Virus record (IMG/VR): IMGVR_UViG_3300050156_000143
Coordinates: 64,001-128,000 of that record
Reading direction: 5' to 3' (one strand)
Source: a virus
Lineage: Duplodnaviria; Caudoviricetes
DNA: 64,000 nt
Shown: positions 1 to 64,000 of the stretch, piece by piece
Position numbering within the stretch: position 1 is the first letter of the stretch
Layout of the letters: each line of letters opens with the position of its first letter
Notes under the pieces: generated by a model
What the model was told of the DNA's origin: nothing
Database searches by the model: none
Seen by the model: the letters and a program-made list of their open reading frames with translations, nothing else
Translations under genes and position numbers: made by a program

Positions 1-1285
1 TGTTGGAGGTCAAAAACCCTTTGCGCTTTTTACCAACTTCTGATAAAAAAGTGCCTGCAATATTGTCTTCACCGTATTCGTCGATTGCCACCAACGCTGC
101 TTCCCCCAAGGTGTTATTCTCGACAGAATAGTAAATTTTATCTTCTTGTAGAGTGTAGTCAAAAATGTATTCACAAATGTCCGCCACAAGGGCGATTTGA
201 TCTTGAATCGGTGTTTTGTTGTGTTTCCATTCTGCGATTTGGGTGGTGGTATCGGCCTCAAACACTTGGATCGCAGCATTATCCCCCCCTGTCCCCAAGC
301 TGGGATCGAGTGCCACAACATAGTGCTTGCCGCGCTGGGGTTTTTTGTACCACCTAACCTGTCCCTGTTTCTCTATTGGCTCAATTCCATGAATACTGGC
401 AATTTTGAGAGAATTGATTAGTGTCTCATCTGCGGACACGAATTCACAATTCATTTCTCGCTCAAATCGGCCATCCCCGAGTTCTGCCCTGAATTGTTTT
501 TCCCATGCTGCATCACGTTCTGGATGTTTGTCCCAAGTTACCTTGAACGGTTTATACCCGTTTGATCCAAGTTCAGTTTTATTGCCATATTCATCGGTGT
601 TGTCCAGAGATTTGAACCAAATGTCCGCAAATTTGTCTTCATCGGTGTTTGGCGTTGAGGTGATAATGGCCTTGCCACCAGTTGACAACGTTGGGGTAAT
701 CGATGTCATGAACGCTTCAGCGATTGACGTTCTTACATATGCCAATTCGTCGCAATACAACACTGATATAGACATCCCCCGCCCGGTTTCTTTGGTGGTT
801 GTGGACGCTACAATTCTCGATCCGTTGTCAAACACAATACTGCCTTCATTGTATTTGACCACACCTGCTTTAAGATGCCAGGGGCATTGTTCATACGCAA
901 ACTTCACACGCACCATGATTTCCAAGGCACCCGCGTATTTGTGTGCTGCAATCAAAATGGTGGAATCCGGTACAAACATTGCATACCACAATAGATACCC
1001 AGCAGCAGTGGTAGTTTTACCACCTTGGCGAGTTATCATGTTGATACTGCGCTTGTAATTGTGGTAGTTATAGGCTAACTCACGCTGGTATTCAAACGCT
1101 TCATACAATGCCACGCCACGTGATGGGTGCTGTATGTAAAAGAAATTGTCTAGAAAATACTGATAACCAGTGTCTGGATCACAGCATTTCAGGAATTCTT
1201 CAAATTCTTTGTCACTCTTAAATTCGGTTTTTTGGTGAGCTGGTTTAACATAAATCGGCTCACCCGTTGATTTTCTTTTTGCCAC
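1..1285 (-). CDS. terL: Terminase large subunit (T4 gp17-like), 3' end runs off the window
   Basis: Manual translation from GTG at 1285 (GAGGTG SD, TAAATA upstream): Q motif FEYQRE, Walker A ITRQGGKTT, FDNGSRI, GRGMSISVLYCDE Walker B, coupling ITSTPN, nuclease VVALDPSLGTGGD and VENN. Absent from the ORF track because truncated. Confidence 0.95.
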   Translation of the reverse strand, partial: MAKRKSTGEPIYVKPAHQKTEFKSDKEFEEFLKCCDPDTGYQYFLDNFFYIQHPSRGVALYEAFEYQRELAYNYHNYKRSINMITRQGGKTTTAAGYLLWYAMFVPDSTILIAAHKYAGALEIMVRVKFAYEQCPWHLKAGVVKYNEGSIVFDNGSRIVASTTTKETGRGMSISVLYCDELAYVRTSIAEAFMTSITPTLSTGGKAIITSTPNTDEDKFADIWFKSLDNTDEYGNKTELGSNGYKPFKVTWDKHPERDAAWEKQFRAELGDGRFEREMNCEFVSADETLINSLKIASIHGIEPIEKQGQVRWYKKPQRGKHYVVALDPSLGTGGDNAAIQVFEADTTTQIAEWKHNKTPIQDQIALVADICEYIFDYTLQEDKIYYSVENNTLGEAALVAIDEYGEDNIAGTFLSEVGKKRKGFLTSN

Positions 1286-1305
1286 ACAAAAACACCTCTT
1301 ATGGG

Positions 1306-1311
1306 TATTTA
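1306..1311 (-). promoter_or_regulatory. Late promoter TAAATA upstream of terL
   Basis: Same hexamer as upstream of other structural genes; T4 late consensus is TATAAATA; gp55-like sigma encoded in window. Confidence 0.7.
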
Positions 1312-1318
1312 ATTGGCG

Positions 1319-1582
1319 TCACTCATAGGGCGATTCACCCGTCAAATGCGGTTGAGCAAACCATAGCTTAAACCAAGCTGGCGTCCCTGGTTTAATATTG
1401 TGTTTACGCTGATACTCAGCTTTATCATTTTGTTGGACAGCATAAGTAGTCACTTTGTTAGTGCCAGCTAGCCGTTTCAAGTCATCGAGTGAAGTGTCTT
1501 TTTCAGGTAGTTCTACAGGTTTGAGTGTGTTTGCTGCAAATCGCTTCATGATTTCAGCCTGTTTCCAAGGATCAAAGCTCAT
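1319..1582 (-). CDS. Hypothetical protein (87 aa)
   Basis: ORF track; overlaps stop of upstream gene by 4 nt; LDDLKRLAG and IKPGTPAWFKLWF motifs. Confidence 0.75.
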   Translation of the reverse strand: MSFDPWKQAEIMKRFAANTLKPVELPEKDTSLDDLKRLAGTNKVTTYAVQQNDKAEYQRKHNIKPGTPAWFKLWFAQPHLTGESPYE

Positions 1583-2502
1583 AGTTTTGGCACAATGCTT
1601 CTCACATTGGTTCCACGAGGTTCTTCACTTTTTGCGGTACTGATTAGTTTTTTACCGGATAGCCCAATTTGTTTTAACGCGGCATCAATATCTGGCCCCA
1701 CATCGTACCCATAACTCACCACGATCATATTTTCTCCCCACGGCGTCGATGGCTCAGTTTTGAAATCACTCTCTGAGTCACGATGGGCGTTTGATTTTGA
1801 TGCAGCCATTGCGATCATGAAACGATACTGACGATAAGGGTCTTGATTTTGTAACTCCGGTATTGTGTAAGTTGCTGGTAATGCGCTGGCAACCGCTTGT
1901 TGCAATGACTCCTTCAAAAAATCGTTGGAATCAGATACTTCAGATAGTCCAGCAAATTTCACCTGTTTGGGGGAGAAAACGATGTAACTGTCGCCAACAC
2001 CTTCATGTTCATTTTTGTATACCACGCCGTCATAACCCGCGTCAATGATAGCTTTGCGCAACAGGGAGTCATATTTGCGTGTCAATTTCCAATCGGTTTT
2101 GCCCTCTTTGGTGATTCGTTTCCCCTCACCCTCGGGGATAATTCCCTTGCGTTCCAATTGGAGTGCTATACCTTGCGCGTGAAATGTCCCCGTATCGTTG
2201 AGTCGTAACGGGTTGGTCAAATTGATAAAACACGGGATTATTTTGGCCCCAGCGTGCCTGGCCATAGCAATACGGTTGGCTTGGGTGAGGGTACTAGCAA
2301 AATGTGCTCCAAGGTCTGAACGATCGGTATCAAACTCGCTAAACTGTGCGGTAGTGGCATGGTAAACCACACGTTTTACTTTACCGTTTCCGAACCATGC
2401 TTTAAATGATGGGGTCAAAGGTAGGCGAAATTTCATACCCGATATTTCGGCAGCATCAAATGCAACTTGTTCGGATTCTGGCAAAAACTCGTGTGATCTC
2501 AT
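1579..2502 (-). CDS. Putative head-packaged protein with ADP-ribosyltransferase-like (ART-PolyVal-like) domain
   Basis: Start re-assigned to ATG 2502 (MRSHEFLPE), 5 nt after TAAATA; VYHAT, GAHFAST, GYDGVVYKN and SYIVFSPKQVK motifs; unrelated C-terminal domain of about 110 aa. Confidence 0.7.
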   Translation of the reverse strand: MRSHEFLPESEQVAFDAAEISGMKFRLPLTPSFKAWFGNGKVKRVVYHATTAQFSEFDTDRSDLGAHFASTLTQANRIAMARHAGAKIIPCFINLTNPLRLNDTGTFHAQGIALQLERKGIIPEGEGKRITKEGKTDWKLTRKYDSLLRKAIIDAGYDGVVYKNEHEGVGDSYIVFSPKQVKFAGLSEVSDSNDFLKESLQQAVASALPATYTIPELQNQDPYRQYRFMIAMAASKSNAHRDSESDFKTEPSTPWGENMIVVSYGYDVGPDIDAALKQIGLSGKKLISTAKSEEPRGTNVRSIVPKL

Positions 2503-2507
2503 GGAGA

Positions 2508-2513
2508 TATTTA
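2508..2513 (-). promoter_or_regulatory. Late promoter TAAATA, 5 nt before ATG
   Basis: Overlaps the stop codon of the 2511..3128 gene. Confidence 0.7.
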
Positions 2514-3128
2514 ATCTACATTTCTCAAACATAGAAATTCACGAGCAAATGCCTTTTCCCCGAGAAAGTGCATCAACGCAAACAACTTGTCTGGCGTAAT
2601 AGGTTTATGTTGAATAGCATCGATCGTCAATGTTGGTGGCAATGTGTTTACAAAATCTGATTTACACGGAGCTGACCCGACTATCGCCACATTTCCTTGA
2701 CTGCGCAGTATATTATATTGATGCTCAGTTATTTTCACTGAATCGAGTATAGTCAATGTTAAGTTGCCGCCAGCGCCACTCAATCCGCTCATACCGTAGT
2801 TATAATAAATCTGCGACCCATTGCCCAAATGCGTCACGCCAGTGGTCATTCTGATAATGGAGAATGGTTCTAGAAATCCCTGGAACTCCCGAGTATATTG
2901 GCCGCCGCCATGTTTGCTATCGCGAATTGCCACCCGAGTGTGCGGATTCTCACTTGCAAACTTTGCCGCAACGTATGCCACAGCGGTAGTTGCACCCATC
3001 ATACGATAGCAATCAACAACTGGATTTTCAACATTGAGGAGATGGTCTATTAGAAGTTGTTGTTCATGGCGTGGCACAAAGTTGATTGGCCCGGTGCGGG
3101 TCATGATGGTTGGATTTTGGCAAAGCAT
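2511..3128 (-). CDS. Degenerate terminase-ATPase-like protein (no nuclease domain)
   Basis: Collinear with TerL ATPase motifs: PRHEQQLL/FEYQREL, RMMGATT/RQGGKTT, LGNGSQI/FDNGSRI, ILDSV/YCDEL, IVGSAP/IITSTP, LGEKAFAREFLC/LGDGRFEREMNC. Confidence 0.7.
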   Translation of the reverse strand: MLCQNPTIMTRTGPINFVPRHEQQLLIDHLLNVENPVVDCYRMMGATTAVAYVAAKFASENPHTRVAIRDSKHGGGQYTREFQGFLEPFSIIRMTTGVTHLGNGSQIYYNYGMSGLSGAGGNLTLTILDSVKITEHQYNILRSQGNVAIVGSAPCKSDFVNTLPPTLTIDAIQHKPITPDKLFALMHFLGEKAFAREFLCLRNVD

Positions 3129-3134
3129 GGTCGC

Positions 3135-3150
3135 ATTTTACTGCTATAAT
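3135..3150. promoter_or_regulatory. Back-to-back sigma70-type -10 elements (TGcTATAAT on +, TAAAAT on -)
   Basis: 29-bp divergent intergenic gap; -10 boxes lie 7 and 6 nt before the two ATGs; no SD. Confidence 0.55.
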
Positions 3151-3157
3151 TGCCCGT

Positions 3158-3577
3158 ATGAAAAAACATATCCTCACATTTGCTCTCACGATGCTAGCCA
3201 CGTTGAGTCACGCTAACCCGTATTCTTGGCCTGTTGTGAAAGTTATCGATGGCGACACCGTTCAACTCAAAGTAACCTTGTTACCTGAACTTGGGGATCA
3301 CTTGAGTTTACGAATATATGGAATTGACACGCCGGAAAAGGGGTTTCGCGCAAAATGTGACAAAGAAGCTGCGCTAGGAAAACGTGCTACGGAATACACC
3401 ACCAATGCGGTTGCACGTGCCAACAAACGTGAAATCATCGTGAGGGAATGGGACAAATACGGCGGGAGAATTTTGGGAGATTTGGTACTGGACGGGAAAC
3501 AGTTAAGAGACATGATTATTGCCGCTGGACTAGCCCGTGAATACTACGGTGAAAAGAAAAGTGACTGGTGCAAATGA
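3158..3577 (+). CDS. Thermonuclease (SNase-like) with signal peptide
   Basis: VIDGDT, LRIYGIDTPE, DKYGGRILG, GLAREY motifs; N-terminal MKKHILTFALTMLATLSHA. Confidence 0.9.
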   Translation: MKKHILTFALTMLATLSHANPYSWPVVKVIDGDTVQLKVTLLPELGDHLSLRIYGIDTPEKGFRAKCDKEAALGKRATEYTTNAVARANKREIIVREWDKYGGRILGDLVLDGKQLRDMIIAAGLAREYYGEKKSDWCK

Positions 3578-3602
3578 AAAAAGCGGCCTAGGCCGCTTTT
3601 TT
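3577..3602. terminator. Bidirectional intrinsic terminator (perfect 26-bp palindrome)
   Basis: AAAAAAGCGGCCTAGGCCGCTTTTTT between convergent nuclease and thyA. Confidence 0.85.
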
Positions 3603-3604
3603 GT

Positions 3605-4414
3605 TCAAACTGCTATTGGAAACTGTATCTTCGGGTGATACACATAGTTTTCTAACTTGAAATCATCCCATGTAATTTCAAGGTTAGTCAGTTGCTCAAT
3701 GGAAGTCAAATTGTCTGGGACAATGAGTTTGGGCAACGGTAGGGGATCACGGATGAGCCATTCCTTCACGCCATCGAGTTGGTTATGGTAGATGTGAACA
3801 TCGCCACCACTGTAAATCAAATCACCGACATCATATCCACAAATCTTAGCCAAGATGTGAGTCAACGCTGCATAACACACCATGTTAAATGGATGCCCCA
3901 GAGGAACGTCATTACTGCGCATAACCAGTTTACAACTGAGTTTCCCATCGGCCACATAAAATTGAATAAATGAGTGACAAGGTGGCAACTCCATATCACC
4001 CAAATCGGCCACGTTCCAGTAATTGATGATGTGACGCCTTGAGCTTGGATTGTTCTTTAACCCGTCGATCAGATTCGCAATTTGGTCAGTAGTTGTTCCG
4101 TCATAGTTTTTCCAGTACCGCAATTGAACTGGGTAACCTCTACCAATGGTGCCATCTTGGCGAGTCCATTGTCTCCAAATCTTGACGCCATTGTCTTCAA
4201 GAAATTGGGTACTAGAATCTCCCCTAAGATACCAAAATAGTTCAATCAACGCGGTTTTGAACGGGGTGAATTTGGTGGTGCAAATTGGGAAACCATCTTG
4301 CAAGTTCACTCGGTACTCATACCCGAATACCGATTTTGTACCGTTGCCTGTTCTATCACCACGGTCAACTCCATGTGCAAGAACGTGTTTGACCATTTGT
4401 TTTACTTGCTGCAT
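3605..4414 (-). CDS. thyA: Thymidylate synthase
   Basis: DRTGNGT, LPPCH catalytic Cys, RSNDVPLGHPFN, DVHIYHNQ. Confidence 0.97.
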   Translation of the reverse strand: MQQVKQMVKHVLAHGVDRGDRTGNGTKSVFGYEYRVNLQDGFPICTTKFTPFKTALIELFWYLRGDSSTQFLEDNGVKIWRQWTRQDGTIGRGYPVQLRYWKNYDGTTTDQIANLIDGLKNNPSSRRHIINYWNVADLGDMELPPCHSFIQFYVADGKLSCKLVMRSNDVPLGHPFNMVCYAALTHILAKICGYDVGDLIYSGGDVHIYHNQLDGVKEWLIRDPLPLPKLIVPDNLTSIEQLTNLEITWDDFKLENYVYHPKIQFPIAV

Positions 4415-4845
4415 CGTTCGAGAACCTCGTATATGTGATCTTGATTGAATTGCGACTCTTTTACGACAAAATTTTCACGAATGTAGTCGATGTCAATAAA
4501 AGTGTCACACGGAAATGAGATGTGGGTCGTGGATAAAAATATGGTAGAAACTTGTGGTAACAGTGTTTTCACCAAAGTAGCGCCACCGATGATAATGGCA
4601 GTATTGGGAATCTGGTCAACTGATATTGTTTTTACCCCACTAATCGGGGTTGAAGACACTACTAGATTCATCCGGTCTTTTAGTGGCTTGCTTGGCAATG
4701 ATTCCCACGTTTTTCTACCCATTACCACAGTGTTACCTAGCGTGAGTCGTCTAAATCGTGGCAAATCACCGACCAGATGTGTCCACGGCAATTGACCATG
4801 CAGTCCAATGCCCCCTTCGGGGGTAACTGCCAATATGAGTTTCAT
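4402..4845 (-). CDS. folA: Dihydrofolate reductase
   Basis: GIGLHGQLPW, VVMGRKTWESL, IIGGA, CDTF; adjacent to thyA as in T4 frd-td. Confidence 0.95.
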   Translation of the reverse strand: MKLILAVTPEGGIGLHGQLPWTHLVGDLPRFRRLTLGNTVVMGRKTWESLPSKPLKDRMNLVVSSTPISGVKTISVDQIPNTAIIIGGATLVKTLLPQVSTIFLSTTHISFPCDTFIDIDYIRENFVVKESQFNQDHIYEVLERCSK

Positions 4846-5138
4846 CGTTTTCCAAGCAATTTGTCTGTGGCGGGGCCAGCCACCGAGGCAATATATTCCA
4901 GGTTAAAATGGGGCTGAATTGATTTCAATTCCCCGAGCGACACAATTAAATCCGCAATCACTTCTTGAAGTTCATCGGCATCCAAACCTCGGTTCAACAG
5001 TCTTTCCACGTTGATCGTCTTTTGGCCACCGTCCACCTTCTTGACCACTAGCTTTTTAATATACTGAATGGGAACGTGACTCGTGTCGATCCCATCTACC
5101 ACCTTGGCCCAATGCAGTAAATCACCCGGCGACAGCAT
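4842..5138 (-). CDS. Hypothetical protein
   Basis: ORF track; overlaps neighbours in the operon. Confidence 0.7.
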   Translation of the reverse strand: MLSPGDLLHWAKVVDGIDTSHVPIQYIKKLVVKKVDGGQKTINVERLLNRGLDADELQEVIADLIVSLGELKSIQPHFNLEYIASVAGPATDKLLGKR

Positions 5139-5787
5139 TTGATTTTCGACGGGTGGTCTTTTTGGGCACTTCTACTACGGAGTCTTGAGCTGGCTCAAAC
5201 TGTTCTCGCATACGTTTTGCTTCAGTGAGTAACATATTGGCCTCAGCTTCCATGCGATCAGCTTGTTCCAAAGTCATCCTGGCGAGATCAGCGTCACTCA
5301 ATGCTGGGGTCACGTCTAGGGGCAACTGTACGGGGTCTGCGATCTCCTGCATACGTTTACGAACATCGGCTGGATGCTGGAGACCAAGCTGCTCAGATGC
5401 TGCTTGCATTTTTTTCGCAGCTTCACCACCACGTTCAATATCGTCTAGCATGCGATTCAGCTCGTCTAGACGCATGTGAGCACCTTGGACTGGGGTAACT
5501 AATACCTCGGAAGCCTTAACCTTTTTGATGAAACATTCTTTGTGCAACAGGACTAAAATAGGTGTCCCAGAATTTGCTTCCAACGTGCGAAACAGTGCAT
5601 CATCAAGGGAGTCACTAAATTGCCCGACATCTGATTCCACCACCTTAGAAATTTGATCCTGCAAATGCCTCTGTAGGTATTGCGGATAAATCACCATGCA
5701 CAAGTGTTCTTCACCTGGGATTTTGCGACGAATAATCGCAACTTGCTTGTCATTATGTTTGCCAATATGCCGAATAAATTTTGCCAT
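5122..5787 (-). CDS. Hypothetical protein (221 aa, helical C-terminus)
   Basis: ORF track; AAGGA-like SD upstream. Confidence 0.8.
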   Translation of the reverse strand: MAKFIRHIGKHNDKQVAIIRRKIPGEEHLCMVIYPQYLQRHLQDQISKVVESDVGQFSDSLDDALFRTLEANSGTPILVLLHKECFIKKVKASEVLVTPVQGAHMRLDELNRMLDDIERGGEAAKKMQAASEQLGLQHPADVRKRMQEIADPVQLPLDVTPALSDADLARMTLEQADRMEAEANMLLTEAKRMREQFEPAQDSVVEVPKKTTRRKSNAVAG

Positions 5788-5847
5788 AGTTTTCAGAGTC
5801 CTTATTCGTGTAGTTATGCTGAAAATATGGTCACAAAATTTTTATGC

Positions 5848-5872
5848 AAAATGGGGCAATTATGCCCCATTT
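5848..5872 (-). terminator. Intrinsic terminator after VWA gene
   Basis: ATGGGGCA-atta-TGCCCCAT stem flanked by A/T runs. Confidence 0.65.
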
Positions 5873-5887
5873 GTTCACCGCACCGTG

Positions 5888-7168
5888 TTACGCATGGTCG
5901 TCGTAGTATGCGTAGGTTCCAAACGGTGGCTTTATGGATGTAGTCCCGTACCCGATCCACGTTGTGGGGCAGTATTCTGGATCACCCCATTCACCGCCAG
6001 GACACATATCGGTCAACACAATCAGATGTTTTGGAATCTGATCGGTTTCCTTCAAGTAATCCCAAATCGCCATGAAATCTGTTCCACCACCCCCACCCAA
6101 AACATAGTCGTCAATGTTGTCTGCACCGTATGACGTGTATTCCTTGACATTATGAACAGACGTGTCAAAACAATACACATGCAACTTGAAGCCATCGAAC
6201 AACTCAGTGATGCCCTTGACTTCTCCGAGCACATCACGGGCAATAGATTCTGACCACATTGATCCAGACGTGTCAATCGCAATGTGAACGTCGATTTCTT
6301 CAGATGGGGCCAATCCCGGCAAAATCGCATCCAGATGCTGAGTAGATCGATTCAGTGCAAGATACGAATATTCTGCCCCCGCAAGTGACGACATCACGGA
6401 TGGGATCAGTTCTTTCCAGGGCATCACTGGATCAGACAGTGAATCCACGTATTCATTCACTGCGCCAGGAATTCGGGTGTTTTGTTCACCTTCGGCTTTA
6501 GCAGAAGCAGCAGCTTGAATGATTTTTTGTTGAATGCCACGTCGCATTTCACTGCGGTGCTCACTCGACAATGAACCCTGCGAAAAATCAGATGGGATCG
6601 ACATGATATAAGTCGGTGGCTGATAATTTGGATTCTCTGCCATCAACCGATCATACACTTCCTCAGTTGGTTGATTGTCGTAATGGTGATCAACCGGGGC
6701 CAACTTTGGTGCAGTGCCGATGTTCTGATTTTGCAACTCATTGCAGATCACAATGTTACTTGCATTGTTCCACATATACGTGTCACGCCCGTTGATGCGA
6801 TCTTCGGAAGTATGTTCGAGCACAGTGGAAATAACGAGCGCCCCCAAAGTGAACATCACTTCTTGAGTAGTTAAAGTGTTGAGCCACTTGCTGTTGTAAT
6901 ACACCCGTGGATAATCACAACCAATTGTCTCGATCCACGTATCACCGTTGACAAACACAAAATCGAGAGCCATCGTCCCATAAAACGACATCCCACGAAA
7001 TAGCAGCCCAATTCTGGCATCGGTCAACTTCTCAATTGCTTTGGCGTCTTCTTCCTGATTCATTGCACCGAGACGGGATGCTTCTGATAGTGTTTCTTGT
7101 TGTTTCAGAAATACTGGGTCATCAATCTCGATGAACACCCCGTTTCCCAGGTCAATTCGTTTTTTCAT
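5888..7168 (-). CDS. VWA-domain protein with metallopeptidase-like N-terminal domain (DUF2201-like)
   Basis: MIDAS IAIDTSGSM, GGGGTDF, VLTDM; start re-assigned to ATG 7168 (GGAG SD). Confidence 0.85.
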   Translation of the reverse strand: MKKRIDLGNGVFIEIDDPVFLKQQETLSEASRLGAMNQEEDAKAIEKLTDARIGLLFRGMSFYGTMALDFVFVNGDTWIETIGCDYPRVYYNSKWLNTLTTQEVMFTLGALVISTVLEHTSEDRINGRDTYMWNNASNIVICNELQNQNIGTAPKLAPVDHHYDNQPTEEVYDRLMAENPNYQPPTYIMSIPSDFSQGSLSSEHRSEMRRGIQQKIIQAAASAKAEGEQNTRIPGAVNEYVDSLSDPVMPWKELIPSVMSSLAGAEYSYLALNRSTQHLDAILPGLAPSEEIDVHIAIDTSGSMWSESIARDVLGEVKGITELFDGFKLHVYCFDTSVHNVKEYTSYGADNIDDYVLGGGGGTDFMAIWDYLKETDQIPKHLIVLTDMCPGGEWGDPEYCPTTWIGYGTTSIKPPFGTYAYYDDHA

Positions 7169-7185
7169 ACGTTCTCCAAAATGGC

Positions 7186-7213
7186 CAAAATAGGGGCACA
7201 ATCGTGCCCCTAT
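7186..7213 (-). terminator. Intrinsic terminator between AAA+ and VWA genes
   Basis: 10-bp stem ATAGGGGCAC/GTGCCCCTAT followed by TTT on the minus strand. Confidence 0.6.
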
Positions 7214-7221
7214 GAGTTGTG

Positions 7222-8364
7222 TTACTTGGTCTCAGCGCCCATGCTGCGGGCGATCATCTTACCCCAGCGTGATGTGAACTTGGTGAAACCGGGGATCAAC
7301 TTGGGGTTCAAGTTACTCTTGAATCGCTTCAGCACCATTCGCCCAGCCACCACCGCGATCTCCGCCTTGGTGTCGTAATTATTCACGATGAACTCAAAGA
7401 ATTTGTCCGCAGCAGCGTAAAACGCCTTGTTCTCGCCCTTTTCGTGAATTGTGGACAACGCTTGCACCAAAGACACCACAAACCCATATCGCACCGATGT
7501 TTCGTCTGGAGTATCGGGCGCGAAAGTCGTGATGGTGCCGTCCAACACCTTTTCCGGTTCAGGCAAACCAAACGACTGCTTGTAATGTGCCATAAACTTC
7601 GCGCTCCAACCGTCGCCACACAATCCTGCCACCAGATTTCCCAATACTTTCTCGGATGGGGCGGATTTCACACCATAACCGTTAGTTGTTTCCAACATCA
7701 GCATCTTCGACACTCGTTCCACGGTGCGAGGAGTTGGGAATGCAAGGCCAACTTTGGACACGTCAGGTGTATTCAAATCGGCTTTGAATGCGGTAATGAA
7801 GCCGATGACGGACGGATGGAAGCCATTGTCCATCGCGTGATCGATCCACAGATTCGCATCAACCCGCATGTGCAAGTGCAGGAAACGGTTAGCCAAAGGT
7901 GACAACACCTTGAAACTACCACCGTTATCCGTTTGTCGGTTGCCTGCTGCGATAATCACCACATTGTCCGCCAGCTCAAATTCACCCAAGCGACGTTCAT
8001 TGATGAGCTGATAGCATGCTTGCTGTACCATCGTATTTGCGTTTGACAACTCGTCGAGGAACAAAATCACCAGCTTATATAAGGAGCAAAACTCCTTAGT
8101 CGGAATGATGTCGCTACGGCACCACTCCATCGTGTTGGTAAATTTGTTGAAAAACGGGATGCCACGTACTTCAGCGGGTTGGCGACTGCCCAGACGAATG
8201 TCGATCAACGCTGCATCATGACGCGCCGCAACTTGAGCCACAACTTGGCTCTTACCAATGCCAGGGCCACCCCAAATCCACACGGGTTGGCGAGCGGTCA
8301 TCGCCCATTCAAGGGTGTCGGTCAGTTCGATCGCGTTCAGTTCAAGAGTTGTTGCGGTTGCCAT
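7222..8364 (-). CDS. MoxR-like AAA+ ATPase
   Basis: Walker A GGPGIGKS, Walker B ILFLDE, AAGNR, LANRF, PTPRT; next to VWA gene. Confidence 0.9.
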   Translation of the reverse strand: MATATTLELNAIELTDTLEWAMTARQPVWIWGGPGIGKSQVVAQVAARHDAALIDIRLGSRQPAEVRGIPFFNKFTNTMEWCRSDIIPTKEFCSLYKLVILFLDELSNANTMVQQACYQLINERRLGEFELADNVVIIAAGNRQTDNGGSFKVLSPLANRFLHLHMRVDANLWIDHAMDNGFHPSVIGFITAFKADLNTPDVSKVGLAFPTPRTVERVSKMLMLETTNGYGVKSAPSEKVLGNLVAGLCGDGWSAKFMAHYKQSFGLPEPEKVLDGTITTFAPDTPDETSVRYGFVVSLVQALSTIHEKGENKAFYAAADKFFEFIVNNYDTKAEIAVVAGRMVLKRFKSNLNPKLIPGFTKFTSRWGKMIARSMGAETK

Positions 8365-8488
8365 ATGTGTAAGTTCCTTTCGATTTGCCTCAAGCGGCGG
8401 GGTTAAAAATTTGTGTCGATGGGGTCAACTGTACTTCATCGTGTTGGAACACGGTGGGAGTCATTTGCATGAATTTTGCAGTTACTGG

Positions 8489-9049
8489 TTATTCATAATA
8501 TTTCCCATAAATGGCCAATAATGCCTCGGTGTTTCGGAAGTCATCGATTTTGGAAACAAAATGCACGAAATTATCAAGTGCAGATCGTGACTTAAACCGC
8601 GACCAAACAATGGTTCCAACGGGTTGAGTACATAGCCAGTCGATGCCCATTTTATCCAAAACCGTGACATGACTGGTTTTTTGACGATGCGCCACAATGG
8701 ACGCAATCATGTAACCGGAAGCCATCGGCAATGCGTTGTGTCCATTGGCCACCATGACGATCTGTTCACCATGCTTCCCCATTATATCAAGAGATGGTTC
8801 ATAAATCCATTCGATCGGGGTTGGGCCGGTATCCAAAATTTTATACGCATGCGTGCCCACATATTGATAAAAACGGTAGAACTCATTTTGGTGAGCAATG
8901 TGCTCGTTGAATTCGATGGTGATTTTGTCGTCACTGATACTGTACTCAGCGTTGGGGCAATTCTGCAAGAGCCAAATCAGTGAATTCTCCTTATCGTCCA
9001 CAAAGTCTGCCGACGCAGAAAAGCCGTTGAATGCGATGTTACGAAACAT
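8489..9049 (-). CDS. Hypothetical protein
   Basis: ORF track; coupled to upstream stop. Confidence 0.7.
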   Translation of the reverse strand: MFRNIAFNGFSASADFVDDKENSLIWLLQNCPNAEYSISDDKITIEFNEHIAHQNEFYRFYQYVGTHAYKILDTGPTPIEWIYEPSLDIMGKHGEQIVMVANGHNALPMASGYMIASIVAHRQKTSHVTVLDKMGIDWLCTQPVGTIVWSRFKSRSALDNFVHFVSKIDDFRNTEALLAIYGKYYE

Positions 9050-9411
9050 TATGTCCCCAAAAGTTGTTGAACGGTTTGATTTTCAAGGTTGGAAATGCGT
9101 TGTGAACGCACATATTCAGCAACGAATTCCAGAATATGACACGCTGGCACTTCACTTTGACTCACTAAATTTCCCTGACTGTCTCGGCGATCGATCAAGA
9201 CATCACGAGAAAAGTCGGAGTTGTAGTGAAATGCAGTAGTGTGCATGCCGTTACGGTGAATAGACGTGTGCATTATCAGACCTTTTGAAATTCGCGCAAT
9301 TGTGGGTAATGTTCCAACATACCGGAGAGAATTCGGTGGAGTCCTTCCGATGAATGGTATTGCTGGAGTAGAGTCGGGATATCCAGATAATCGTTCATGC
9401 TCGTTCTCCAA
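9049..9411 (-). CDS. Hypothetical protein (start may be ATG 9273)
   Basis: ORF track; FHYNSDFS and EFVAEYVR segments. Confidence 0.65.
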   Translation of the reverse strand: MENEHERLSGYPDSTPAIPFIGRTPPNSLRYVGTLPTIARISKGLIMHTSIHRNGMHTTAFHYNSDFSRDVLIDRRDSQGNLVSQSEVPACHILEFVAEYVRSQRISNLENQTVQQLLGT

Positions 9412-10108
9412 TCAATGTAACAGTGGGGTAAAACTTGGCCAGCAATGTGGCCACCTTGAAAGTCACGTTGGGATCAATCGGAGGTCGTCCCTTCGTATGG
9501 GGCCATGCGCCACCAGCATAGCAACCTTGGGCCGCACACCACTCCCACAAAATAGTTTCACCAATCTCATCTACCAGTGCCAGGCCAAATTTGTCAAGGC
9601 GTTCAACGTCCGCATTTGAGCGGAACATATAAACGGGAACATTCGAGTACGCGGGGGCGTGCTTGATAACTCCGTATAGTGATCTGACAACGGGTTCTGC
9701 CACGCCAGAATATGCCAGTCCGATGTGTTCAAAACGAAGGTCGCACATGTGCGCTGCGATACAACGTCCGGGGTGAGGCGGCATTGCCCACCATCGTTTT
9801 ATCATGGTCTCTGTTGACAAGGACGAACAGTGGTCACGGTCTTGGACAACCTTTGCCAAATCTGGATAATACGTCAGCAAAATTTCCAGCCAGGTGTTCA
9901 ACACCGTGCGACGCACGGTGGAAACATCATGACCACCAATTTCCGCCAACTTTTGCGCACAGTTAGCATAAGTCATGGGCGCATCATGCCTAGCATAATG
10001 TCCACCACCATAGGCCAACATCGTTTCCCATTCATCGTGTGATATTGCAACCATCCCATGATGGCGCAACTGATTCAGCACGGGAATAACGATGGTGTCA
10101 TCATCCAT
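9395..10108 (-). CDS. Hypothetical protein, probably two tandem copies of the domain in the next two genes
   Basis: AGGAG SD before ATG 10108; halves end LLTYYPDL and LAKFYPTV. Confidence 0.7.
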   Translation of the reverse strand: MDDDTIVIPVLNQLRHHGMVAISHDEWETMLAYGGGHYARHDAPMTYANCAQKLAEIGGHDVSTVRRTVLNTWLEILLTYYPDLAKVVQDRDHCSSLSTETMIKRWWAMPPHPGRCIAAHMCDLRFEHIGLAYSGVAEPVVRSLYGVIKHAPAYSNVPVYMFRSNADVERLDKFGLALVDEIGETILWEWCAAQGCYAGGAWPHTKGRPPIDPNVTFKVATLLAKFYPTVTLIGERA

Positions 10109-10225
10109 GAACGATCTCCTCAAGTTGAATGTCAAGGTGCGGCCACCTTTCTTGAATCATGTGGCCCAATTGGGTAAACGTGGTGCTGCCATTCTCTGAC
10201 AGAATCCTGATGCGACTTGTCCGAA

Positions 10226-10654
10226 TCACTCCATGTCCGATTTTGCCATATTGGGCAAACTGATAACCAATTCTGGACGAAGAATCTTCAATGTTTCACA
10301 TACGACCGCGCACACTTGACGCACAAGATCGGGGCGATTGTTTTTCAAAAACACCCCCAACGATTGAACGCCAGTCAGCTCCTGTACCTTTTCACCGAGT
10401 TTCAAACACGCCAAGATGTCATCAATTGACTGAAACCTGGCGCCGTCCAATCCCTCACCAACAACATGGGTGACATTCCGGGTAGTGAATTTAGCGGGAA
10501 CGCCGTTTTCGATCACTACCGCACCAGCATCGATGAGCGCCATCAATGCCCCCGTGGCCGATAACATCACATCCATATGCCCATGTGCGCTAAAATAAGA
10601 TAGCACGTTATTGACAGTCAAATCGCCAATACCAGAAAGATCGTATTTGTTCAT
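10226..10654 (-). CDS. Hypothetical protein (MNKYDLS family, copy 2)
   Basis: Start re-assigned; 28 nt around the start identical to the 11090 gene. Confidence 0.75.
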   Translation of the reverse strand: MNKYDLSGIGDLTVNNVLSYFSAHGHMDVMLSATGALMALIDAGAVVIENGVPAKFTTRNVTHVVGEGLDGARFQSIDDILACLKLGEKVQELTGVQSLGVFLKNNRPDLVRQVCAVVCETLKILRPELVISLPNMAKSDME

Positions 10655-11098
10655 GATGGTTCCGTTGTGGTTTTCAATTAGCGGTAAAGTGCTCAGCACG
10701 GTGGACATGAAGATCGGGATACAGTTTGTCCACGATGTTCAACATTTTTTGCAGAGTCGATTCCTTCAGTTCACTGCATTCAAAGTACGCACGGTGCCCA
10801 AATTCAGCAATGATCGCTTCACCAAACGCCAGTAGATTGTGTACAGCCCCGATATCAACAAAAGAGGTTGCAAGGCCGTTGATAAACACATCGGCCTTGA
10901 ACATGTGTTTCCGCATATTGAGAGGCTCGTCCCCATGAACTCCAGAAACCCGTGCATACTGGCAATGACACAAATAAATCGCTGCGGTAGAACCCGATGA
11001 TGCCGAGTGCATCAGATTCAAGCGTTGGAGTTCCACTACCACGTTGGCAATGGACAGATCGGTCACGGTGGAAAGATCGTATTTGTTCATGATGGTTC
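10635..11098 (-). repeat. 28-bp exact direct repeat spanning two start codons (10635-10662 and 11071-11098)
   Basis: gaaagatcgtatttgttcatgatggttc at both positions. Confidence 0.9.
10674..11090 (-). CDS. Hypothetical protein (MNKYDLS family, copy 1)
   Basis: Start re-assigned; see repeat feature. Confidence 0.75.
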   Translation of the reverse strand: MNKYDLSTVTDLSIANVVVELQRLNLMHSASSGSTAAIYLCHCQYARVSGVHGDEPLNMRKHMFKADVFINGLATSFVDIGAVHNLLAFGEAIIAEFGHRAYFECSELKESTLQKMLNIVDKLYPDLHVHRAEHFTAN

Positions 11099-11290
11099 TC
11101 AACGGTTGGACAAGAAAGGGATGCCACGAACTTCACGTTTTTGATCACGCTGGTTAGCAATCTCACGTGCGATCCGCTTTTTATCAAGGTCGCGGTCACG
11201 GTGTTCATCACCATATTCACCACGTTGGCGAGCACGAATGCGCTCGGTAGTGAATTCCGATTCCGACAAGTGACGAGCATTGTATTTCAT
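11099..11290 (-). CDS. Small charged hypothetical protein
   Basis: ORF track; downstream of a TGtTATAGT promoter-like site. Confidence 0.65.
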   Translation of the reverse strand: MKYNARHLSESEFTTERIRARQRGEYGDEHRDRDLDKKRIAREIANQRDQKREVRGIPFLSNR

Positions 11291-11369
11291 GACAGTTCTC
11301 TATACGAGTGAGTAACGAGGATGTGTACTATAACAGCACGTTGGCGACAAATGGTGTTAGATAAGCGTT

Positions 11370-11609
11370 TTAGTCAACTTTTGGCGTAGATGGGTGTTCC
11401 ACCATAACACCAAGTTCAACAAAAATTTTACGGGCAGTGTAGGCCCAGTTACCATGACCCAAAACCCAACCAAAAACCAGTTCGGCACGTTCCATTGCAC
11501 TCATGTCGGCAATGATGAAGTCCTTGGAGGAATCGGTGGCACTAAGTCCTAAGCGATGACGCATTTCCGCGATGTACGGGGTACTAGACAGATCGACGGT
11601 GTTGCTCAT
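11370..11609 (-). CDS. Hypothetical protein (79 aa)
   Basis: Start re-assigned to MSNTVDL; early-promoter-like element upstream. Confidence 0.7.
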   Translation of the reverse strand: MSNTVDLSSTPYIAEMRHRLGLSATDSSKDFIIADMSAMERAELVFGWVLGHGNWAYTARKIFVELGVMVEHPSTPKVD

Positions 11610-11629
11610 GGTTTGTTTCCGTTTGGTTG

Positions 11630-11657
11630 TCTGCGTCAGTGCAGTGAATGCAGTGTA
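11630..11657 (-). promoter_or_regulatory. Early promoter -10 plus leader, copy 1
   Basis: TACACTGCATTCACTGCACTGAcGCAGA; 27/28 identical to 60298-60325. Confidence 0.65.
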
Positions 11658-11717
11658 CAACATAGTCGCCAACACGGTGAGATACCCATGCGATTCAGTC
11701 GGACAATAAATAATACA

Positions 11718-12806
11718 ATGAAAATGATCCCAGAAGCTCGACGCAACCCTGACGTCAACATCAAAGACAACTATGGCCACCAAAGTGCGCTAACGCTGCT
11801 AGAAACGATTCCAAAAGCCGACTTAAAAAACTATGGTGTCACAATGACTCAAGAGCCAAAAGTGGGCATCAACCCCAAGTCAGGACATCATTCCACCCCA
11901 ATTGGAATTTATTTTTACCCAGCGGCGTATTACTTGAAGATCATCAAATCCAGGCAAGATTTGCCATATGTCCACGATGCACCATATATCAATGTACTGA
12001 AATTATCAGGGACAATTATCCGGTTATCTAGAATGACACCAACTACGTATACCACGTTGAATAAACGGTTATCTGACTTTGCAGATAAACTTGGACTTCA
12101 ATATAACGAACAATCTGATATCAAACTGTTGGGAGAAAGGTTGTATGACAGTATTAACCAACTTGCTAGGTCACCAAAACATCGAGTAATGAACAGAAAA
12201 ACTAAAGCACCACGAGTGCCAGTCATGTTGAACTACATTTTGCGCAACATTGGGATTGATGTGTTGATTGATGAGCAAGGACATGGAATCATTCATGAAA
12301 ACGAGCCGTCCCAAGGGGTCGCAATTGATCCAACAGCTATTGAAGTTATTGCCAGATACGAAAACAAAAACCAAGAAAAACTTGACTCCCGCGTGATAGC
12401 CACCTTGCGGGCCATGTTTTCAACAACGTCGTTGCCATCGTTCATCGATATAGCAGTATCAGATTTCACCTCGGTTGATGTCAAATCTATTCAAAATAAC
12501 CCAGAAATACAAACCAAAATCGCAAAAAGATTGTTAAAACTTGTCCAACAAGATTCTCAGCAACTTTTACAGCCAGGGTGTGCGGAATTGGCATTTTTAC
12601 TGAGTGATAAGAATTGGTTACTTGCATATGCCCACCAGGGGGTTAACTACAAAGAACTCACAACATCAAAACACCAGATAGGCAAAATCGCATCATCGGT
12701 TTTATCGGCACACATCACCAACCCAGATGACGACAGTGACCCAGTCAATGAGTTAATCGACGCACTTAGTCGGGTCGGTTATTACTGCAAACCGTTCCGC
12801 ATTTAA
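11718..12806 (+). CDS. Putative head-packaged ART-like protein (RRNP family, copy A)
   Basis: TAAATA at 11707-11712, 5 nt before ATG; MKMIPEARRNP; KNYGVTM..KVGINP..GIYFYP; GIDVLID..GIIHENEPSQ. Confidence 0.7.
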   Translation: MKMIPEARRNPDVNIKDNYGHQSALTLLETIPKADLKNYGVTMTQEPKVGINPKSGHHSTPIGIYFYPAAYYLKIIKSRQDLPYVHDAPYINVLKLSGTIIRLSRMTPTTYTTLNKRLSDFADKLGLQYNEQSDIKLLGERLYDSINQLARSPKHRVMNRKTKAPRVPVMLNYILRNIGIDVLIDEQGHGIIHENEPSQGVAIDPTAIEVIARYENKNQEKLDSRVIATLRAMFSTTSLPSFIDIAVSDFTSVDVKSIQNNPEIQTKIAKRLLKLVQQDSQQLLQPGCAELAFLLSDKNWLLAYAHQGVNYKELTTSKHQIGKIASSVLSAHITNPDDDSDPVNELIDALSRVGYYCKPFRI

Positions 12807-12809
12807 CCC

Positions 12810-13520
12810 GACACATGCACCAAAATGGTGCATCGCGGAACCCCGGTCACTGTCTCTTACACGACACGCATTTTCTTTGTAAAATTTCAACTTTTGTCAA
12901 CCGGTTTTACAAAACTTTACATGCGGGTGTCTGTATTTTTTCAAAAAATTTTTGTCATCATTGTGCAAATTCATGAGCCGATTTCCAGGTCGTTGGGTGA
13001 ATTTTGGAACTGATGAGGGACATTGTCTTCGCTATGATTTTTTCCCGGTTTCTTAAAAAACTTCCTTTTCCTGATTTGTTTTTGGTGAAGCGAACTCGTG
13101 AGCGTAGCGATCGAGGGCGATTTGCCAAAAACTGGGCGAGCGACTTGTTCGCTTGACCGATAACCTATAAATTTCATAGGTGTTTTTTTGCCTTTAATTT
13201 CACCGGGAAAAATTTTGGGAAATACATCTATCACTCGTATCACTCGTTTTTTGGCCGTTTCTGGAAAAATTTCATTCAAAATGAAGAAATCGACAGAAAA
13301 CACCAGAAAAAAAGTGGACGCACTTATGGCCTATTCGGAATTCAATCGGCACACCAAGGTTCCCAACAAAATGTTAAACACTATTGAATTCATTGATAGA
13401 AACAATGAAAACATCCAAATGCAAGCATTTGTCTGAGAAATTTGTGAACATTCACTGCACTACGTTTCGTTCATTTATCACAAATTTCAAATTTATAATA
13501 TTAAAATTTATAAGGAAGAA
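12810..13520. other. Non-coding island with inverted repeats, A/T tracts and AT-rich stretch; candidate replication origin
   Basis: No convincing ORF; IRs 12815-12833 and 13437-13447/13478-13488; TATCACTCG twice at 13229-13246; A/T-only 13489-13513. Confidence 0.4.
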
Positions 13521-14024
13521 AGTACAGACGTAAGACGGCACTCACGCCTTTCTCGTAAGCGGGAGCCTTGATAGGCCCGGTTAGTGCTTCTATTGCGTCT
13601 CGGTTTTGTCGATCAGACAATCTGTGTGTGTTTCTACGCATCGTTGAACTTGGAATCCACCAAGGTAACATATGATTCAATATGTTCCGACTTGCCCTCA
13701 CAGCCCGCGCGGTGTCCCGCTTGACGTTTTCTCTCCTTCGCCACAACCTTAAACGATCCTACCAATTTCTAGTTATTTTGTATTCATCGCGCCAATAATC
13801 CCATCGAACTACTGCAAACAAAATAACTTTACTTTCGATCTCTACATAACCTCACGATTATGTACGCCCATTACCTAGGGGAGGACAGATATTGCCCCGG
13901 CTAAACATTGATAGTATTGTTTTTCATATTGAAACAACCTGATATCTCCGTTTACGAATCCTAATTGATTCACAGCGGCCAATGACTTAATCTACAGAGA
14001 GGGGTGAGTGATGCCCCGAACTTG
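13520..14024 (-). ncRNA. Candidate structured non-coding RNA of about 500 nt, family unknown
   Basis: TAAATA at 14025-14030 points into it; many stems including an 11-bp helix crossed by a 6-bp helix; no SD-supported ORF. Confidence 0.4.
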
Positions 14025-14030
14025 TATTTA
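14025..14030 (-). promoter_or_regulatory. Late promoter TAAATA with no downstream CDS
   Basis: GGTTAAATACAAG context like the other late sites. Confidence 0.55.
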
Positions 14031-14062
14031 ACCATCTTTTTCAGATTGTGTCAAACGTTTTT

Positions 14063-15370
14063 TTACAAACTGTACAGCCCGTTCCGTAAAATCGATGCTA
14101 AGAGAATGTGTCCACTTTCGTTTGGGTGAAGCCCATCTGTGCTATATGCGGTGTTCCACTGATAATTGCTGTTTTGCGTCACATCGTTTCCCAAGAACAG
14201 TCCGATATTTCTCATGTTGATATATGTAGTAACGTCTGTTCCTGCTCGTGTGTCGAACATTTGGTTCAACAAATCGAGGGTGCCCCCGAGTCCACAGCCA
14301 GACTGTGGTGTTAGCCCGTCTGTTGATGTTCTGTTTAATACAGATGGTCGATGAATGACAATTGGGAGGCCACCTGGTGCTTGTCCCGCGACCCGCACAG
14401 TGTCCCATAATGTTTTGCTAGAAGAATACACTAAATCTGCTAAGGTCTGTCCACCGCTGAACCCGATATTGTTGATTCCGTACTCTTCGACATACGTGTT
14501 TGCATATTTGGCAATAGTAGACAATCTGGCTAATGCGGTGCCATCAATGTTCCAGGCGGTTGAAACTCCCCCACTGCATCCAGTGTTGCACCCAGCAATG
14601 GCAACATTCGTATTTAAATCCGTTTGGAACAACGCACGATCAAAATATGACCCGCCGCCGATATTTGGCCTAGAGGTTGAACCCACTCCCTCCACGATCG
14701 AATCACCGATTCCGAGCACCGATCGCTTATCTCCCCCCGCGAATGTCCCCACCACTCTGACACAATTCCACAGTACGGGCGAATTTGATACTGACCCAGA
14801 CCACGTAAACCCAGCGTCGCCAGTTGATAGATTAGTTACGAATCCCGCCGCTGGGTCGTATTCTAAACAGTATAATGTGCCGCTGCCCGATACCATACCC
14901 GGACAAGTTATCGTCTTCCCCCCTACACTCGCGGTTGTTTCCACGGTGACTACAATCCGAGTTCCCCTGGGGATCACTCCATCCGTTAACCCCAATTGAG
15001 ATGGGGTAATGACGTCAGACAATAATTCGATGTCGCCGGGGTTAACGGTTAGCGAGGCTGATCCCCCCCACGTTGCTAAAACTGATGGTTTTCCAACACA
15101 TTTAATCCACACACGGCGAGTTACTGGGTTCGATGCGTTAACTGTGCGATCAGTGCTGATGTACCATCCCTGGTCTACCAATCTGATTGTGGACAAATCA
15201 CCCGAACCCACTGTTCCGATAACTCTCGAAGCTCGCACATACCGAGACCCCCCAAGCGAGGCCTCGGATGATGGGATGATATTAGCCCCGGCCAGTGCAT
15301 AACGATAAGGCGACAGCGCAGTCCGCTTGTGGTGATAGTTCCACGACAAGTTAGTTGCACTCAATCTCAT
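14063..15370 (-). CDS. SGNH/GDSL esterase-domain protein, probably virion/tail-associated
   Basis: Blocks GDSIVEG, GCSGG, GINN, DGLHPN; beta-rich N-terminal domain; in a late operon. Confidence 0.8.
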   Translation of the reverse strand: MRLSATNLSWNYHHKRTALSPYRYALAGANIIPSSEASLGGSRYVRASRVIGTVGSGDLSTIRLVDQGWYISTDRTVNASNPVTRRVWIKCVGKPSVLATWGGSASLTVNPGDIELLSDVITPSQLGLTDGVIPRGTRIVVTVETTASVGGKTITCPGMVSGSGTLYCLEYDPAAGFVTNLSTGDAGFTWSGSVSNSPVLWNCVRVVGTFAGGDKRSVLGIGDSIVEGVGSTSRPNIGGGSYFDRALFQTDLNTNVAIAGCNTGCSGGVSTAWNIDGTALARLSTIAKYANTYVEEYGINNIGFSGGQTLADLVYSSSKTLWDTVRVAGQAPGGLPIVIHRPSVLNRTSTDGLTPQSGCGLGGTLDLLNQMFDTRAGTDVTTYINMRNIGLFLGNDVTQNSNYQWNTAYSTDGLHPNESGHILLASILRNGLYSL

Positions 15371-15963
15371 GATAATTCCGTGATTTCCAACGTTGCATTC
15401 GAGGTTGCGTTACTGTCACGGATGATTGCAATGTTTGCTCCGGTGGGAACTAGATAGTCTATCCGTTCCCCAGCCCCAACGAAGTGCGACGCGGTTGCAG
15501 ATGCGGTTTGAGCGCCAACTCCGACGGAAAATCGCACGTCCGAGGTACGTGCGTACATTGTGATGCGTCTACATGCCGCGCTCAAGGCGGTGTTGCTGCT
15601 AACAGTTGTCGCAGAAAGTTGTCGTGCTACACCAGGCATACCCAGAACATCTATTAGCAATCTGCCACCATCGTATGTTAGCCCGGATGTGCCCGCTTGA
15701 AATGTATCGGACGGTTGAACTGATACAAGACCGCCCCCCCAAATCCAAATACCAGTGTCCCCCGCTTTAATGGTGATGCTTTCACCCAGCTTGAGTTGAT
15801 ACCCAGATCGGTCATACACCCCCGGTGCAGCAACGGAAGATTGTATGTATGCGACTCGCAGGGTCTTGTTTTGTATTGTAATTGATGCGCCTGGGGTGAG
15901 ACCACTAAGCGTGTAAACGTTTTGCCATGAGTCGTTTAATTGGCAGTCCGAATAAGTTGTCAA
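15367..15963 (-). CDS. Beta-rich putative virion protein
   Basis: TTG start with GGAG SD after TAAATA (15983-15988); ATGA-coupled to the SGNH gene. Confidence 0.7.
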   Translation of the reverse strand: MTTYSDCQLNDSWQNVYTLSGLTPGASITIQNKTLRVAYIQSSVAAPGVYDRSGYQLKLGESITIKAGDTGIWIWGGGLVSVQPSDTFQAGTSGLTYDGGRLLIDVLGMPGVARQLSATTVSSNTALSAACRRITMYARTSDVRFSVGVGAQTASATASHFVGAGERIDYLVPTGANIAIIRDSNATSNATLEITELS

Positions 15964-16012
15964 GATTGATGCTCCAAAACAGTATTTACCGTTTAATATG
16001 GCAAAAAGCAAC

Positions 16013-16042
16013 GCAAAAAGCCACCCTAGGGTGGCTTTTTGC
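16013..16042. terminator. Intrinsic terminator, perfect 30-bp palindrome
   Basis: GCAAAAAGCCACCCTAGGGTGGCTTTTTGC; 26-bp core repeated at 63942-63967. Confidence 0.85.
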
Positions 16043-16050
16043 TATTGGGT

Positions 16051-16332
16051 TTATTCCCACCCGGATACTGTCAACCGAAATCTCACAGGATATTTGACCA
16101 ATTTGTGATCCACGTTTTCTTCAACTTGCACACAAAATCCTTCCGACAATAAATCACGTTGCAAGTGACTAATGTCATCGAGGGACAATCTCGGATGATC
16201 GTATAGTAATTGAGTGGACGATTCGCCTCTTCGTGCAGCGTCAGTGATGTTTTCTAATGCAGATGGAAATAGCTTAGATCGTTTTGCATTGCGGTATTCG
16301 TGTTTGACCTGTTCTAGTGGAGTAATATTCAT
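16051..16332 (-). CDS. Hypothetical protein (VSGW-ending family, copy 2)
   Basis: GGAG SD; similar to 17598..17876. Confidence 0.75.
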   Translation of the reverse strand: MNITPLEQVKHEYRNAKRSKLFPSALENITDAARRGESSTQLLYDHPRLSLDDISHLQRDLLSEGFCVQVEENVDHKLVKYPVRFRLTVSGWE

Positions 16333-16349
16333 AATGTTCTCCAAGGCGG

Positions 16350-16655
16350 TTAAAACGTACTCAATTTTGCCAAGCACATCATGGTGTTTAATATGGCTTC
16401 AGCGTGGGCTGTATTCTTGATGAGCAAAGTGGTATAAACTTCATCTGCGTTGTTGCAATCATCAAATATAACATCAACCAGCGTCACGTTGAAAACATTA
16501 TCAGCAGAAGTTTTCTCAAGCCGAATTTTCAAAAATGCGTTGTTGCGGATTTCGGGGGTTTTGATCACCTGATTGGTTTCGATGCAGCCAATCTGCAAAA
16601 GAATTGCCCTTTCCTGGGCATTTAGTTCCAACAATCCTCCAAACGATTTTGCCAT
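16350..16655 (-). CDS. Hypothetical protein
   Basis: ORF track; AGGAG SD. Confidence 0.75.
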   Translation of the reverse strand: MAKSFGGLLELNAQERAILLQIGCIETNQVIKTPEIRNNAFLKIRLEKTSADNVFNVTLVDVIFDDCNNADEVYTTLLIKNTAHAEAILNTMMCLAKLSTF

Positions 16656-17192
16656 TATTTGCTCCTAACGTATTGATTAATAGATTTCACTATTTTGGGA
16701 ATATCGTGGCCGTAGAATCCAGAACAGTTTATCCAGTTGAATTCCACGATTCTAGTTCCAAACGGGGTGATTGCAGTGTCCATCACGCATGTGTGGTGTG
16801 GAAGCCAAACGTCAGCTAACGATTGAGCTTGTGCTAATAAGCCATTATCGGCGTGTTCACATGACGCCATATTGTTTTTACGGTAGCGAGACCCGTCGAT
16901 TACTTTGGAATCCACAATGAACCAACGGTGTTCTTCAAGAATTTGTTTAACCGTACTGACTAAAACTGGGGTAACCGGGTCGATCTTTCACTATCTCCCT
17001 CAATTTGGTCGAGTCGTAAGGGACAGTGTGAGGAAAACTGTCGTCAAACTCACTAAGTGGATTCAGCCCATCGTCGAATGGACGAATGTTTACCCCGACT
17101 ACTTTACCACCATCGTTCAAAACGGCCCACGCCAGTTTTTCATCGTTTTTGTTTTTTGTGAACGACGTTTGGATTGCCCATTGGACTTTCAT
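16655..17192 (-). pseudogene. ATP-grasp (R2K-like) gene split by internal deletion and frameshift
   Basis: N-part MKVQWAIQ..VNIRPF..YDSTKL; in another frame TPVLVSTVKQILEEHRWFIVDSKVIDGSRY..VMDTA..IVEFNWINCSGFY, preceded by stops; central part missing. Confidence 0.65.
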
Positions 17193-17193
17193 A

Positions 17194-17505
17194 TTAAATT
17201 TTCCCAGTGATAGAAAACCACTGGTTCTTCTTTGTGTGATGGTGTTTCAATTTTAACCCCATCGTGATGGCACGGTCTTTCGGAATTTCGTAAACTTTCA
17301 CTGGCCAATATCCAGGTTCATATACTCGTGCTTGAACACGTTGTCCGTGTTTGTTGGTTTGCTGTTGATACTTCCCAGTCCATTTTCGACGGTGTTTTTC
17401 GAGATTGAAAAACCGAACAGGGGCATTTCCTGACATGTCATCGGCGGAGAGATACACCCCGATACCCGAACTAGCAACCCGAACTAGCAGTCCACCAGTG
17501 ACCAT
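17194..17505 (-). CDS. Hypothetical basic protein
   Basis: ORF track. Confidence 0.6.
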   Translation of the reverse strand: MVTGGLLVRVASSGIGVYLSADDMSGNAPVRFFNLEKHRRKWTGKYQQQTNKHGQRVQARVYEPGYWPVKVYEIPKDRAITMGLKLKHHHTKKNQWFSITGKI

Positions 17506-17597
17506 ATTTTACGACTCGTATCACCTCTTCATAAGAGGAACAACGTTTGGTCAACATTGGGGGAAATGTGGTATACAATTTTTCATGATGTTTACTT

Positions 17598-17876
17598 TCA
17601 AATCCAACCAGAGACAATCAGTTGGTATGCCGCAGTGGTGCCGTCATACAACATCTCGTTTTCTGAGAGTTGAACATCGAACCCTTCCAACTTCAATGTG
17701 GTAACCAACGTCTTCATGGTGTCTTCATTGAACCACGGTTCACGTGCAAAATTGAGCACAACAGACGCTGCGCCAGCAGCGATTCCAGCAAAAATGTCAC
17801 TCGACACTTGCGAAACGTTGGATTTGGGTTGGCATGCGGCAAGATGAGCTTTCTTGGCGGTTTCAATGGCATACAT
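17598..17876 (-). CDS. Hypothetical protein (VSGW-ending family, copy 1)
   Basis: Start re-assigned to MYAIET; LEGFDVQ and LIVSGWI match the 16051 gene. Confidence 0.7.
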   Translation of the reverse strand: MYAIETAKKAHLAACQPKSNVSQVSSDIFAGIAAGAASVVLNFAREPWFNEDTMKTLVTTLKLEGFDVQLSENEMLYDGTTAAYQLIVSGWI

Positions 17877-17956
17877 TGTGGTGTTCCGGTTGAGTTGGTG
17901 AACGTGACCACACAACCGGGGGGTCGAACTGGGGAAAAGTTGACTATACGGTGTGG

Positions 17957-18370
17957 TCATTTTGAGATAAACCGTCTTATCACCTTCTTTTTCACTCGCG
18001 TCATGCTTGCAATTTTCACATAGCAGGTGACTAACCAGACAAAGCAATAAACAACGATGGTTGGTAGTAGACCAGCCCAACCTGTTGGTGCTTGTCGATG
18101 TAAGGTTGTTTTTAGACCGTCGGCCATACATTGCGCCACGGTTAGGTCATCGATGACTTGATATAACAGCATTATTGCGGTCTCGGTGGCGTCACCGTAG
18201 TCGTCTGGCGGAAGAAACTGCAAAATGACCAGATTAGATTCTCCCATATGTGTCACACCGTATATTGGTTCATACTGTTCAACGTCTACTCCCAGCATGT
18301 TCAAATATTGAACTGCCTCATATTCGGCAGATTCTGGCACGACGATGTATTTCACTATTTGACGCGCCAT
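17957..18370 (-). CDS. Hypothetical protein, possible C-terminal TM segment
   Basis: ORF track. Confidence 0.65.
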   Translation of the reverse strand: MARQIVKYIVVPESAEYEAVQYLNMLGVDVEQYEPIYGVTHMGESNLVILQFLPPDDYGDATETAIMLLYQVIDDLTVAQCMADGLKTTLHRQAPTGWAGLLPTIVVYCFVWLVTCYVKIASMTRVKKKVIRRFISK

Positions 18371-18609
18371 TTATGCGCTTCTTTGATCAGTGCTTGGATT
18401 ATGTCTTGATCGATTTCGGCGGCCAATTCCCCCATGAACACATCACTCGACGTGGATGTCTCATATCCCAAACGGACAAAAGTTAGTGTTTCGGGTGAGC
18501 AGTCGTTGGGCGAATTTATGGCTGAATATGTCAGATAATGCTTTATATTATCTCCCAAAAGTTCCGTTAAATGTGCTCTGTCATTATCGGATAAATTGAT
18601 TAGTATCAT
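18355..18609 (-). CDS. Hypothetical protein
   Basis: ORF track; overlapping operon arrangement. Confidence 0.6.
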   Translation of the reverse strand: MILINLSDNDRAHLTELLGDNIKHYLTYSAINSPNDCSPETLTFVRLGYETSTSSDVFMGELAAEIDQDIIQALIKEAHKWRVK

Positions 18610-18859
18610 TTTGTTTATTTTGGTTATTCCGTACAGCGTTCATCATTCTAACCGATTCAAGCAGTGACTGTCCAAGAGTCAATTGACGTTGACAATCATA
18701 CATCAAAGTCAACCACGTATACACCTCAGTAGACACCCCGGTGATTTTGTAATAAGTGTGACAAATCTGTAAATCAAACCGGTATTCAGTTTGTAATTCA
18801 GTTAAATGCCGAGTAACGTCATCGTTGACTCCAATAATGTATATCACAGTTTTATCCAT
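18584..18859 (-). CDS. Hypothetical protein
   Basis: ORF track; overlapping operon arrangement. Confidence 0.6.
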   Translation of the reverse strand: MDKTVIYIIGVNDDVTRHLTELQTEYRFDLQICHTYYKITGVSTEVYTWLTLMYDCQRQLTLGQSLLESVRMMNAVRNNQNKQNDTNQFIR

Positions 18860-20049
18860 TTTGTTCCTTCGTTTGTGTCATTGATGTAAACACCTGACTC
18901 CAACAACTGTGCTTTCATGGTGTCTGCTAGATTCCAATTCTTTTCCATCCGAGCCATGTCTCGTTGTTTTAAGATGGCGTGCTCAGAAACAGACATCTGA
19001 CCATTCGGGTATATCCCCATTATACCCATAATGGCCTTCACTGTTGGATACTCTGTTGATGTGTGGAGTTCAGAGATTGCGTTCACTGTGTTGAAATCGG
19101 TGTCCATATGGTGCTTAACACGTTTTGCAACACCTTGCTCAAAATTTGGTTCGCACCCGTTTCCAGTCACTTTGAGGGCCAACGTCACCAATGAACGTTT
19201 TGCAGCTTCGATCGCATCCCAAGTGAAATCAATTGGACTAGCGTAATGGGTGTTCAGAAAGTAGTATCGTATCACTTCTGGGGAATATTTTTCCAACAAT
19301 TGTTTTATGGTGATAAAGTTTCCCACCGATTTACTCATTTTGGCGCCATTGATATTCACACTGCCATTGTGCATCCAGTAGTTTGCCAAAGGTTTTCCAG
19401 ATAATGTTTCTGATTGGTGCCTCTCATTTTGGTGATGCGGGAATTTCAAGTCCATGCCACCACCATGTATGTCAATGGTGTCTCCCAATATTGACTGGCA
19501 CATGGCGGAACATTCTATGTGCCACCCTGGCCGACCGTTTCCGAAAACGCTTGGGTAAATCGCATCTGATGGCTCATGTGGTTTTGCTGCCTTCCACAGA
19601 TAAAAGTCATCCCCATCGTTGTTAAATTTCACTCCATCGTCTACCACATAGGCGTCACCCTGTTTCACCAAGTTGTCGATCATTTTAAGCATACTGGGCA
19701 CAAAACGAGTTGCTTTTGGGGACATGGTGGGAGGCAAGATTTTCAATTTGGAGAAATCGTCGCGCATCGAATTTTCGTATTTGTCGGCCACGTTCTTGAT
19801 AGAAACACCATCCTGCACGGCACGATCGATGATTTTGTCGTCAATGTCAGTGACATTTTGAACAAACGTGACTTCGTAGCCTGACACGATTAACCATTTT
19901 CGTATCATGTCGAACACGGTTGCCGACCGTGCGTGACCAATATGGCAGTCAGCATATACGGTGACGCCACACACGTACATAGACACTTTACCTGTGATGA
20001 TTGGTGTGAATTCTTTTGTCGTTGCGGTTAACGAATCGTAGATGTGCAT
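18844..20049 (-). CDS. cysS: Cysteinyl-tRNA synthetase (shortened, about 400 aa)
   Basis: YVCGVTVY, HIGH, NVTDIDDKI, GRPGWHIECSAM, DIHGGGMDLKFPHHQNE, KMSKS; exact start uncertain (20049 or 20067). Confidence 0.95.
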   Translation of the reverse strand: MHIYDSLTATTKEFTPIITGKVSMYVCGVTVYADCHIGHARSATVFDMIRKWLIVSGYEVTFVQNVTDIDDKIIDRAVQDGVSIKNVADKYENSMRDDFSKLKILPPTMSPKATRFVPSMLKMIDNLVKQGDAYVVDDGVKFNNDGDDFYLWKAAKPHEPSDAIYPSVFGNGRPGWHIECSAMCQSILGDTIDIHGGGMDLKFPHHQNERHQSETLSGKPLANYWMHNGSVNINGAKMSKSVGNFITIKQLLEKYSPEVIRYYFLNTHYASPIDFTWDAIEAAKRSLVTLALKVTGNGCEPNFEQGVAKRVKHHMDTDFNTVNAISELHTSTEYPTVKAIMGIMGIYPNGQMSVSEHAILKQRDMARMEKNWNLADTMKAQLLESGVYINDTNEGTKWIKL

Positions 20050-20563
20050 GATGTGTTGGATTTTCATAAGTGTTGGAGTTGATGGCACGCGGTTTGGGCA
20101 TATTGGGCAATAAGTTTCCATAACAGTATTGAATAGCGTGGACGCGATATTCCGGCGATTCGTAAATCACTCTGAGCCAACATATGAGATCATGGTGGTA
20201 ACACGGGACTTTTAACAAATAGTGTGTGGTCAGCCATCGACTGCGCCTATAGTCACACCGTACAATGTCCAGGCCATATGGATTTGGTTGTTCTAGTTGT
20301 ACCCCCGGATAACTCAATGCTAATACCATGATGCCAGGATTGTTCGTTAACACGTTGGGAGCAAACACAAACGCGATCGCATCGATGTGAAAATATGAAT
20401 GCTCGGCCTCCTGAAACACTACCCAACTATGATGAACGCAATGTGTGGCGCATTTTGGCCCAAATTTTGTGAGGTACATGGGTAATACAGTGATGATTTA
20501 TTCAGACCGTTCCGCGTTGTTTATGACGAGAGTTACTTGGTCAGCATCGTGGATGTGCGTCAC

Positions 20564-20743
20564 TCATTGACTTGATTCGGACATATTTGGACTACACGAT
20601 GATTTTCCGGGGGGCGTTTCATGGGCTAACCAAAAGTCGCTTCGCGCCCCACATAGAGGGCACTCCACTATTCTTGCTGCCTCATTTGGTAACCTAACTT
20701 CTCCCCGATAGTTACATTCCAGACACTGGTAAAGGATTATCAT
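20564..20743 (-). CDS. Small zinc-ribbon protein (59 aa, below ORF-track cut-off)
   Basis: MIILYQCLECNYRG...VECPLCG; GGAG SD. Confidence 0.65.
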   Translation of the reverse strand: MIILYQCLECNYRGEVRLPNEAARIVECPLCGARSDFWLAHETPPGKSSCSPNMSESSQ

Positions 20744-20831
20744 AAAGTATAAAACTCCGATTTACGATGCACTCACCATCGGCGAATCGAATCAACTACA
20801 AGAACTGGGGTGGATACATTCTGAGCATATA

Positions 20832-21575
20832 TCATAGGAACGCTTCTGAAAGCATGGTTGATACCACGTGTTCCAACGGTGCATTGAAAGTGACTACATC
20901 GGATACCAAAACTTTCAATGGCCCACCACCCAAACTCACGGGCACCACTTTAATTCCATCTTCCCGTAGGAGCACCGCAGTGACCAAGGTTTCTTCCATT
21001 GACGCCATCGGTTTGCGAATATACACGACAACAGTCGGGACATTGGCACCCTGGATATCATCAACGGTGCTCCCTGGCATCAAATCGGCAATTTGGAACG
21101 GCAAATCCCCGATGCGGTTCAGCTTGCTAATTTCAACTGAATAATTCTTACAGGCAATGTTTAAGTAGTCTGTGAGCACATACATGGTGGACGTTAGTTC
21201 GACACCATTCGTGAGGACAATCCCACAATCCAATTTAGTGAACCCGTTATTCAAATCGGTTGGTATAACGATTTGATCAATTACTCCAATTTCCGCAATC
21301 GGTTGCGTGAGCGGGCAGTCAACGTCGCTATCATCTTGGCATTCATCGTCAAATAAGTGTTTTAACTGGGTATCTGTCAAACTTTGCCATTCATGGATAG
21401 TCCCACATTGAACACACACGTTGAAATTACTTTCGCCCGACCCGATTCCATTGTTTAATTCGGGGATGCAGTCACTCATGTTTAGCCCAAGATGGGGCAC
21501 ATCGGCATTACACAAATCGCGGTATTTCATGTACAGCGAAATGAACTTGATGGAATTGCAGTTTTTGCAGATCAT
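20832..21575 (-). CDS. Hypothetical protein with N-terminal Cys-rich zinc-binding domain
   Basis: CKNC...CVQC. Confidence 0.75.
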   Translation of the reverse strand: MICKNCNSIKFISLYMKYRDLCNADVPHLGLNMSDCIPELNNGIGSGESNFNVCVQCGTIHEWQSLTDTQLKHLFDDECQDDSDVDCPLTQPIAEIGVIDQIVIPTDLNNGFTKLDCGIVLTNGVELTSTMYVLTDYLNIACKNYSVEISKLNRIGDLPFQIADLMPGSTVDDIQGANVPTVVVYIRKPMASMEETLVTAVLLREDGIKVVPVSLGGGPLKVLVSDVVTFNAPLEHVVSTMLSEAFL

Positions 21576-21596
21576 CGTGATTTTCCTGGTATAAAA

Positions 21597-21890
21597 TTAG
21601 ATGTTGAATTCAATGTCGCTGACACATAACCCCGAACTGTTTTGGAACCCTGATCCAACTTTGGAATAGCCCAGATCGCGTTTAATCCAGGCATACAGTT
21701 GATCGGTCATTGATTGTTCTTCGTTGTGATATTCGTCTATCTGGTAGAGTATGTCGGCAATGTCCCACAACCCACTCCCAAGCATGAATTCACTTAGAAA
21801 CTGTTTGAAATCATTGTCACACATCGACTCCACATCGACCCGTAGAATGAGAAATGTTTTGCACATGATAATAAGGGGCCGAAGCCCCAT
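21597..21890 (-). CDS. Hypothetical protein (true start probably MCKTFL)
   Basis: ORF track. Confidence 0.6.
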   Translation of the reverse strand: MGLRPLIIMCKTFLILRVDVESMCDNDFKQFLSEFMLGSGLWDIADILYQIDEYHNEEQSMTDQLYAWIKRDLGYSKVGSGFQNSSGLCVSDIEFNI

Positions 21891-21893
21891 TTT
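21872..21893 (-). terminator. Intrinsic terminator after NAMPT
   Basis: GGGGC-TTCG-GCCCC-TTATT on minus strand (cUUCGg loop). Confidence 0.75.
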
Positions 21894-21904
21894 GGTGAGA
21901 TTGG

Positions 21905-23359
21905 TTAAATTGCCGCGTTCTTGCGAACTTCTGCCAACGTGATGAAGTTCATCAGTTTGCCGTGATCATAAATCGTGACCAGAGCATCTTCGTACCCACT
22001 TGGAACCCCAAGATCGATGTCATATGACACATAATCTTGTGGGGAAGTTCCGCCGATTTTGTGCGCCAAGCTGACTCGACCTGCTTTGGATTTTTTGCCA
22101 GGGTCGGTCACTGGGTCTTTTGCAATCGGAACCCATTTCCGATCCACCAAGATGGCCGATGCTTTTTGGGCAAATTTGAAGGTATCTCGGTTCACTTTTT
22201 GCAGCAGTCCACCACCTGACCCCATGACAAACACATCGGCGCTATACCCAAGTGCCACAATCTTGCCCATCAAACTTTGGGACGAGAGTAAATCGATGCC
22301 ATCACCCTGGATCACCCCAACATTATTCAACTGCTTGAATCCCTTGCGGTTCAATGCGTAGCCATAAGCGGCTTCAAACTGTTGCAAAATCCAGGGCACA
22401 ATTTCCATCATATCGCCAGAATCAGGGCGCGCCACCAGTTTTCCACCACTGGTTTTCACCAGATTGACGAATTCTGGTTCACATAATGTACGAACTGCGC
22501 GATACACATCCTTGCCATCGATCACAATAGACCCAATACCTCGTGGCATAAACAGCTCAATCGTGTGTTTCAGATATTCTCGCTCACCTGCGTCCTCCAG
22601 ACCGAATGAACATTCAATACTGTGTTCGGTGGCAGACACTGCAAAATCGGACGACATGACATCGTTGTAATAAATGTTGGCAGCATCAATGCCTTCGGTG
22701 GTGTCGGAACCCTTGAAATTCACCATGTGAGCAGCACCACCAATTTCCGCCTGTTCAGCACTGGTAACACCACGGGCGCCAAAATCGTTCATGGCCCACA
22801 CAAGGTTGTCCAACATGGCGCCAGAGATTTCATAAAAATGAGCAAACTTTTGCTTCATCAGCCGACCTTGAGTAGCAATCGTGGTGGGATACCAGATACC
22901 ACGCAGTAAAAAGGTTTCGATATAAGACGCCAGCCAGAATACCTCGGGATCAGTGCATTCGACGGTGAGGATCACATTGCCAGACATCACAGGAGTGCCT
23001 TCTGCCACAGTTCGCACAGTCACTGGAAGATAGCCATCGTATTTTTCAATGATGTAGTCCCACTTTGCGCGGTCAAACGCTGCATTATTTTTTCGGCAAA
23101 ATTTCTCAGCGTGATCGACCATCTTTTTAGTCACATTGTTCGCCAAGGTTTTCATCACCAGCATTTGCGCACCAAACGGAACGATGATGTCGCCTTTTGT
23201 GCGAGCCTCTTGATACGCATACATCCCAGTGACATTTGGTGCATAAGCACTCGGGTGGCTGAACTTGTAGATGTCGGTTGCCAAAATCAAATTGAAATCT
23301 CGGCGCCCAAACTGATCCAAACGGTCGGCGTACATAGTGTGTTCACGTTGGTATTGCAT
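21905..23359 (-). CDS. nadV: Nicotinamide phosphoribosyltransferase (NAMPT)
   Basis: LATDIYKFSH, DFGARG, SATEH, RPDSGD, IQGDG, GSGGGLLQKVNRDT. Confidence 0.95.
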   Translation of the reverse strand: MQYQREHTMYADRLDQFGRRDFNLILATDIYKFSHPSAYAPNVTGMYAYQEARTKGDIIVPFGAQMLVMKTLANNVTKKMVDHAEKFCRKNNAAFDRAKWDYIIEKYDGYLPVTVRTVAEGTPVMSGNVILTVECTDPEVFWLASYIETFLLRGIWYPTTIATQGRLMKQKFAHFYEISGAMLDNLVWAMNDFGARGVTSAEQAEIGGAAHMVNFKGSDTTEGIDAANIYYNDVMSSDFAVSATEHSIECSFGLEDAGEREYLKHTIELFMPRGIGSIVIDGKDVYRAVRTLCEPEFVNLVKTSGGKLVARPDSGDMMEIVPWILQQFEAAYGYALNRKGFKQLNNVGVIQGDGIDLLSSQSLMGKIVALGYSADVFVMGSGGGLLQKVNRDTFKFAQKASAILVDRKWVPIAKDPVTDPGKKSKAGRVSLAHKIGGTSPQDYVSYDIDLGVPSGYEDALVTIYDHGKLMNFITLAEVRKNAAI

Positions 23360-23361
23360 GT

Positions 23362-24372
23362 TTACTCCAGTGATAAGAAATGGGACAAAATGTGGTAGTG
23401 ATCTTCAAAGAACGTGTTTCGGTCAAGTCCAGAGAAGCCAACCCATTGTGCATCAGCCGCGTCGTCACCCGCTAATGGTTGACTAAACTGGTCAAGTTCT
23501 ATGTGAAACGCATGGGTTATGATGCGCCCTCGTGCTGATCTTGCCTTGGCATCAAAGACGTGACTCCCCACAATGTGGTGTGGAATTTTACTCAAATCAA
23601 TCCCACATTCTTCGAGTAATTCACGACGCATTGCTGCTTCTACTGACACATCGCTATTTGCGTCAACATATCCACCGGGGCACGCGAGTAACCCTTTTCC
23701 TGGAATATTCTTTCGTTTGATGAGGAGCACATTTTCACCCCACGTCACCACTGCATCAGATGTGACAAAAATTGGTGGGTATTTTTGTAAATTGTTTTCA
23801 TACTGGCGCTGCTTGTTGAACACATCTTCATCTACCAAATTTTTATAGTCTGGTGTTCGCTTGAAGTTGGCTAAAAACGTGTTGACATACGGCGGGACAT
23901 TATTGAAATTTTGGTCAAGCCCGTGATACCAAGCATCACGAATATCAGTTGCATTGACATTTTGCTCCAAGTTGACTTCGACCGACTCCCACTCAACGAA
24001 CATTTTGAGGTAAAACGATGATTCGTCTTTGGTGTGGCCAATGATGCCAACTTTGCTGGAGCGGTCTATGAACACTGAGACATTTTCTCGAACAGAATTT
24101 GCCCAGATTTCATCACCTGTCAATCCACCTTTGCCATAGAGCACATCAAACAACGGCAAAATAACAGGAGAAAACGATAAGCTGTTTGCGATCATGTGAG
24201 CACGTTCAGCAAAAGTGAACGGATTTTTTGGAGTACGGGCTTGGCCCGATGAGCCGACCAGAACAACCACACGGGCAGCCAAGGTTTTTGCGTACTCTAT
24301 AACACGAACATGCTCGTTGTGCAAGGGCTGAAAACGCCCTATGAACACCAATGTTGAAAATTTTTGTGGCAC
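23362..24372 (-). CDS. nadM: Bifunctional NMN adenylyltransferase / Nudix ADP-ribose pyrophosphatase (NadM-Nudix)
   Basis: IGRFQPLHNEH, RTPKNPFTFAER, VNATDIR, Nudix box GGYVD..RRELLEECG, GDDA..A.W, FFEDH. Confidence 0.92.
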   Translation of the reverse strand: MPQKFSTLVFIGRFQPLHNEHVRVIEYAKTLAARVVVLVGSSGQARTPKNPFTFAERAHMIANSLSFSPVILPLFDVLYGKGGLTGDEIWANSVRENVSVFIDRSSKVGIIGHTKDESSFYLKMFVEWESVEVNLEQNVNATDIRDAWYHGLDQNFNNVPPYVNTFLANFKRTPDYKNLVDEDVFNKQRQYENNLQKYPPIFVTSDAVVTWGENVLLIKRKNIPGKGLLACPGGYVDANSDVSVEAAMRRELLEECGIDLSKIPHHIVGSHVFDAKARSARGRIITHAFHIELDQFSQPLAGDDAADAQWVGFSGLDRNTFFEDHYHILSHFLSLE

Positions 24373-24417
24373 ACTGTTCTCCAAAAAGTTGAAAGCACAG
24401 TGTAACACGGATGTTGG

Positions 24418-25209
24418 TTATGTGTTGTATGGGACTGGAAGGTTGAAGGCGAAGGGTGACGTGGGGGGAGTGTAATCACTAACCGCTAGACATAAATCAG
24501 TGATCCTCAATTCATCCATGTACCCGATGGAGCCAAGTATTGTTTCTGTCCAGGCCATTCTCCCAACTCTTAGAAAATGGCCATTTTTTGTCAAATCCGG
24601 GTTATGTTGGTATTCGATTGAACTCTTGATGCCATCTTTGAAACATCTTATCGTAAAATCCTGATCTCTTGTTATCATTATCTTATAACTGGTGTTTGCG
24701 GTAAAACTAAAATCCGTGAATGATATCCTAGTATCCGAGTATCCGTATACGCCAGTATAAAACTGAAAGCTCCCTTGATCGAATAATATACCAAACAAAT
24801 GCTCGCTAAAGGGGGCCGCGCCAGGTGTTTCTGGTTCGTTTTCAGCGGTGCTTGACGTTAGTAAAAAATATTTTTTCGACGGACTGAAGTCCTCTGGAGT
24901 TTTCCAAGTGAACTCAACCGAAAATTCCCCAGCGAAAGACAACCCGGTGGGCCAAGTAACTCTAGCCCAATCCAAATTGGGGTAGGTGGAGTCATTTAGC
25001 AATGCTGCGCCGCCATAGATTTTGGCATCACCGGAGATAGTCTTTATTCTAACATTACTCGAACAACTCCAAGAATTTCCACGGTTCGCTGAATCCAGAA
25101 TAGTTTGAGACCCATCAGCCTGACCTAGCGCTAGGTCAAAATGTGTCAACAAATATAAATGTGGCATCGGTACAACCACCGTTCCAAAAGCGTAGCTATT
25201 GATCATCAT
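24418..25209 (-). CDS. LamG/concanavalin-like tail fibre-associated protein
   Basis: FSVEFTW, GYMDELRIT, DYTPPTSPF; coupled to upstream tail fibre gene. Confidence 0.7.
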   Translation of the reverse strand: MMINSYAFGTVVVPMPHLYLLTHFDLALGQADGSQTILDSANRGNSWSCSSNVRIKTISGDAKIYGGAALLNDSTYPNLDWARVTWPTGLSFAGEFSVEFTWKTPEDFSPSKKYFLLTSSTAENEPETPGAAPFSEHLFGILFDQGSFQFYTGVYGYSDTRISFTDFSFTANTSYKIMITRDQDFTIRCFKDGIKSSIEYQHNPDLTKNGHFLRVGRMAWTETILGSIGYMDELRITDLCLAVSDYTPPTSPFAFNLPVPYNT

Positions 25210-26396
25210 GACGTAGCCCCCAGAAGAGCAACAATCAGCCCAGTTGCCCCTGTGCCCGCACTGAGTATGCTAGCAGTAAATTCGTCGTCGTCACTGAACG
25301 CAGTTGAGGACAACACTGGTGGAATAGCGGCGGTCACGCTAGTTTTCTCGTTGACGTCAATTGTGATTTTAGTTGACAAAATGGAAGACCCATTCCGCAA
25401 AATGTCAACTTCAACGCTCCCCGATGTACTAGCGGTCAATAGACTGGCCCTCACTCCAGAACAGATGAACGCCGTTGATGCTCGTTCATATCCAACATTG
25501 GTGCCAGTGCTTAACGCTGTGGTCAAATCTGAACACGCGAATTTAACAATAGCGGCATTCCCACTGGTAGGAGACAGTGCATCGACTTTAGCCTCAACGT
25601 TGACGATCGCTTGAACCAACGATTCTGAACCTGTCAAATCGGATGCAATGGCAATGGGTAAGGTGCCCAATGTGGTGGCTCTAACAAAAGCGTTCCCTTG
25701 TTGGTAGGTTAACGGTTGTAGTCCACTTACTGCGTTGGCGTTTAACGTCAAAGTTCCGGTTAAGGTGCCACCAGAAATCGGTAATGCCCCCACTTGTGTC
25801 GCTGTGACAGAATGGGGATTACTTACATTCGCTATGTGTGCAGTTAAAACTGGGTCAGTCCCCCCGCTTATGCCGTCCAAAATATTCACACCATTGGCAT
25901 AACAATATTGATTTGCCAATATTTTTCCGGTAACTGCCAACGCATTCGCGGTCGATGACCCAGAATTTAGTGTCCACCTTCCCGTCATCGCGCCTGATAC
26001 CCCGGTTCCGCCCGTGGTTAACACAGTGGTAGTCAGACTGGATATATTGGATGTTCCCAGTGTGGTGGTGCCACTAACAGACAAATTGCCGCTTAATGTC
26101 AAGTTGGTCAAATTGCTATTTCCAACTGCGACCCACGCTCCACTAGGAGCACCATCATATGGACAAACCTTCAACGTTGCAGCACTACGGTGATACCATG
26201 TTTGACCTTGCAACGGATTCGGAGGAGGAGTGTCGGAGGAAAAGTTCTCCAGGAGTTTTACAAAATTCGTGTCCTGAATTTGCCCGTAACCTGAAAAGTT
26301 TTTCCCGATTAACCCAATGGATGTGCTGCTGGTGTTTACCGTGCCATCTTGAATCGTGACTAGCGTGGTGCCATTGCTTTTTGTTATAGTGTACAT
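25206..26396 (-). CDS. Tail fibre protein
   Basis: N-terminal LIGKNFSGYG..NFVKLLENF..P.NPLQGQTWY domain; G/T/S-rich shaft. Confidence 0.7.
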   Translation of the reverse strand: MYTITKSNGTTLVTIQDGTVNTSSTSIGLIGKNFSGYGQIQDTNFVKLLENFSSDTPPPNPLQGQTWYHRSAATLKVCPYDGAPSGAWVAVGNSNLTNLTLSGNLSVSGTTTLGTSNISSLTTTVLTTGGTGVSGAMTGRWTLNSGSSTANALAVTGKILANQYCYANGVNILDGISGGTDPVLTAHIANVSNPHSVTATQVGALPISGGTLTGTLTLNANAVSGLQPLTYQQGNAFVRATTLGTLPIAIASDLTGSESLVQAIVNVEAKVDALSPTSGNAAIVKFACSDLTTALSTGTNVGYERASTAFICSGVRASLLTASTSGSVEVDILRNGSSILSTKITIDVNEKTSVTAAIPPVLSSTAFSDDDEFTASILSAGTGATGLIVALLGATS

Positions 26397-26403
26397 AATT
26401 TCC

Positions 26404-27018
26404 TCAAATTGTTATCATATTGGATACACTATGGATTCTAATAGTGTATTTTATTAGCTGGCGACGATTGAGTGATTTTTGCACTGGGTTGAAAATAGCA
26501 TGAGACACTAATCTAGTGACTTGATCCCCGTTTGAATCGACGCCGTAATCTGCAAGTAGCCCGATCTCATCAAATGTATAAATTGAATTTAGATTAGTGC
26601 CATTATCAAACGCATCTTGGCCAGCGGGTTCGCCATAATCTAGCAAACATGAAATCAAAATGTCGGTATACGTTTTTCCACTAACGTGAACCACTTGCAT
26701 TTTATTGCGTATGGGGTCTGGGTTGGTGACGATAGTATCATCGATCAGTTTTGAAAACGTTTGGTTATACAGTGTGGCATTTTGTCCTACCGTATTTGGT
26801 GGCAAGTATGTAATTGCACCCGTTTCATCCACTGTGGCTCCACCGTTGCCCAACGCCAAACGATACAATGCACCAACTCCCCGACTCGCCAAACTGTTAG
26901 CAAGTGCTAACGACATGTTCTCCGGGTGAATTGCATTTTTGGTAGACAGTAAATGCTCACCAGTGTCACTATCTTCTATCTCAATGAATCCTTCTACGAG
27001 GACTGATTTTTCATTCAT
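26404..27018 (-). CDS. Putative baseplate-associated structural protein
   Basis: ORF track; position in baseplate operon; FDEIGL and PVQKSLNR motifs. Confidence 0.65.
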   Translation of the reverse strand: MNEKSVLVEGFIEIEDSDTGEHLLSTKNAIHPENMSLALANSLASRGVGALYRLALGNGGATVDETGAITYLPPNTVGQNATLYNQTFSKLIDDTIVTNPDPIRNKMQVVHVSGKTYTDILISCLLDYGEPAGQDAFDNGTNLNSIYTFDEIGLLADYGVDSNGDQVTRLVSHAIFNPVQKSLNRRQLIKYTIRIHSVSNMITI

Positions 27019-27140
27019 TCGTCAGTCCTCGTAGTAATCAAGATATCACCAGAATCCGGGTCAACTATTCGCAAATAGGTTTCAACACAGATACCAGAAT
27101 CATCGCTTGAAGTTTGATTGTCCAAATTTATTTGTTCCAT
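27015..27140 (-). CDS. 41-aa protein missed by the ORF track
   Basis: MEQINLDNQTSSDDSGICVETYLRIVDPDSGDILITTRTDE; TAAATA 4 nt upstream; ATGA overlap with next gene. Confidence 0.7.
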   Translation of the reverse strand: MEQINLDNQTSSDDSGICVETYLRIVDPDSGDILITTRTDE

Positions 27141-27143
27141 TCG

Positions 27144-30100
27144 TTATTTAACCAACCGGTTGGCCAGCTCGGTGCCTGATGCGCTGAGTGGAGTATCCCA
27201 AGTACCATAACGCTTGGTGAAATAGTTTGGCAACCGAGACATACCGCGATCAATGACCCACTCATATTTGTCGTGATCTTGGGGTGAACTCATGTGCCGT
27301 CCACGAATAACCGTGATCTGATTAGTCAACATATTCACATCCGTGACGATCATGGTTTCAAATCCTATAACAATATCCCCACCCCGCGCTACCGTGATGG
27401 TCATGACGGCGCCATTCAAACTGTCATCAAAATGCAGCCAAGGTGAAAACTCAATGAAGTCCAAGGTGAATTCAACTTGCTGCGCATTTTCATCAACGAC
27501 GCTTACCCCCACGATGTTGTTACCTTTTCCTGGCAGTTTTATAGCACCGTTGTCTACCACGATATTATGAGTTTGAACGTCGAGTAGTCGCCCAATATCG
27601 CCGACTCGGAATTGCGTGGCATTTGTGTCGATATCATCGGCCAACCATGTCCGATTTTGCGCATACAGTGCTAACCCAGTGTTGTCCACGGTAGACGTCA
27701 ACGTCATCCGATTTGGGGAAGCATGTGCGATCATTGAAGTCACGTTGACCACATCGTTGGCTCCCAATTCTCCCAAATAGATCACTTGGTTTTGGTATAT
27801 TTCCACAGTGGAGGTTCGCACCCCGTTGATATACACAAATAGACGGCTAGTATCCGCCAATGCCATGCCAGCATGATCGATAGTGAAATCCCCATCCAAC
27901 GTTACTACACCCCCACCGCGATGCTGTATTTCAATCTGTTCCCCACTTGGGTCAACTATGGAAAACTGTGTTGAAGAAATTGACACCAAAGTGCCGCCTA
28001 TGGCGGAATACCCGTATCTTCCCGCGACGATCACATGATCCCCGTTCGATCTGCCGTGCGGTGTCTTGGTGGTCACAATGTTGTCGGCCACCGTATCGAT
28101 TTCCGCGATTTTTTTGCCAGTGAAATTCGTGGTTTTTAGTTGTTGCCCACGGTTATTCCCAAACGTAGTGACAGACACTTTTCCAGTCACAGGGGAACCC
28201 AAAGTGAGAGTATAGTCATTGACTGTAAAGTTACTCGTTTGCACCCCATCAATTTCGACCAATACCGCCCCTTGTCTAATGGCAAACGTGTCCCGGCCAA
28301 CAGCATCAAATACTGCGGTGGTCGGAATAGAGTAGGTATTGGGGATAATAGTCACTACATCACCCGTGTGCAGCGTCCCGTCCACAGTAACCACTCCGTT
28401 TAACAACGTGTATTCCAAAATGTTAATGCCGTTGATTTGCACGGTGATGCCACTCGCGTCCAGCATGATCGAGTTTTGCGAACTTAGAGCAAAATTGTTG
28501 TTGCCTGAGTAAACAAATTCATCTATTTTGATGAGGTCGAGTGTTTTCATCGTGACCGTCAAAGTGTCCCCACTAGACAAGTAACTGTTCGTTATGGTGA
28601 TATTGGCATCAGACACTGCGAACGTCGGATATACTGAGCCGATAACATTGCGCTTGTGGCCAAAAACAACCGCATTGTTTTGTGTGATGTAGTTGGCCAG
28701 TGGCTCGCTCACTGTGAGGGCAAATGGTGAAACACCTGTTAAAGTAAACGTCTCGATTTCCGGCTCAATGCTGCCCATAATGGCGTATGCGACGTATTTT
28801 GTGGACATATCACCAGGTAGTACCAAATACGCCACTTCGTTTTCTATATTGATGAGCGCAGTTGTTTTAACACCGTCCACATACGCGGGATGCGCCCCGT
28901 CTAAAATCATTGATGGAGTTATTTCTAGCATGAACTTAGTATGAATTCCATCAAACCTTGCGGGAGTAAACTCACTGGAAGATACTTCCACTCGGTTTCC
29001 TCCACCGGCACAATACAATTCAACGGTCACTACATCATATTCTGACTCAAAAGTAATGGATTTATCGGCCCAATTCACGATGTAATCAAAAATGCGGATG
29101 CCGGTGTGGAAAACCGCGAGAGACATTATGACTAGCCCAGTGCCCCCAAAATAAGCGACATTGTCGGTGTTTGGGATTAACTCCAACGGCGTCATTGAAA
29201 ACCCATTACTTCCATATTTCTGATATTCACCGCCATAGTATCCAGAAGGGGTGGCGTCAGTTTGGATGCTAATTTTGTCCCGCACCATCCCAGACACCAG
29301 TTCTTCGGGCGAATACCCGTATTCAAATTCGCTACCGACCACATCATACAATTCATCGGCGGAAGTAATTGAATCATTGGGCGTCCAATCGACTTTGTTT
29401 GCGCTGAGTAATATAGCGCCATCAACGCCACCCGCCACATATGTGCCAGCGTTGTATAACGTTGTGCGCAGATCATTGGCGGTTCCTGACGACCTGGCTG
29501 CCCAGTTGATTCCGTCGATGCTAGTCAAAATGGTGCCATTTTCGCCGACCACAATGGTGTTATCAATTGCTAACAGATTAGCACTCGTGCTCGATGATGC
29601 CTGCGTCCAGCTAGTCCCGCCTTCACTAGCCAAAATCAACCCATTATCGCCCACCGCGATAATCAAATCACCGATGGCTGAAACGTCGCGCAAAGTTTCG
29701 GAAAACGGTAATTCCAACGTGGTGAACACGGTGCCATTCACGCTAGTGGCGACTATCGACTTTTTGGTAGTATTCCCAATTACACCAACTGCCATAAACC
29801 CGTTGAACCCTGTGGTTTCGATGTGTTTTATTGCATGGAATGAGTTAACTACCCCACTCACATTCGATACACCCAAATCGTGCAACGATGACCAATTTAG
29901 TGAATCGGGCGAGGCTATGACGGACTGTCCACATGCGTAAAACTGTCCATGATATGTGCTGTCATATCTTGCCCCAGTCGGAACATTTGCACCACCACCA
30001 TCAAATGATTCCGCGTCATATGGGAAACTGTCATAACCAGTGCCAGCATTTGGGGCAGTCCAGTTTTCACCATCGGCGCTAATCATGACTCCGACCGTTG

Positions 30101-33100
30101 GGGTCATGGTGGTTACGATGAATGTCCCGTTACTGTGGGTTATGCTGGTGGTGCCAAGTGGAGCATTGGATAGTTTGGTGGCCGCCCAGTCAACACCATC
30201 TTCGCTGGTGATAATGAACGAATTGGATGATGTATCGGCTACTCCATATAACACCCCGTTTGCAACGCAAATGTCATTTACATCGGCAATCAATTTGAAT
30301 TTTTTGTCATTGAGCACAACGTCATTTGGCAAACTTGCTGAAAACGTGTTTCCAACAAATTGGCCATATGGATATTGTGTCCCGGTAAACCATTGGTTCA
30401 ATTTTCTACCCAGCGAGTTTGCTTCGGGAACATACATTGCGCTCAGACGATCCATTGCATTGATACTAGCGTCGTCTTGGTCTAGCTTTTCCCATTTTAG
30501 GGGATCAAATTCCTCGTCAGAATTGGAGACGACGCAAGTATAAAATTCGTGGTTAATGTGAACTACACTCGGGGCCAGTGCCCCAGGATTGGATAACCCG
30601 ATGATGTCACCAACCTCAATACTCAAATCGCCTACATGCTGATAGTTTTTGGTACTAGACACCCGCAGGGTGTCGGAATCAACTGCACGTGCATATAGTT
30701 TGTGAATGTTTGCAACAGAATTCCCGACAACGGTGATTGCCAATATTTCACCAGATGAACCAACGGATGTCACGGTGATCGTACATTTGTTTGCACTAGT
30801 GCCGCCCAGAGTTCCACCACCAATCGTGATAACTTGACCAAGACTATATCCAACCCCGGATGACGCCACTTTGGCCGAATACACGGGAACCGGGGTGTTG
30901 TCCACATAACTCACAAGGGAAATATCAAATTCAGCACCAGCACCATCGACCGTTGACGGTGATACTGAATATTCGCCAGAATCACTTCTAACATAAATCT
31001 CACGGTGGTTAAAATGGTTGACTGACAGGTTAGATGAGACAGCTAGATCGATGTGAGTTGCACCATTGGTAACAGCTGTGACGGTCAATTCTGGGAAAGC
31101 TGCCCCAGATTTCAATTCTGTGAACCCCACGCCCACGATACTCGCAGAAACTATGCTGCCACCATTAATTCCCGTGACGGTCAAGGTCGCATTATTGGTT
31201 GGAGCAATGCCACCCAAGTCACCGCCGTCTATCACGATGTGTTCACCGATAACGTAACCTGACCCGCCATTTTTAATAGTCACAGTGTAGTGATTCGATG
31301 AAACAAAATTTGCTTTGTGAACAATGAATTCCGCATCTTGTCCACTCCCAGAAGCTGCGCCAGTCACTTTATATACCTCATAATCACGAAGTGTGGCGGC
31401 GGATGATGCAAAGTATTTCGCCACATCCGTTGAGCCAACGTGATAGTCATGGGAATAAGCGGGAATTTGTGCTCGGAAACTCGTGCGATCCAGTTTGATG
31501 GTATTGTCAAATGCTCGTGTTGGGCCATTTTCAACTAGCACGATTGCATATGCACCAACCTCGATAGTCCCACCTTGCCCAGACAGAGGGAGCGATGACG
31601 TCAGATACCCTATATCAGCGCGACGACGATAAAACGAAACAAACTGCGCAATTCCGGCCGATGTTGTGGTTGATGAATGTACCTTGATGTAATATTGTTC
31701 GCCATCGTTTAGTCCAGTAAGTGATCCGCGATAGGTAACGATATCACCCGTGGAAAACGCCACAGTGGTCACAATTCTGGCAGCATGGTTGCTATACGTG
31801 TTGGTCACCGTGCCAGAAAACGCTGGGGAAATATTGATCACTGGGGGTTGTGTGTACCCGTCGCCACGATTTGTTACGACAATTTCAGTCACCGATCCGT
31901 TGGATACTTTTGCAGTTGCTAACGCATTAGTGCGGCATTCACCAGAAATAGCAATAGTCGGAGCGACAGAGTACCCACGTCCACCATGTATTACCACGAT
32001 TGCGCTGGTTTTCAAATAAACGCCAACCAATTGGTGATCCGTGATCGTGGTGCCGTTGACCCCACGTTGTAGCCCAGTTAATGTGTTAAAGGTCGGGTTC
32101 GAGCTGGCGTAAAAGATGTCTTCATCATCGACGGTAATAACTCCGGTGGAAGGTAAGCCAACCACGCTACCAACTCGAATTTGAGTGGCACCAATTCCTA
32201 CATATTCGGTGATTTTGGTCACTACAATGGTGGAATTATCTGCCAATGAAATACCACAATTGTTTTTCCACCCAGAATATGGTGATTCACTCCAGATGGT
32301 ATCCGATGCAACAAATTCATTTGAATTTTTCACCACCGACTTCAACATCGGAGAAACATAGTCACCCCCACGATACGTTGCTGGTAAATCAAAATCTGAG
32401 ACGGCCCCGTATGTGCTATCCATTAGGGTGTTACTTTGAACGAAATCGCGGATAACCACGTGGTATGGTTTCGCTTCTTGAATGTAGTCCTCCAAAAAGC
32501 TCGCGTTATCCAGCAAATACTTCTTACTGGCAACTAATTCCCCAGCGTTATATTCAACATCGATGAAACTGGTTTTCATTAGCCAACTCAAATCCAAGTT
32601 TGCGAGCTTGTGTTCGTTCACTATGCCCACTAGAAGCATTTCTAGCAGTTTTGCTCGATGGTGCTGTAAATCGTCTGTGAAAACGGTCTCAAACACAGCG
32701 CCAACAATATTGCGCACAACGGTGGCTGTGGCAGATAGCACCGATGAGCTGAATTGGTACGTACCACCAATAACTCCCACCAAAGTCCAGGTGGCGGCGT
32801 CGTAGCGGTAATATTCTATGGTTTGCCCACTCACTGACACCACCATGCCCACATATGGCGAAGGAACAGTTTCAAGTCCATGAATATTTGGTACATGTTT
32901 TACCGCCTTTTGTTTACCATACGCTGCATCCCACCAATCAACCTGTTTAACATACGAAGCAATGTCGTTGGGGCATTGTGCGACAACCGTAGATAACACG
33001 GTGTTAACATAGTCTATCACCGTTTTAAATGCGGCATTTGCATCCATAGACATGGATTGGCGAGGAACGTTGGCCACACCGTATTTTACTGATGTTGGCA

Positions 33101-36100
33101 ACGATGGGTCAGGTACTACCAAACTGTTCGAGTCGATGCCAGAAATGCTATCCAACAATTTGAGGTACAGCCCAGACTTGGTATCAAACCCTTCTATAAA
33201 TTCCCCGGAATTGGTGATCAGGCTGAATTCAGACGTGATTGGTGAGGTGCCACCAGTTGAAAAACAGAGAGTGTTGTTACCGTTGCACTCGACGCCACTG
33301 AACACCACATTGTTGGAATTCACCGTAACATACGGAATTCCACTATTTTGCGGTGAAAGCAGGTACATGGCAATGATGGTGTCCGACAACGTCTTGTTTG
33401 CACCAAGCACACCACTGTTATCTTGCCAGTAGTGGTATCGTGTTACCAATCTTCCAGTAGAATCCACCACTACCGATTGTGAAAACTGTTTGTCAGGTTT
33501 GGTGGTAGAGGTCACCCATGTTGATGCCACAGTGGTGCTGCCTGGTGCCCATGAATCTTGCCCCGTGTATCGCAAGTTTGACACGTCTGCCCATACTTCA
33601 CCATCGTGATCCGAATGCCACATTTGATAATCGGCGGGATCAACTGATCGGAGGTAATCCGCGTTGTCTGTGATTACTGAAAATATCTTACCCTTGGAAA
33701 AGTCGATGACTTCCAGATCGGTGGCATCATCTCCATGTATTTTCACGGAGTTTAGATGAGATAAATCGGCACCATACACATTGATGTCAATTTCAGTGAA
33801 CTTTTCAACCAATTGGAAATGTACGTTACTTTGTGAGCCAATCGTCATTTCGTTGGAATTGATCGCAAAAGTATTAGAAAACCCTTGATAATCACCTGGG
33901 TTTTGCAATATGGCGCATTTCAAATATATTCCGTCAATTGACTGACATACATCAATTGCGCCCCCGTCTGGGTTGGAATCCACCGATGTGGTGGCGCCTT
34001 GATCCAAAATAACACCAATGTCGATGTTCAATGAAGTGAGTTGTTTTGGCGCAGCAATATACAGGGTTTTGGTCTCGTCGAATTTGACCACCATGCCATA
34101 ATTTGAATACAAATCGTCCCTCGTGGCAATTAATTGCTGTTGCACTGTGTACGGCGTATAGTCGAGAGTATTGGCCACGCTGGTTGATTCCAGGGTGATG
34201 GTCAAATAATCTCCAATGGTGCCCACTCGTTTGTTCTTGATTTTGATTGCCACCCCAGACAACGCCACCGTGGCGATCACGTTTGCGATATCGGCATGGT
34301 TTATTTTTTGTGCGATTTGGGAATTGGTGTCAGTGTCGGCAATGGATACAAGTACCCCGTTGATTAAGACATTGGTAGAAATTCCAGGATGAGAAACGAA
34401 TATTTCCCCATCGGATTTTCCACCATGCTTCGCCACCGTGACCGTTCCGGTGTTGGTGTTACTTGTGGCTTGCCCAGGTGCGCCAATCGCCAGAAGTTCT
34501 GCGTGGATTGTCGTTGCGATAGATTTGCCGTAATTGGCATCCTGTGAAGCTACCCCCCAAACGTCGATTGTCATATTTTGCTGTAACACTAATATGCCAG
34601 TGTTGATAGACAAGATCGCCAATCCGGGGTCATCTACCAACGTGATACTAGAATCTGAGAAACTGTAGTCATCACCATCTACCAACAAGACGCCATTCAT
34701 CTTGACTACTGGGTCGGTAGTTGAATAATCGGCAAATGTGGAATATTTTAGGCTTCCAATTTGTGTAGTAATTTGTTGCACCACTCTAGAATAAACTTGT
34801 ACCAAACCTTGGCCACCATCGGCATTTGCGTATGAAACAATGATAGTTTCAGCAGACGAATCCGTTTGAATCCCAGAGATAACCAACCCAGACGCAACCG
34901 CAAAATCAAACCGTTTGGTGATTGTCCAATCAACCAACATAATACCGGTGCCAGCAGCGATCTGGGGCATTTGCTTGTCCACCGTATACGTGGTGACATT
35001 GTTGGCAAAAATTGCGCTCAGTATGATGTATTGTATTCCTGCAATTTGGATAACAATGTGCGCGGGGATAACAGAAGTTGTGTTCCCTGTTAAAGCGAAT
35101 TGGGTCGCACCAGATACTATACTTGGAGTGTCTTTTGTGGAGTCTGATAAGTTTTCTATCAGTTGAAGACCAATAATTGAACAATCATCATCCATATTTT
35201 TGCTGACAATTGCCCACTCTCCGTCTGCGGATAGTGATATCACCTCACCAACAACGGCATCAACGTTACTATCAGTGTATTCCCCAAGGTCGCACACCAC
35301 TAGCTGGGTTGATTTGTTGGTGATTCGCTTGAATGTTACAGTGTTATCAGACGATAGCGCCAACGTGCCACCAACAGACAATTCAGCGTTTGACGCAATT
35401 GCAGAGTGTGTTCCGTTTATTGCCCCGTCGATATATCTCACAACTGAGTTAGACGTTAAACCAAACGTGGCATATTCAGTATTACCAAACAGTTTTCCCA
35501 CCGTTGAAGAAACGGTTTGGCCAACTTCTGATTTGATGGTTGAATATTCAACATTGTTAATCCAAAACCTGGTTGTCCCATTTGGCACCACAGTGGCTGA
35601 TTCATATTTTCTAGACGTCAAACGCAGCACCGTTCCAGCACCTTTGATCGTCTTAGTTGAACTACCCATGTCATATGCCACCGTGGCTGTTAGATGAGTG
35701 GGAGTGGATAAAATTTGAAATTTGCCAGTAATCAGTCCAGAAACAACAATTAAATCCCCAACTGATAGATGATGAGAGGTGGAAAATGATAGAGTTGAAG
35801 TTGAATTCAACGCTGGGGAAACACTGACAACTGTTGGTGCCACCACCGTTTCACACACGTTCCAACCAATGGGCGTGTTGGCAAAAGTTACGTATTCACC
35901 AACGAGCATAACGTCAGATGATGCGAAAAATTCACCAAACCCATAATATGAATGATCCACCTCAACGTTGCCACCAAAGTCGAAAACTGAAGAGGCCGGT
36001 GAATCCACAATGAGCGAATCCGGTGGAGAAACCTTGTAACCCAGGATATCTTCACGGCGCAGAGGATATTGGCCAAACGTTAGAGCCGTTCCCTGAACTA

Positions 36101-39100
36101 TTGGCGATAATGGGTATTCTACGTAGTTGTCCCCTGTGAACCCAAAATCACGCGCTTTGATCGCCCAAATTTCTGAAGTAGAGTAATTAATTTCTCCACG
36201 AACCAATTTGGCAGTGTTGAACGCATCTAATGCAGTGTTGGTGCCCTTTGATTCAACCATGTTTGAATATGCGTGGAATTGGGCAATTTCGGACAAATCC
36301 GCATCCAACAAGTAATTTCGAGCACGGTATCCAACTAATGATGCAGCCAAATTGCCATCGTCTGTTTCAAAGTCAAATTTTGATGAATCGTATCTATCCA
36401 AAGATAGGGACGCTCGGTGCGATAGATTAGTCAGGAGTCCACGTTTGATCTCACCATATTCAGTCACAATCCACGAAGATTTGGAAAAGGCGCTTGGCCC
36501 GGTTAATTCTTTGGCTGTATAGTAAACACCGTTGTGTTTAACAATGGCTCCAAGTTGATAGCGAGTGTTTTCATTCCATTCTGGTACATCCCCTTGGTTC
36601 ATGATAAACCCAGCGTGGTTGACGAATCCATGCCACTCTGCGGTCTTCGTCCCCTTCACGATCAGTCTAAACTGTCTGAGGCCCGTTTCCAGATTGTAGA
36701 TCAGATCATCGAATGTGGTTTTATTATCAAATATCACCAAATGTTCGATCGATGCAGACTCAAACTGCGCATATGACAAACTATCAGACAATTTGTTGGG
36801 AGCTAGTTCCAACTCAGTGCCATCCCGAGAAATTTGCATGTCTGATGTTGGGATGACTGTCAGGTTTTGTGATAGAACACTGTGTTTGCCACCAAGTGGC
36901 TGGATCACTCCTGACTCAAGATTGATGTGAATCTTTTTAGCACACGGATTCAAGTTAATGGAACTGCCAGAATCCCACCCAGACTGAACCCAGTACAGCA
37001 ATTCGCCGACCATTGACGACCAATCCACCAAATCACCAGAGTCCAAGTAGTCGAACACCAACCCGTTGGATTCTAGATACGCCCCGTACCCTACCATGAA
37101 TTCAGAAAGTGTCTGCACGGTGGAAAACACGGTGCCATACGCGATCGATTTAACTTGGTCGAATTTTGTGGGAAGATTGACCGTCAGGTTGCCCACCGTT
37201 TTTGCAACCGTTTTGGCATGCTTAATGGGAGTGTAGAAATTGAATTTGGGAGTTTTTTGCGAATTTCCCCATACTGCATATCCGGTATCAGTCTTTTGGA
37301 CAATTACCGAGCTGTATTCCGGCAATCCGATTTGCGCAACGTGGTTAACAATGGCGTAATTTTCATCTGGGATCAACAGAGATTTGCTCTTTCCATTTGG
37401 GGAAGTTTTCTCCACAAAGAATTTCAGCATATTTTGATCTGAAAATCCTGCCAAAGGATAACTCAACCTGACATCCAAATTGGTTAACGCAGCGTTAAAA
37501 TAGTCAGTCGCATCGATCCCGTGTTGGAGCATACTGTCAATCACCAGTGGCGCAAATCCATGTTGCGGACTATCTGAAGTTCCATACGGCGACGTAAGAG
37601 CAGACAGTTTTCTAGACACCCCATCAACTTGGTATGAATTTGCACTATTGTAACGATCTGAATCCAAATTTTCACATACGAATTTCACCGGATTCGTTAA
37701 GAAATAAATTTTAGCCAGATCAAACATAAACTGGCTGGATTTTCTGTATGAATATTCAACTGGCCCAAGATCGCCAGCCACCCAATCCCGATTGAAATTG
37801 AACAGTGGCTCATACGTGGGAATCAAATTCCCAATCACGGGAACCAACTCCCCGTTGGTGTCCACCGGGATAACAAAATTGTTCCGAACACGTTCTGGGA
37901 TTACTTTGGGGGAACCGTTGTTGTAATCTATGCCTGCGGCAATATCACCCCACAAGAGTGCATTGTCGGAAGTATACGGCGATACGCCGTATTTGGTATC
38001 CCACCACGATGGTTTATTGGAATATCCGAGAATAGTCCACGGCAGATTTGGGGTATCGGTGTCGTAATGATGTAAATATAATCCCTTAGTATTACCAATG
38101 GTGACTTGATCGCCCAACACATCATAACAGCCACGATAATTCCACGTGCGTTGGTCAAGTAGCGTGTAGTATTGGGAGGTATGATCTAGTTTATGTTTTC
38201 CTAACCATGCGTTAAAAAGTTCGGCATACATAGTGGAAAACTCTTGGAAGTCACGGCTTTTTCCAGGAATGTATGACACCGGATTGACACCAGCGGTCGT
38301 TTTGATGTTGTTGAAAATTCTGACCTCAAATTCAAACAACACCGCATCTCTGAAATCTGAAAATACACCGTCCGCATACTCTCCGTACATCTTAGTGACG
38401 GAATAATCATGACCACGTATGACCCAGGCGGGATTAACGTAGGTCTCATCATATTCTACATGTGGGGGCTGTGACGTAAATATTCCAAGTTTGGACGGGG
38501 TATTTGGTACATACGCCCCATACGTCACATCATACTCGACCACCAAGACCACATCACCCGCGCTTATGTTATACACAATGGCTTCTGGAGAGGTATTGGA
38601 CAACTCGTAGTCAACGCCGCGAACCAAGATCACATCATGCACAAAATCATCTACTGTAGCGCGACGATACAAATTCACTGCACTGTATGAAGCAACGTTT
38701 GAATACGTTTTCGACAGCGCGATACTCGCATTCACGAAATTGGTCGCAAAAGTATATGAAACGGTACTGCCAATGTCTTTTGGAACCATATCGCTATAAT
38801 AGAATGGCCCTTGGAATTCACGGTTTTCAGCAATTTCTCCAAGAATTTCATCCAATATTTCTCGTGGCTGAGTGTAATAACTCAGTTCGCGGGAGCCGAC
38901 CAAGTTGTTCAGAGTCGATTTGTAACGGAAATACTCACTAGCAGAATACTCAAGTGCATCAACAATGTTGAGATTGGTGTCTCCCAACATTGCCCCCAGA
39001 TAAGCCACCGGAAAGCTCGATTGAATCAACTTATTAGCATACTTCGCTGGGTTGGCCAATTGACTGAAATTGTTCACCCCCAAAATGTTGCCAGAAAAGT

Positions 39101-41294
39101 TCGGATGATTGTTACAAATACTCTTATGTTGCTCTCTTAAATCACCTGCATTGATATTTACCACATCACCGTTGAATGGGTTGTTATTCAAATTGGAAGG
39201 CACTTCATAGTATGCGGTCTTGCTGACTTGGGCACTATAAATTTTTATCTGAATCTTGTCACCAATTGACGCACTTGGAGTAATGGTGGTTACATCGGTT
39301 ACCACCATTGTGAACTCAATCGCGTCACCATTCACATCATTGACTATCACAGTAGGCCACGCTGACTCAATCGGAACAATGTCACAGACTATGGGTGAGC
39401 CGATGAACGTCTGTTCAAATACCTGATATTGCACACTAGGGCCAACCGTTTTAACCCACCCGTTTAACACCGTGTCTCCAGCATGTGCTACACCAGAATT
39501 GACCGCAATAGTTTCACCATCGGCAACGAATGTATCAGAATTGTAAAACGCTTGGAAAGATATGTCACCCAAGTTGGTTACTGAACTGTATGCCAGTGGG
39601 AACCCGAGTTCAATGTCATCGCTACTGGTGCCAACTTTGTACCCAAACAACTTTGATCCAGAGAATGTTGTATCTGGGTAAAAATCGGAGTTACCAAATG
39701 ATGCTCCAGCCGTCGAAAACACATCAAACAGCGGTGGCTGATTCGTGGTGGTTTTTTGTTGCGAAGTCTGCCAGGAATCGGTGTAGTAAAACGATTTCCC
39801 GGAATTTTGGCCAAGTTGGACGTTAATTTGACTCCCAGAGGTGATCGGGAATTCTGACAAGGTGGCCAGAGTGATTACCCGATCTTCACCATAAGTAGTC
39901 ACTGACTTACGCGCAATAGTCACACGAGTGGTGGAATCCGATGAAAACACGACCAATGCACCGTCATACAATTCGTTGTCGGGTTGCGCAGGGTGAATAG
40001 AACCTACGTCCAAAAACACCCGGTTAGCCCCAATAATATGTGTTTCTACATCCAATGTTGACCCGAGAATTACTTGCCCAGTGATCGCATTTATTGCCAA
40101 AGACGAGTTAGTTCCAAAATTCACCACTTCCCCGTCACGCATCAATGTGACAAAGTTTGCGCCAACTGTGGCGACCGTGTATGCGACGTTTGCCAATATG
40201 CTGCCAGCAACACCCTGATAAAACACAAAAGTGTTTCCCACAGTAAAGTCCGATATGGAGTTAGTGGTGATATACACCGTGCTGCCAGACGTTGAAGTCA
40301 CGGTTGCCGACTTTACGTTCACCAAATTTCTAGAGGTGGGAGACACATAGAAGTCAACGTCCCGTGCAACTTCACCATGATTAAACAGTTTCAAGTCGGT
40401 ATAGAACTCAATGATGGGGCGCTTAGCCCTGGCGCTTTGATCATCTAAGATTTTTTGAGCAGTTGTGGTGGCATTGATGCTAGCAGATTGTTCTAGCACG
40501 GATTGGTGGAACCATCTGTTGGTACGTGACCAAGCATTGCGATCTTCGGATGCACGATTTATGGTGATGTAGTCTTTTGTGGTCGCATATGCGACACTTG
40601 GGTCATAAACCTCACCGAAACCCGCCTCATCGTATGCAGTAAATGATTCTGTCCCAAACAGTTTTGGCACCGATAGTTCTGCCACGGGAACCAGCCGAAT
40701 AGAGGAACCGACTCCCTCCACGTAATATTCAACCCCAATATAAGAAGACGGGTGAATGTTGCCACTGAAAAGAACTTTTTGCCCATTCAGAAAAACCACG
40801 TCGCCAACAGTGGCGCTAGGCTTGCCGACAATAGTGGAATCAACGTTGAGATAACTTTCTGAGACGATGTTAACCACTTCTGGCCCAGTTGGTAGCCAAT
40901 AGTATTGGTTATAGTTAACCAACATGTCCAAATTGCAAAATGCGTCCCAAGCATAAAACTCATTTGAAAACAGCCTGGAGTGATCAGTGACAGACGAACC
41001 CATGAGTTTTATGGCGTTCACGACATTGGTGTATGTCAATGCCGACTTCACCGTGTTGGAATCCGTTTTCACCACGGTCGGTTCCAACATGTACTGATTG
41101 CGATCACCAATGGTGGGGACGTACCCATCAGATGATTGGGCGCCTGGCCCGAACTTTCTCCCAATATAGCCAGAAATGGGGGTTACCAATTCTTTGCTAG
41201 ACAATGGCTCAAGAGTCGATTGTAAGAATTGACGGTTTTCTGGTGTTTTAAAAACTTCTGGGAGAAACGTGTTGGAACGAGCGCTGTTTTTCAT
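27144..41294 (-). CDS. Giant 4716-aa baseplate wedge/tail structural protein
   Basis: Uninterrupted ORF next to gp6-like gene; TAAATA (41318-41323) and GGAG SD; repeated GxGY modules and Asp-box/beta-propeller-like repeats in the C-terminal third. Confidence 0.85.
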   Translation of the reverse strand: MKNSARSNTFLPEVFKTPENRQFLQSTLEPLSSKELVTPISGYIGRKFGPGAQSSDGYVPTIGDRNQYMLEPTVVKTDSNTVKSALTYTNVVNAIKLMGSSVTDHSRLFSNEFYAWDAFCNLDMLVNYNQYYWLPTGPEVVNIVSESYLNVDSTIVGKPSATVGDVVFLNGQKVLFSGNIHPSSYIGVEYYVEGVGSSIRLVPVAELSVPKLFGTESFTAYDEAGFGEVYDPSVAYATTKDYITINRASEDRNAWSRTNRWFHQSVLEQSASINATTTAQKILDDQSARAKRPIIEFYTDLKLFNHGEVARDVDFYVSPTSRNLVNVKSATVTSTSGSTVYITTNSISDFTVGNTFVFYQGVAGSILANVAYTVATVGANFVTLMRDGEVVNFGTNSSLAINAITGQVILGSTLDVETHIIGANRVFLDVGSIHPAQPDNELYDGALVVFSSDSTTRVTIARKSVTTYGEDRVITLATLSEFPITSGSQINVQLGQNSGKSFYYTDSWQTSQQKTTTNQPPLFDVFSTAGASFGNSDFYPDTTFSGSKLFGYKVGTSSDDIELGFPLAYSSVTNLGDISFQAFYNSDTFVADGETIAVNSGVAHAGDTVLNGWVKTVGPSVQYQVFEQTFIGSPIVCDIVPIESAWPTVIVNDVNGDAIEFTMVVTDVTTITPSASIGDKIQIKIYSAQVSKTAYYEVPSNLNNNPFNGDVVNINAGDLREQHKSICNNHPNFSGNILGVNNFSQLANPAKYANKLIQSSFPVAYLGAMLGDTNLNIVDALEYSASEYFRYKSTLNNLVGSRELSYYTQPREILDEILGEIAENREFQGPFYYSDMVPKDIGSTVSYTFATNFVNASIALSKTYSNVASYSAVNLYRRATVDDFVHDVILVRGVDYELSNTSPEAIVYNISAGDVVLVVEYDVTYGAYVPNTPSKLGIFTSQPPHVEYDETYVNPAWVIRGHDYSVTKMYGEYADGVFSDFRDAVLFEFEVRIFNNIKTTAGVNPVSYIPGKSRDFQEFSTMYAELFNAWLGKHKLDHTSQYYTLLDQRTWNYRGCYDVLGDQVTIGNTKGLYLHHYDTDTPNLPWTILGYSNKPSWWDTKYGVSPYTSDNALLWGDIAAGIDYNNGSPKVIPERVRNNFVIPVDTNGELVPVIGNLIPTYEPLFNFNRDWVAGDLGPVEYSYRKSSQFMFDLAKIYFLTNPVKFVCENLDSDRYNSANSYQVDGVSRKLSALTSPYGTSDSPQHGFAPLVIDSMLQHGIDATDYFNAALTNLDVRLSYPLAGFSDQNMLKFFVEKTSPNGKSKSLLIPDENYAIVNHVAQIGLPEYSSVIVQKTDTGYAVWGNSQKTPKFNFYTPIKHAKTVAKTVGNLTVNLPTKFDQVKSIAYGTVFSTVQTLSEFMVGYGAYLESNGLVFDYLDSGDLVDWSSMVGELLYWVQSGWDSGSSINLNPCAKKIHINLESGVIQPLGGKHSVLSQNLTVIPTSDMQISRDGTELELAPNKLSDSLSYAQFESASIEHLVIFDNKTTFDDLIYNLETGLRQFRLIVKGTKTAEWHGFVNHAGFIMNQGDVPEWNENTRYQLGAIVKHNGVYYTAKELTGPSAFSKSSWIVTEYGEIKRGLLTNLSHRASLSLDRYDSSKFDFETDDGNLAASLVGYRARNYLLDADLSEIAQFHAYSNMVESKGTNTALDAFNTAKLVRGEINYSTSEIWAIKARDFGFTGDNYVEYPLSPIVQGTALTFGQYPLRREDILGYKVSPPDSLIVDSPASSVFDFGGNVEVDHSYYGFGEFFASSDVMLVGEYVTFANTPIGWNVCETVVAPTVVSVSPALNSTSTLSFSTSHHLSVGDLIVVSGLITGKFQILSTPTHLTATVAYDMGSSTKTIKGAGTVLRLTSRKYESATVVPNGTTRFWINNVEYSTIKSEVGQTVSSTVGKLFGNTEYATFGLTSNSVVRYIDGAINGTHSAIASNAELSVGGTLALSSDNTVTFKRITNKSTQLVVCDLGEYTDSNVDAVVGEVISLSADGEWAIVSKNMDDDCSIIGLQLIENLSDSTKDTPSIVSGATQFALTGNTTSVIPAHIVIQIAGIQYIILSAIFANNVTTYTVDKQMPQIAAGTGIMLVDWTITKRFDFAVASGLVISGIQTDSSAETIIVSYANADGGQGLVQVYSRVVQQITTQIGSLKYSTFADYSTTDPVVKMNGVLLVDGDDYSFSDSSITLVDDPGLAILSINTGILVLQQNMTIDVWGVASQDANYGKSIATTIHAELLAIGAPGQATSNTNTGTVTVAKHGGKSDGEIFVSHPGISTNVLINGVLVSIADTDTNSQIAQKINHADIANVIATVALSGVAIKIKNKRVGTIGDYLTITLESTSVANTLDYTPYTVQQQLIATRDDLYSNYGMVVKFDETKTLYIAAPKQLTSLNIDIGVILDQGATTSVDSNPDGGAIDVCQSIDGIYLKCAILQNPGDYQGFSNTFAINSNEMTIGSQSNVHFQLVEKFTEIDINVYGADLSHLNSVKIHGDDATDLEVIDFSKGKIFSVITDNADYLRSVDPADYQMWHSDHDGEVWADVSNLRYTGQDSWAPGSTTVASTWVTSTTKPDKQFSQSVVVDSTGRLVTRYHYWQDNSGVLGANKTLSDTIIAMYLLSPQNSGIPYVTVNSNNVVFSGVECNGNNTLCFSTGGTSPITSEFSLITNSGEFIEGFDTKSGLYLKLLDSISGIDSNSLVVPDPSLPTSVKYGVANVPRQSMSMDANAAFKTVIDYVNTVLSTVVAQCPNDIASYVKQVDWWDAAYGKQKAVKHVPNIHGLETVPSPYVGMVVSVSGQTIEYYRYDAATWTLVGVIGGTYQFSSSVLSATATVVRNIVGAVFETVFTDDLQHHRAKLLEMLLVGIVNEHKLANLDLSWLMKTSFIDVEYNAGELVASKKYLLDNASFLEDYIQEAKPYHVVIRDFVQSNTLMDSTYGAVSDFDLPATYRGGDYVSPMLKSVVKNSNEFVASDTIWSESPYSGWKNNCGISLADNSTIVVTKITEYVGIGATQIRVGSVVGLPSTGVITVDDEDIFYASSNPTFNTLTGLQRGVNGTTITDHQLVGVYLKTSAIVVIHGGRGYSVAPTIAISGECRTNALATAKVSNGSVTEIVVTNRGDGYTQPPVINISPAFSGTVTNTYSNHAARIVTTVAFSTGDIVTYRGSLTGLNDGEQYYIKVHSSTTTSAGIAQFVSFYRRRADIGYLTSSLPLSGQGGTIEVGAYAIVLVENGPTRAFDNTIKLDRTSFRAQIPAYSHDYHVGSTDVAKYFASSAATLRDYEVYKVTGAASGSGQDAEFIVHKANFVSSNHYTVTIKNGGSGYVIGEHIVIDGGDLGGIAPTNNATLTVTGINGGSIVSASIVGVGFTELKSGAAFPELTVTAVTNGATHIDLAVSSNLSVNHFNHREIYVRSDSGEYSVSPSTVDGAGAEFDISLVSYVDNTPVPVYSAKVASSGVGYSLGQVITIGGGTLGGTSANKCTITVTSVGSSGEILAITVVGNSVANIHKLYARAVDSDTLRVSSTKNYQHVGDLSIEVGDIIGLSNPGALAPSVVHINHEFYTCVVSNSDEEFDPLKWEKLDQDDASINAMDRLSAMYVPEANSLGRKLNQWFTGTQYPYGQFVGNTFSASLPNDVVLNDKKFKLIADVNDICVANGVLYGVADTSSNSFIITSEDGVDWAATKLSNAPLGTTSITHSNGTFIVTTMTPTVGVMISADGENWTAPNAGTGYDSFPYDAESFDGGGANVPTGARYDSTYHGQFYACGQSVIASPDSLNWSSLHDLGVSNVSGVVNSFHAIKHIETTGFNGFMAVGVIGNTTKKSIVATSVNGTVFTTLELPFSETLRDVSAIGDLIIAVGDNGLILASEGGTSWTQASSSTSANLLAIDNTIVVGENGTILTSIDGINWAARSSGTANDLRTTLYNAGTYVAGGVDGAILLSANKVDWTPNDSITSADELYDVVGSEFEYGYSPEELVSGMVRDKISIQTDATPSGYYGGEYQKYGSNGFSMTPLELIPNTDNVAYFGGTGLVIMSLAVFHTGIRIFDYIVNWADKSITFESEYDVVTVELYCAGGGNRVEVSSSEFTPARFDGIHTKFMLEITPSMILDGAHPAYVDGVKTTALINIENEVAYLVLPGDMSTKYVAYAIMGSIEPEIETFTLTGVSPFALTVSEPLANYITQNNAVVFGHKRNVIGSVYPTFAVSDANITITNSYLSSGDTLTVTMKTLDLIKIDEFVYSGNNNFALSSQNSIMLDASGITVQINGINILEYTLLNGVVTVDGTLHTGDVVTIIPNTYSIPTTAVFDAVGRDTFAIRQGAVLVEIDGVQTSNFTVNDYTLTLGSPVTGKVSVTTFGNNRGQQLKTTNFTGKKIAEIDTVADNIVTTKTPHGRSNGDHVIVAGRYGYSAIGGTLVSISSTQFSIVDPSGEQIEIQHRGGGVVTLDGDFTIDHAGMALADTSRLFVYINGVRTSTVEIYQNQVIYLGELGANDVVNVTSMIAHASPNRMTLTSTVDNTGLALYAQNRTWLADDIDTNATQFRVGDIGRLLDVQTHNIVVDNGAIKLPGKGNNIVGVSVVDENAQQVEFTLDFIEFSPWLHFDDSLNGAVMTITVARGGDIVIGFETMIVTDVNMLTNQITVIRGRHMSSPQDHDKYEWVIDRGMSRLPNYFTKRYGTWDTPLSASGTELANRLVK

Positions 41295-41348
41295 GTGGTT
41301 GATATAGACTCCACTGGTATTTAGGAGTCCAAAACAGCGCTGTTTTGA

Positions 41349-44300
41349 TTATCTAGTCAAGCTGCCACTCAAAGTGGTGATGATTTTGACGTTATCGGTG
41401 GTGGCTGCGTTTACAAAAATCTCATTTGGCGCACTCTTAATTTCATACAGATCACCAAATGTTCCAGACACCGGTTCTAGAACAATTGACCCCACCATAG
41501 TCCCCATTTTTGCATGCAGGTATGCACTTAGCTCACTGAAGTAAAATGTGTCGCCAAAGTCCCATTCTGCGATGTCGAAATACTCGTTCACATATTTGAT
41601 GAGTGATGATTTGATGTCACCGTCTCCCACCGTGGAGTTTATGGGTTTTATCACTTTGAAAGTCGCTTGTAGAGCAGAATTGGCCTTTGGCCCAAACAGG
41701 GGCTTAAATTTTACGCAGTTGAATGCAATGGTGTCACTTGCCATTTTGTACGCATCAAGACCACCATAAGCAACCGAAAGTTCTTGTGCAGATGGCACCA
41801 CTGGGGCTGATATTTTTCCAGTAGAATCCAGTAAGTAATCCGTATATGCCGACAAATACGCCGAAGTGACAATATACATGTCGATTATGTTAGACGTTCC
41901 TGGGTTGATGCGTGAATTTGCTGGTGCAATGTGGTTATACAAAAAAGCCAGCCCGTCTTTCCCAATTTTGGCAGACATTGTGGTAACAGTGGTGACCGAA
42001 TAATTCGCATCGGTGGTATAAAACGCACTACCCGTGTAAAAGATTTGCCCAACTGGGTAGTCATATTTCCCGACATTGATTTCTGCCAGGGAAGTGAAAG
42101 TTGACGCCACAGTGGAAGAATTTATAGGCACCGTCCGAATCAGTGAATCGGAATCGGTCACTGAGTCAAAATACACGCTGGATGTTTCAGAGGTGATGAA
42201 CCCAAACAAATCCGGGTTGGTGTATAGTTTATTTTGGTAGGCAGCGACTTCAACGAAGAAATCATCACTGATCCCAAGTTGACTATCAACGTGTCCCACC
42301 ACGCTTAGTGCATATTGATTACCAAACTGTGATCCATTTTGACGCATGTTTGATGCGTATAGATGTATCGTGTCTTTTAAGTATTGGCCAGATTTGTCAA
42401 TCACAGTGCCATCACTATAGGCGAACCGAACTTGAGATTCTGACGCATAAACGTATGTGAGACCTTTGGTGGTCACTTTGTATTGTGAATCACCAAGGTT
42501 TTCAAACTTTGCAATATACTGGGTTGCGGTCGAAGTAATCGCCCATTTTTCAGAAGTTGGCGCGGCAGAATTATCGTATGTTAGGTAAAAGTCTTGTCCT
42601 AATGCTATTTTGGTGATGCTGGTTTGAATCAGATCGGATGAAATTTCTGGTGTCAGATATGGGTCGATTTCATCGACGATGGCAGTAGACGGCACAAACC
42701 CGGACAAAGTTATGGGGCCAGCACCCGTTGAAAGATTGCCCAATCCACCGTTAAACCCGTCGCCCGAGACTGATAACACGGTGGCCCAAACGCATGGTTT
42801 GTCTGTTGCGCTTGGTGATCCAGAAACTATGAAGTTATTTTCATCAAAATGGTAACCAGATGGTGCAACAAACTTAATGAGTGCATTTTTTTGCACATAT
42901 TTTAATTCGGTGCTGCTATATGCTCCGACCGCATAGGGGACATTGGTAAAATCACCTGGCACCCCTGTTATGTTGTAAAAATATCCAGTGGTAGTATCAG
43001 AAGTAACCGATGATCGGTTCCATGTGGCATTGTTATTATATGAGCCAGCACCCGACAACGTTGGGGTATATCTTGGGTAAACCGAGTGATAATGTTGAGT
43101 CAGACGTTGGGAGGAAATCAGTGTTTTCAAAGTGGTGGAGAAAAACTCTGAAACCTGGTTAGCATCCGTGATGGTCAAGATGGTGTCAGTATCGGAATCA
43201 TCTTTGTATAAGAGTCCGTCCGTTGCCATCACTTTTGCGGACGAATATTTTGCAGTGGGATCAAGCAAATCTAGGTTACGTGACACACCAATGCTTGCAC
43301 GATTCACCGCTTTTGACTTAACAATTGAGCTAAAGACAGTTTGAGGAAACACGTTGTAATCTTCACCATTCACCATTCGGTGTTGGGTGTAATAATGGGT
43401 TGGCGCACGGTGTTTGATATCTGCCAGTGACTCCCGTGTGTTTGCATTGTTGACAATTTGTGTCAACGACAATGATACCAACAGGGCTTCTGCACGATTT
43501 GAACGACTGATGTACGGGATCGACACTTGAATATTTTGCATCTCAGACGGCTCGATGCTGTATTTTTGAGCATTGCTAGAGCGAACATACACAATAAATG
43601 AACCAGACGGTGTGTCACAAAACGTGCCATCACCAAACTGTAAAGTAATTTGGTCATTTGCTCTAGAAGTTACCCGGTAACTTGTTCGGCTATCGACCAC
43701 CGAATACAGGTCATCAACTTGAGTCCATTTTTCAGACGCATTCCCCGATTGATCCAGTGAATATAACCAGATATCACTTTCATTGATCCCTTGAATATCA
43801 ACGTCTATGCTAGTGTTTTCCACTGCTTGGTCAATCGTGAATTCATAGTTTGACAAGGTGCCCTGTTTAAACGCTATGAAATATCCCGTGTTAGCACTTC
43901 CAAAACCAAGTTTATCAGACCGGTACAGCACGGTGAACTTAGTTTGGGGGGTCGGGTCTTGTTCTCGTATTGCACCACCGTTGACAGAACCGCTGACCAA
44001 CTCAAACGTCATATTGTCACCATCAACAATCGACGTATACCGAAATTGCGGGTTGATCGTGGGGGTGTTCAGTGTATATTCATCTGTTTTAATCCCTAGC
44101 ACCGTGTTTGAGGCCGATGGACGTCCAATTCTCTGAGACGATGGCAAAGCAGCGTTTATTACTGCATTCATTTGTTCCCGCCAGTCTGGGTTAGCAGGAT
44201 CGTTCCATATTATGGAAACGCCACTCAGGGAATACCCGTTGATGTCGGTGATCGTTTCTGAGGTTTTGATACTCGTGACTTTGAGTAAACCTTGGGCGTT

Positions 44301-44636
44301 TGTGTTGCGTTTTGGGGTGTATCCCACCAATGACGCCAGCTTGACCACAGAGTCACGGCGCTCTGCTGTATCAATAAACGATTCCCGAGAATTCATCTCG
44401 TTGCGATATGCAATCGATTGTCCCATGAACGCAATAACATTAAGTAGCGCCATGTACTCAGAACTATCCACATAATCATTGAACGTTTCTGGGTTATATT
44501 GCTGCAAATAATCGATAAAGGTTTGCCGCAAAGTCTCGAAGTCATAACTTTGGAAATCGGCCTGGCTAAACGTTTTGTACAACGTTTTCCAATCATTTGG
44601 GCCAACGAGATTTGTTATTCTGGAAGTGGTGGTCAT
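41349..44636 (-). CDS. Baseplate wedge subunit (T4 gp6-like)
   Basis: DFETLRQ, SEYMALLNVIAF, FIDTAERRDSVVKLASLVGY, RMVNGEDY. Confidence 0.88.
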   Translation of the reverse strand: MTTTSRITNLVGPNDWKTLYKTFSQADFQSYDFETLRQTFIDYLQQYNPETFNDYVDSSEYMALLNVIAFMGQSIAYRNEMNSRESFIDTAERRDSVVKLASLVGYTPKRNTNAQGLLKVTSIKTSETITDINGYSLSGVSIIWNDPANPDWREQMNAVINAALPSSQRIGRPSASNTVLGIKTDEYTLNTPTINPQFRYTSIVDGDNMTFELVSGSVNGGAIREQDPTPQTKFTVLYRSDKLGFGSANTGYFIAFKQGTLSNYEFTIDQAVENTSIDVDIQGINESDIWLYSLDQSGNASEKWTQVDDLYSVVDSRTSYRVTSRANDQITLQFGDGTFCDTPSGSFIVYVRSSNAQKYSIEPSEMQNIQVSIPYISRSNRAEALLVSLSLTQIVNNANTRESLADIKHRAPTHYYTQHRMVNGEDYNVFPQTVFSSIVKSKAVNRASIGVSRNLDLLDPTAKYSSAKVMATDGLLYKDDSDTDTILTITDANQVSEFFSTTLKTLISSQRLTQHYHSVYPRYTPTLSGAGSYNNNATWNRSSVTSDTTTGYFYNITGVPGDFTNVPYAVGAYSSTELKYVQKNALIKFVAPSGYHFDENNFIVSGSPSATDKPCVWATVLSVSGDGFNGGLGNLSTGAGPITLSGFVPSTAIVDEIDPYLTPEISSDLIQTSITKIALGQDFYLTYDNSAAPTSEKWAITSTATQYIAKFENLGDSQYKVTTKGLTYVYASESQVRFAYSDGTVIDKSGQYLKDTIHLYASNMRQNGSQFGNQYALSVVGHVDSQLGISDDFFVEVAAYQNKLYTNPDLFGFITSETSSVYFDSVTDSDSLIRTVPINSSTVASTFTSLAEINVGKYDYPVGQIFYTGSAFYTTDANYSVTTVTTMSAKIGKDGLAFLYNHIAPANSRINPGTSNIIDMYIVTSAYLSAYTDYLLDSTGKISAPVVPSAQELSVAYGGLDAYKMASDTIAFNCVKFKPLFGPKANSALQATFKVIKPINSTVGDGDIKSSLIKYVNEYFDIAEWDFGDTFYFSELSAYLHAKMGTMVGSIVLEPVSGTFGDLYEIKSAPNEIFVNAATTDNVKIITTLSGSLTR

Positions 44637-44642
44637 GTTTTT

Positions 44643-45050
44643 TCAATATTCCGATAGTGTCATGGTTGCCGGATTCAACGCAACTCGCATAAATGCAGGT
44701 TGGTTAAATGGAGACACCGCATATTCTATAGTTAGGGTTATGGTTTTTTCCTCAAACACGCTCACCACACTGTTGACTATCAATCTTTCATCTTGCGCAG
44801 CCATGCGTTTAACCTCGGCCACAATTTGTTCATTGGTGATGGCATCATTTTGTTCAAACGTGAACGACCATAGTGTTGTGCCCTTGCTTGGATCACCTAC
44901 CACCTGACCTTGTGGAATTAAGAGAGAATTCAAAAAATCCCGTTTTACTAATTCCACATCGGTTAGCCCAAATTTATTAGTCGGTGGGGTGTAAGGTTGG
45001 CCCAATTGCGCAGAAGACCGCTGTGTTGAAAATCCTTTGTATAAAGCCAT
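44643..45050 (-). CDS. Baseplate wedge subunit (T4 gp25-like)
   Basis: LTDVELVKRD, GTTLWSFTFE, QDERL. Confidence 0.85.
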   Translation of the reverse strand: MALYKGFSTQRSSAQLGQPYTPPTNKFGLTDVELVKRDFLNSLLIPQGQVVGDPSKGTTLWSFTFEQNDAITNEQIVAEVKRMAAQDERLIVNSVVSVFEEKTITLTIEYAVSPFNQPAFMRVALNPATMTLSEY

Positions 45051-45053
45051 ATA

Positions 45054-47213
45054 TCACACCTTTGGAGGTTGAACTTTTGAATCAATTGCCCCGCGAATAT
45101 CCCCAGTCTGGGATTCACTGACCACCGTGTTTGAGGCCGATGGGGGCGATTTTGGGCCTAGGCCAAATGAGCTAACCAATTTATCAAATTTTGCAGTAGC
45201 ACTTTCTAGTAACCCAGATGCGGACAATTTTATGGGCTGATTTGCGTCTAGTTTTGGTGGAGTGATAGATTGTGGGAGTTTGGCACTATTTGCCAAAGAG
45301 CCGATTTTTGCAGTATTTCCTAACTCAGTTGTGCGTTCTGACCCGCCGATCGACTTTATTGCGTCCGTGATCGATCCACCCGTTTTCGACAATGTGTTAT
45401 TCAGTTCTGAAGCAACCGATGACCCATGCACGCTTGGGTTTGCATACTGACTAAGAGACGTGCCTGCCGTGCCACTAAACACACTAGAGGGCATTTTTTG
45501 CGATGCTAGGTTACTGGTGTTTTTATTGATCAAATCTGCTGTTCCCGGCTTGATCGCCCCAGATTTTTCGAGTGTTGACGGGCTAGCGCCAATAACACCG
45601 ATTGTCACACTTTTGGTTGATACTGGATTAATTGGAGGGTTGGATGACACCGTGGCCACCGTAGCACTCAAATCACTTGATGAAACAGATGACGGAGAAG
45701 CTGAAACCACGGTGGGAACGGTGGCAACAACTCCTGGCGACGGTTGATCCACCGTGGCACTCGACGTTGGCGCAGCAGTCGAACTAGCAGCTTTTACTAA
45801 GTTAACCTTTACGTCCACGCCCTTGCTCAATTCTTCCCAGGGATGATGGGCAGGAGCGCGGGAGGTAATAGTTTCGAGACCACCCGGTTTTGGCACGTAA
45901 CCTGATGGTGTATAAACGGTATCACTAACTGAAAATGGTTTGAACGATTTGACGTCAGGTGGAGTCAATCCTATGCTGCCAGTGTTCAAACACACTTTGC
46001 TGCCGTTGATGAACGTTTTCCCAGATGATGCAAATCCCGCATCCCCGTTCGATGAAAATGCCATTGATCCACCAACTTTGATGGTAGTGTTTTTGACCGA
46101 ATATGCGGCAAAGTTTTCTGCACGTATGGAATACGTTTTACTCGACTGTGTATTAATATCTTGAGCAAACATGTTCAATTTCCTACCCGCGTGCATGTTG
46201 ATATCACGATCTGCGTGCATATTAATATCACCTTGCGATCTGGCGTTGATTGAGTTCATCGAATACATGTCAATCGTGCCTTCTTTGCCAAATTCAACCC
46301 ACGATTTTCCACTGGCATGAATGATGCACATTATATCCTCCGAGTCGTTCATCATGATTTGATGCCCAGAACTGGTGCGCAATCTGATAAGCTGATCTTT
46401 TCCGTCTATTGCCCCGTCATCTAATACAAAAGTGTGCCCAGCACGCCTTGCGACCACTCGCAGATTTTCATCATTTGCGCCACTGGCCTTTTGCTGTATA
46501 TTTTCATCAGTATACCCACCGTTATAAACAGGTCGTCCAGGCGTGCTGATGCCAAATACACGGGAAGGGGACTCTCTTGCGGCACTGCTTGAAATCGGGC
46601 CACGCACCGTGTCACGCACCAATCCCTGCTTGTGAAACGTGGCAGCAGCATAGCTATGCACTGGGCGAGCCTTTCCGTTAAAATCCCCTGATGCTGAAAT
46701 CTCTTTGTTATCAAAGTTGAGTTCAGCTACGGGCAGAGTGCCAGCACCCCCGTACAAACCAGATTCCCCAGATGTAACGATCACCGATGATGATGCACCA
46801 ACAGCAGGCACCATATGATTTTGCCCAATACTAGGCACACACCCAATATAATATCCAAAATTTATATCACCGTTTACGAAAATGCACACCACTGTGGTTC
46901 CGATGTCTGGGGGTGTTGCCCACATTCCGTATGACTGTGGGTTTGACACATAATCCCCGTTGGACTCCGGTGAAGCGGCATTTGGTGTTGACCCAAAAAA
47001 TGGACTCATGTAATCCACTTTGATCCAATTGTTGCTATCATTTTCATCAGCGGTGCCTGAATCTGCCAAATGGACTTGCAATCTCCCCATTCGGGCTGGG
47101 TCAATGTTGTTTTTCACAATACCCAACACGGGTGCGTTATATTGAACCGATCCTGTGTTGTCACTTTTGAATTGCGCAGGTGCAGATTTTAGTTTTTTTA
47201 CATCATCACTCAT
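45054..47213 (-). CDS. Baseplate central spike (gp5/VgrG-like, no lysozyme domain seen)
   Basis: OB fold GIVKNNIDPARMGRLQV, SYGMWATPPDIG; GHTFVLDDG/GHQIMMNDS; beta-helix repeats. Confidence 0.85.
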   Translation of the reverse strand: MSDDVKKLKSAPAQFKSDNTGSVQYNAPVLGIVKNNIDPARMGRLQVHLADSGTADENDSNNWIKVDYMSPFFGSTPNAASPESNGDYVSNPQSYGMWATPPDIGTTVVCIFVNGDINFGYYIGCVPSIGQNHMVPAVGASSSVIVTSGESGLYGGAGTLPVAELNFDNKEISASGDFNGKARPVHSYAAATFHKQGLVRDTVRGPISSSAARESPSRVFGISTPGRPVYNGGYTDENIQQKASGANDENLRVVARRAGHTFVLDDGAIDGKDQLIRLRTSSGHQIMMNDSEDIMCIIHASGKSWVEFGKEGTIDMYSMNSINARSQGDINMHADRDINMHAGRKLNMFAQDINTQSSKTYSIRAENFAAYSVKNTTIKVGGSMAFSSNGDAGFASSGKTFINGSKVCLNTGSIGLTPPDVKSFKPFSVSDTVYTPSGYVPKPGGLETITSRAPAHHPWEELSKGVDVKVNLVKAASSTAAPTSSATVDQPSPGVVATVPTVVSASPSSVSSSDLSATVATVSSNPPINPVSTKSVTIGVIGASPSTLEKSGAIKPGTADLINKNTSNLASQKMPSSVFSGTAGTSLSQYANPSVHGSSVASELNNTLSKTGGSITDAIKSIGGSERTTELGNTAKIGSLANSAKLPQSITPPKLDANQPIKLSASGLLESATAKFDKLVSSFGLGPKSPPSASNTVVSESQTGDIRGAIDSKVQPPKV

Positions 47214-47215
47214 GT

Positions 47216-49147
47216 TTAGCCCTTTTCCGTGACCTTAGAAACCACGGTTTTTTTCACCGGTTTTTTCACTGTTGTGGTTCTTGGTTGTGTTGGCGTAGTT
47301 TCAGACAACGTTTGCTCCAATGAAGTCCACACTAAGTCGAATTCTTGAGTAAACTTGCCATGAAAAAACGTGCTAGTCACCTTGTTAACGATGAACACAA
47401 TACCAGAGACTTTCGCTGCTTTATTATAATTAAAAAATCTAATATCCCGGTCAACCGTCATGGTGCCACTCGTCATTGAATAATCAACACCTTGATTAAA
47501 CGCGATTTCAATAAAAATCGCACCAGCCGTTGGATTCATGGCATATGAATCTTTGCCTGAAACTAAATTGCGCACCAGATAATCAGGATCGCCCATGATC
47601 GACAATCTTGCACTAAAATAGTCGCTCGGTGATTGTAAACTTGTTTTAACAGCGTTTACCGAGTTTGGTTGGTTTTTTTGTCCACCGCTGCGATTTCCGC
47701 CTGGGGGTAAGTCGGCTTTCGGTTGGTTTGCGGCAATTTGGTTCGTAGAATTTGCATCAACGCCAGCAGTAAAATACAAGTTGTTAAAAGTTTGTTCATA
47801 AGACAGTATCTCAGTGTTTCTCCCGGTAAACCAATAATCATACCGTTTGAACGGGCCTGTATATTTCGACGGATTGGTTACGTATGATGATTTAACATAT
47901 GGAGTAGTGTACGGCTGTATGGTGAAAGTTGTGTTATACGCATAATCAGACAAGACTTCATCAAACCCGAGCACTGTGATCGAGGGTATTACCGAAAACC
48001 ACCTAAATTGGGTTGGGGATTGATTGGTCTGGGTTGCACCAGAAGATTCCAAATTACTAGATTCGGTTTTTGATAGTGCATTTTTAATGTATGCACTGTG
48101 CGCAACAATTTGCTCCAACACATTAGCCAAATGTGTCCCAGTGGAAAATGCCAATACTCGTGAGCCATGCTTGGTTGTACTGTTTTTGGGTGCTGCGCCA
48201 TCGTTTGATTCAATAGTCTTTCCGATGGCTGACATGGGCGCCATTTTCTTAAATGATGATAACTCGGCGTCAGATAATAATTTTGAAGATGGGATATCAG
48301 TGCCAACAAACTTAACGGAAAACGTGTTTGCTATAGTTTTTTTACCAGGCGCACGACGCTTTACTTCACGAGCTGACTCCTGAGCGTTAAGCTGTGGAAT
48401 AAGTCCGTTAGCACCTTTTGCTACCCCATTGACAACATCTTGCACCGTGGCCCCGGATAGAGAAACCTTTGAAATCAAAACCCCTCTTTTTACCCCTTGA
48501 CTGACTCTCAGATTGGTGGTTTCTGCTTCTATATCATACCCAACCATGTGACCGTCCAGTTTGAATTTCATGGACATAAACGTTATGGGATACAGTCGCT
48601 CCAAAATATCACCGGGCCTGATAGACTTTCCAGTTAATATTTTCCCGGCATCGTCGTATCCCACAAATTTCAAGCCAATTGCATAATGTTGATCCAATAC
48701 CCGTATTTGCGATGATATTCCTGGCAATTTGGATGTTTGCTGAACCTTCGCCGCAGCTTGTGTCAATTTGGTGGTAAACGATGCTCCATACGGTTCATAT
48801 ACCTTGAATCGAAACTTGAGAGACATGGGATTCGACGATTCGGTAGCCTGTGCTGAAACAAATGTTTCAAACGTAAGGTCGTCGATGAAGAAATCAGTGT
48901 CGAATCCAGGTGCTCGTTTATTTTGACCAGCATTGTTTATCCCGCCTGATTGCGCCACCAGATAAAACCCGGATGATTCGACGGGAACCACACTACCCAT
49001 TTGTTCAGCGGTGTAATATAGATTGGCCGCCTCTGGACTAATCATATAAAGAGAAATAATATATGTGTAACTCGCAAATTTCCCCAACGGATTGGGATTA
49101 GTTGCAGTAATGGCCTGGGTGGTAGTTTTAACGGCATCATCGTTCAT
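47216..49147 (-). CDS. Baseplate hub-like structural protein
   Basis: NPLGKFASYTY, EPYG, ARLSIMGDPDY, KFTQ; located between gp53-like and gp5-like genes. Confidence 0.65.
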   Translation of the reverse strand: MNDDAVKTTTQAITATNPNPLGKFASYTYIISLYMISPEAANLYYTAEQMGSVVPVESSGFYLVAQSGGINNAGQNKRAPGFDTDFFIDDLTFETFVSAQATESSNPMSLKFRFKVYEPYGASFTTKLTQAAAKVQQTSKLPGISSQIRVLDQHYAIGLKFVGYDDAGKILTGKSIRPGDILERLYPITFMSMKFKLDGHMVGYDIEAETTNLRVSQGVKRGVLISKVSLSGATVQDVVNGVAKGANGLIPQLNAQESAREVKRRAPGKKTIANTFSVKFVGTDIPSSKLLSDAELSSFKKMAPMSAIGKTIESNDGAAPKNSTTKHGSRVLAFSTGTHLANVLEQIVAHSAYIKNALSKTESSNLESSGATQTNQSPTQFRWFSVIPSITVLGFDEVLSDYAYNTTFTIQPYTTPYVKSSYVTNPSKYTGPFKRYDYWFTGRNTEILSYEQTFNNLYFTAGVDANSTNQIAANQPKADLPPGGNRSGGQKNQPNSVNAVKTSLQSPSDYFSARLSIMGDPDYLVRNLVSGKDSYAMNPTAGAIFIEIAFNQGVDYSMTSGTMTVDRDIRFFNYNKAAKVSGIVFIVNKVTSTFFHGKFTQEFDLVWTSLEQTLSETTPTQPRTTTVKKPVKKTVVSKVTEKG

Positions 49148-49148
49148 A

Positions 49149-49442
49149 TTAGAACCCCAGCGCCGCCTTCAACGTGTTGATGTCAGGTATAAAGATAGTG
49201 GTGCCACTAGTGAAGTCAAACAGCGGATCGTCCAATTTGTTAGGATTCCGGTGAGAAAATATCCACCACAGCGCGGCATCACCATACAAATCGAATGCGA
49301 GTAAATCTGGGCGGTGGTTAAATGCTGGAGTAATTGTCCACACAGTATCAGTAGACAGGGATGGAAAATCTCTGTAATCCAATGAGTCCAATACGCCATT
49401 GGTGACACCGGTCGTGCAATATGGGCTGGTGCGTGGGTACAT
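49149..49442 (-). CDS. Baseplate wedge subunit (gp53/LysM-like)
   Basis: RPDLLAFDLYG..LWWIF..RNP motif. Confidence 0.85.
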   Translation of the reverse strand: MYPRTSPYCTTGVTNGVLDSLDYRDFPSLSTDTVWTITPAFNHRPDLLAFDLYGDAALWWIFSHRNPNKLDDPLFDFTSGTTIFIPDINTLKAALGF

Positions 49443-50239
49443 TACCAAATCCCCTTGGAGTTCAATTTGCCACTAGAATACTCAGTCAGGCTGAATACAT
49501 TGCTCATGGCGTCACGAGAAATAATTGGCAAGCACTGTATTTGCATCGACATTTTGGTTGGGATGTATGTTGCAGAACTTGAAGCCAAACTCGCAGTAGC
49601 ATATTCTTGAAATAGTGGTGGAGGAGGTTTTCCACCAGCAGCCAAATTTGCCCCAGTCAATCTAGACAGAATACTTGAAAAAAACCCTTCTTTGGCAGTA
49701 TTACTCGAAGCCGCTGTAGCATTGGTATAAATTTTGTCTGATTTGCACCTAATGTAATCCACATCATTGGGGTAAGTTGGCGAAAAGTTGGTGATCACAA
49801 GTGGGTGATTGTTGAACTGCAACGGGCCAAGGCCAGACAAAAAACATAGAGGAGGTGGAGTTCCGTTTTGGGGATTGCTGTCTTGACCATAAAACATCTT
49901 GGTCAACGATTTGAAAAAAAACATTGTTGCCAAGACATATTCCGCTTCAGCAGTGTCTTGTGCAGTGAAATCACACGTTATTGATACCTGGCCCACATCA
50001 CTGTTTTTATACTGGTATAGCTTATAGTTTGAATGCGTTAAATCAGTCGCGTCGTAATTTGCGGAATACGATACGGTAATCTGGGGAGTATACGGAAAAA
50101 TCACACCATTGGTCTCAACCAAGGGGTATAACACATGCGAGCTAGTGATTCCAGGGGATTTGTATAAGTAGTTTGCTTCTGGTGCGAGTTTTAGGCGCAC
50201 TCGCCAATCTGCCTGGTGCGTATCCGTTTGAGTATCCAT
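49442..50239 (-). CDS. Tail tube initiator/baseplate protein (gp48/gp54-like)
   Basis: GVIFPYTP, YDATDLTHSNY, GTPPPLCFLSGLG, HPLVITNF; TAAATA 4 nt upstream. Confidence 0.7.
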   Translation of the reverse strand: MDTQTDTHQADWRVRLKLAPEANYLYKSPGITSSHVLYPLVETNGVIFPYTPQITVSYSANYDATDLTHSNYKLYQYKNSDVGQVSITCDFTAQDTAEAEYVLATMFFFKSLTKMFYGQDSNPQNGTPPPLCFLSGLGPLQFNNHPLVITNFSPTYPNDVDYIRCKSDKIYTNATAASSNTAKEGFFSSILSRLTGANLAAGGKPPPPLFQEYATASLASSSATYIPTKMSMQIQCLPIISRDAMSNVFSLTEYSSGKLNSKGIW

Positions 50240-50243
50240 ATCA

Positions 50244-50249
50244 TATTTA
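50244..50249 (-). promoter_or_regulatory. Late promoter TAAATA heading the baseplate operon
   Basis: 4 nt before ATG 50239. Confidence 0.7.
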
Positions 50250-50270
50250 GTGAGTGGATTTTGGGGGTTA

Positions 50271-50279
50271 TGTTATAAT
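50271..50279 (+). promoter_or_regulatory. Extended -10 promoter TGtTATAAT for the sigma/gp47/gp46 operon
   Basis: Consensus match, divergent from the late promoter. Confidence 0.65.
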
Positions 50280-50296
50280 TTACCCAAAGGATTACA

Positions 50297-51112
50297 ATGT
50301 CAACTCAACGCAAGCCCGTAAATTACCTCAACAACGCAGATTTACTCAGAGAAATTCACGCCAGTAAACGCACGTATTGTGCGTATCTTGATGGTATGTA
50401 TGATTATGATGCCATCGTGCATGCAGTTGATGTGCCACCATCAGATTGGCCCTCACTGATTACACCAGACGTACTCGAACTCGCAATCAAAACTCGCGCA
50501 GCGAGGTTAAACACTACTGAGGTCGAACCGTCTGAGCTAGTGTTCAGAATGATGACCTGGGAACATATTCCACTCGTGCCAACCCCACCTAGCAAATCAG
50601 CGAAGAAAACCCTTGCGCAACAAACGTTTGAACAATCTGAGGAAGAAATTGCAACAGAAGAAGTGGTGAAAGAGCAACGCGCCCGTGTGAATTTTCCACC
50701 ATTTCAACAAATTCGTTTAACACCCGAGTCGGTTGAGGTGGTGGCCAAATCGCATTGGCGAGGTGATCTAGACGGTGGAATGTTCTGTTCAGATCATGGT
50801 ACACTCACCAATGCGTTGGCCAAGATGTTCATAACCTTGTGCCAACGTTATGCGAGCAAGTATAATTTCCGTGGTTACAGCTACAATGATGAACTAGTCG
50901 GCAGCGCCATTTTGCAATTAACATATGTTGGGTTACGTTTCAATGAGGCAAAGTCTGCAAACCCGTTTGCATTTTTCACTACAGTGATGAGCAATGCGTT
51001 TAAACGGGTGTTAGTCATCGAGAAAAAGTCGCAAACAATACGCGATGATCTAATGGAAATGAGTAATTTAAACCCTAGTTGGTCAAGAACCAATATATTT
51101 TCCGAGGAGTGA
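50297..51112 (+). CDS. Late-transcription sigma factor (T4 gp55-like)
   Basis: NYLNNADLL, NFRGYSYNDEL, RFNEAKSANPFAFFT..NAFKR..EKK. Confidence 0.85.
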   Translation: MSTQRKPVNYLNNADLLREIHASKRTYCAYLDGMYDYDAIVHAVDVPPSDWPSLITPDVLELAIKTRAARLNTTEVEPSELVFRMMTWEHIPLVPTPPSKSAKKTLAQQTFEQSEEEIATEEVVKEQRARVNFPPFQQIRLTPESVEVVAKSHWRGDLDGGMFCSDHGTLTNALAKMFITLCQRYASKYNFRGYSYNDELVGSAILQLTYVGLRFNEAKSANPFAFFTTVMSNAFKRVLVIEKKSQTIRDDLMEMSNLNPSWSRTNIFSEE

Positions 51113-51120
51113 TTTTTACC

Positions 51121-52128
51121 TTGAATTTGTTCAAAAAAGCTGCAATCTGTACAGATTTGCACGTGGGTCTAAAGTCAAATTCAGTGACCCACAACGAAGA
51201 CTGCTTAAATTTCATCACATGGTTTTGTGACACTGCGAAACAAACTGGCTGTGAAACTTGTTTATTTTTGGGAGATTGGCATCATCACCGTGCAACCATC
51301 AACGTGTTATCTCTAGGATATTCCGCCAAATGTTTGGACATTTTGAGTAAAACGTTTGATGTAGTTTACTTGCTCATCGGGAATCACGATTTGTATTTCC
51401 GTGATAAACGGGACACTCACTCCATGATTTGGGCAAAACAGTATCCGAACATCGTGCTAATCAATGAGGTGACGGAAATTGGCGATGTTACGTTGGTGCC
51501 GTGGTTAGTCCAGAATGAATACGAAGGTTTGGCCAAAAAGTCCAGCAAATACTTATTTGGCCACCTTGAACTCCCACATTTCTTCATGAATTCACTGGTA
51601 GTGATGCCAGATCATGGCGGACTCAATTTGGATCACATCACCAACTATGAGCAAGTGTTTTCTGGGCACTTTCATAAGAGGCAATTCAAGAAAAATGTTT
51701 GCTATGTTGGGAACTGTTTTCCGCATAATTTCGCAGATGTTGGCGATGATGAACGTGGGATGGGCATATTAGAATGGGGCAAACCCATTGAGTTCAAATC
51801 TTGGCCTGGGCAGCCTGTATTCAGGAATTATAAACTAAGCACAATTCTAGACAATCCCGGATTATTGTTGCCAAATTCTCACATCAAGGTTGATTTGGAT
51901 ATTGGTATATCATATGACGAAGCATTGTTCATCCGTGAACAACTGATTCCAGAATATTGTCTACGGGAAATGTCGCTGATACAGCCAAAAACGTTCGATT
52001 CGACTTTGGGAGAGTTTGACAAAATAGACAACGAACCCACTGAGCAAATTATTCACGCACAGATAGCAAGTGTACAGAGCGACTTTTTCGACCCAGCCTT
52101 GCTATTGGAAATTTACCACGCACTATGA
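51121..52128 (+). CDS. Recombination endonuclease (T4 gp47/SbcD/Mre11-like)
   Basis: TDLH, LGDWHH, GNHD, GHLE, SGHFH metallophosphoesterase motifs. Confidence 0.92.
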   Translation: MNLFKKAAICTDLHVGLKSNSVTHNEDCLNFITWFCDTAKQTGCETCLFLGDWHHHRATINVLSLGYSAKCLDILSKTFDVVYLLIGNHDLYFRDKRDTHSMIWAKQYPNIVLINEVTEIGDVTLVPWLVQNEYEGLAKKSSKYLFGHLELPHFFMNSLVVMPDHGGLNLDHITNYEQVFSGHFHKRQFKKNVCYVGNCFPHNFADVGDDERGMGILEWGKPIEFKSWPGQPVFRNYKLSTILDNPGLLLPNSHIKVDLDIGISYDEALFIREQLIPEYCLREMSLIQPKTFDSTLGEFDKIDNEPTEQIIHAQIASVQSDFFDPALLLEIYHAL

Positions 52129-54185
52129 TCCAGTTTAATACCTTAACGTTAAAGAACTTTTTACTCATTGGGCAACTCACCCAAACTATCAACCTGAACA
52201 AATCAGATTTGACCCTCATTTTGGGGGACAATTTGGACATGGGGGGCGATGGTTCTAGAAACGGGGCTGGCAAGAGCACAATTTTTCAAGGACTTAGCTA
52301 TGTCTTATTTGGAAAACCACTCACCAGTATTCGCAAAGATTTGCTCATCAATCGCACCAATACTAGAAACATGTTGGTCACACTGGATTTCACGATTGGA
52401 TCAAAAAAGTATCGCATTGAGAGGGGAAGAAAGCCCAATGTGTTTCGGTTTGAGGTGGATGGGCACGATAAATCCGACAAAAACGATGCCCAGGGCGATA
52501 GTCGTGAAACTCAAGCTGCAATTGAACAAGAACTGAACATGAGCCACGAAATGTTCAAACAAATTGTGGCACTCAACACCTACAACACCCCATTCCTGGA
52601 AATGCCGGTGAGTGAACAACGTGCCATCATTGAGCAACTATTGGGTATCACCATGCTCAGTGAAAAGGCAAAACTCCTGAAAGATAAAATCAAAGAAACC
52701 GCTGATGTGGTGTTATCAGAAGAGTTTCGCATCAAAGGGGTGGTGGAAGCCAATAAGCGAATTGTTGAACAAATCGAGAGTCTAAAAGTTCGTCAGGCCG
52801 CTTGGAAAACAAAATCGCAGTCAGATTTAGCAACGCTGTTGGCACGGCATGATGTCATGTCAGAACTAGCCGTTGATTCCGAGCTACAAGCCCATCAGTT
52901 GAAAAAAACGATAACGGAATACAGTCAAAACCATCGTCGTTACAAAGATGCGGTAACGATGAGTTCAAAATGGCAACGCACGCATGCAGCGGATATTACC
53001 AAAGCCGAGAATCAACTAACCAAACTGCGCGAACTTGACATTAAGTCAGAACTAGAAAATCATGAAAAACTGGCTGAGTACAATAAAGCAGTTTCAGAGC
53101 AACAAGACATTGATTCTAAGATCACTAAACTCACTAAAGAGCTGTCCAAGGAAGAAAAGAATTTAGCCAAGTTAATCACAGAGGTAGATTCATTATCAGA
53201 CCATCGTTGTTACGCCTGTGGGCAATCCTTCCACGATTCTGGACATAATGCAGTATTACGAGCCAAACAAACTGCACTAGCCGATGCGAAACGAGTGGTT
53301 TCAGAATGTTCCCAACAGTTGGGAACTTTGAAGGCCATTGTGTTCGATATAGGGGCAAAACCCGTCACTCATTATGCTTCCATCACCGATGCGACCATGC
53401 ACCAAATGAGTGTCACGAATGCGCAAACTAAGTTGAGTGATTTGGGGGTATTGGAAAATCCCCATGAAAAAATGGTAGAGAGTTTGCAGCAATTTGCTGC
53501 GCCACCTGTATCTCTACCCGTGACTTATTACGATAATGAGACCGATGCAATTGCCCACCGAGAAAAGTTGGAACACCTTGAATTCCAAATTTTGGAGAAA
53601 AGTGTAGAAACTGATCCATACGCTGAACAGTTGGAGGATATGAACACAAACGCACTCCAGGTGGTGGACTATGCAAAAATGAATGAAATGACGCGGTTGG
53701 TGGATCACCAAAAGTTTTTGCTCGATTTGTTAGTTAACAAAGACTCATTCATTAGAAAGCGCATCATCGATCAAAATTTGTCACATTTGAATTCAAGACT
53801 GACTCACTATCTTGACAAAATCGGGTTACCGCATAAAGTAGTATTCTTGAATGATCTGAGTGTCGAAATTACTGAATTTGGTCGAGACTTAGACTATGGG
53901 AATTTGAGTCGGGGAGAATCCAATAGGCTAATTTTGGCGCTTAGTTTCGCATTTAGAGATATTTGGGAATCGATTTATTCACCGATTAACATCGTATGTG
54001 TGGACGAACTCATTGATTCCGGGCTGGACATTGTGGGGGTCGAAAATGCACTAGCAATGCTCAAAGACATGACACACACACGGGGAAAATCGTGTTGGCT
54101 CATTAGCCACCGAGAAGAACTTGCGGGTCGAGTGCAGCACATTGTCAAGGCCGTTAAACAAAACGGGTTTGGAAGCTATACCTGA
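52125..54185 (+). CDS. Recombination ATPase (T4 gp46/SbcC/Rad50-like)
   Basis: Walker A NGAGKST, zinc hook CYAC, signature LSRGE, Walker B VDE..D, ISH. Confidence 0.92.
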   Translation: MIQFNTLTLKNFLLIGQLTQTINLNKSDLTLILGDNLDMGGDGSRNGAGKSTIFQGLSYVLFGKPLTSIRKDLLINRTNTRNMLVTLDFTIGSKKYRIERGRKPNVFRFEVDGHDKSDKNDAQGDSRETQAAIEQELNMSHEMFKQIVALNTYNTPFLEMPVSEQRAIIEQLLGITMLSEKAKLLKDKIKETADVVLSEEFRIKGVVEANKRIVEQIESLKVRQAAWKTKSQSDLATLLARHDVMSELAVDSELQAHQLKKTITEYSQNHRRYKDAVTMSSKWQRTHAADITKAENQLTKLRELDIKSELENHEKLAEYNKAVSEQQDIDSKITKLTKELSKEEKNLAKLITEVDSLSDHRCYACGQSFHDSGHNAVLRAKQTALADAKRVVSECSQQLGTLKAIVFDIGAKPVTHYASITDATMHQMSVTNAQTKLSDLGVLENPHEKMVESLQQFAAPPVSLPVTYYDNETDAIAHREKLEHLEFQILEKSVETDPYAEQLEDMNTNALQVVDYAKMNEMTRLVDHQKFLLDLLVNKDSFIRKRIIDQNLSHLNSRLTHYLDKIGLPHKVVFLNDLSVEITEFGRDLDYGNLSRGESNRLILALSFAFRDIWESIYSPINIVCVDELIDSGLDIVGVENALAMLKDMTHTRGKSCWLISHREELAGRVQHIVKAVKQNGFGSYT

Positions 54186-54201
54186 CCGTTTTACTCTGGT
54201 T

Positions 54202-54231
54202 TTGCCAGGTTTGGAGAAGTTGTTGTACACT
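54202..54231 (+). promoter_or_regulatory. sigma70-type promoter TTGCCA-18-TACACT
   Basis: Consensus-like, upstream of AGGAG SD and ATG 54264. Confidence 0.6.
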
Positions 54232-54263
54232 GTGTTCATCAACATAGTTTTTAGGAGACCCAC

Positions 54264-54671
54264 ATGACCCGAGTATCAGTGAATGAGGCCGCTTTGCGCA
54301 AAGTGTTGGACATTTTGTCGCAATCTGGGCTACCCGCGCTCAATTTGGCAGGCGCAGCGTTAGAAAACAGCATCGAACCATTGGTGGTGAAACCGATTGA
54401 TGACGTCTTGACGGAAATCGCCACTGCCAATGTGATTCCGGTGGATGACACTTTGCAACCAAATACCGACTATTGGTTGTGCAATTACTCACATGAAGTG
54501 GATAGCGTGAAGGTTCAACTGTCTAAAATCAACTTTGTACGCATAAACCGACGGCTCATGCAGGACGAACACTCCGCGAATAATGTGGTAAGTGTTGAAG
54601 TAATGGACTCCGGTGGCGGGGTATACACCCTGTATCCAGGGGAATTCTTGTACAACGTTGATCCAACTTAA
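54264..54671 (+). CDS. Hypothetical protein
   Basis: ORF track; SD. Confidence 0.75.
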   Translation: MTRVSVNEAALRKVLDILSQSGLPALNLAGAALENSIEPLVVKPIDDVLTEIATANVIPVDDTLQPNTDYWLCNYSHEVDSVKVQLSKINFVRINRRLMQDEHSANNVVSVEVMDSGGGVYTLYPGEFLYNVDPT

Positions 54672-54690
54672 CTTCACCGTGGAGAGCACT

Positions 54691-55089
54691 ATGGGATTCA
54701 AATTTAATGGCGATGTATATCAATGGTCTAAACCAAAGTTGGCCGCATATTGGCAAGAAACGTTGACACGGCGCATGCCGCTTTATGATGAGGCCGAACG
54801 ACTGCGCAGCGTGCTTACCCATTTTTGGGTGGAATCTGGAAGTGAAGACCCGATTGACCAATTTGTCGTAACTGCAAAACGTCCATTCGGCAACAAAGAC
54901 GTGCTAGCGTCAATTGTATTCAATCTTGGATGGGATTGGTTTCGAGTTGGCTCCCAATGGGAAATCCCCGAGTATGTCCAGGATGAGGCGGCTAACGTGT
55001 TGCAAGCCTTGATGGACGAATATTTCCAAGGGGTACAACACCCCGTAGTGGTCGGATGGAGGGCGTATCGGGACGGGACATTTGAATGA
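54691..55089 (+). CDS. Hypothetical protein
   Basis: Start re-assigned (GGAG SD). Confidence 0.7.
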   Translation: MGFKFNGDVYQWSKPKLAAYWQETLTRRMPLYDEAERLRSVLTHFWVESGSEDPIDQFVVTAKRPFGNKDVLASIVFNLGWDWFRVGSQWEIPEYVQDEAANVLQALMDEYFQGVQHPVVVGWRAYRDGTFE

Positions 55090-55382
55090 GCGCCAATAGC
55101 CGTAGAGTGGTATGCGCCGCAATTCGAGCATCCGATGGTGATGTATTAACCGGAATTAGGCACTATAGCCCAGACATGCGGCGCCAAATTAAAATGCGCT
55201 ACGATGGAGAAAAGTTCATGCGCCGTAGAGGCGACGATCAGGGATTTGTTGACCAACACGGGACATACATGACTAGACAAGAGGCATATCAAGTTGCCCA
55301 AGACGCTGGGCAACCGATTGACGAATCAGCGTGCGCGTCCATTGGTGGGAAACTTTGTCTTTACTCTGAAGCGGTGTATTGA
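55086..55382 (+). CDS. Hypothetical protein
   Basis: ATGA overlap; VVCAAIR..GIRHY..QGFVDQ.G.YMTR.EA motif. Confidence 0.75.
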   Translation: MSANSRRVVCAAIRASDGDVLTGIRHYSPDMRRQIKMRYDGEKFMRRRGDDQGFVDQHGTYMTRQEAYQVAQDAGQPIDESACASIGGKLCLYSEAVY

Positions 55383-55431
55383 TGTTCAGGCCTTTTTATG
55401 TGCAATACCATTAACGTGGGGGGTGGATTTT

Positions 55432-55641
55432 ATGGAGCAACCGAATCGATGGCATTGGTGGCAACTCAAGGGAGCTGCTAACCGGGAACACCCCATTCGG
55501 GAGAAGATTGGATGGTACTTTGTCTCTCTATCTGGTTTTGGATTATTGGGGTTCGTTGATGACTATGGGAATTTGTATTGCCCAAAATTCCCCCCAGGGC
55601 GCATCATCGCGCCGATCAGAATGAAGGTCGAAACCATGTGA
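55432..55641 (+). CDS. Small hypothetical protein
   Basis: ATG after GGGGGTGG; part of track ORF 55294..55641. Confidence 0.5.
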   Translation: MEQPNRWHWWQLKGAANREHPIREKIGWYFVSLSGFGLLGFVDDYGNLYCPKFPPGRIIAPIRMKVETM

Positions 55642-55653
55642 TTAAATATGACA

Positions 55654-56103
55654 ATGAAAATGTCCGATTTACTCGCGTTGCCATTGCTACCAGGAACTGC
55701 GCCGATTCCTCTGCATCAAGTGTATAGGTTTCATTGCACTGATCCATCCAATATCCCGTCTATCATTAAGAATGGGCTAGTGATGACCTCGGCCCAAGGA
55801 ATCGAAGGGCCGCGAGCGATCTATTCTTGGCCCACGTTTGAGAAGGCACAGTTGTATTCAAATCGTGCGATTGTAGAGTTTTACGACAGTGAGCAAAACT
55901 ACGAACCTGGTGGAGTAGGGAACCCGTATTTCACTACGTCATCGATCCCGCCGTCACATATACTGGCAGTACACTATCCGTGGCATAATCTTGCGAGGTA
56001 TGTGATCGAACACCGCATACCTCGTGAACAAGTCGGTGAGTTCCTAGAGTTCGATAACTATAAAAAAGTGTACGATTGGATGGTGGCCAACCACATCGAA
56101 TAG
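55654..56103 (+). CDS. ART-fold (H-Y clade-like) protein
   Basis: TAAATA (55643-55648) 5 nt before ATG; RFHCT..SIIKNGL..AIYSW pattern. Confidence 0.6.
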   Translation: MKMSDLLALPLLPGTAPIPLHQVYRFHCTDPSNIPSIIKNGLVMTSAQGIEGPRAIYSWPTFEKAQLYSNRAIVEFYDSEQNYEPGGVGNPYFTTSSIPPSHILAVHYPWHNLARYVIEHRIPREQVGEFLEFDNYKKVYDWMVANHIE

Positions 56104-56162
56104 CAGGCCGTAGTTCGACTAGATGTCACAGTTAAATTCCTGACAAATTTGGTCTGGAATGT

Positions 56163-56192
56163 TTGCACTCAACTTGGTTCCCATAGTATGAT
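56163..56192 (+). promoter_or_regulatory. sigma70-type promoter TTGCAC-18-TATGAT
   Basis: Heads the early gene cluster starting at 56221. Confidence 0.6.
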
Positions 56193-56220
56193 TGCATCAC
56201 TGACTCACCGGGAACCAACC

Positions 56221-56763
56221 ATGAACAACGCCACCGCCGATTTTGATTTTCTATCTGAACTGTATGGAACACCAGTGCAAGAAAACATTGGCACCACGTT
56301 GAAGTCCGCTGTGATGTCATCTGACAGTATCATTGCGGCTCTCATGGTTGCGTTGGACGACGCAACAACCCGTCTCAATATCATTCTCGCAAAAACATAC
56401 AAACCAAACCCCAAAACCGTGGCTCTTAACGGCGATGGGCCAGCCAAGCGCGAGTCCATGTCTATCACGGATATCAATGCGTCTAAAAAGCGTAAGCAAA
56501 AGGCCGCAACAGAGTCTGAAATCGTTGCCATTCAATCTGTTATACAACTTGCGCAGGCCGATTGCCCTAAATTGGTCGCAATCATCAACACGGTGCATGA
56601 CCTGGCACAGCAATATGTGGCCAACAAGACTGCGCGAGTGGCTACCACCGTGGGTGGCATGTTTGAATATCTGATCTTGAAAGAACTTGGCATTCAACCC
56701 GCAGATGGATCATTCACCACTCACCCGGTCAGCAAAATATTGCTGACTCTGGTCGCACCATAA
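56221..56763 (+). CDS. Hypothetical protein
   Basis: Start re-assigned downstream of promoter. Confidence 0.7.
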   Translation: MNNATADFDFLSELYGTPVQENIGTTLKSAVMSSDSIIAALMVALDDATTRLNIILAKTYKPNPKTVALNGDGPAKRESMSITDINASKKRKQKAATESEIVAIQSVIQLAQADCPKLVAIINTVHDLAQQYVANKTARVATTVGGMFEYLILKELGIQPADGSFTTHPVSKILLTLVAP

Positions 56764-56792
56764 ACCCCTTGGCCAACACTGAAGGAAACACC

Positions 56793-57140
56793 ATGAACTT
56801 CACTCCCAAATTCTCCCTTGGACAAGCCGTCTACTACCCGCATCAAGGTGGGGTATTTCGTGACACGATCAAACGTATCGAATACGAATTGGTAAACGAT
56901 GTTCCCACGGTGTCTTACACGCTGTTCAACCTGTCATGTCACCCCGAAGACAAATTGGTAGCCACGTTGCAGGAGTGGTGGAAGGGAAGCGCTGGCCAGG
57001 TTGAGGCAGTAGGCCCACCCAATGCCCATGTACCGGATAGTGATGGATGGGCAAAATGGGACTTTTCATCCCCGGATGGCCCCATTGGTTTGGGTGGTAC
57101 ATGGTGTGACAATCAACAACGATACCACCCTGGAATGTAG
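56793..57140 (+). CDS. Hypothetical protein
   Basis: AAGGA SD. Confidence 0.7.
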   Translation: MNFTPKFSLGQAVYYPHQGGVFRDTIKRIEYELVNDVPTVSYTLFNLSCHPEDKLVATLQEWWKGSAGQVEAVGPPNAHVPDSDGWAKWDFSSPDGPIGLGGTWCDNQQRYHPGM

Positions 57141-57142
57141 GT

Positions 57143-57256
57143 ATGGAATGCCACCATCTACCTCTATCGATATCTCGGATGTGGGTGAATGGAGGTGGCG
57201 AGATTTGGGCGCGAGATACAACATTCAATCATTTCGTCTGTGTAAATGACATATGA
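57143..57256 (+). CDS. 37-aa hypothetical protein missed by the ORF track
   Basis: MECHHLPLSISRMWVNGGGEIWARDTTFNHFVCVNDI; fills gap exactly; ATGA overlap with next gene. Confidence 0.45.
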   Translation: MECHHLPLSISRMWVNGGGEIWARDTTFNHFVCVNDI

Positions 57257-57579
57257 AAATCGTTAAACAAATTGTCTTAAACCGTTGCTATGGTGGTTTC
57301 AGCCTGTCTAAGCAGGCATGGGAACTGTATCTCCAAGCTAAGGGCTTACCATGTTCACGGTGGGACTGTGGACACCCAATGGACGCCCAAGGTCGTCATT
57401 ACCCTGATCCAGAACGTGACGACCCAGTATTGATTGATATTGTTGAAAAACTTGGGAACAATGCTTCTGGACAGTGCTCAAATCTTGAAGTGGCTACTGT
57501 CACTGTAACGATCGACCTGTCCAATTTCGACGGCAAAGAATCGGTGGCGTCAGCGCATGTACACACCGAATTCGATTAA
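57253..57579 (+). CDS. Phage hypothetical protein
   Basis: IVLNRCYGGFSLS..RDDPVLIDIVEKLG motif. Confidence 0.75.
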   Translation: MKIVKQIVLNRCYGGFSLSKQAWELYLQAKGLPCSRWDCGHPMDAQGRHYPDPERDDPVLIDIVEKLGNNASGQCSNLEVATVTVTIDLSNFDGKESVASAHVHTEFD

Positions 57580-57592
57580 CAAGGAGAAAGCG

Positions 57593-57808
57593 ATGAAAGA
57601 GTTTTATGTTGTGACCAATGGTCGTGGTGACTTTATTGGCGTTGATTCCGCTTCTGGCGGGTATCCCTATGAGTCCGCCCATCCATTCATTTTTCGTGAC
57701 CTGAATCACGCAACAGTGTACGCGGCTGATGTGAATCAGCCCGACAATCCTCGTTTCCCTCATGGCCCATATCAACCCTATCGTATGATGTTTGTGCCAG
57801 TAAACTAA
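57593..57808 (+). CDS. Hypothetical protein
   Basis: AAGGAG SD. Confidence 0.7.
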   Translation: MKEFYVVTNGRGDFIGVDSASGGYPYESAHPFIFRDLNHATVYAADVNQPDNPRFPHGPYQPYRMMFVPVN

Positions 57809-57827
57809 CTTCACAGGAATCTCGCCC

Positions 57828-58220
57828 ATGTCCACAAATTACTACCTAGAACACCGAACCCTGTTGCGAAAACGGTTGATATCACGGCTGCATATTGGCA
57901 AGTCAAGTGCCGGGTGGTGTTTTTCATTACAGGTTGAGCCACCTGATATCAACGGGTTAAACGATTGGCGAAAATTGTTTGCAGAATGTGGGATATTTTC
58001 TGGGAAACAGATTGTTGATGAGTATGGCAGAAAAGTGTCAGTTCAGGGCATGTTAGATGAAATACTGAATCGCCGTGGTAATAATGGGCAAATCAAAGAC
58101 CCGGTGAATGGCGGGTTTTACAAAAAGTACAATGGGGTCATTCGGCATCCCATTGATGGCGTTCATTGTGTTGGACACGGTGGCGGAACGTATGACTTAA
58201 TTTGCGGGGAATTTTCCTAA
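57828..58220 (+). CDS. Phage hypothetical protein
   Basis: MSTNYYL..LHIGKSSAGWCFSL motif; AGGA SD. Confidence 0.75.
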   Translation: MSTNYYLEHRTLLRKRLISRLHIGKSSAGWCFSLQVEPPDINGLNDWRKLFAECGIFSGKQIVDEYGRKVSVQGMLDEILNRRGNNGQIKDPVNGGFYKKYNGVIRHPIDGVHCVGHGGGTYDLICGEFS

Positions 58221-58251
58221 TCATGGATGAACACGAATTGGTCGCATTATT

Positions 58252-58719
58252 TTGGTCGCATTGTTGCGAGGATGGAATCGAGGGGATACCGTGATTTGCA
58301 CACGAGATGGGCCTGGGTACTCGTGTGGTGATGTTGGGGTCATTCGCTCATGCGGGGAACGATATGCGTTCGTTCATTTTAATGAACCACACCTCAGCAG
58401 TGAGTTTTCTTCACATAATGTTCTAATTCCCACATCCGCACTCCGACATTACTACGAGGCAGAGTATATGAACGAAAACGATGTCGCCAACTTGTTATTA
58501 CACGGTGTTCCGGTTGAGGTGGGAGAACGAGTGATCGCAATTAAAAGCACCTTTTCCTATCTAACTGGGTTTACGGGGGTTGTGACTTCAATTGGAGCGT
58601 CGGGGGAGGTGTTCGTCATAAAATTCGATCGTAAACATCATCGTTGGCTCAAAGGCCACCTCAGATTGACAGTCGCCGCGTGTATCGCAGACAATTTCAT
58701 CCGTGCATTCCAAGATTAG
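58252..58719 (+). CDS. Tandem SH3-like beta-barrel protein; 5' end disrupted by a 14-nt duplication
   Basis: GDTV..GDVGVI..AFVHF and GERV..GFTGVV..FVIKF repeats. Confidence 0.55.
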   Translation: MVALLRGWNRGDTVICTRDGPGYSCGDVGVIRSCGERYAFVHFNEPHLSSEFSSHNVLIPTSALRHYYEAEYMNENDVANLLLHGVPVEVGERVIAIKSTFSYLTGFTGVVTSIGASGEVFVIKFDRKHHRWLKGHLRLTVAACIADNFIRAFQD

Positions 58720-59693
58720 CGCCAACCTCTACCCAACTTGGTAGCAGCGTCTTGTAACAGTAGGTTCAATCTGGCTGGAGAAATCCTAGGGTCAATTTGG
58801 CCACCTTGTCGAACATACTTTTTCAAATCTGACAACACATTGAAGTGCAAGTCGTTGACCGTCTTACGGTCAACGTTTTCCAAGGCCTTGAATCTACCAC
58901 CCAACACAGTGTTTAATACCGCTATGTTTTGGAATTGCTCTGGGTATTGAACACTAGATTGGTTGATTTTGCTAATAGCCGATTTGCCCATTTTGGTCGG
59001 CACTTTGTTCCACGGCTCGACCCCACAAATAAACGTCAGGTAGTTTGATATTGGGATGGAACTAAGTTCCCTCATAAACGCAATCTCATCCGACGTTGCT
59101 TCCACCCTGTTGTCAAATTGGGCGACCACCGTGTACGCAGACGGTATCAGGCATATTCCCATCACTGGTATGTTGGCTGATATATTGCCACCATTGTCCA
59201 CCAAAATGTCCCCAAATTGTCTGAAAATTGCATTCAATGTTGCATTTGGGGTTTTCATCGATTGGCGGGAAAAACTATGCTGCTCAATTGCGGCCCGTGC
59301 AAACGAGTAGCATTGCGACGCAGTGATCATTGATCCATCGTATTCAAATCCCATATCTGCCATCACATCCTCAACTGCTGGTATAGTGATCTTACTCACA
59401 TCGATTTTCTTACCAGACAGTTTCAATATGTTAATGAATGGCATATCGTCGTGGGGTATGGTTGTTCCACGGGTTTTCAGTTTTTTGTAGTACGACGCTG
59501 GGTAATAGTACACGCCACTGATGTTCGTGTTAAGAGGTGATGGTCTGATGCCCACCTTGTTTATGGATGCCATAGTGACACCATAGTTTTTCATCTGGGA
59601 AGATGGAATCGTGCTCAAGAATTCCAACGCCGCAGCGTGACCGTTCTTTTTGACATTATGTTCGGGATTGCGCCGTAATTCGTGTAATCGCAT
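58716..59693 (-). CDS. Putative head-packaged ART-like protein (RRNP family, copy B)
   Basis: TAAATA (59698-59703) 4 nt before MRLHELRRNP; KNYGVTM..KVGIRP..GVYYYPASYY matches the 11718 gene. Confidence 0.7.
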   Translation of the reverse strand: MRLHELRRNPEHNVKKNGHAAALEFLSTIPSSQMKNYGVTMASINKVGIRPSPLNTNISGVYYYPASYYKKLKTRGTTIPHDDMPFINILKLSGKKIDVSKITIPAVEDVMADMGFEYDGSMITASQCYSFARAAIEQHSFSRQSMKTPNATLNAIFRQFGDILVDNGGNISANIPVMGICLIPSAYTVVAQFDNRVEATSDEIAFMRELSSIPISNYLTFICGVEPWNKVPTKMGKSAISKINQSSVQYPEQFQNIAVLNTVLGGRFKALENVDRKTVNDLHFNVLSDLKKYVRQGGQIDPRISPARLNLLLQDAATKLGRGWR

Positions 59694-59733
59694 CTTGTAT
59701 TTAGAATACAAGCGTTTTGTGCTAAACTATGGC

Positions 59734-60255
59734 ATGAGCGGATCAAAAAGTAAAATCAAAGGAAGTGGATTTGAGTTAAAAATCGCAAAAGATTTGTCAA
59801 CTCTATATTCAGCATCGTTCGTACGATGCACTTCAAGCGGCGCATATATCGGTGGGGCAAACATCTTTCGCAAAGATAAGCTCTCCACCAATCAAACTAA
59901 ATCATTCAAAGGCGACATTGTTCCGCCAGATGACTGGAAGTTTTTCAACGCTGAGTGCAAGTTTTATGCTGACTTTCGGTTCCATTTGCTGTTGACTGGT
60001 GAGCAAAAGGTGTTGGACGGGTGGATAGAACAGTCGAAAACGGTGGCCGACAAAAGTGATGTCAACATTGTGTTTATGAAATTCAACCGAATTGGCATGT
60101 ATGTTGCAGTTGAATCACATCCGTTGTGGAAATTTGATAATCAATGTGTATACAATTCTGCCAAACACGGTGTATGGCACGTGGTCTCATACGATGAGTT
60201 TTTTAAGAACAATAGTGCCCAATTGCGCCAACTGTGCGTTCAAGGTTTTACTTGA
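59734..60255 (+). CDS. Holliday junction resolvase-like PD-(D/E)XK nuclease
   Basis: KGSGFELKIAKDL, SGAYIGG, GDIVPP, NAECKFY. Confidence 0.8.
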   Translation: MSGSKSKIKGSGFELKIAKDLSTLYSASFVRCTSSGAYIGGANIFRKDKLSTNQTKSFKGDIVPPDDWKFFNAECKFYADFRFHLLLTGEQKVLDGWIEQSKTVADKSDVNIVFMKFNRIGMYVAVESHPLWKFDNQCVYNSAKHGVWHVVSYDEFFKNNSAQLRQLCVQGFT

Positions 60256-60297
60256 GTGGATAGCAAGGTCTTTGAAACAATGATGTGATTGTGGTGC

Positions 60298-60325
60298 TAC
60301 ACTGCATTCACTGCACTGAAGCAGA
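60298..60325 (+). promoter_or_regulatory. Early promoter (TGcTACACT) plus leader, copy 2
   Basis: 27/28 identical to 11630-11657 (minus). Confidence 0.65.
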
Positions 60326-60350
60326 ACAAATTTTCGGCAAAGGAAGAACC

Positions 60351-60632
60351 ATGAAATTCAATGACGTCCGTCCCGGTCAACACGTGCGTGTTTTCGTAAC
60401 CAAAGCCATTGCCAACCAAGGCTGGTTCAAGCGTGGCGACATTTCTGAACACACTAAACATTGTGCGTTCAGGGTGGTAAAAGTGACGAAAGCGGGCATG
60501 GTCATGGTGAAATCCACCATCAACCCGCGCATTTCTTACTCGGTTCCAGTAGATAATTTGGAATTGGTGGATACACATTGGTCGATCATGCGCAACACGA
60601 TGTACAATAGTGGTTCTATTTTAGGACTGTAA
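60351..60632 (+). CDS. Small SH3/KOW-like hypothetical protein
   Basis: AAGGA SD; VRPGQHVRV. Confidence 0.65.
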   Translation: MKFNDVRPGQHVRVFVTKAIANQGWFKRGDISEHTKHCAFRVVKVTKAGMVMVKSTINPRISYSVPVDNLELVDTHWSIMRNTMYNSGSILGL

Positions 60633-60778
60633 TGTACCCATCAATTTTGCTCCCCATCGTGTTCGTCAATGCGTGCCTGTGTCCCGCACTATGGCCTATC
60701 GTGGCAATGCACGTTTATCTCGACGCGGTGGATCGCGTTGTAGCCCCACGTAGCAAACAACTCCCTGTACTTCTTTGA
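60632..60778 (+). CDS. 48-aa hydrophobic protein missed by the ORF track
   Basis: TAATG overlap, AGGA SD; MYPSILLPIVFVNACLCPALWPIVAM. Confidence 0.5.
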   Translation: MYPSILLPIVFVNACLCPALWPIVAMHVYLDAVDRVVAPRSKQLPVLL

Positions 60779-60791
60779 AGGGAATCCCAAA

Positions 60792-61073
60792 ATGAATGCC
60801 CAGTTTGCCAGTCGTTCTGAATACGCAATGCACGTAGCAGAGCGGCAACGAATTGCCCGAGACCTGTGGACGGCAGAGGTTCAGCGCACGTATCCACATT
60901 ACTCAACTGGTGAAATCAACAAGCTGATTGATCTTGCGCTCAAGTTGGATGAGGATGGTGTTTATGCAAACTTCGATGCTTTGTCTGACAAGTTGGCTGG
61001 TATGATTGCCATACTGGACTCCATGACATCGGAACAGCGAACAGCGGTGTTTGAATTCGTGTCATCACTGTAA
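60792..61073 (+). CDS. Hypothetical protein
   Basis: ORF track; AAGGGA SD. Confidence 0.7.
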   Translation: MNAQFASRSEYAMHVAERQRIARDLWTAEVQRTYPHYSTGEINKLIDLALKLDEDGVYANFDALSDKLAGMIAILDSMTSEQRTAVFEFVSSL

Positions 61074-61188
61074 CCAACCCTTGCAGAATACTCACTAAAA
61101 AGTGAGTGATTTTTCAATTGGGAATATTTCTGTGTCACGAGTTATTGCGTGGCTGTGAAAGTTAATATCTCATTTTCGGAGAAAAACT

Positions 61189-61593
61189 GTGGAAAAAATT
61201 ATTGAGATCAACGATTACGAAGAAAAGGAAGGCTACGGCAGCGTGGCAGGATTTGAAGTTGTAACCAACAAGCAGAGCATCAAGCTCTTCATTGACAACA
61301 ACAGTCAGTGCTACGAGCGGTGGGGGCATTTCTGGTGTAACGACAACCCGCATGAATTCATTGGCGCGGAACTTCGTGGTGTGAGCCTGACCGACACGGC
61401 ACTGAACGAAGCGCAAATGAAAGCCAATGACCTGACCCCCCTCGACAAGTGGTTTGAAGGCGGTGTGATGTTCGTGAATCTGGAAACTAACAAGGGGACG
61501 CTGCAATTCGTAGCTTACAACGATCACAACGGCTACTACGGACACGAAGCGAAAGTTCAATGCACCCAGCTAACGCATACTGAATCACTGTGA
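61189..61593 (+). CDS. Phage hypothetical protein
   Basis: GGAG SD; SQCYERWG and VAYNDHNGYYGH motifs. Confidence 0.75.
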   Translation: MEKIIEINDYEEKEGYGSVAGFEVVTNKQSIKLFIDNNSQCYERWGHFWCNDNPHEFIGAELRGVSLTDTALNEAQMKANDLTPLDKWFEGGVMFVNLETNKGTLQFVAYNDHNGYYGHEAKVQCTQLTHTESL

Positions 61594-61664
61594 TGACTGA
61601 CGCGAACTAGCCCATACACTTGATCGCGGTCACCAGCAAGACAACGGCTTCACTACTGCAAGCG

Positions 61665-61695
61665 AAAATCCCCTACTAGCAACAGGGGATTTTTT
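61665..61695 (+). terminator. Intrinsic terminator
   Basis: AAAATCCCCT-loop-AGGGGATTTTTT. Confidence 0.75.
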
Positions 61696-61765
61696 ATGCC
61701 CGAAAATTATTGGTGGTATAGTTCACTCATCGATTCACAACATCCTGTCATTCAACGGCAACAAC

Positions 61766-62077
61766 ATGGCACACATCAAAGCATTCCACGGCACAACTGA
61801 ACTCGTCCGGTTTAGTATGTCGGTTACCGAATTCAAGAAAATGTTTCCTGGGGTGATGGGTTTAAATGCAGGCTGGTGGGGTGAGAAATGGGTTGGACGC
61901 ACCCCAGACGGTCATTTGCTCCCGGTAGAGAGATTGATCACCTACAAGTCTCAGCCATCCCGCCATGAATGCAACGCTAAATGTATGAACGGTAAAATCA
62001 ATGGCACATGTGAATGTAAATGTGGTGGAAAGAACCACGGCGCTGGAATGTTTACTAAATTGGTAACCAGTAAGTGA
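61766..62077 (+). CDS. Cys/His-rich putative zinc-binding protein
   Basis: HECNAKC..CECKCGGKNHG; TGgTATAGT upstream. Confidence 0.75.
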   Translation: MAHIKAFHGTTELVRFSMSVTEFKKMFPGVMGLNAGWWGEKWVGRTPDGHLLPVERLITYKSQPSRHECNAKCMNGKINGTCECKCGGKNHGAGMFTKLVTSK

Positions 62078-62087
62078 AAGCGATGCC

Positions 62088-62495
62088 ATGACCTTATCAG
62101 ATCACCCTTCTGTGGGGCCAGCTCACTCCCTGAGTAGTAACGCCCTCCGAACAATAAAAATCGGCAGCATGACCCGGTATTCAAAATCGGTTGGTCTCAG
62201 AATGGCCGACATCGAATTAACAGAGTTGTGGGGCGTGTCGTGCCACGTGGCAGATGGTGGAAACAACGGATACATCAACGAGTTTGCGCACTATCTCTCA
62301 AAGTTGCCCCATCATTATAACAGGTTACTGACAGAATTGCGCCAAGATGTGCTAGATGGGCGCCCACCATATTGCACAGTGGAATTATTTGGGCAAGAGC
62401 ACGACATGCACTGTCCACCAATTTGGTGGAACGCCCCAACGCTAGATCAACTACTTAAACTAGAATACATTCACGATTTTGGTAAAAACCCGTAG
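62088..62495 (+). CDS. Hypothetical protein
   Basis: ORF track. Confidence 0.6.
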   Translation: MTLSDHPSVGPAHSLSSNALRTIKIGSMTRYSKSVGLRMADIELTELWGVSCHVADGGNNGYINEFAHYLSKLPHHYNRLLTELRQDVLDGRPPYCTVELFGQEHDMHCPPIWWNAPTLDQLLKLEYIHDFGKNP

Positions 62496-62503
62496 GAGTC
62501 ACG

Positions 62504-62956
62504 ATGTTGCCACCCTTGTTTATTTTTGATTTAGACAGTACCCTAGCCGATTTGGATCATCGTCGTCCAATCTTGGAAACAACTTCCAGTACAAAATGGG
62601 ATGACTTTTATCGAGCATGTGCAGATGATCCACCCATCATGCAAGTCATCGCAACCTACAAACTGCTATTGCAAGCTGGTGCCGAATTGTGGATTTGGAC
62701 TGGACGGAGTGAAATTGTTCGTCACACCACCTTGGATTGGTTGCGCAAACACATTGGCGACCACGAATTCAACTTGATCATGCGTGATCACGGTGACTTC
62801 ACACCTGACGACATTTTGAAAAAACAATGGTTAGACAATATGCTAGTCGATGACAGACGACGTTTGGTCGCGGCGTTTGACGACCGAACCCGTGTGGTCA
62901 ACATGTGGCGCAACGCTGGAGTCCAGTGTTTTCAAGTTGCGCCTGGCGATTTTTAG
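62504..62956 (+). CDS. HAD-family phosphatase (T4 PNK 3'-phosphatase-like)
   Basis: IFDLDSTLA, WTGR, DDILK, FDDR..VVNMWR..GVQCFQV. Confidence 0.88.
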   Translation: MLPPLFIFDLDSTLADLDHRRPILETTSSTKWDDFYRACADDPPIMQVIATYKLLLQAGAELWIWTGRSEIVRHTTLDWLRKHIGDHEFNLIMRDHGDFTPDDILKKQWLDNMLVDDRRRLVAAFDDRTRVVNMWRNAGVQCFQVAPGDF

Positions 62957-62964
62957 AGGAGAGA

Positions 62965-63225
62965 ATGATGGAACAAAATTGGATCAAGATCACACCACAG
63001 GTGTTGGACGACCTTGAGCGAGGCAACATCGGCAACGATTTGTGGGTCGTCGTTGAAGGGGAAACCCGTCCGATTCACGCTCATTATGAGTGGCAACAAG
63101 GCCGTAATCCACATTCGTTTTGGTCAAGGGGCGATGGCTGGTGGGACGAAAAAGTGCTAGGCACCGTGACCCACATCATGTCGTATTATTGCCCGAAAAT
63201 GCCTGACCAGTCCACTCAGGTATGA
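62965..63225 (+). CDS. Hypothetical protein
   Basis: GAGGAG SD. Confidence 0.7.
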   Translation: MMEQNWIKITPQVLDDLERGNIGNDLWVVVEGETRPIHAHYEWQQGRNPHSFWSRGDGWWDEKVLGTVTHIMSYYCPKMPDQSTQV

Positions 63226-63292
63226 TGAACTTGGCGAAATTCTGAGCTATCATCCTCTCATCGACTCAATAACCCCCAAGCGAGAAAACATC

Positions 63293-63583
63293 ATGTTCAT
63301 GGCCCAAGTTGACATTATCACCAAAGAAATCACCAACATCAGCGGTGATCCACGTGATCCCATGTTCTTCAAATTGGTGGCCGCGTGCCAAAAATACGTG
63401 AAGAGCGAAGGTTTTGCCACTTTGATCAACACGGTGGATGTGACTGTGTTTAACAGTGTTGCAATCAACCCTGCCAGCTACATTATCACGCAAGGTGGGA
63501 TCACGTGGATTCAACTGTTCACTGACGAATTCTTCTACCGTGACGTAGCCGAATTCGTTCAGCAAGTCGGCGCAACCGTTTAA
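63293..63583 (+). CDS. Hypothetical protein
   Basis: ORF track. Confidence 0.65.
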   Translation: MFMAQVDIITKEITNISGDPRDPMFFKLVAACQKYVKSEGFATLINTVDVTVFNSVAINPASYIITQGGITWIQLFTDEFFYRDVAEFVQQVGATV

Positions 63584-63786
63584 CACATTTAGGAGGAATA
63601 TTGAGGAAACACTGTTGGTTTGGGTTTTGGTCGCTGCGGGAGGCCATTTTGGTGGCCAATTTGGGCCATATGCCGATTTGCCGAGCTGCAATCGCGTAAA
63701 GGATTCCGAGCCATTCAAACGATACAGCAGCCAATGTGTGCAGATATACATCCCCGTAACAGTCATTAAAAAGTGAAGGAACCAGT

Positions 63787-63939
63787 ATGAAATCACGGAT
63801 TCACATGAAGATTCGCCGCACAGTGCATTCTCCATCCCAGCAATATGCGGTGGGCGACAATCCCACCAGGGAAAAACGCAAACTGCACCGCATGGCGAAA
63901 AAACGTGAACGCATCTTGCTGAACACCATAGCAGAATAA
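63787..63939 (+). CDS. 50-aa basic protein missed by the ORF track
   Basis: AAGGA SD; stop abuts the terminator. Confidence 0.55.
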   Translation: MKSRIHMKIRRTVHSPSQQYAVGDNPTREKRKLHRMAKKRERILLNTIAE

Positions 63940-63941
63940 TC

Positions 63942-63967
63942 AAAAAGCCACCCTAGGGTGGCTTTTT
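63942..63967. terminator. Intrinsic terminator, perfect 26-bp palindrome identical to the 16015-16040 core
   Basis: AAAAAGCCACCCTAGGGTGGCTTTTT. Confidence 0.85.
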
Positions 63968-64000
63968 TCATTGCACTAACAGTCTCTTTATATTTTCAGG

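Follow-up and report, generated by a model that had tools for sequence, protein, structure and literature searches.

A putative ATP-dead paralog of the terminase ATPase domain upstream of the terminase gene in a PA5oct-related phage

Introduction

An uncultured phage of a clade related to PA5oct encodes an intact large terminase (TerL) and, 1.2 kb upstream on the same strand, a second protein that resembles only the ATPase domain of TerL and has lost the residues of ATP hydrolysis. What could such a copy do for the phage? The TerL fold is a known target of sensing by bacterial Avs1–3 and Upx (2022–2026). Stand-alone TerL ATPase domains of this ATP-dead kind have been found repeatedly, and our literature searches yielded no functional study of a terminase decoy, a pseudoenzyme terminase or a “truncated large terminase”. 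Here, we analyzed the gene, designated P0001, in a window of 64,000 nucleotides, namely bases 64001–128000 of a 277,516-bp IMG/VR record that ends in direct terminal repeats. All positions refer to this window.

Results

Genomic context and coding capacity

P0001 occupies positions 2511–3128 on the minus strand. The open reading frame, the alignments, the ESM Atlas and the codon usage together suggest that it encodes a stand-alone, catalytically inert paralog of the TerL ATPase domain. The initial annotation had described the frame as intact, and translation of the 618-bp gene bore this out: it encodes 205 amino acids from an ATG start with zero internal stops.

Directly downstream lies a gene for a protein with an ART-PolyVal ADP-ribosyltransferase domain (Pfam PF18760, 8.8e-16), at 1579–2502 on the minus strand when counted from Met11 (the 317-aa ORF spans 1579–2532). 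The ART domain is fused in frame to a domain that relatives encode as a separate 127-aa gene; residues 202–304 of the ART gene product match this 127-aa family in 41 ORFs of related loci. Among ART-domain homologs in phages, no link to TerL-like neighbours was found. The next gene, orf87 (1319–1582, minus strand), is a small, conserved 87-aa gene located directly upstream of TerL here and in relatives. The ART gene and orf87 are the two genes that separate P0001 from the real TerL, whose N-terminal 428 aa fall in the window (2–1285, minus strand; Pfam Terminase_6N, 1e-17; T4 gp17, 1.6e-37) and whose full length in the genome is 525 aa. Its Walker A and B motifs are intact: Walker A RQGGKTT, Walker B LYCDE and motif III TST align with their T4 counterparts. 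On the other side of P0001, an SNase-like nuclease with a signal peptide is encoded divergently on the plus strand (3145–3577, ATG at 3158; Pfam SNase, 1.3e-9), its ATG preceded at 7 nt by TGcTATAAT, and beyond it lie thyA and then the DHFR gene.

The codon-usage log-likelihood of P0001, 0.186 per codon, places it on the 40th percentile among the genes of this genome (mean 0.203, sd 0.084), while the other five frames reached only −0.04 to 0.05. Its G+C content was 0.448, and that of the genome 0.449. Fragments of the locus, some of them covering parts of P0001, occur on contigs of four further metagenomes (leaf-litter and freshwater) at approximately 95–100% identity to the window, and no indels were among the differences listed for them; a diverged allele was seen to the left of position 2924. 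The public runs listed for the locus included no RNA data set. The codon usage, G+C content and metagenomic copies indicate that P0001 is a real gene.

They also bear on the possibility that P0001 is a relic, that is, the remaining N-terminal part of a terminase gene, either duplicated or foreign, which arrived with the ART domain and has not yet been broken. The fully native codon usage and G+C content argue against this, as do the metagenomic copies with no listed indels. The 205-codon frame has stayed open despite divergence beyond Pfam detection; because it is still open at 23% identity to any TerL, neutral decay seems unlikely, and the frame is probably kept open by selection. We consider a relic unlikely overall, and return below to the properties of P0001 that would suit one.

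Similarity of P0001 to TerL

According to the initial annotation, the 205-aa ORF follows the TerL ATPase domain motif by motif. Collinear alignments by hhalign and MAFFT agreed with this, although the resemblance is weak at the sequence level. BLASTP of P0001 against the phage's own TerL was not significant, and searches of Pfam, PHROGs, NCBIfam and PDB sequences returned zero matches; in Pfam, no Terminase model matched at E up to 1 and no gathering score was reached. When PF03237 (Terminase_6N) was searched over the whole genome, the true TerL was the sole match. Against a profile of 79 TerLs, hhalign aligned residues 12–200 of P0001 collinearly with residues 56–280 of TerL at 23% identity over 186 columns (E 0.011; P 0.015 local, 4e-4 global), and MAFFT gave the same register with 23–25% identity to TerLs.

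Three controls delimit this likeness. Shuffled P0001 sequences reached the score in 1 of 200 trials, with a longest alignment of 102 columns compared with the real 186. Among the 192 other ORFs of the genome, none gave a domain-length alignment to TerL (z approximately 3.6 for P0001). Thirteen unrelated ORF families adjoining TerL in relatives scored at most 18.6 over at most 51 columns. The Q motif, P-loop, NGS strand, Walker B strand, motif III and closing helix occur in the same order in P0001 and TerL, and TerL-specific motifs outside the P-loop (the Q motif, NGS-x-I and LG-x3-F-x-RE-x2-C) align as well. Together with the predicted fold, these alignments support the view that P0001 is a paralog of the TerL ATPase domain.

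Predicted fold

In the ESM Atlas, the P0001 sequence has a model of pTM 0.84 and pLDDT 0.80, and this evidence is independent of the TerL alignments made here. The model matched ten Terminase_6N clusters with TM 0.79–0.85 over residues 1–205. In the feature search, P0001 scored 0.97 to Terminase_6N clusters, sharing 195 of 256 features; with terminase families removed, the best score was 0.94 with 162 features shared. In contrast to the confident ESM model, which speaks against a relic, AlphaFold on P0001 alone gave pLDDT 39, and with a TerL-seeded alignment pLDDT 44. Both models were too poor to use; the lack of a confident fold in these runs would suit a relic and also weighs against P0001 acting as a TerL mimic.

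Foldseek found no match in the PDB at E ≤0.001, with T4 gp17 on top at 0.08. VIA wide, run with the TerL-seeded model, placed the D6E TerL first (Z 8.4), followed by T4 gp17 (6.3) and P74-26 (6.2). TerLs (D6E, T4, P74-26, HK97 and Sf6) lead the PDB lists even with a poor model, but this ranking is not independent because the model was seeded with TerL sequences. Since the AlphaFold confidence is low, the fold assignment is carried by the ESM Atlas and the profile alignment, according to which P0001 very probably has the TerL fold.

The same evidence bears on whether P0001 derives from TerL at all. It might be a generic degenerate P-loop protein, helicase-like or of another ASCE type, with a coincidental likeness. 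The modest statistics (hhalign P 0.01–0.02), the lack of an HMM match, and the helicases and SRP GTPases among the low-Z structure matches are compatible with this. Against it stand the end-to-end collinear alignment, which includes the TerL-specific motifs outside the P-loop, and the ESM Atlas, in which the best feature and structure matches are all Terminase_6N and the score drops without them; TerLs also lead the PDB lists, though from the TerL-seeded model. We regard a coincidental likeness as very unlikely.

Loss of catalytic residues and the domain boundary

The initial annotation had further stated that P0001 lacks the Walker A lysine, the Walker B glutamate and the nuclease domain. All three statements were confirmed, the motif strings being exact in both the hhalign and MAFFT alignments. 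The degenerate Walker A motif RMMGATT (residues 42–48; 2985–3005, minus strand) aligns to RQGGKTT of TerL (R86-QGG-K90-TT), with the lysine replaced by Ala46 and the arginine, glycine and threonine kept; through the phage's own TerL it is also placed on SRQLGKTT of T4 gp17. The degenerate Walker B motif LTILDS (residues 125–130; 2739–2756, minus strand) aligns to VLYCD179-E180 of TerL, such that I127-L-D129-S130-V (ILDSV) corresponds to Y177-C-D179-E180-L (YCDEL); Asp129 is kept, and the glutamate is replaced by Ser130.

The Q motif is kept (HEQ23 in P0001, EYQ67 in TerL), and the equivalent of motif III, GSAP (residues 151–154; 2667–2678, minus strand), is altered from TSTP; both were placed by hhalign and MAFFT. 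A TerL segment of approximately 22 residues after motif III is absent from P0001 in the MAFFT alignment. The C-terminal helix motif LGEKAFAREFLC (2529–2564, minus strand) is kept and aligns to LGDGRFEREMNC of TerL (269–280) at the end of the ATPase domain. P0001 ends 5 residues past LGEKAFAREFLC, at the ATPase/nuclease linker, and the next gene encodes the ART-PolyVal protein.

Genetic work on T4 gp17 has established that ATP hydrolysis requires the equivalents of these residues, namely Walker A Lys166 and Glu256. The alignments support the conclusion that P0001 cannot be a normal ATPase or nuclease; since both catalytic residues are replaced and the entire nuclease domain is lost, it would be able to act by binding only. 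Loss of catalytic residues would also be consistent with a relic, whereas a truncation exactly at the domain boundary argues against one.

Start signals

The late-type sequence TAAATA lies at −10 of the ATG in 22–23 genes of this genome. In front of TerL, TAAATA precedes a Shine-Dalgarno leader, and the TAAATA of the ART gene (2508–2513, minus strand) contains the stop codon of P0001 and lies 5 nt before ART Met11 (2502). P0001, in contrast, has neither TAAATA nor a Shine-Dalgarno sequence. As the initial annotation had noted, it is preceded by TAAAAT, a sigma-70-type −10-like hexamer (3135–3140, minus strand) located 6 nt before the ATG. The layout TAAAAT-N6-ATG would give a leaderless mRNA.

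This layout is not confined to P0001. Among the 33 occurrences of TAnAAT within 60 nt upstream of ORFs genome-wide, 7 start at −12 and two more at −13, so that the position is enriched. Nine genes share TAnAAT at 6–7 nt before the ATG without a Shine-Dalgarno sequence: those for the DNA primase (phrog_47, 6e-32), a phosphoesterase, the SNase neighbour, a Gp23-like protein, P0001 and four unknowns. The position and sequence of the motif indicate that this is a second, sigma-70-like promoter class fused to the start codon, and the presence of the primase in it suggests that the class is pre-late. The absence of a Shine-Dalgarno sequence would suit a relic, but the −10 hexamer of P0001 stands at the spacing used by eight other genes, which argues against one.

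The −10 of P0001 itself lacks both a TG extension and a good −35, and a promoter scan of the region found 6 sites compared with 4.9 expected from shuffles (sd 2.1), which is not an enrichment. Given this context, we infer the timing of P0001, made before TerL, from the class to which its start signal belongs; the weakness of the signal counts against a role that depends on pre-late expression.

The Gp23-like member of the class is truncated (284 aa; Pfam Gp23, 28 bits). The context of P0001 is of a conflict type, in that the ART-PolyVal domain adjoins it and this truncated Gp23-like capsid paralog shares its promoter class.

Distribution in related phages

No homolog of P0001 was found by tblastn in INPHARED phages, by pattern scans of IMG/VR and JGI metagenomes, by phmmer among 1.84e9 protein representatives, or in a search of 5.8e9 clusters; the only two phmmer matches among the representatives were repeat-protein artefacts. 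Neither tblastn nor phmmer --max detected a homolog in 80 related IMG/VR loci, defined by a TerL 58–64% identical to that of this phage. In PA5oct and in five large contigs of related phages, the PF03237 model detected no TerL-like gene besides TerL itself, although it would miss P0001 too.

The 80 relatives are syntenic on both sides of the locus, with vWA, orf221, orf98, DHFR and thyA on one side and the 127-aa gene, orf87, TerL and the downstream genes on the other. Between thyA and TerL, relatives carry spanins, a gp9/10-like baseplate gene, the 127-aa gene, two small genes and a methyltransferase. In 33 loci, the gp9/10-like gene lies directly upstream of the 127-aa gene, which is the slot of P0001 here; in two of the relatives (L008 and L012), the same SNase gene is present and the gp9/10-like gene follows at the place of P0001. 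We considered this gp9/10-like family of approximately 180 aa as a candidate ortholog, given its matching slot, and rejected it, as it is related neither to P0001 nor to TerL. Since the flanks are syntenic and the content of the slot is variable, P0001 and the ART domain fused to the 127-aa domain appear to be a lineage-specific replacement, and P0001 would be an accessory gene rather than a core one. That P0001 is an orphan in the sole variable slot of an otherwise syntenic region is what a relic would also look like.

The accessory distribution, together with the early-type promoter class, would likewise suit an attack on co-infecting phages or satellites, in which the terminase or portal of a competitor might be poisoned by an early mimic of TerL; alternatively, the fold might be reused for an unrelated binding role. 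Interference that targets the terminase is known, for instance from a prophage defence that blocks virion assembly, at least as outlined in PMC10884400, and manipulation of the packaging motor by a satellite has likewise been described in outline. However, by imitating the TerL type of its own phage, such a protein would risk poisoning that phage's motor, and we judge this reading to be rather improbable.

Comparison with known TerL-like proteins

The predicted fold and motif order of P0001 are those of the T4-type TerL ATPase domain (T4 gp17 N-domain, PF03237; PDB 2O0H and 3CPE). With approximately 23–25% identity to TerLs of its own clade, P0001 differs from this domain in falling below every HMM threshold, in the lysine-to-alanine and glutamate-to-serine replacements, in the absence of a nuclease domain and of approximately 22 residues, and in its non-late start.

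Two families of stand-alone, ATP-dead TerL ATPase copies are comparable. In Rak2-like jumbo phages, “truncated large terminases” have been called unusual, with no function given, and such terminases have also been reported for phiM12 and phiN3 (Buttimer et al. 2017, PMC5259590). The Rak2-like proteins (CBB_274 and Serratia phage BF gp272) consist of the ATPase domain only, at 229–238 aa, beside an intact TerL. BF gp272 has 236 aa and overlaps the TerL start by 11 nt, and in CBB, too, the lysine-less truncated paralog overlaps the TerL start (PMC5259590). The family comprises 7 clusters at 34–48% identity and has GHRxxG[IL][TS] in place of GK[ST], with a hydrophobic residue for the lysine; the P-loop arginine is kept, as in P0001. 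Unlike these overlapping genes, P0001 lies 1.2 kb off behind two genes and has no relatives.

The second family occurs in Phosso-like phages (470–480 kb), which encode an ATPase-only TerL paralog of 281–284 aa annotated as “terminase small subunit” (XYS97501.1). In Sinorhizobium phage Phosso, the 281-aa paralog is encoded close to the major capsid gene and 52 kb away from TerL; the family comprises 5 clusters at 49–100% identity. Its Walker A is R-x-M-G-I-[ST], in which the lysine is lost, and ADN marks the loss of the catalytic glutamate. The pattern R-x-M-G-[AI]-T resembles RMMGAT of P0001, and the P-loop arginine is kept in both, whereas an extra 60-residue N-terminal region is present in the Phosso paralog and absent from P0001. 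The Rak2-like proteins, the Phosso paralogs and P0001 have one common C-terminal boundary.

The two families are related to TerL and to each other (hhalign 7e-19, 3.5e-13 and 3.7e-14; Rak2-like against TerL, 3.5e-13). P0001 aligned to the Phosso profile with E 0.025 over 177 columns, a score that 4 of 200 shuffles attained, and to the Rak2-like profile with E 0.19 over 104 columns. As judged from these profiles and motifs, P0001 is of the same kind as both families, with membership in neither demonstrable (0.025 and 0.19, against 0.011 for TerL). ATP-dead stand-alone TerL ATPase copies are a kind already known from these phages; new here is an orphan in the PA5oct-related clade.

These comparisons bear on a possible role in packaging. 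As a cofactor or regulator, P0001 would bind the phage's own TerL, the portal or DNA and would modulate the assembly of the motor or the activity of the nuclease, whether as a non-catalytic subunit of the ring, in place of a small terminase, or as a dominant-negative brake; the Rak2-like and Phosso-like proteins may themselves be packaging regulators. The location of P0001 on the strand of TerL and close upstream of it would fit this, as would the overlap of the lysine-less paralogs with the TerL start in BF and CBB, the proximity of the Phosso family to the major capsid gene with conservation down to 49% identity, and the P-loop arginine kept in P0001 and both families. A T4-type small terminase (PF11053) was also not found in this genome. 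On the other hand, P0001 is absent in 80 of 80 relatives whose TerL is approximately 60% identical, whereas one would expect a part of the packaging machinery to persist. Its start signal is non-late whereas that of TerL is late, it does not demonstrably belong to either conserved family, and the segment after motif III is missing. We hold a packaging role to be possible but doubtful. If P0001 is a packaging cofactor, it bears on how packaging starts in jumbo phages without a recognizable small terminase.

One further stand-alone protein was compared. T4 vs.8 (NP_049732, 219 aa) is a small TerL-ATPase-like protein from the pre-late region of a T4-type phage, with structural similarity to the TerL ATPase domain, and it activates EcAvs2 (Evans et al. 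2026, PMC13601566). Its Walker A (GKS) and Walker B (DE) motifs are intact, whereas neither is present in P0001. As a candidate ortholog of P0001 it was rejected, since the hhalign match was not significant (E 0.42 over 25 columns).

Discussion

Our analysis suggests that P0001 is a stand-alone pseudo-ATPase derived from the ATPase domain of a T4-type TerL, in which the fold and the shape of the P-loop would be retained. Host-type RNA polymerase probably transcribes it before the late genes, as a leaderless mRNA from TAAAAT-N6-ATG, so that the cell would contain P0001 ahead of the synthesis of the real terminase. There, it may mimic TerL and occupy a TerL-binding partner. We tentatively propose that this partner is a host terminase sensor of the Avs1–3 or Upx type, which P0001 would bind without triggering it. 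Beyond its timing, we infer both that P0001 binds anything and what it binds.

What is reported of these sensors makes the proposal concrete. The ATPase domain of TerL alone activates EcAvs2 and Upx, and EcAvs2 contacts TerL-bound ATP via a bridging ATP (PMC13601566). Because EcAvs2 reads TerL-bound ATP, a TerL fold without ATP could plausibly bind without activating. As Avs2 and Upx need the ATPase domain only, a pre-late, ATP-blind copy of that domain is a specific candidate for a sensor decoy.

A host sensor seems a likelier partner than the phage's packaging machinery because P0001 is accessory, fast-diverging and apparently pre-late. We favor a non-activating TerL mimic for the same reasons, together with the conflict-type ART neighbour and the truncated capsid paralog with the same promoter type. 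It is, in our assessment, the foremost of several possible readings, and the preference over a role in packaging is a slight one.

Several observations count against the mimic. According to PMC13601566, SeAvs3 also grips active-site residues and the nuclease domain of TerL, features absent from P0001; their loss fits avoidance of recognition as well as it fits a decoy. In that alternative, the paralog would have been forced to lose ATP binding so as to stay invisible to sensors. T4 vs.8, the only stand-alone TerL-like protein examined in that study, activates Avs2 rather than blocking it. Moreover, the conserved Rak2-like truncated TerLs sit directly on TerL, which points to packaging and not to defence.

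The non-activating mimic can be extended to the capsid paralog. Dead or assembly-incompetent copies of two immune signature proteins, P0001 and the truncated Gp23-like capsid protein, might be produced from the same promoter class and pre-load Avs- and Upx-type sensors before the late genes are expressed. We consider this extended proposal improbable as it stands. If both proteins do act as mimics, they would represent a new principle of counter-defence, the decoying of sensors that recognize protein folds.

Results and Discussion

A genome-wide upstream scan revealed nine genes in which TAnAAT, often as TGnTAnAAT, lies exactly 6–7 nt ahead of an ATG, and these ATGs are without a Shine–Dalgarno sequence. 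Among the TAnAAT hexamers found upstream of ORFs across the genome, 7 of 33 start at -12. This layout is a putative second class of start-codon-fused promoters, complementing the TAAATA-N4-ATG late class. Its members include the genes for primase, a phosphoesterase, an SNase, a truncated Gp23-like protein, and P0001, the TerL ATPase-domain-like ORF. Two of the sites lie in the window, at 3135–3140 (-) ahead of P0001 and at 3145–3150 (+) ahead of the SNase. The latter gene (3158–3577, +), assigned by Pfam and sequence as an SNase-like nuclease, begins with a signal-peptide-like segment, MKKHILTFALTMLATLSHA, and only two of the 80 related loci, L008 and L012, carry it at the same position.

A TerL ATPase-domain paralog is also encoded by Sinorhizobium phage Phosso (PV764938.1, 249808–250653), in which both the Walker A Lys and the catalytic Glu are absent. 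The gene is annotated as "terminase small subunit", a label that we reject, since the gene is a TerL ATPase-domain paralog instead. It is conserved at 49–84% identity in four other clusters of 470–480-kb phage contigs. In our phage, a search of the whole 277-kb record for a T4-type small terminase (Pfam PF11053) found none; orf87, directly upstream of TerL, is a member of a large viral family.

Contigs of three other metagenomes break at window position 2924 within P0001. To the left of this position, 83 letters of one freshwater run had no alignment at ≥80% identity, and 30 letters of that run in frame encode YRAYVGDQY versus RDSKHGGGQY in the window. The affected stretch, 2841–2924 (P0001 residues about 69–96), resembles a patch of a diverged allele that stays in frame.

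Pfam and comparison with related loci identified an ART-PolyVal ADP-ribosyltransferase fusion gene at 1579–2532 (-), whose partner domain forms a standalone 127-aa gene in 33 relatives, where it adjoins a gp9/10-like baseplate gene. Its start is of the late type, with TAAATA followed after 5 nt by the ATG of Met11. The fusion protein may be a virion-borne, injected ART similar to T4 Alt.

Outside the window, at genome positions 176460–177314, a 284-aa protein partially matches the Pfam profile of the major capsid protein, Gp23 (28 bits, covering only positions 235–321 of 376). The protein is a putative truncated capsid paralog with predicted expression from its start signal, TGCTATAAT-N6-ATG, and its gene and P0001 have their promoter class in common.

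What the first reader, a model, noticed from the sequence alone, without database searches (positions are those of the whole stretch)
13520..14030. Late promoter driving about 500 nt of densely base-paired, non-coding sequence: candidate new large ncRNA
Seen: TAAATA (14025-14030, minus) is followed by no SD-supported ORF but by many complementary segments: 13956-60/13967-71, 13843-49/13858-64 (7 bp), 13771-81/13818-28 (11 bp perfect) crossed by 13803-08/13834-39 (6 bp, pseudoknot geometry), 13709-12/13717-20, 13667-73/13680-86 (7 bp), 13649-53/13660-64, 13594-98/13636-40, and a three-way junction closed by 13538-42/13583-87. It ends at the AT-rich edge of the origin-like island. I do not recognise tmRNA, RNase P, 6S or group I/II intron signatures. 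Inference: an undescribed structured RNA (packaging/scaffold RNA, defence-protein sponge or replication pre-primer).
Basis: partly seen in the sequence, partly recalled or inferred. Interest (0 to 1): 0.8.

Follow-up and report, generated by a model that had tools for sequence, protein, structure and literature searches.

The report
Twin structured RNA genes, jumbo phage
An uncultured 277-kb T4-like phage carries two diverged copies of a roughly 500-base non-coding RNA gene whose folded core is kept intact by matching base changes. It fits no known RNA family, and its job is unknown, though it may be tied to the genome's two most A+T-rich spots, which lie directly behind it.

Summary
The whole 511 nt does not fold better than shuffles (z = -0.8), so "densely paired" alone proves nothing.

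The decisive evidence is a second, inverted, diverged copy of the whole 1.25-kb gene-free element at genome 183,134-184,484.
- Both copies keep the promoter, a 5' 17-mer, a core of about 100 nt and a 3' hairpin.
- In the core, 27 consensus pairs are all intact in both copies, and 11 of them changed on both sides. None of 300 column shuffles reached this.
- The 5' 17-mer pairs with the 3' end, with one compensating change.
- Strain variants keep pairs only on the minus strand.
- The 81-aa ORF is stopped in copy B.
- A freshwater metatranscriptome contig covers 13814-14009.
- There is no Rfam match and no homologue in ten related phage genomes.

Directly behind each RNA lie the two most A+T-rich 60-nt windows of the genome, then a 354-bp block that is 97.5% identical between the copies.

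Verdict: this is a real structured ncRNA restricted to this phage lineage, in two paralogous copies. Its function is open: a trans-acting late RNA (favoured) or the pre-primer of an RNA-primed origin. The scan had flagged copy B independently.

The parts
14025..14054 (-). Promoter. The late-type core is TAAATA (14030-14025) inside TGGTTAAATAC, with a -35-like TTGACA (14054-14049) 17 nt before TTAAAT.
   Evidence: Sequence read. Copy B has TTGAAA-N17-TTAAATAC although the spacer has diverged. TTGA[CA]A-N16-18-T[AT]AAAT occurs only 3 times in the genome. TAAATA is depleted three-fold and lies before 52 ORFs. The strict sigma-70 scan does not call it.
13520..14021 (-). Predicted non-coding RNA, copy A, about 500 nt. 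The start is inferred about 4-5 nt after TAAATA; the end is inferred at the hairpin 13549-13526 plus the U-rich run.
   Evidence: No conserved ORF. Strain substitutions preserve pairs on this strand only. Contigs from RNA libraries cover 13666-14061, and the true metatranscriptome run X20 covers 13814-14009. The ends are inferred, not mapped.
14002..14018 (-). Conserved 5' 17-mer CGGGGCAUCACUCACCC. Its CACUCAC (14010-14004) is the 5' strand of the end-closing helix.
   Evidence: 16 of 17 nt identical in copy B. The one difference (C in A, G in B) is matched by G versus C in the 3' partner GUGAGUG / GUGAGUC (and sequence).
13721..14001 (-). Variable 5' domain. It holds the 11-bp helix and the candidate pseudoknot, and is not alignable with copy B.
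   Evidence: The global alignment is poor here, and copy B is about 100 nt shorter. 10 of the 11 strain substitutions fall here.
13709..13720 (-). GNNA-capped hairpin GCGG-GACA-CCGC.
   Evidence: Copy B has UCAC-GAAA-GUGA at the equivalent place (L001 3431-3442). All four pairs are different but intact (read from sequence).
13606..13703 (-). Conserved core: outer helix 13703-13699/13626-13622; inner helix 13691-13688/13643-13640; hairpin 1 13686-80/13673-67; hairpin 2 13664-60/13653-49; hairpin 4 13620-17/13609-06. The invariant loops AAUC and GAUU are complementary.
   Evidence: RNAalifold and pair counts over the 27-pair consensus (these helices plus 2 pairs of the GNNA hairpin): 27 pairs, 100% paired in both copies, 11 changed on both sides, slid controls 0-1. 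Column-shuffle null: -22.05 kcal/mol against a mean of -7.1 (sd 2.8); the maximum in 300 shuffles was 8 compensatory pairs. The loop-loop pairing is inferred.
13526..13549 (-). 3' hairpin AGGCGUGAG-UGCCGU-CUUACGUCU followed by a U-rich run. Its GUGAGUG (13545-13539) can alternatively pair with the 5' 17-mer.
   Evidence: Terminator-like call. Copy B has CGUGAG-UCUCA-CUCAUG, with G-U and G-C exchanged (read from sequence). The duplex between the 5' and 3' ends scores -29.7 kcal/mol (A) and -28.6 to -29.6 kcal/mol (B), in the 2.7% and 8.7% tails of genome controls.
13465..13524 (.). A+T-rich patch (83% A+T over 60 nt), including TTCCTTATAAAT (13517-13506, minus strand) and AAATTTATAA twice.
   Evidence: Second most A+T-rich 60-nt window and the most A+T-rich 40-nt window of the 277,516-bp genome. 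The matching patch of copy B ranks first (60 nt) and second (40 nt). The 12-mer occurs only in the two elements.
13437..13488 (.). Perfect 11-bp inverted repeat GAAATTTGTGA / TCACAAATTTC with a 30-nt spacer. The spacer holds the 13-mer CATTCACTGCACT (13449-13461, plus strand).
   Evidence: Copy B has a 14-bp perfect inverted repeat with a 26-nt spacer at the same relative place. The 13-mer is the start of six conserved early-gene leaders.
12885..13238 (.). 354-bp non-coding block, 97.5% identical and inverted relative to genome 183,995-184,345.
   Evidence: One-base indels between the copies and five indels in a strain variant rule out coding. Fold z-scores are -1.6 and -2.1.

Best explanation
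The stretch is a gene for a stand-alone structured RNA of about 500 nt, read from the minus strand. It is one of two diverged paralogues in this 277-kb T4-like phage. Copy B lies at genome 183,235 to about 183,715 on the plus strand.

Transcription starts a few bases after a late-type TAAATA promoter that also keeps a -35-like hexamer. The RNA closes on itself by pairing its conserved 5' 17-mer with the segment just before its 3' end. At its heart is a conserved three-way junction carrying two hairpins whose invariant loops (AAUC and GAUU) can pair with each other. The arms around this core are free to vary.

Shown here: non-coding status, conservation of the structure, and the strand.

Inferred: the exact ends, late timing of expression, and the function. 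I think the RNA most likely acts in trans as a stable binding platform for a protein or another RNA during late infection. Which partner it binds cannot be told from sequence.
For: - Second copy with collinear conserved blocks.
- Core consensus of 27 pairs, all intact in both copies, 11 of them with compensatory double changes; slid controls gave 0-1.
- Column-shuffle null: 0 of 300 shuffles reached the observed energy or the observed compensation count.
- Hairpin 1 alone has 3 compensatory pairs and hairpin 2 has 1.
- The end-closing helix has one compensatory change, and the duplex energy lies in the 2.7% (A) and 8.7% (B) tails of genome controls.
- Copy B folds at z = -3.0.
- Of ten strain substitutions, five are unpaired and five are paired. 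All five paired ones keep the pair by wobble on the minus strand, while the three paired on the plus-strand fold all break their pairs.
- No reading frame is conserved, and the 81-aa ORF has a stop in copy B.
- TAAATA is a real promoter signal in this genome.
- RNA-library contigs lie only on 13666-14061 of the 1.3 kb searched.
Against: - Only two sequences carry the covariation, and the consensus was derived from the same alignment.
- The reverse strand also gives a good consensus fold (-28.45 kcal/mol, 9 compensations). The strand therefore rests on the promoter, the G-U pairs and five substitutions.
- Copy A as a whole folds no better than shuffles (z = -0.8).
- Transcript evidence is thin. 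It is one 196-nt contig at depth 2.9 in a true metatranscriptome. The other 'RNA' runs are only guessed to be RNA, and one of their contigs runs across the promoter.
- No homologue was found outside this phage lineage, so selection cannot be tested on a tree.
- A purely trans-acting role does not explain why the two most A+T-rich patches of the genome follow the two copies.
Confidence: 0.6

Rival explanations
1. RNA-primed replication origin. The structured transcript would be a pre-primer, like ColE1 RNA II or the R-loop RNA of T4 oriF/oriG. It would run into the A+T-rich patch, which would act as a DNA-unwinding element. The RNA would stay hybridised there, be cut, and prime leading-strand synthesis in the direction of transcription. 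The two inverted copies would send forks outward from the 105-kb late-gene segment between them.
For: - The patches directly 3' of the two RNAs are ranked 1 and 2 for A+T content among all 40-nt and 60-nt windows of the 277-kb genome, although their sequences are not alignable.
- The patch lies at the same distance (about 490-555 nt) from the promoter in both copies, despite internal indels.
- Each patch is joined to a perfect 11-bp or 14-bp inverted repeat with a 26-30-nt spacer.
- A 12-mer found only in these elements lies in or next to each patch.
[quoted passage not shown] T4 origins tend to lie at strand-switch regions, and T4 oriC may need a late promoter (PMC3016281). Copy A lies between convergent genes.
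Against: - In T4 the unwinding element lies within about 100 bp of the promoter, and no RNA structure is needed. Here the distance is about 500 nt.
- A late-type promoter is an odd choice for origin firing.
- There is no turn in GC skew at either site.
- No iterons or initiator gene lie nearby.
- A terminator-like hairpin sits in front of the patch.
- Related phages show no such layout.
Confidence: 0.22
2. A duplicated non-coding spacer with no RNA function. On this view the conserved hairpins act at the DNA level (cruciforms or protein sites), or are left over from a recent duplication and gene conversion in a recombination-prone T4-like genome.
For: - The neighbouring 354-bp block is kept 97.5% identical, most simply by gene conversion.
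- A relic of an early-gene leader inside copy A points to recombinational shuffling.
- The reverse strand gives an equally good consensus fold.
- Copy A's overall fold is not better than chance.
Against: - Leftover similarity does not produce 11 compensatory double changes with no broken pair.
- G-U pairs and wobble-only strain changes point to RNA on one strand.
- The promoter is conserved while its spacer has diverged.
Confidence: 0.1
3. A small protein gene: the 81-aa ORF 13501-13746 or the 35-aa ORF 13875-13982 is translated, and the RNA is simply its mRNA.
For: Both ORFs are open on the transcribed strand. A 27-aa stretch of the 81-aa frame is 59% identical to copy B.
Against: - The same nucleotide block scores in all frames and on both strands.
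- In copy B the frame opens only after a stop and has no start.
- The starts are TTG without a ribosome-binding site, and there is no TAAATA-N4-ATG.
- There are no Pfam or PHROG hits.
Confidence: 0.03

Closest known systems
ColE1/pMB1 RNA II pre-primer (from established knowledge, not tested against sequence)
   Same: A promoter about 500 nt upstream of a candidate initiation region. An untranslated RNA of about 500 nt with specific folded domains. The 3' end of the RNA lies at the region proposed to open.
   Different: No sequence or Rfam relationship. No antisense RNA I-type partner was identified. The host is a T4-like phage with its own replisome. No hybrid formation or RNase H cut has been shown.
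T4 oriF(uvsY)/oriG(34) R-loop origins (PMC3016281)
   Same: A promoter plus an A+T-rich downstream element. Several copies per genome. Copy A lies at a strand-switch region.
   Different: T4 uses a MotA-dependent middle promoter, with the unwinding element inside a minimal origin of about 100 bp and no conserved RNA fold. Here there is a late-type TAAATA promoter, a distance of about 500 nt and a conserved RNA structure.
Large orphan structured RNAs of bacteria and phages (GOLLD, ROOL, OLE, HEARO; Rfam; PMC12286853, PMC5737381)
   Same: Several hundred nucleotides long, multi-domain, non-coding, phage-associated, and with a job unknown at discovery.
   Different: No covariance-model match even at E up to 10. 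Not next to tRNA genes. Known so far from one phage lineage only. Nothing is known about oligomerisation.
The Polynucleobacter-1-like RNA gene of the same genome (about 250,997-251,689; earlier follow-up e1-5382651)
   Same: A gene-free gap in the same phage holding a structured RNA of about 480 nt.
   Different: My core model finds only copies A and B in the genome. RF01718 does not match either copy. That RNA is reported in dozens of related phages, whereas this one is in none of the ten I searched.
Promoter-early stem-loop (PeSL) cassettes of T4-type phages (recalled from the literature, not read here)
   Same: Repeated non-coding promoter-plus-hairpin units that drive recombination. This genome has six early promoter-leader repeats, and copy A holds a 13-nt relic of one.
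   Different: PeSLs are about 50-100 bp and sit before genes. The present element is 1.25 kb with its own structured RNA and has a different promoter type.

Membership tests
Any Rfam 15 family (tmRNA, RNase P, 6S, group I/II introns, GOLLD, ROOL, OLE, HEARO, Polynucleobacter-1 and others) | Covariance-model score at or above the family's gathering threshold | tested here: not met
   0 matches at gathering threshold in the whole window. At E up to 10 (copy A) and up to 5 (copy B), only eukaryotic snoRNA and miRNA noise appeared, at 14-23 bits against thresholds of 43-86.
tRNA / tmRNA | Cloverleaf or tmRNA detected by ARAGORN | tested here: not met
   No gene in the window. The genome's seven tRNAs lie at 171.1-173.7 kb.
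T4 oriF/oriG-type R-loop origin | A+T-rich DNA-unwinding element downstream of a promoter | tested here: inconclusive
   The A+T-rich patches rank 1 and 2 in the genome, but they lie about 500 nt from the promoter rather than inside a 100-bp unit.
T4 oriF/oriG-type R-loop origin | MotA-dependent middle-mode promoter | tested here: not met
   The promoter is TGGTTAAATAC with a TTGACA-like -35, which is the late-type core of this phage. No MotA box was seen by eye.
T4 oriF/oriG-type R-loop origin | Persistent RNA-DNA hybrid used as primer | not testable with these tools
   Needs DRIP or S1 mapping, or replication-intermediate mapping.
ColE1 RNA II-type pre-primer | Untranslated folded RNA of about 550 nt whose 3' end lies at the origin | tested here: inconclusive
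   The geometry fits (about 500 nt; a folded core with covariation; the 3' end at the A+T-rich patch), but no origin activity is known.
ColE1 RNA II-type pre-primer | Antisense RNA I control and RNase H processing | not tested
   No antisense promoter was sought systematically. A TATAAT lies on the plus strand inside the patch (sequence), but it was not followed up.
Protein-coding gene | A reading frame conserved between the paralogues | tested here: not met
   Six-frame comparison: similarity appears in all frames, the frame is broken in copy B, and there are no Pfam or PHROG hits.
Structured RNA (generic criterion) | Base pairs maintained by compensatory change beyond chance | tested here: met
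   11 of 27 pairs changed on both sides with none broken. 0 of 500 pair shuffles, 0 of 300 column shuffles and slid controls of 0-1 reached this. Caveat: only two sequences.
Structured RNA (generic criterion) | Folding energy below dinucleotide shuffles | tested here: inconclusive
   Copy A z = -0.80. Copy B z = -3.02. Core alone: -0.25 (A) and -1.40 (B).

The most novel reading that the evidence does not exclude
The two inverted elements are RNA-primed replication origins of a T4-like jumbo phage. Each would use a ColE1 RNA II-like folded pre-primer, made from a late-type promoter, that invades the genome's most A+T-rich patch. The two origins would bracket the 105-kb late-gene segment and fire outward. 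The 354-bp near-identical inverted blocks would keep the two origins in step by gene conversion and could invert the segment between them.
Probability: 0.2. Interest if true: 0.8.

Novelty: new variant of a known kind. Interest (0 to 1): 0.6.

Why it matters
Large structured RNAs of phages are rare, and almost none has a known job. This one comes with an internal control: two paralogues diverged enough to show covariation. It also has a clear architecture (closed ends, a junction core with complementary loops, variable arms) and a striking fixed neighbour, the genome's two most A+T-rich patches.

If the RNA is a pre-primer, it would be the first folded origin RNA in the T4 superfamily, and it would make origin choice in jumbo phages testable. 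If it acts in trans, it is a new late-infection RNA whose partner could be fished out with the conserved core.

Its restriction to one uncultured lineage limits how widely the result applies.

Tried and rejected
- **Rfam:** gathering and permissive searches of both copies found nothing.
- **Cultured phages:** DNA and megablast searches found no match.
- **Synteny through the flanking GDSL esterase:** its homologues (37-50% identity) sit in unrelated small phages with P22-like coat or portal genes or a family A DNA polymerase, so they were no help.
- **The other flank:** it has no close relatives in IMG/VR.
- **Exact-pattern scans:**
  - The core 20-mer gave 0 hits in IMG/VR and 5 chance hits inside coding-like sequence in JGI metagenomes.
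  - A 27-mer from the 5' domain gave 0 hits in GTDB genomes and in IMG/VR.
  - The relaxed 5' 17-mer and hairpin-2 patterns gave 38 loci. The only ones scoring with the covariance model (28 bits) lie inside a 759-aa ORF with hairpin 1 unpaired, so they are chance hits.
- **Related phages:** the covariance model (ten genomes; major capsid protein 71-77% identical) and the whole 1.25-kb element as DNA (five of them) found nothing.
- **Same layout in relatives:** their gene-free gaps are tRNA clusters or promoter regions.
- **Third gene-free gap of this genome (132,139-132,830):** it shares only hairpin 2 (17 of 18 nt with copy B) and does not fit the core.
- **GC skew:** it follows the direction of transcription and shows no turn at either element.
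- **Strict sigma-70 scan:** it does not call the promoter.
- **Sequencing runs:** runs holding small shares of the sequence words that I did not lay are not used as evidence of habitat or expression. Parts of the stretch without RNA-contig cover (12700-13665) are not evidence of silence.
Full report
**Setting.** The window is bases 64,001-128,000 of a single 277,516-bp virus record with terminal repeats. The record encodes a Gp23-type major capsid protein, gp46/47-like nuclease subunits and seven tRNAs. Earlier notes of this scan call it an uncultured T4-like jumbo phage from leaf litter. Consistent with that, the DNA runs that hold the stretch are leaf-litter and freshwater metagenomes. The finding lies in a 1,256-bp stretch (12807-14062) between two convergent genes: a hypothetical plus-strand gene ending at 12806, and a minus-strand GDSL/SGNH esterase gene (14063-15370, Pfam PF13472).

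**The observation.**
- TAAATA is at 14030-14025 on the minus strand.
- A terminator-like hairpin (13549-13526) with a T-rich run precedes the A+T-rich edge.
- Rfam gives nothing at gathering thresholds over the whole window, and only noise at E up to 10. ARAGORN finds no tRNA or tmRNA.
- The overall fold of 13520-14030 is no better than dinucleotide shuffles: z = -0.80 on the minus strand and -0.95 on the plus strand.

The list of helices is accurate, but on its own it is not evidence.

**The promoter.** TAAATA occurs 85 times in the genome against about 243 expected. 52 of the 85 sites lie just upstream of an ORF of at least 80 aa, about half of them as TAAATA-N4/5-ATG, and no -35 consensus appears among them. 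It is therefore a genuine late-type promoter core. Here it is embedded in TGGTTAAATAC, with TTGACA 17 nt upstream of TTAAAT. The strict sigma-70 scan does not call this site because the -10 is poor. This phage's typical early promoters look different: TTGACA-N17-TACACT followed by a conserved leader, CATTCACTGCACTGAcGCAGACAA, found at six loci.

**A second copy.** A self-search of the genome shows that the whole gene-free element has a paralogue in inverted orientation at genome 183,134-184,484 (L001 3134-4484, plus strand). The blocks are collinear:
- 12885-13238 matches 184,345-183,995 (354 bp, 97.5% identical).
- 13637-13705 matches 183,515-183,447 (77% identical).
- 14002-14018 matches 183,287-183,271.

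Copy B begins after a strong terminator with TTGAAA-N17-TTAAATAC. The combination TTGA[CA]A-N16-18-T[AT]AAAT occurs only three times in the genome, and two of those are these elements. Because the 17-nt spacers differ completely, the two hexamers appear to be under selection.

**Not coding.** A six-frame comparison of the two copies finds similarity only where the nucleotides are conserved, and it appears in several frames and on both strands. The frame of the 81-aa ORF (13501-13746) opens in copy B only after a stop and has no start there. The 354-bp block changes frame through 1-nt indels. None of the ORFs has a Pfam or PHROG match.

**Conserved structure.** In a gap-free 76-nt alignment, hairpin 1 (13686-80/13673-67) reads AACAUAU/AUAUGUU in copy A and GGUAUAU/AUAUACC in copy B. 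Hairpin 2 (13664-60/13653-49) reads CUUGG/CCAAG against CCUGG/CCAGG. That is four double changes with every pair intact. RNAalifold on about 150 nt adds:
- an outer helix, CUGUG/CACAG in A against CAGUG/CACUG in B;
- an inner helix, GUCG/CGAU against GUUG/CAAU;
- a further hairpin in which all four pairs differ.

In total there are 27 pairs, 100% paired in both copies, and 11 of them changed on both sides. Three controls agree:
- 0 of 500 pair shuffles reach any of the measures, and sliding the partners by 1-3 columns leaves 0-1 compensations.
- Re-deriving a consensus from 300 column-shuffled alignments gives a mean of -7.1 kcal/mol (sd 2.8, best -17.4) and at most 8 compensations, against the observed -22.05 kcal/mol and 11.

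Upstream of the core, a tetraloop hairpin stands at the same place with entirely different stems: GCGG-GACA-CCGC in A and UCAC-GAAA-GUGA in B. The two invariant loops contain AAUC and GAUU, which are complementary. A loop-loop contact is my inference.

**Closed ends.** The 5' 17-mer CGGGGCAU(C/G)ACUCACCC is complementary to GUGAGU(G/C) just before the A+T-rich patch. The single difference in the 17-mer (C in A, G in B) is matched by G and C in the partner. The best duplex between the first 50 nt or so and the last 60 nt or so is -29.7 kcal/mol in A and -28.6 to -29.6 kcal/mol in B (the and windows), and the full-length minimum-energy folds of both copies use it. Against 1,315 genome segments of equal length, these energies lie in the 2.7% and 8.7% tails. 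The same 3' segment can instead form a local hairpin: AGGCGUGAG...CUUACGUCU in A and CGUGAG...CUCAUG in B, with G-U and G-C exchanged. The two pairings exclude each other, and I cannot tell which one is used, or when. Copy B as a whole folds at z = -3.0.

**Strand and natural variation.** Contigs of four public runs were laid on 12700-14200. A freshwater DNA strain covers 13361-14101 with seven substitutions and no indel, whereas its version of the 354-bp block carries five indels. Ten substitutions across the runs fall at 13789-13983, in the 5' domain that is also not alignable between the copies. None falls in the core or in the closing helix.
- On the minus-strand fold, five of the ten are unpaired. 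The five paired ones all keep their pair by wobble: A-U to G-U, G-U to A-U, C-G to U-G.
- On the plus-strand fold, the three paired ones all break their pairs.

Together with the promoter and a G-U pair conserved in both copies, this places the RNA on the minus strand. The consensus fold alone cannot decide the strand, because the reverse complement also folds well.

**Expression.** When the whole 1.3 kb was used as the query, runs on record or guessed as RNA held only words from 13500-14060. Laid down, their short contigs cover 13693-13954, 13666-13811, 13946-14061 and, for the one run that is a declared metatranscriptome, 13814-14009. This is a weak hint. The depths are 2-5, three of the runs are only guessed to be RNA, one contig runs through the promoter into different upstream sequence, and no coding stretch was laid for comparison.

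**What follows the RNA.** Directly 3' of each copy lies an A+T-rich patch: genome 77,465-77,524 and 183,720-183,779. These are the two most A+T-rich 60-nt and 40-nt windows of the whole genome, 4.5 and 5.0 standard deviations above the mean. Their sequences do not align, and part of one seems inverted relative to the other. Both carry TTCCTTATAAAT, a 12-mer found nowhere else in the genome. Both abut a perfect inverted repeat: 11 bp with a 30-nt spacer in A, and 14 bp with a 26-nt spacer in B. The patch lies about 490-555 nt from the promoter in both copies, although copy B has a 5' domain about 100 nt shorter and a 3' domain about 100 nt longer. The diverged part of the element then runs on to the 354-bp near-identical block. 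The block is non-coding and folds moderately (z = -1.6 and -2.1). Its high identity next to diverged flanks is most simply concerted evolution by gene conversion.

**Distribution.** I found no homologue outside this phage and its near-identical strains. The searches were:
- pattern scans of JGI metagenomes, IMG/VR and GTDB genomes;
- the core covariance model against ten large contigs of related phages whose capsid protein is 71-77% identical;
- the whole element as DNA against five of those contigs.

The relatives' gene-free gaps are tRNA clusters or promoter regions. In its own genome the model finds only copies A and B. A third gap, at 132,139-132,830, shares hairpin 2 with copy B (17 of 18 nt) but not the core.

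**Interpretation.** The evidence supports a real, non-coding, structured RNA gene present as two old paralogues. I put that at about 0.8.

For its function I favour a stable trans-acting RNA made late in infection. Its conserved junction would be the binding surface, and its paired ends would protect it. This is an inference from the architecture, and it leaves the A+T-rich neighbour unexplained.

The main rival, at about 0.2, is that the unit is an RNA-primed origin. T4 origins are a promoter plus an A+T-rich unwinding element, they tend to lie at strand-switch regions, and one may depend on late transcription (PMC3016281). ColE1 uses a folded pre-primer of about 550 nt (established knowledge). 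Against this reading are the 500-nt distance, the late-type promoter, the terminator-like hairpin in front of the patch, the flat GC skew and the absence of the layout in relatives.

A duplicated spacer without RNA function (about 0.1) does not account for the compensatory changes. A small protein (about 0.03) is contradicted by copy B.

**Novelty and score.** The RNA belongs to no Rfam family and to none of the families I could test. It is a new example of the known category of orphan large structured RNAs in phages, with an unusual linked DNA feature. Its narrow distribution and the two-sequence basis of the covariation temper the score. Interest: 0.6.

Noticed in passing
window 12885-13238 and genome 183,995-184,345 (L001 3995-4345): A 354-bp non-coding block is 97.5% identical in inverted orientation 106 kb apart, while its flanks have diverged. 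This is probably gene conversion, and it could invert the 105-kb late-gene segment between the copies. A freshwater strain has five indels in the block.
   Followed up: partly
window 11650 (minus) and 60305 (plus); genome 58,058, 163,727, 226,844, 246,844: Six copies of an early promoter-leader unit (a TTGACA-like -35, about 17 nt, TACACT, then CATTCACTGCACTGAcGCAGACAA with a CUGC/GCAG hairpin) stand in front of small genes. This resembles the promoter-early stem-loop cassettes of T4-type phages.
   Followed up: partly
window 13449-13461 (plus strand): The first 13 nt of that early leader lie inside copy A, in the spacer of the 11-bp inverted repeat and without a promoter. If the RNA ran this far, it would be antisense to six early leaders. 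Copy B lacks this, so a recombination relic is more likely.
   Followed up: partly
genome 132,139-132,830 (L095 1124-1815): A third gene-free gap next to another very A+T-rich window. It holds a hairpin CCCUGG-UGGAUG-CCAGG that is 17 of 18 nt identical to hairpin 2 of copy B, and a CGGGGCAC word like the 5' motif, but it does not fit the core. It may be another RNA gene.
   Followed up: partly
whole genome: TAAATA is three-fold depleted. About 25 late genes have TAAATA-N4/5-ATG with no ribosome-binding site, which suggests leaderless late mRNAs. TATAAT is depleted as well (68 occurrences against about 243 expected).
   Followed up: partly
window 14063-15370 (minus strand): The closest relatives of the GDSL/SGNH esterase (37-50% identity) are in small phages with P22-like coat or portal genes or a family A DNA polymerase, and in Xanthomonas, Sinorhizobium and Pseudomonas phages. 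None is in the capsid-related jumbo phages. This suggests a horizontally moving tail-accessory gene.
   Followed up: partly
genome 30,177-30,913 and 200,893-201,350: Two further stretches of more than 450 bp without an ORF of at least 70 aa. The first had already been flagged by another reader as a closed multi-domain RNA candidate.
   Followed up: no
L001 3766-3819 (genome 183,766-183,819): A perfect 14-bp inverted repeat, TGATTTATAAGGAA / TTCCTTATAAATCA, around a G+C-rich 26-nt spacer, followed by a terminator-like hairpin (3823-3836). It could be a binding site for a dimeric protein, or the true end of RNA B.
   Followed up: no
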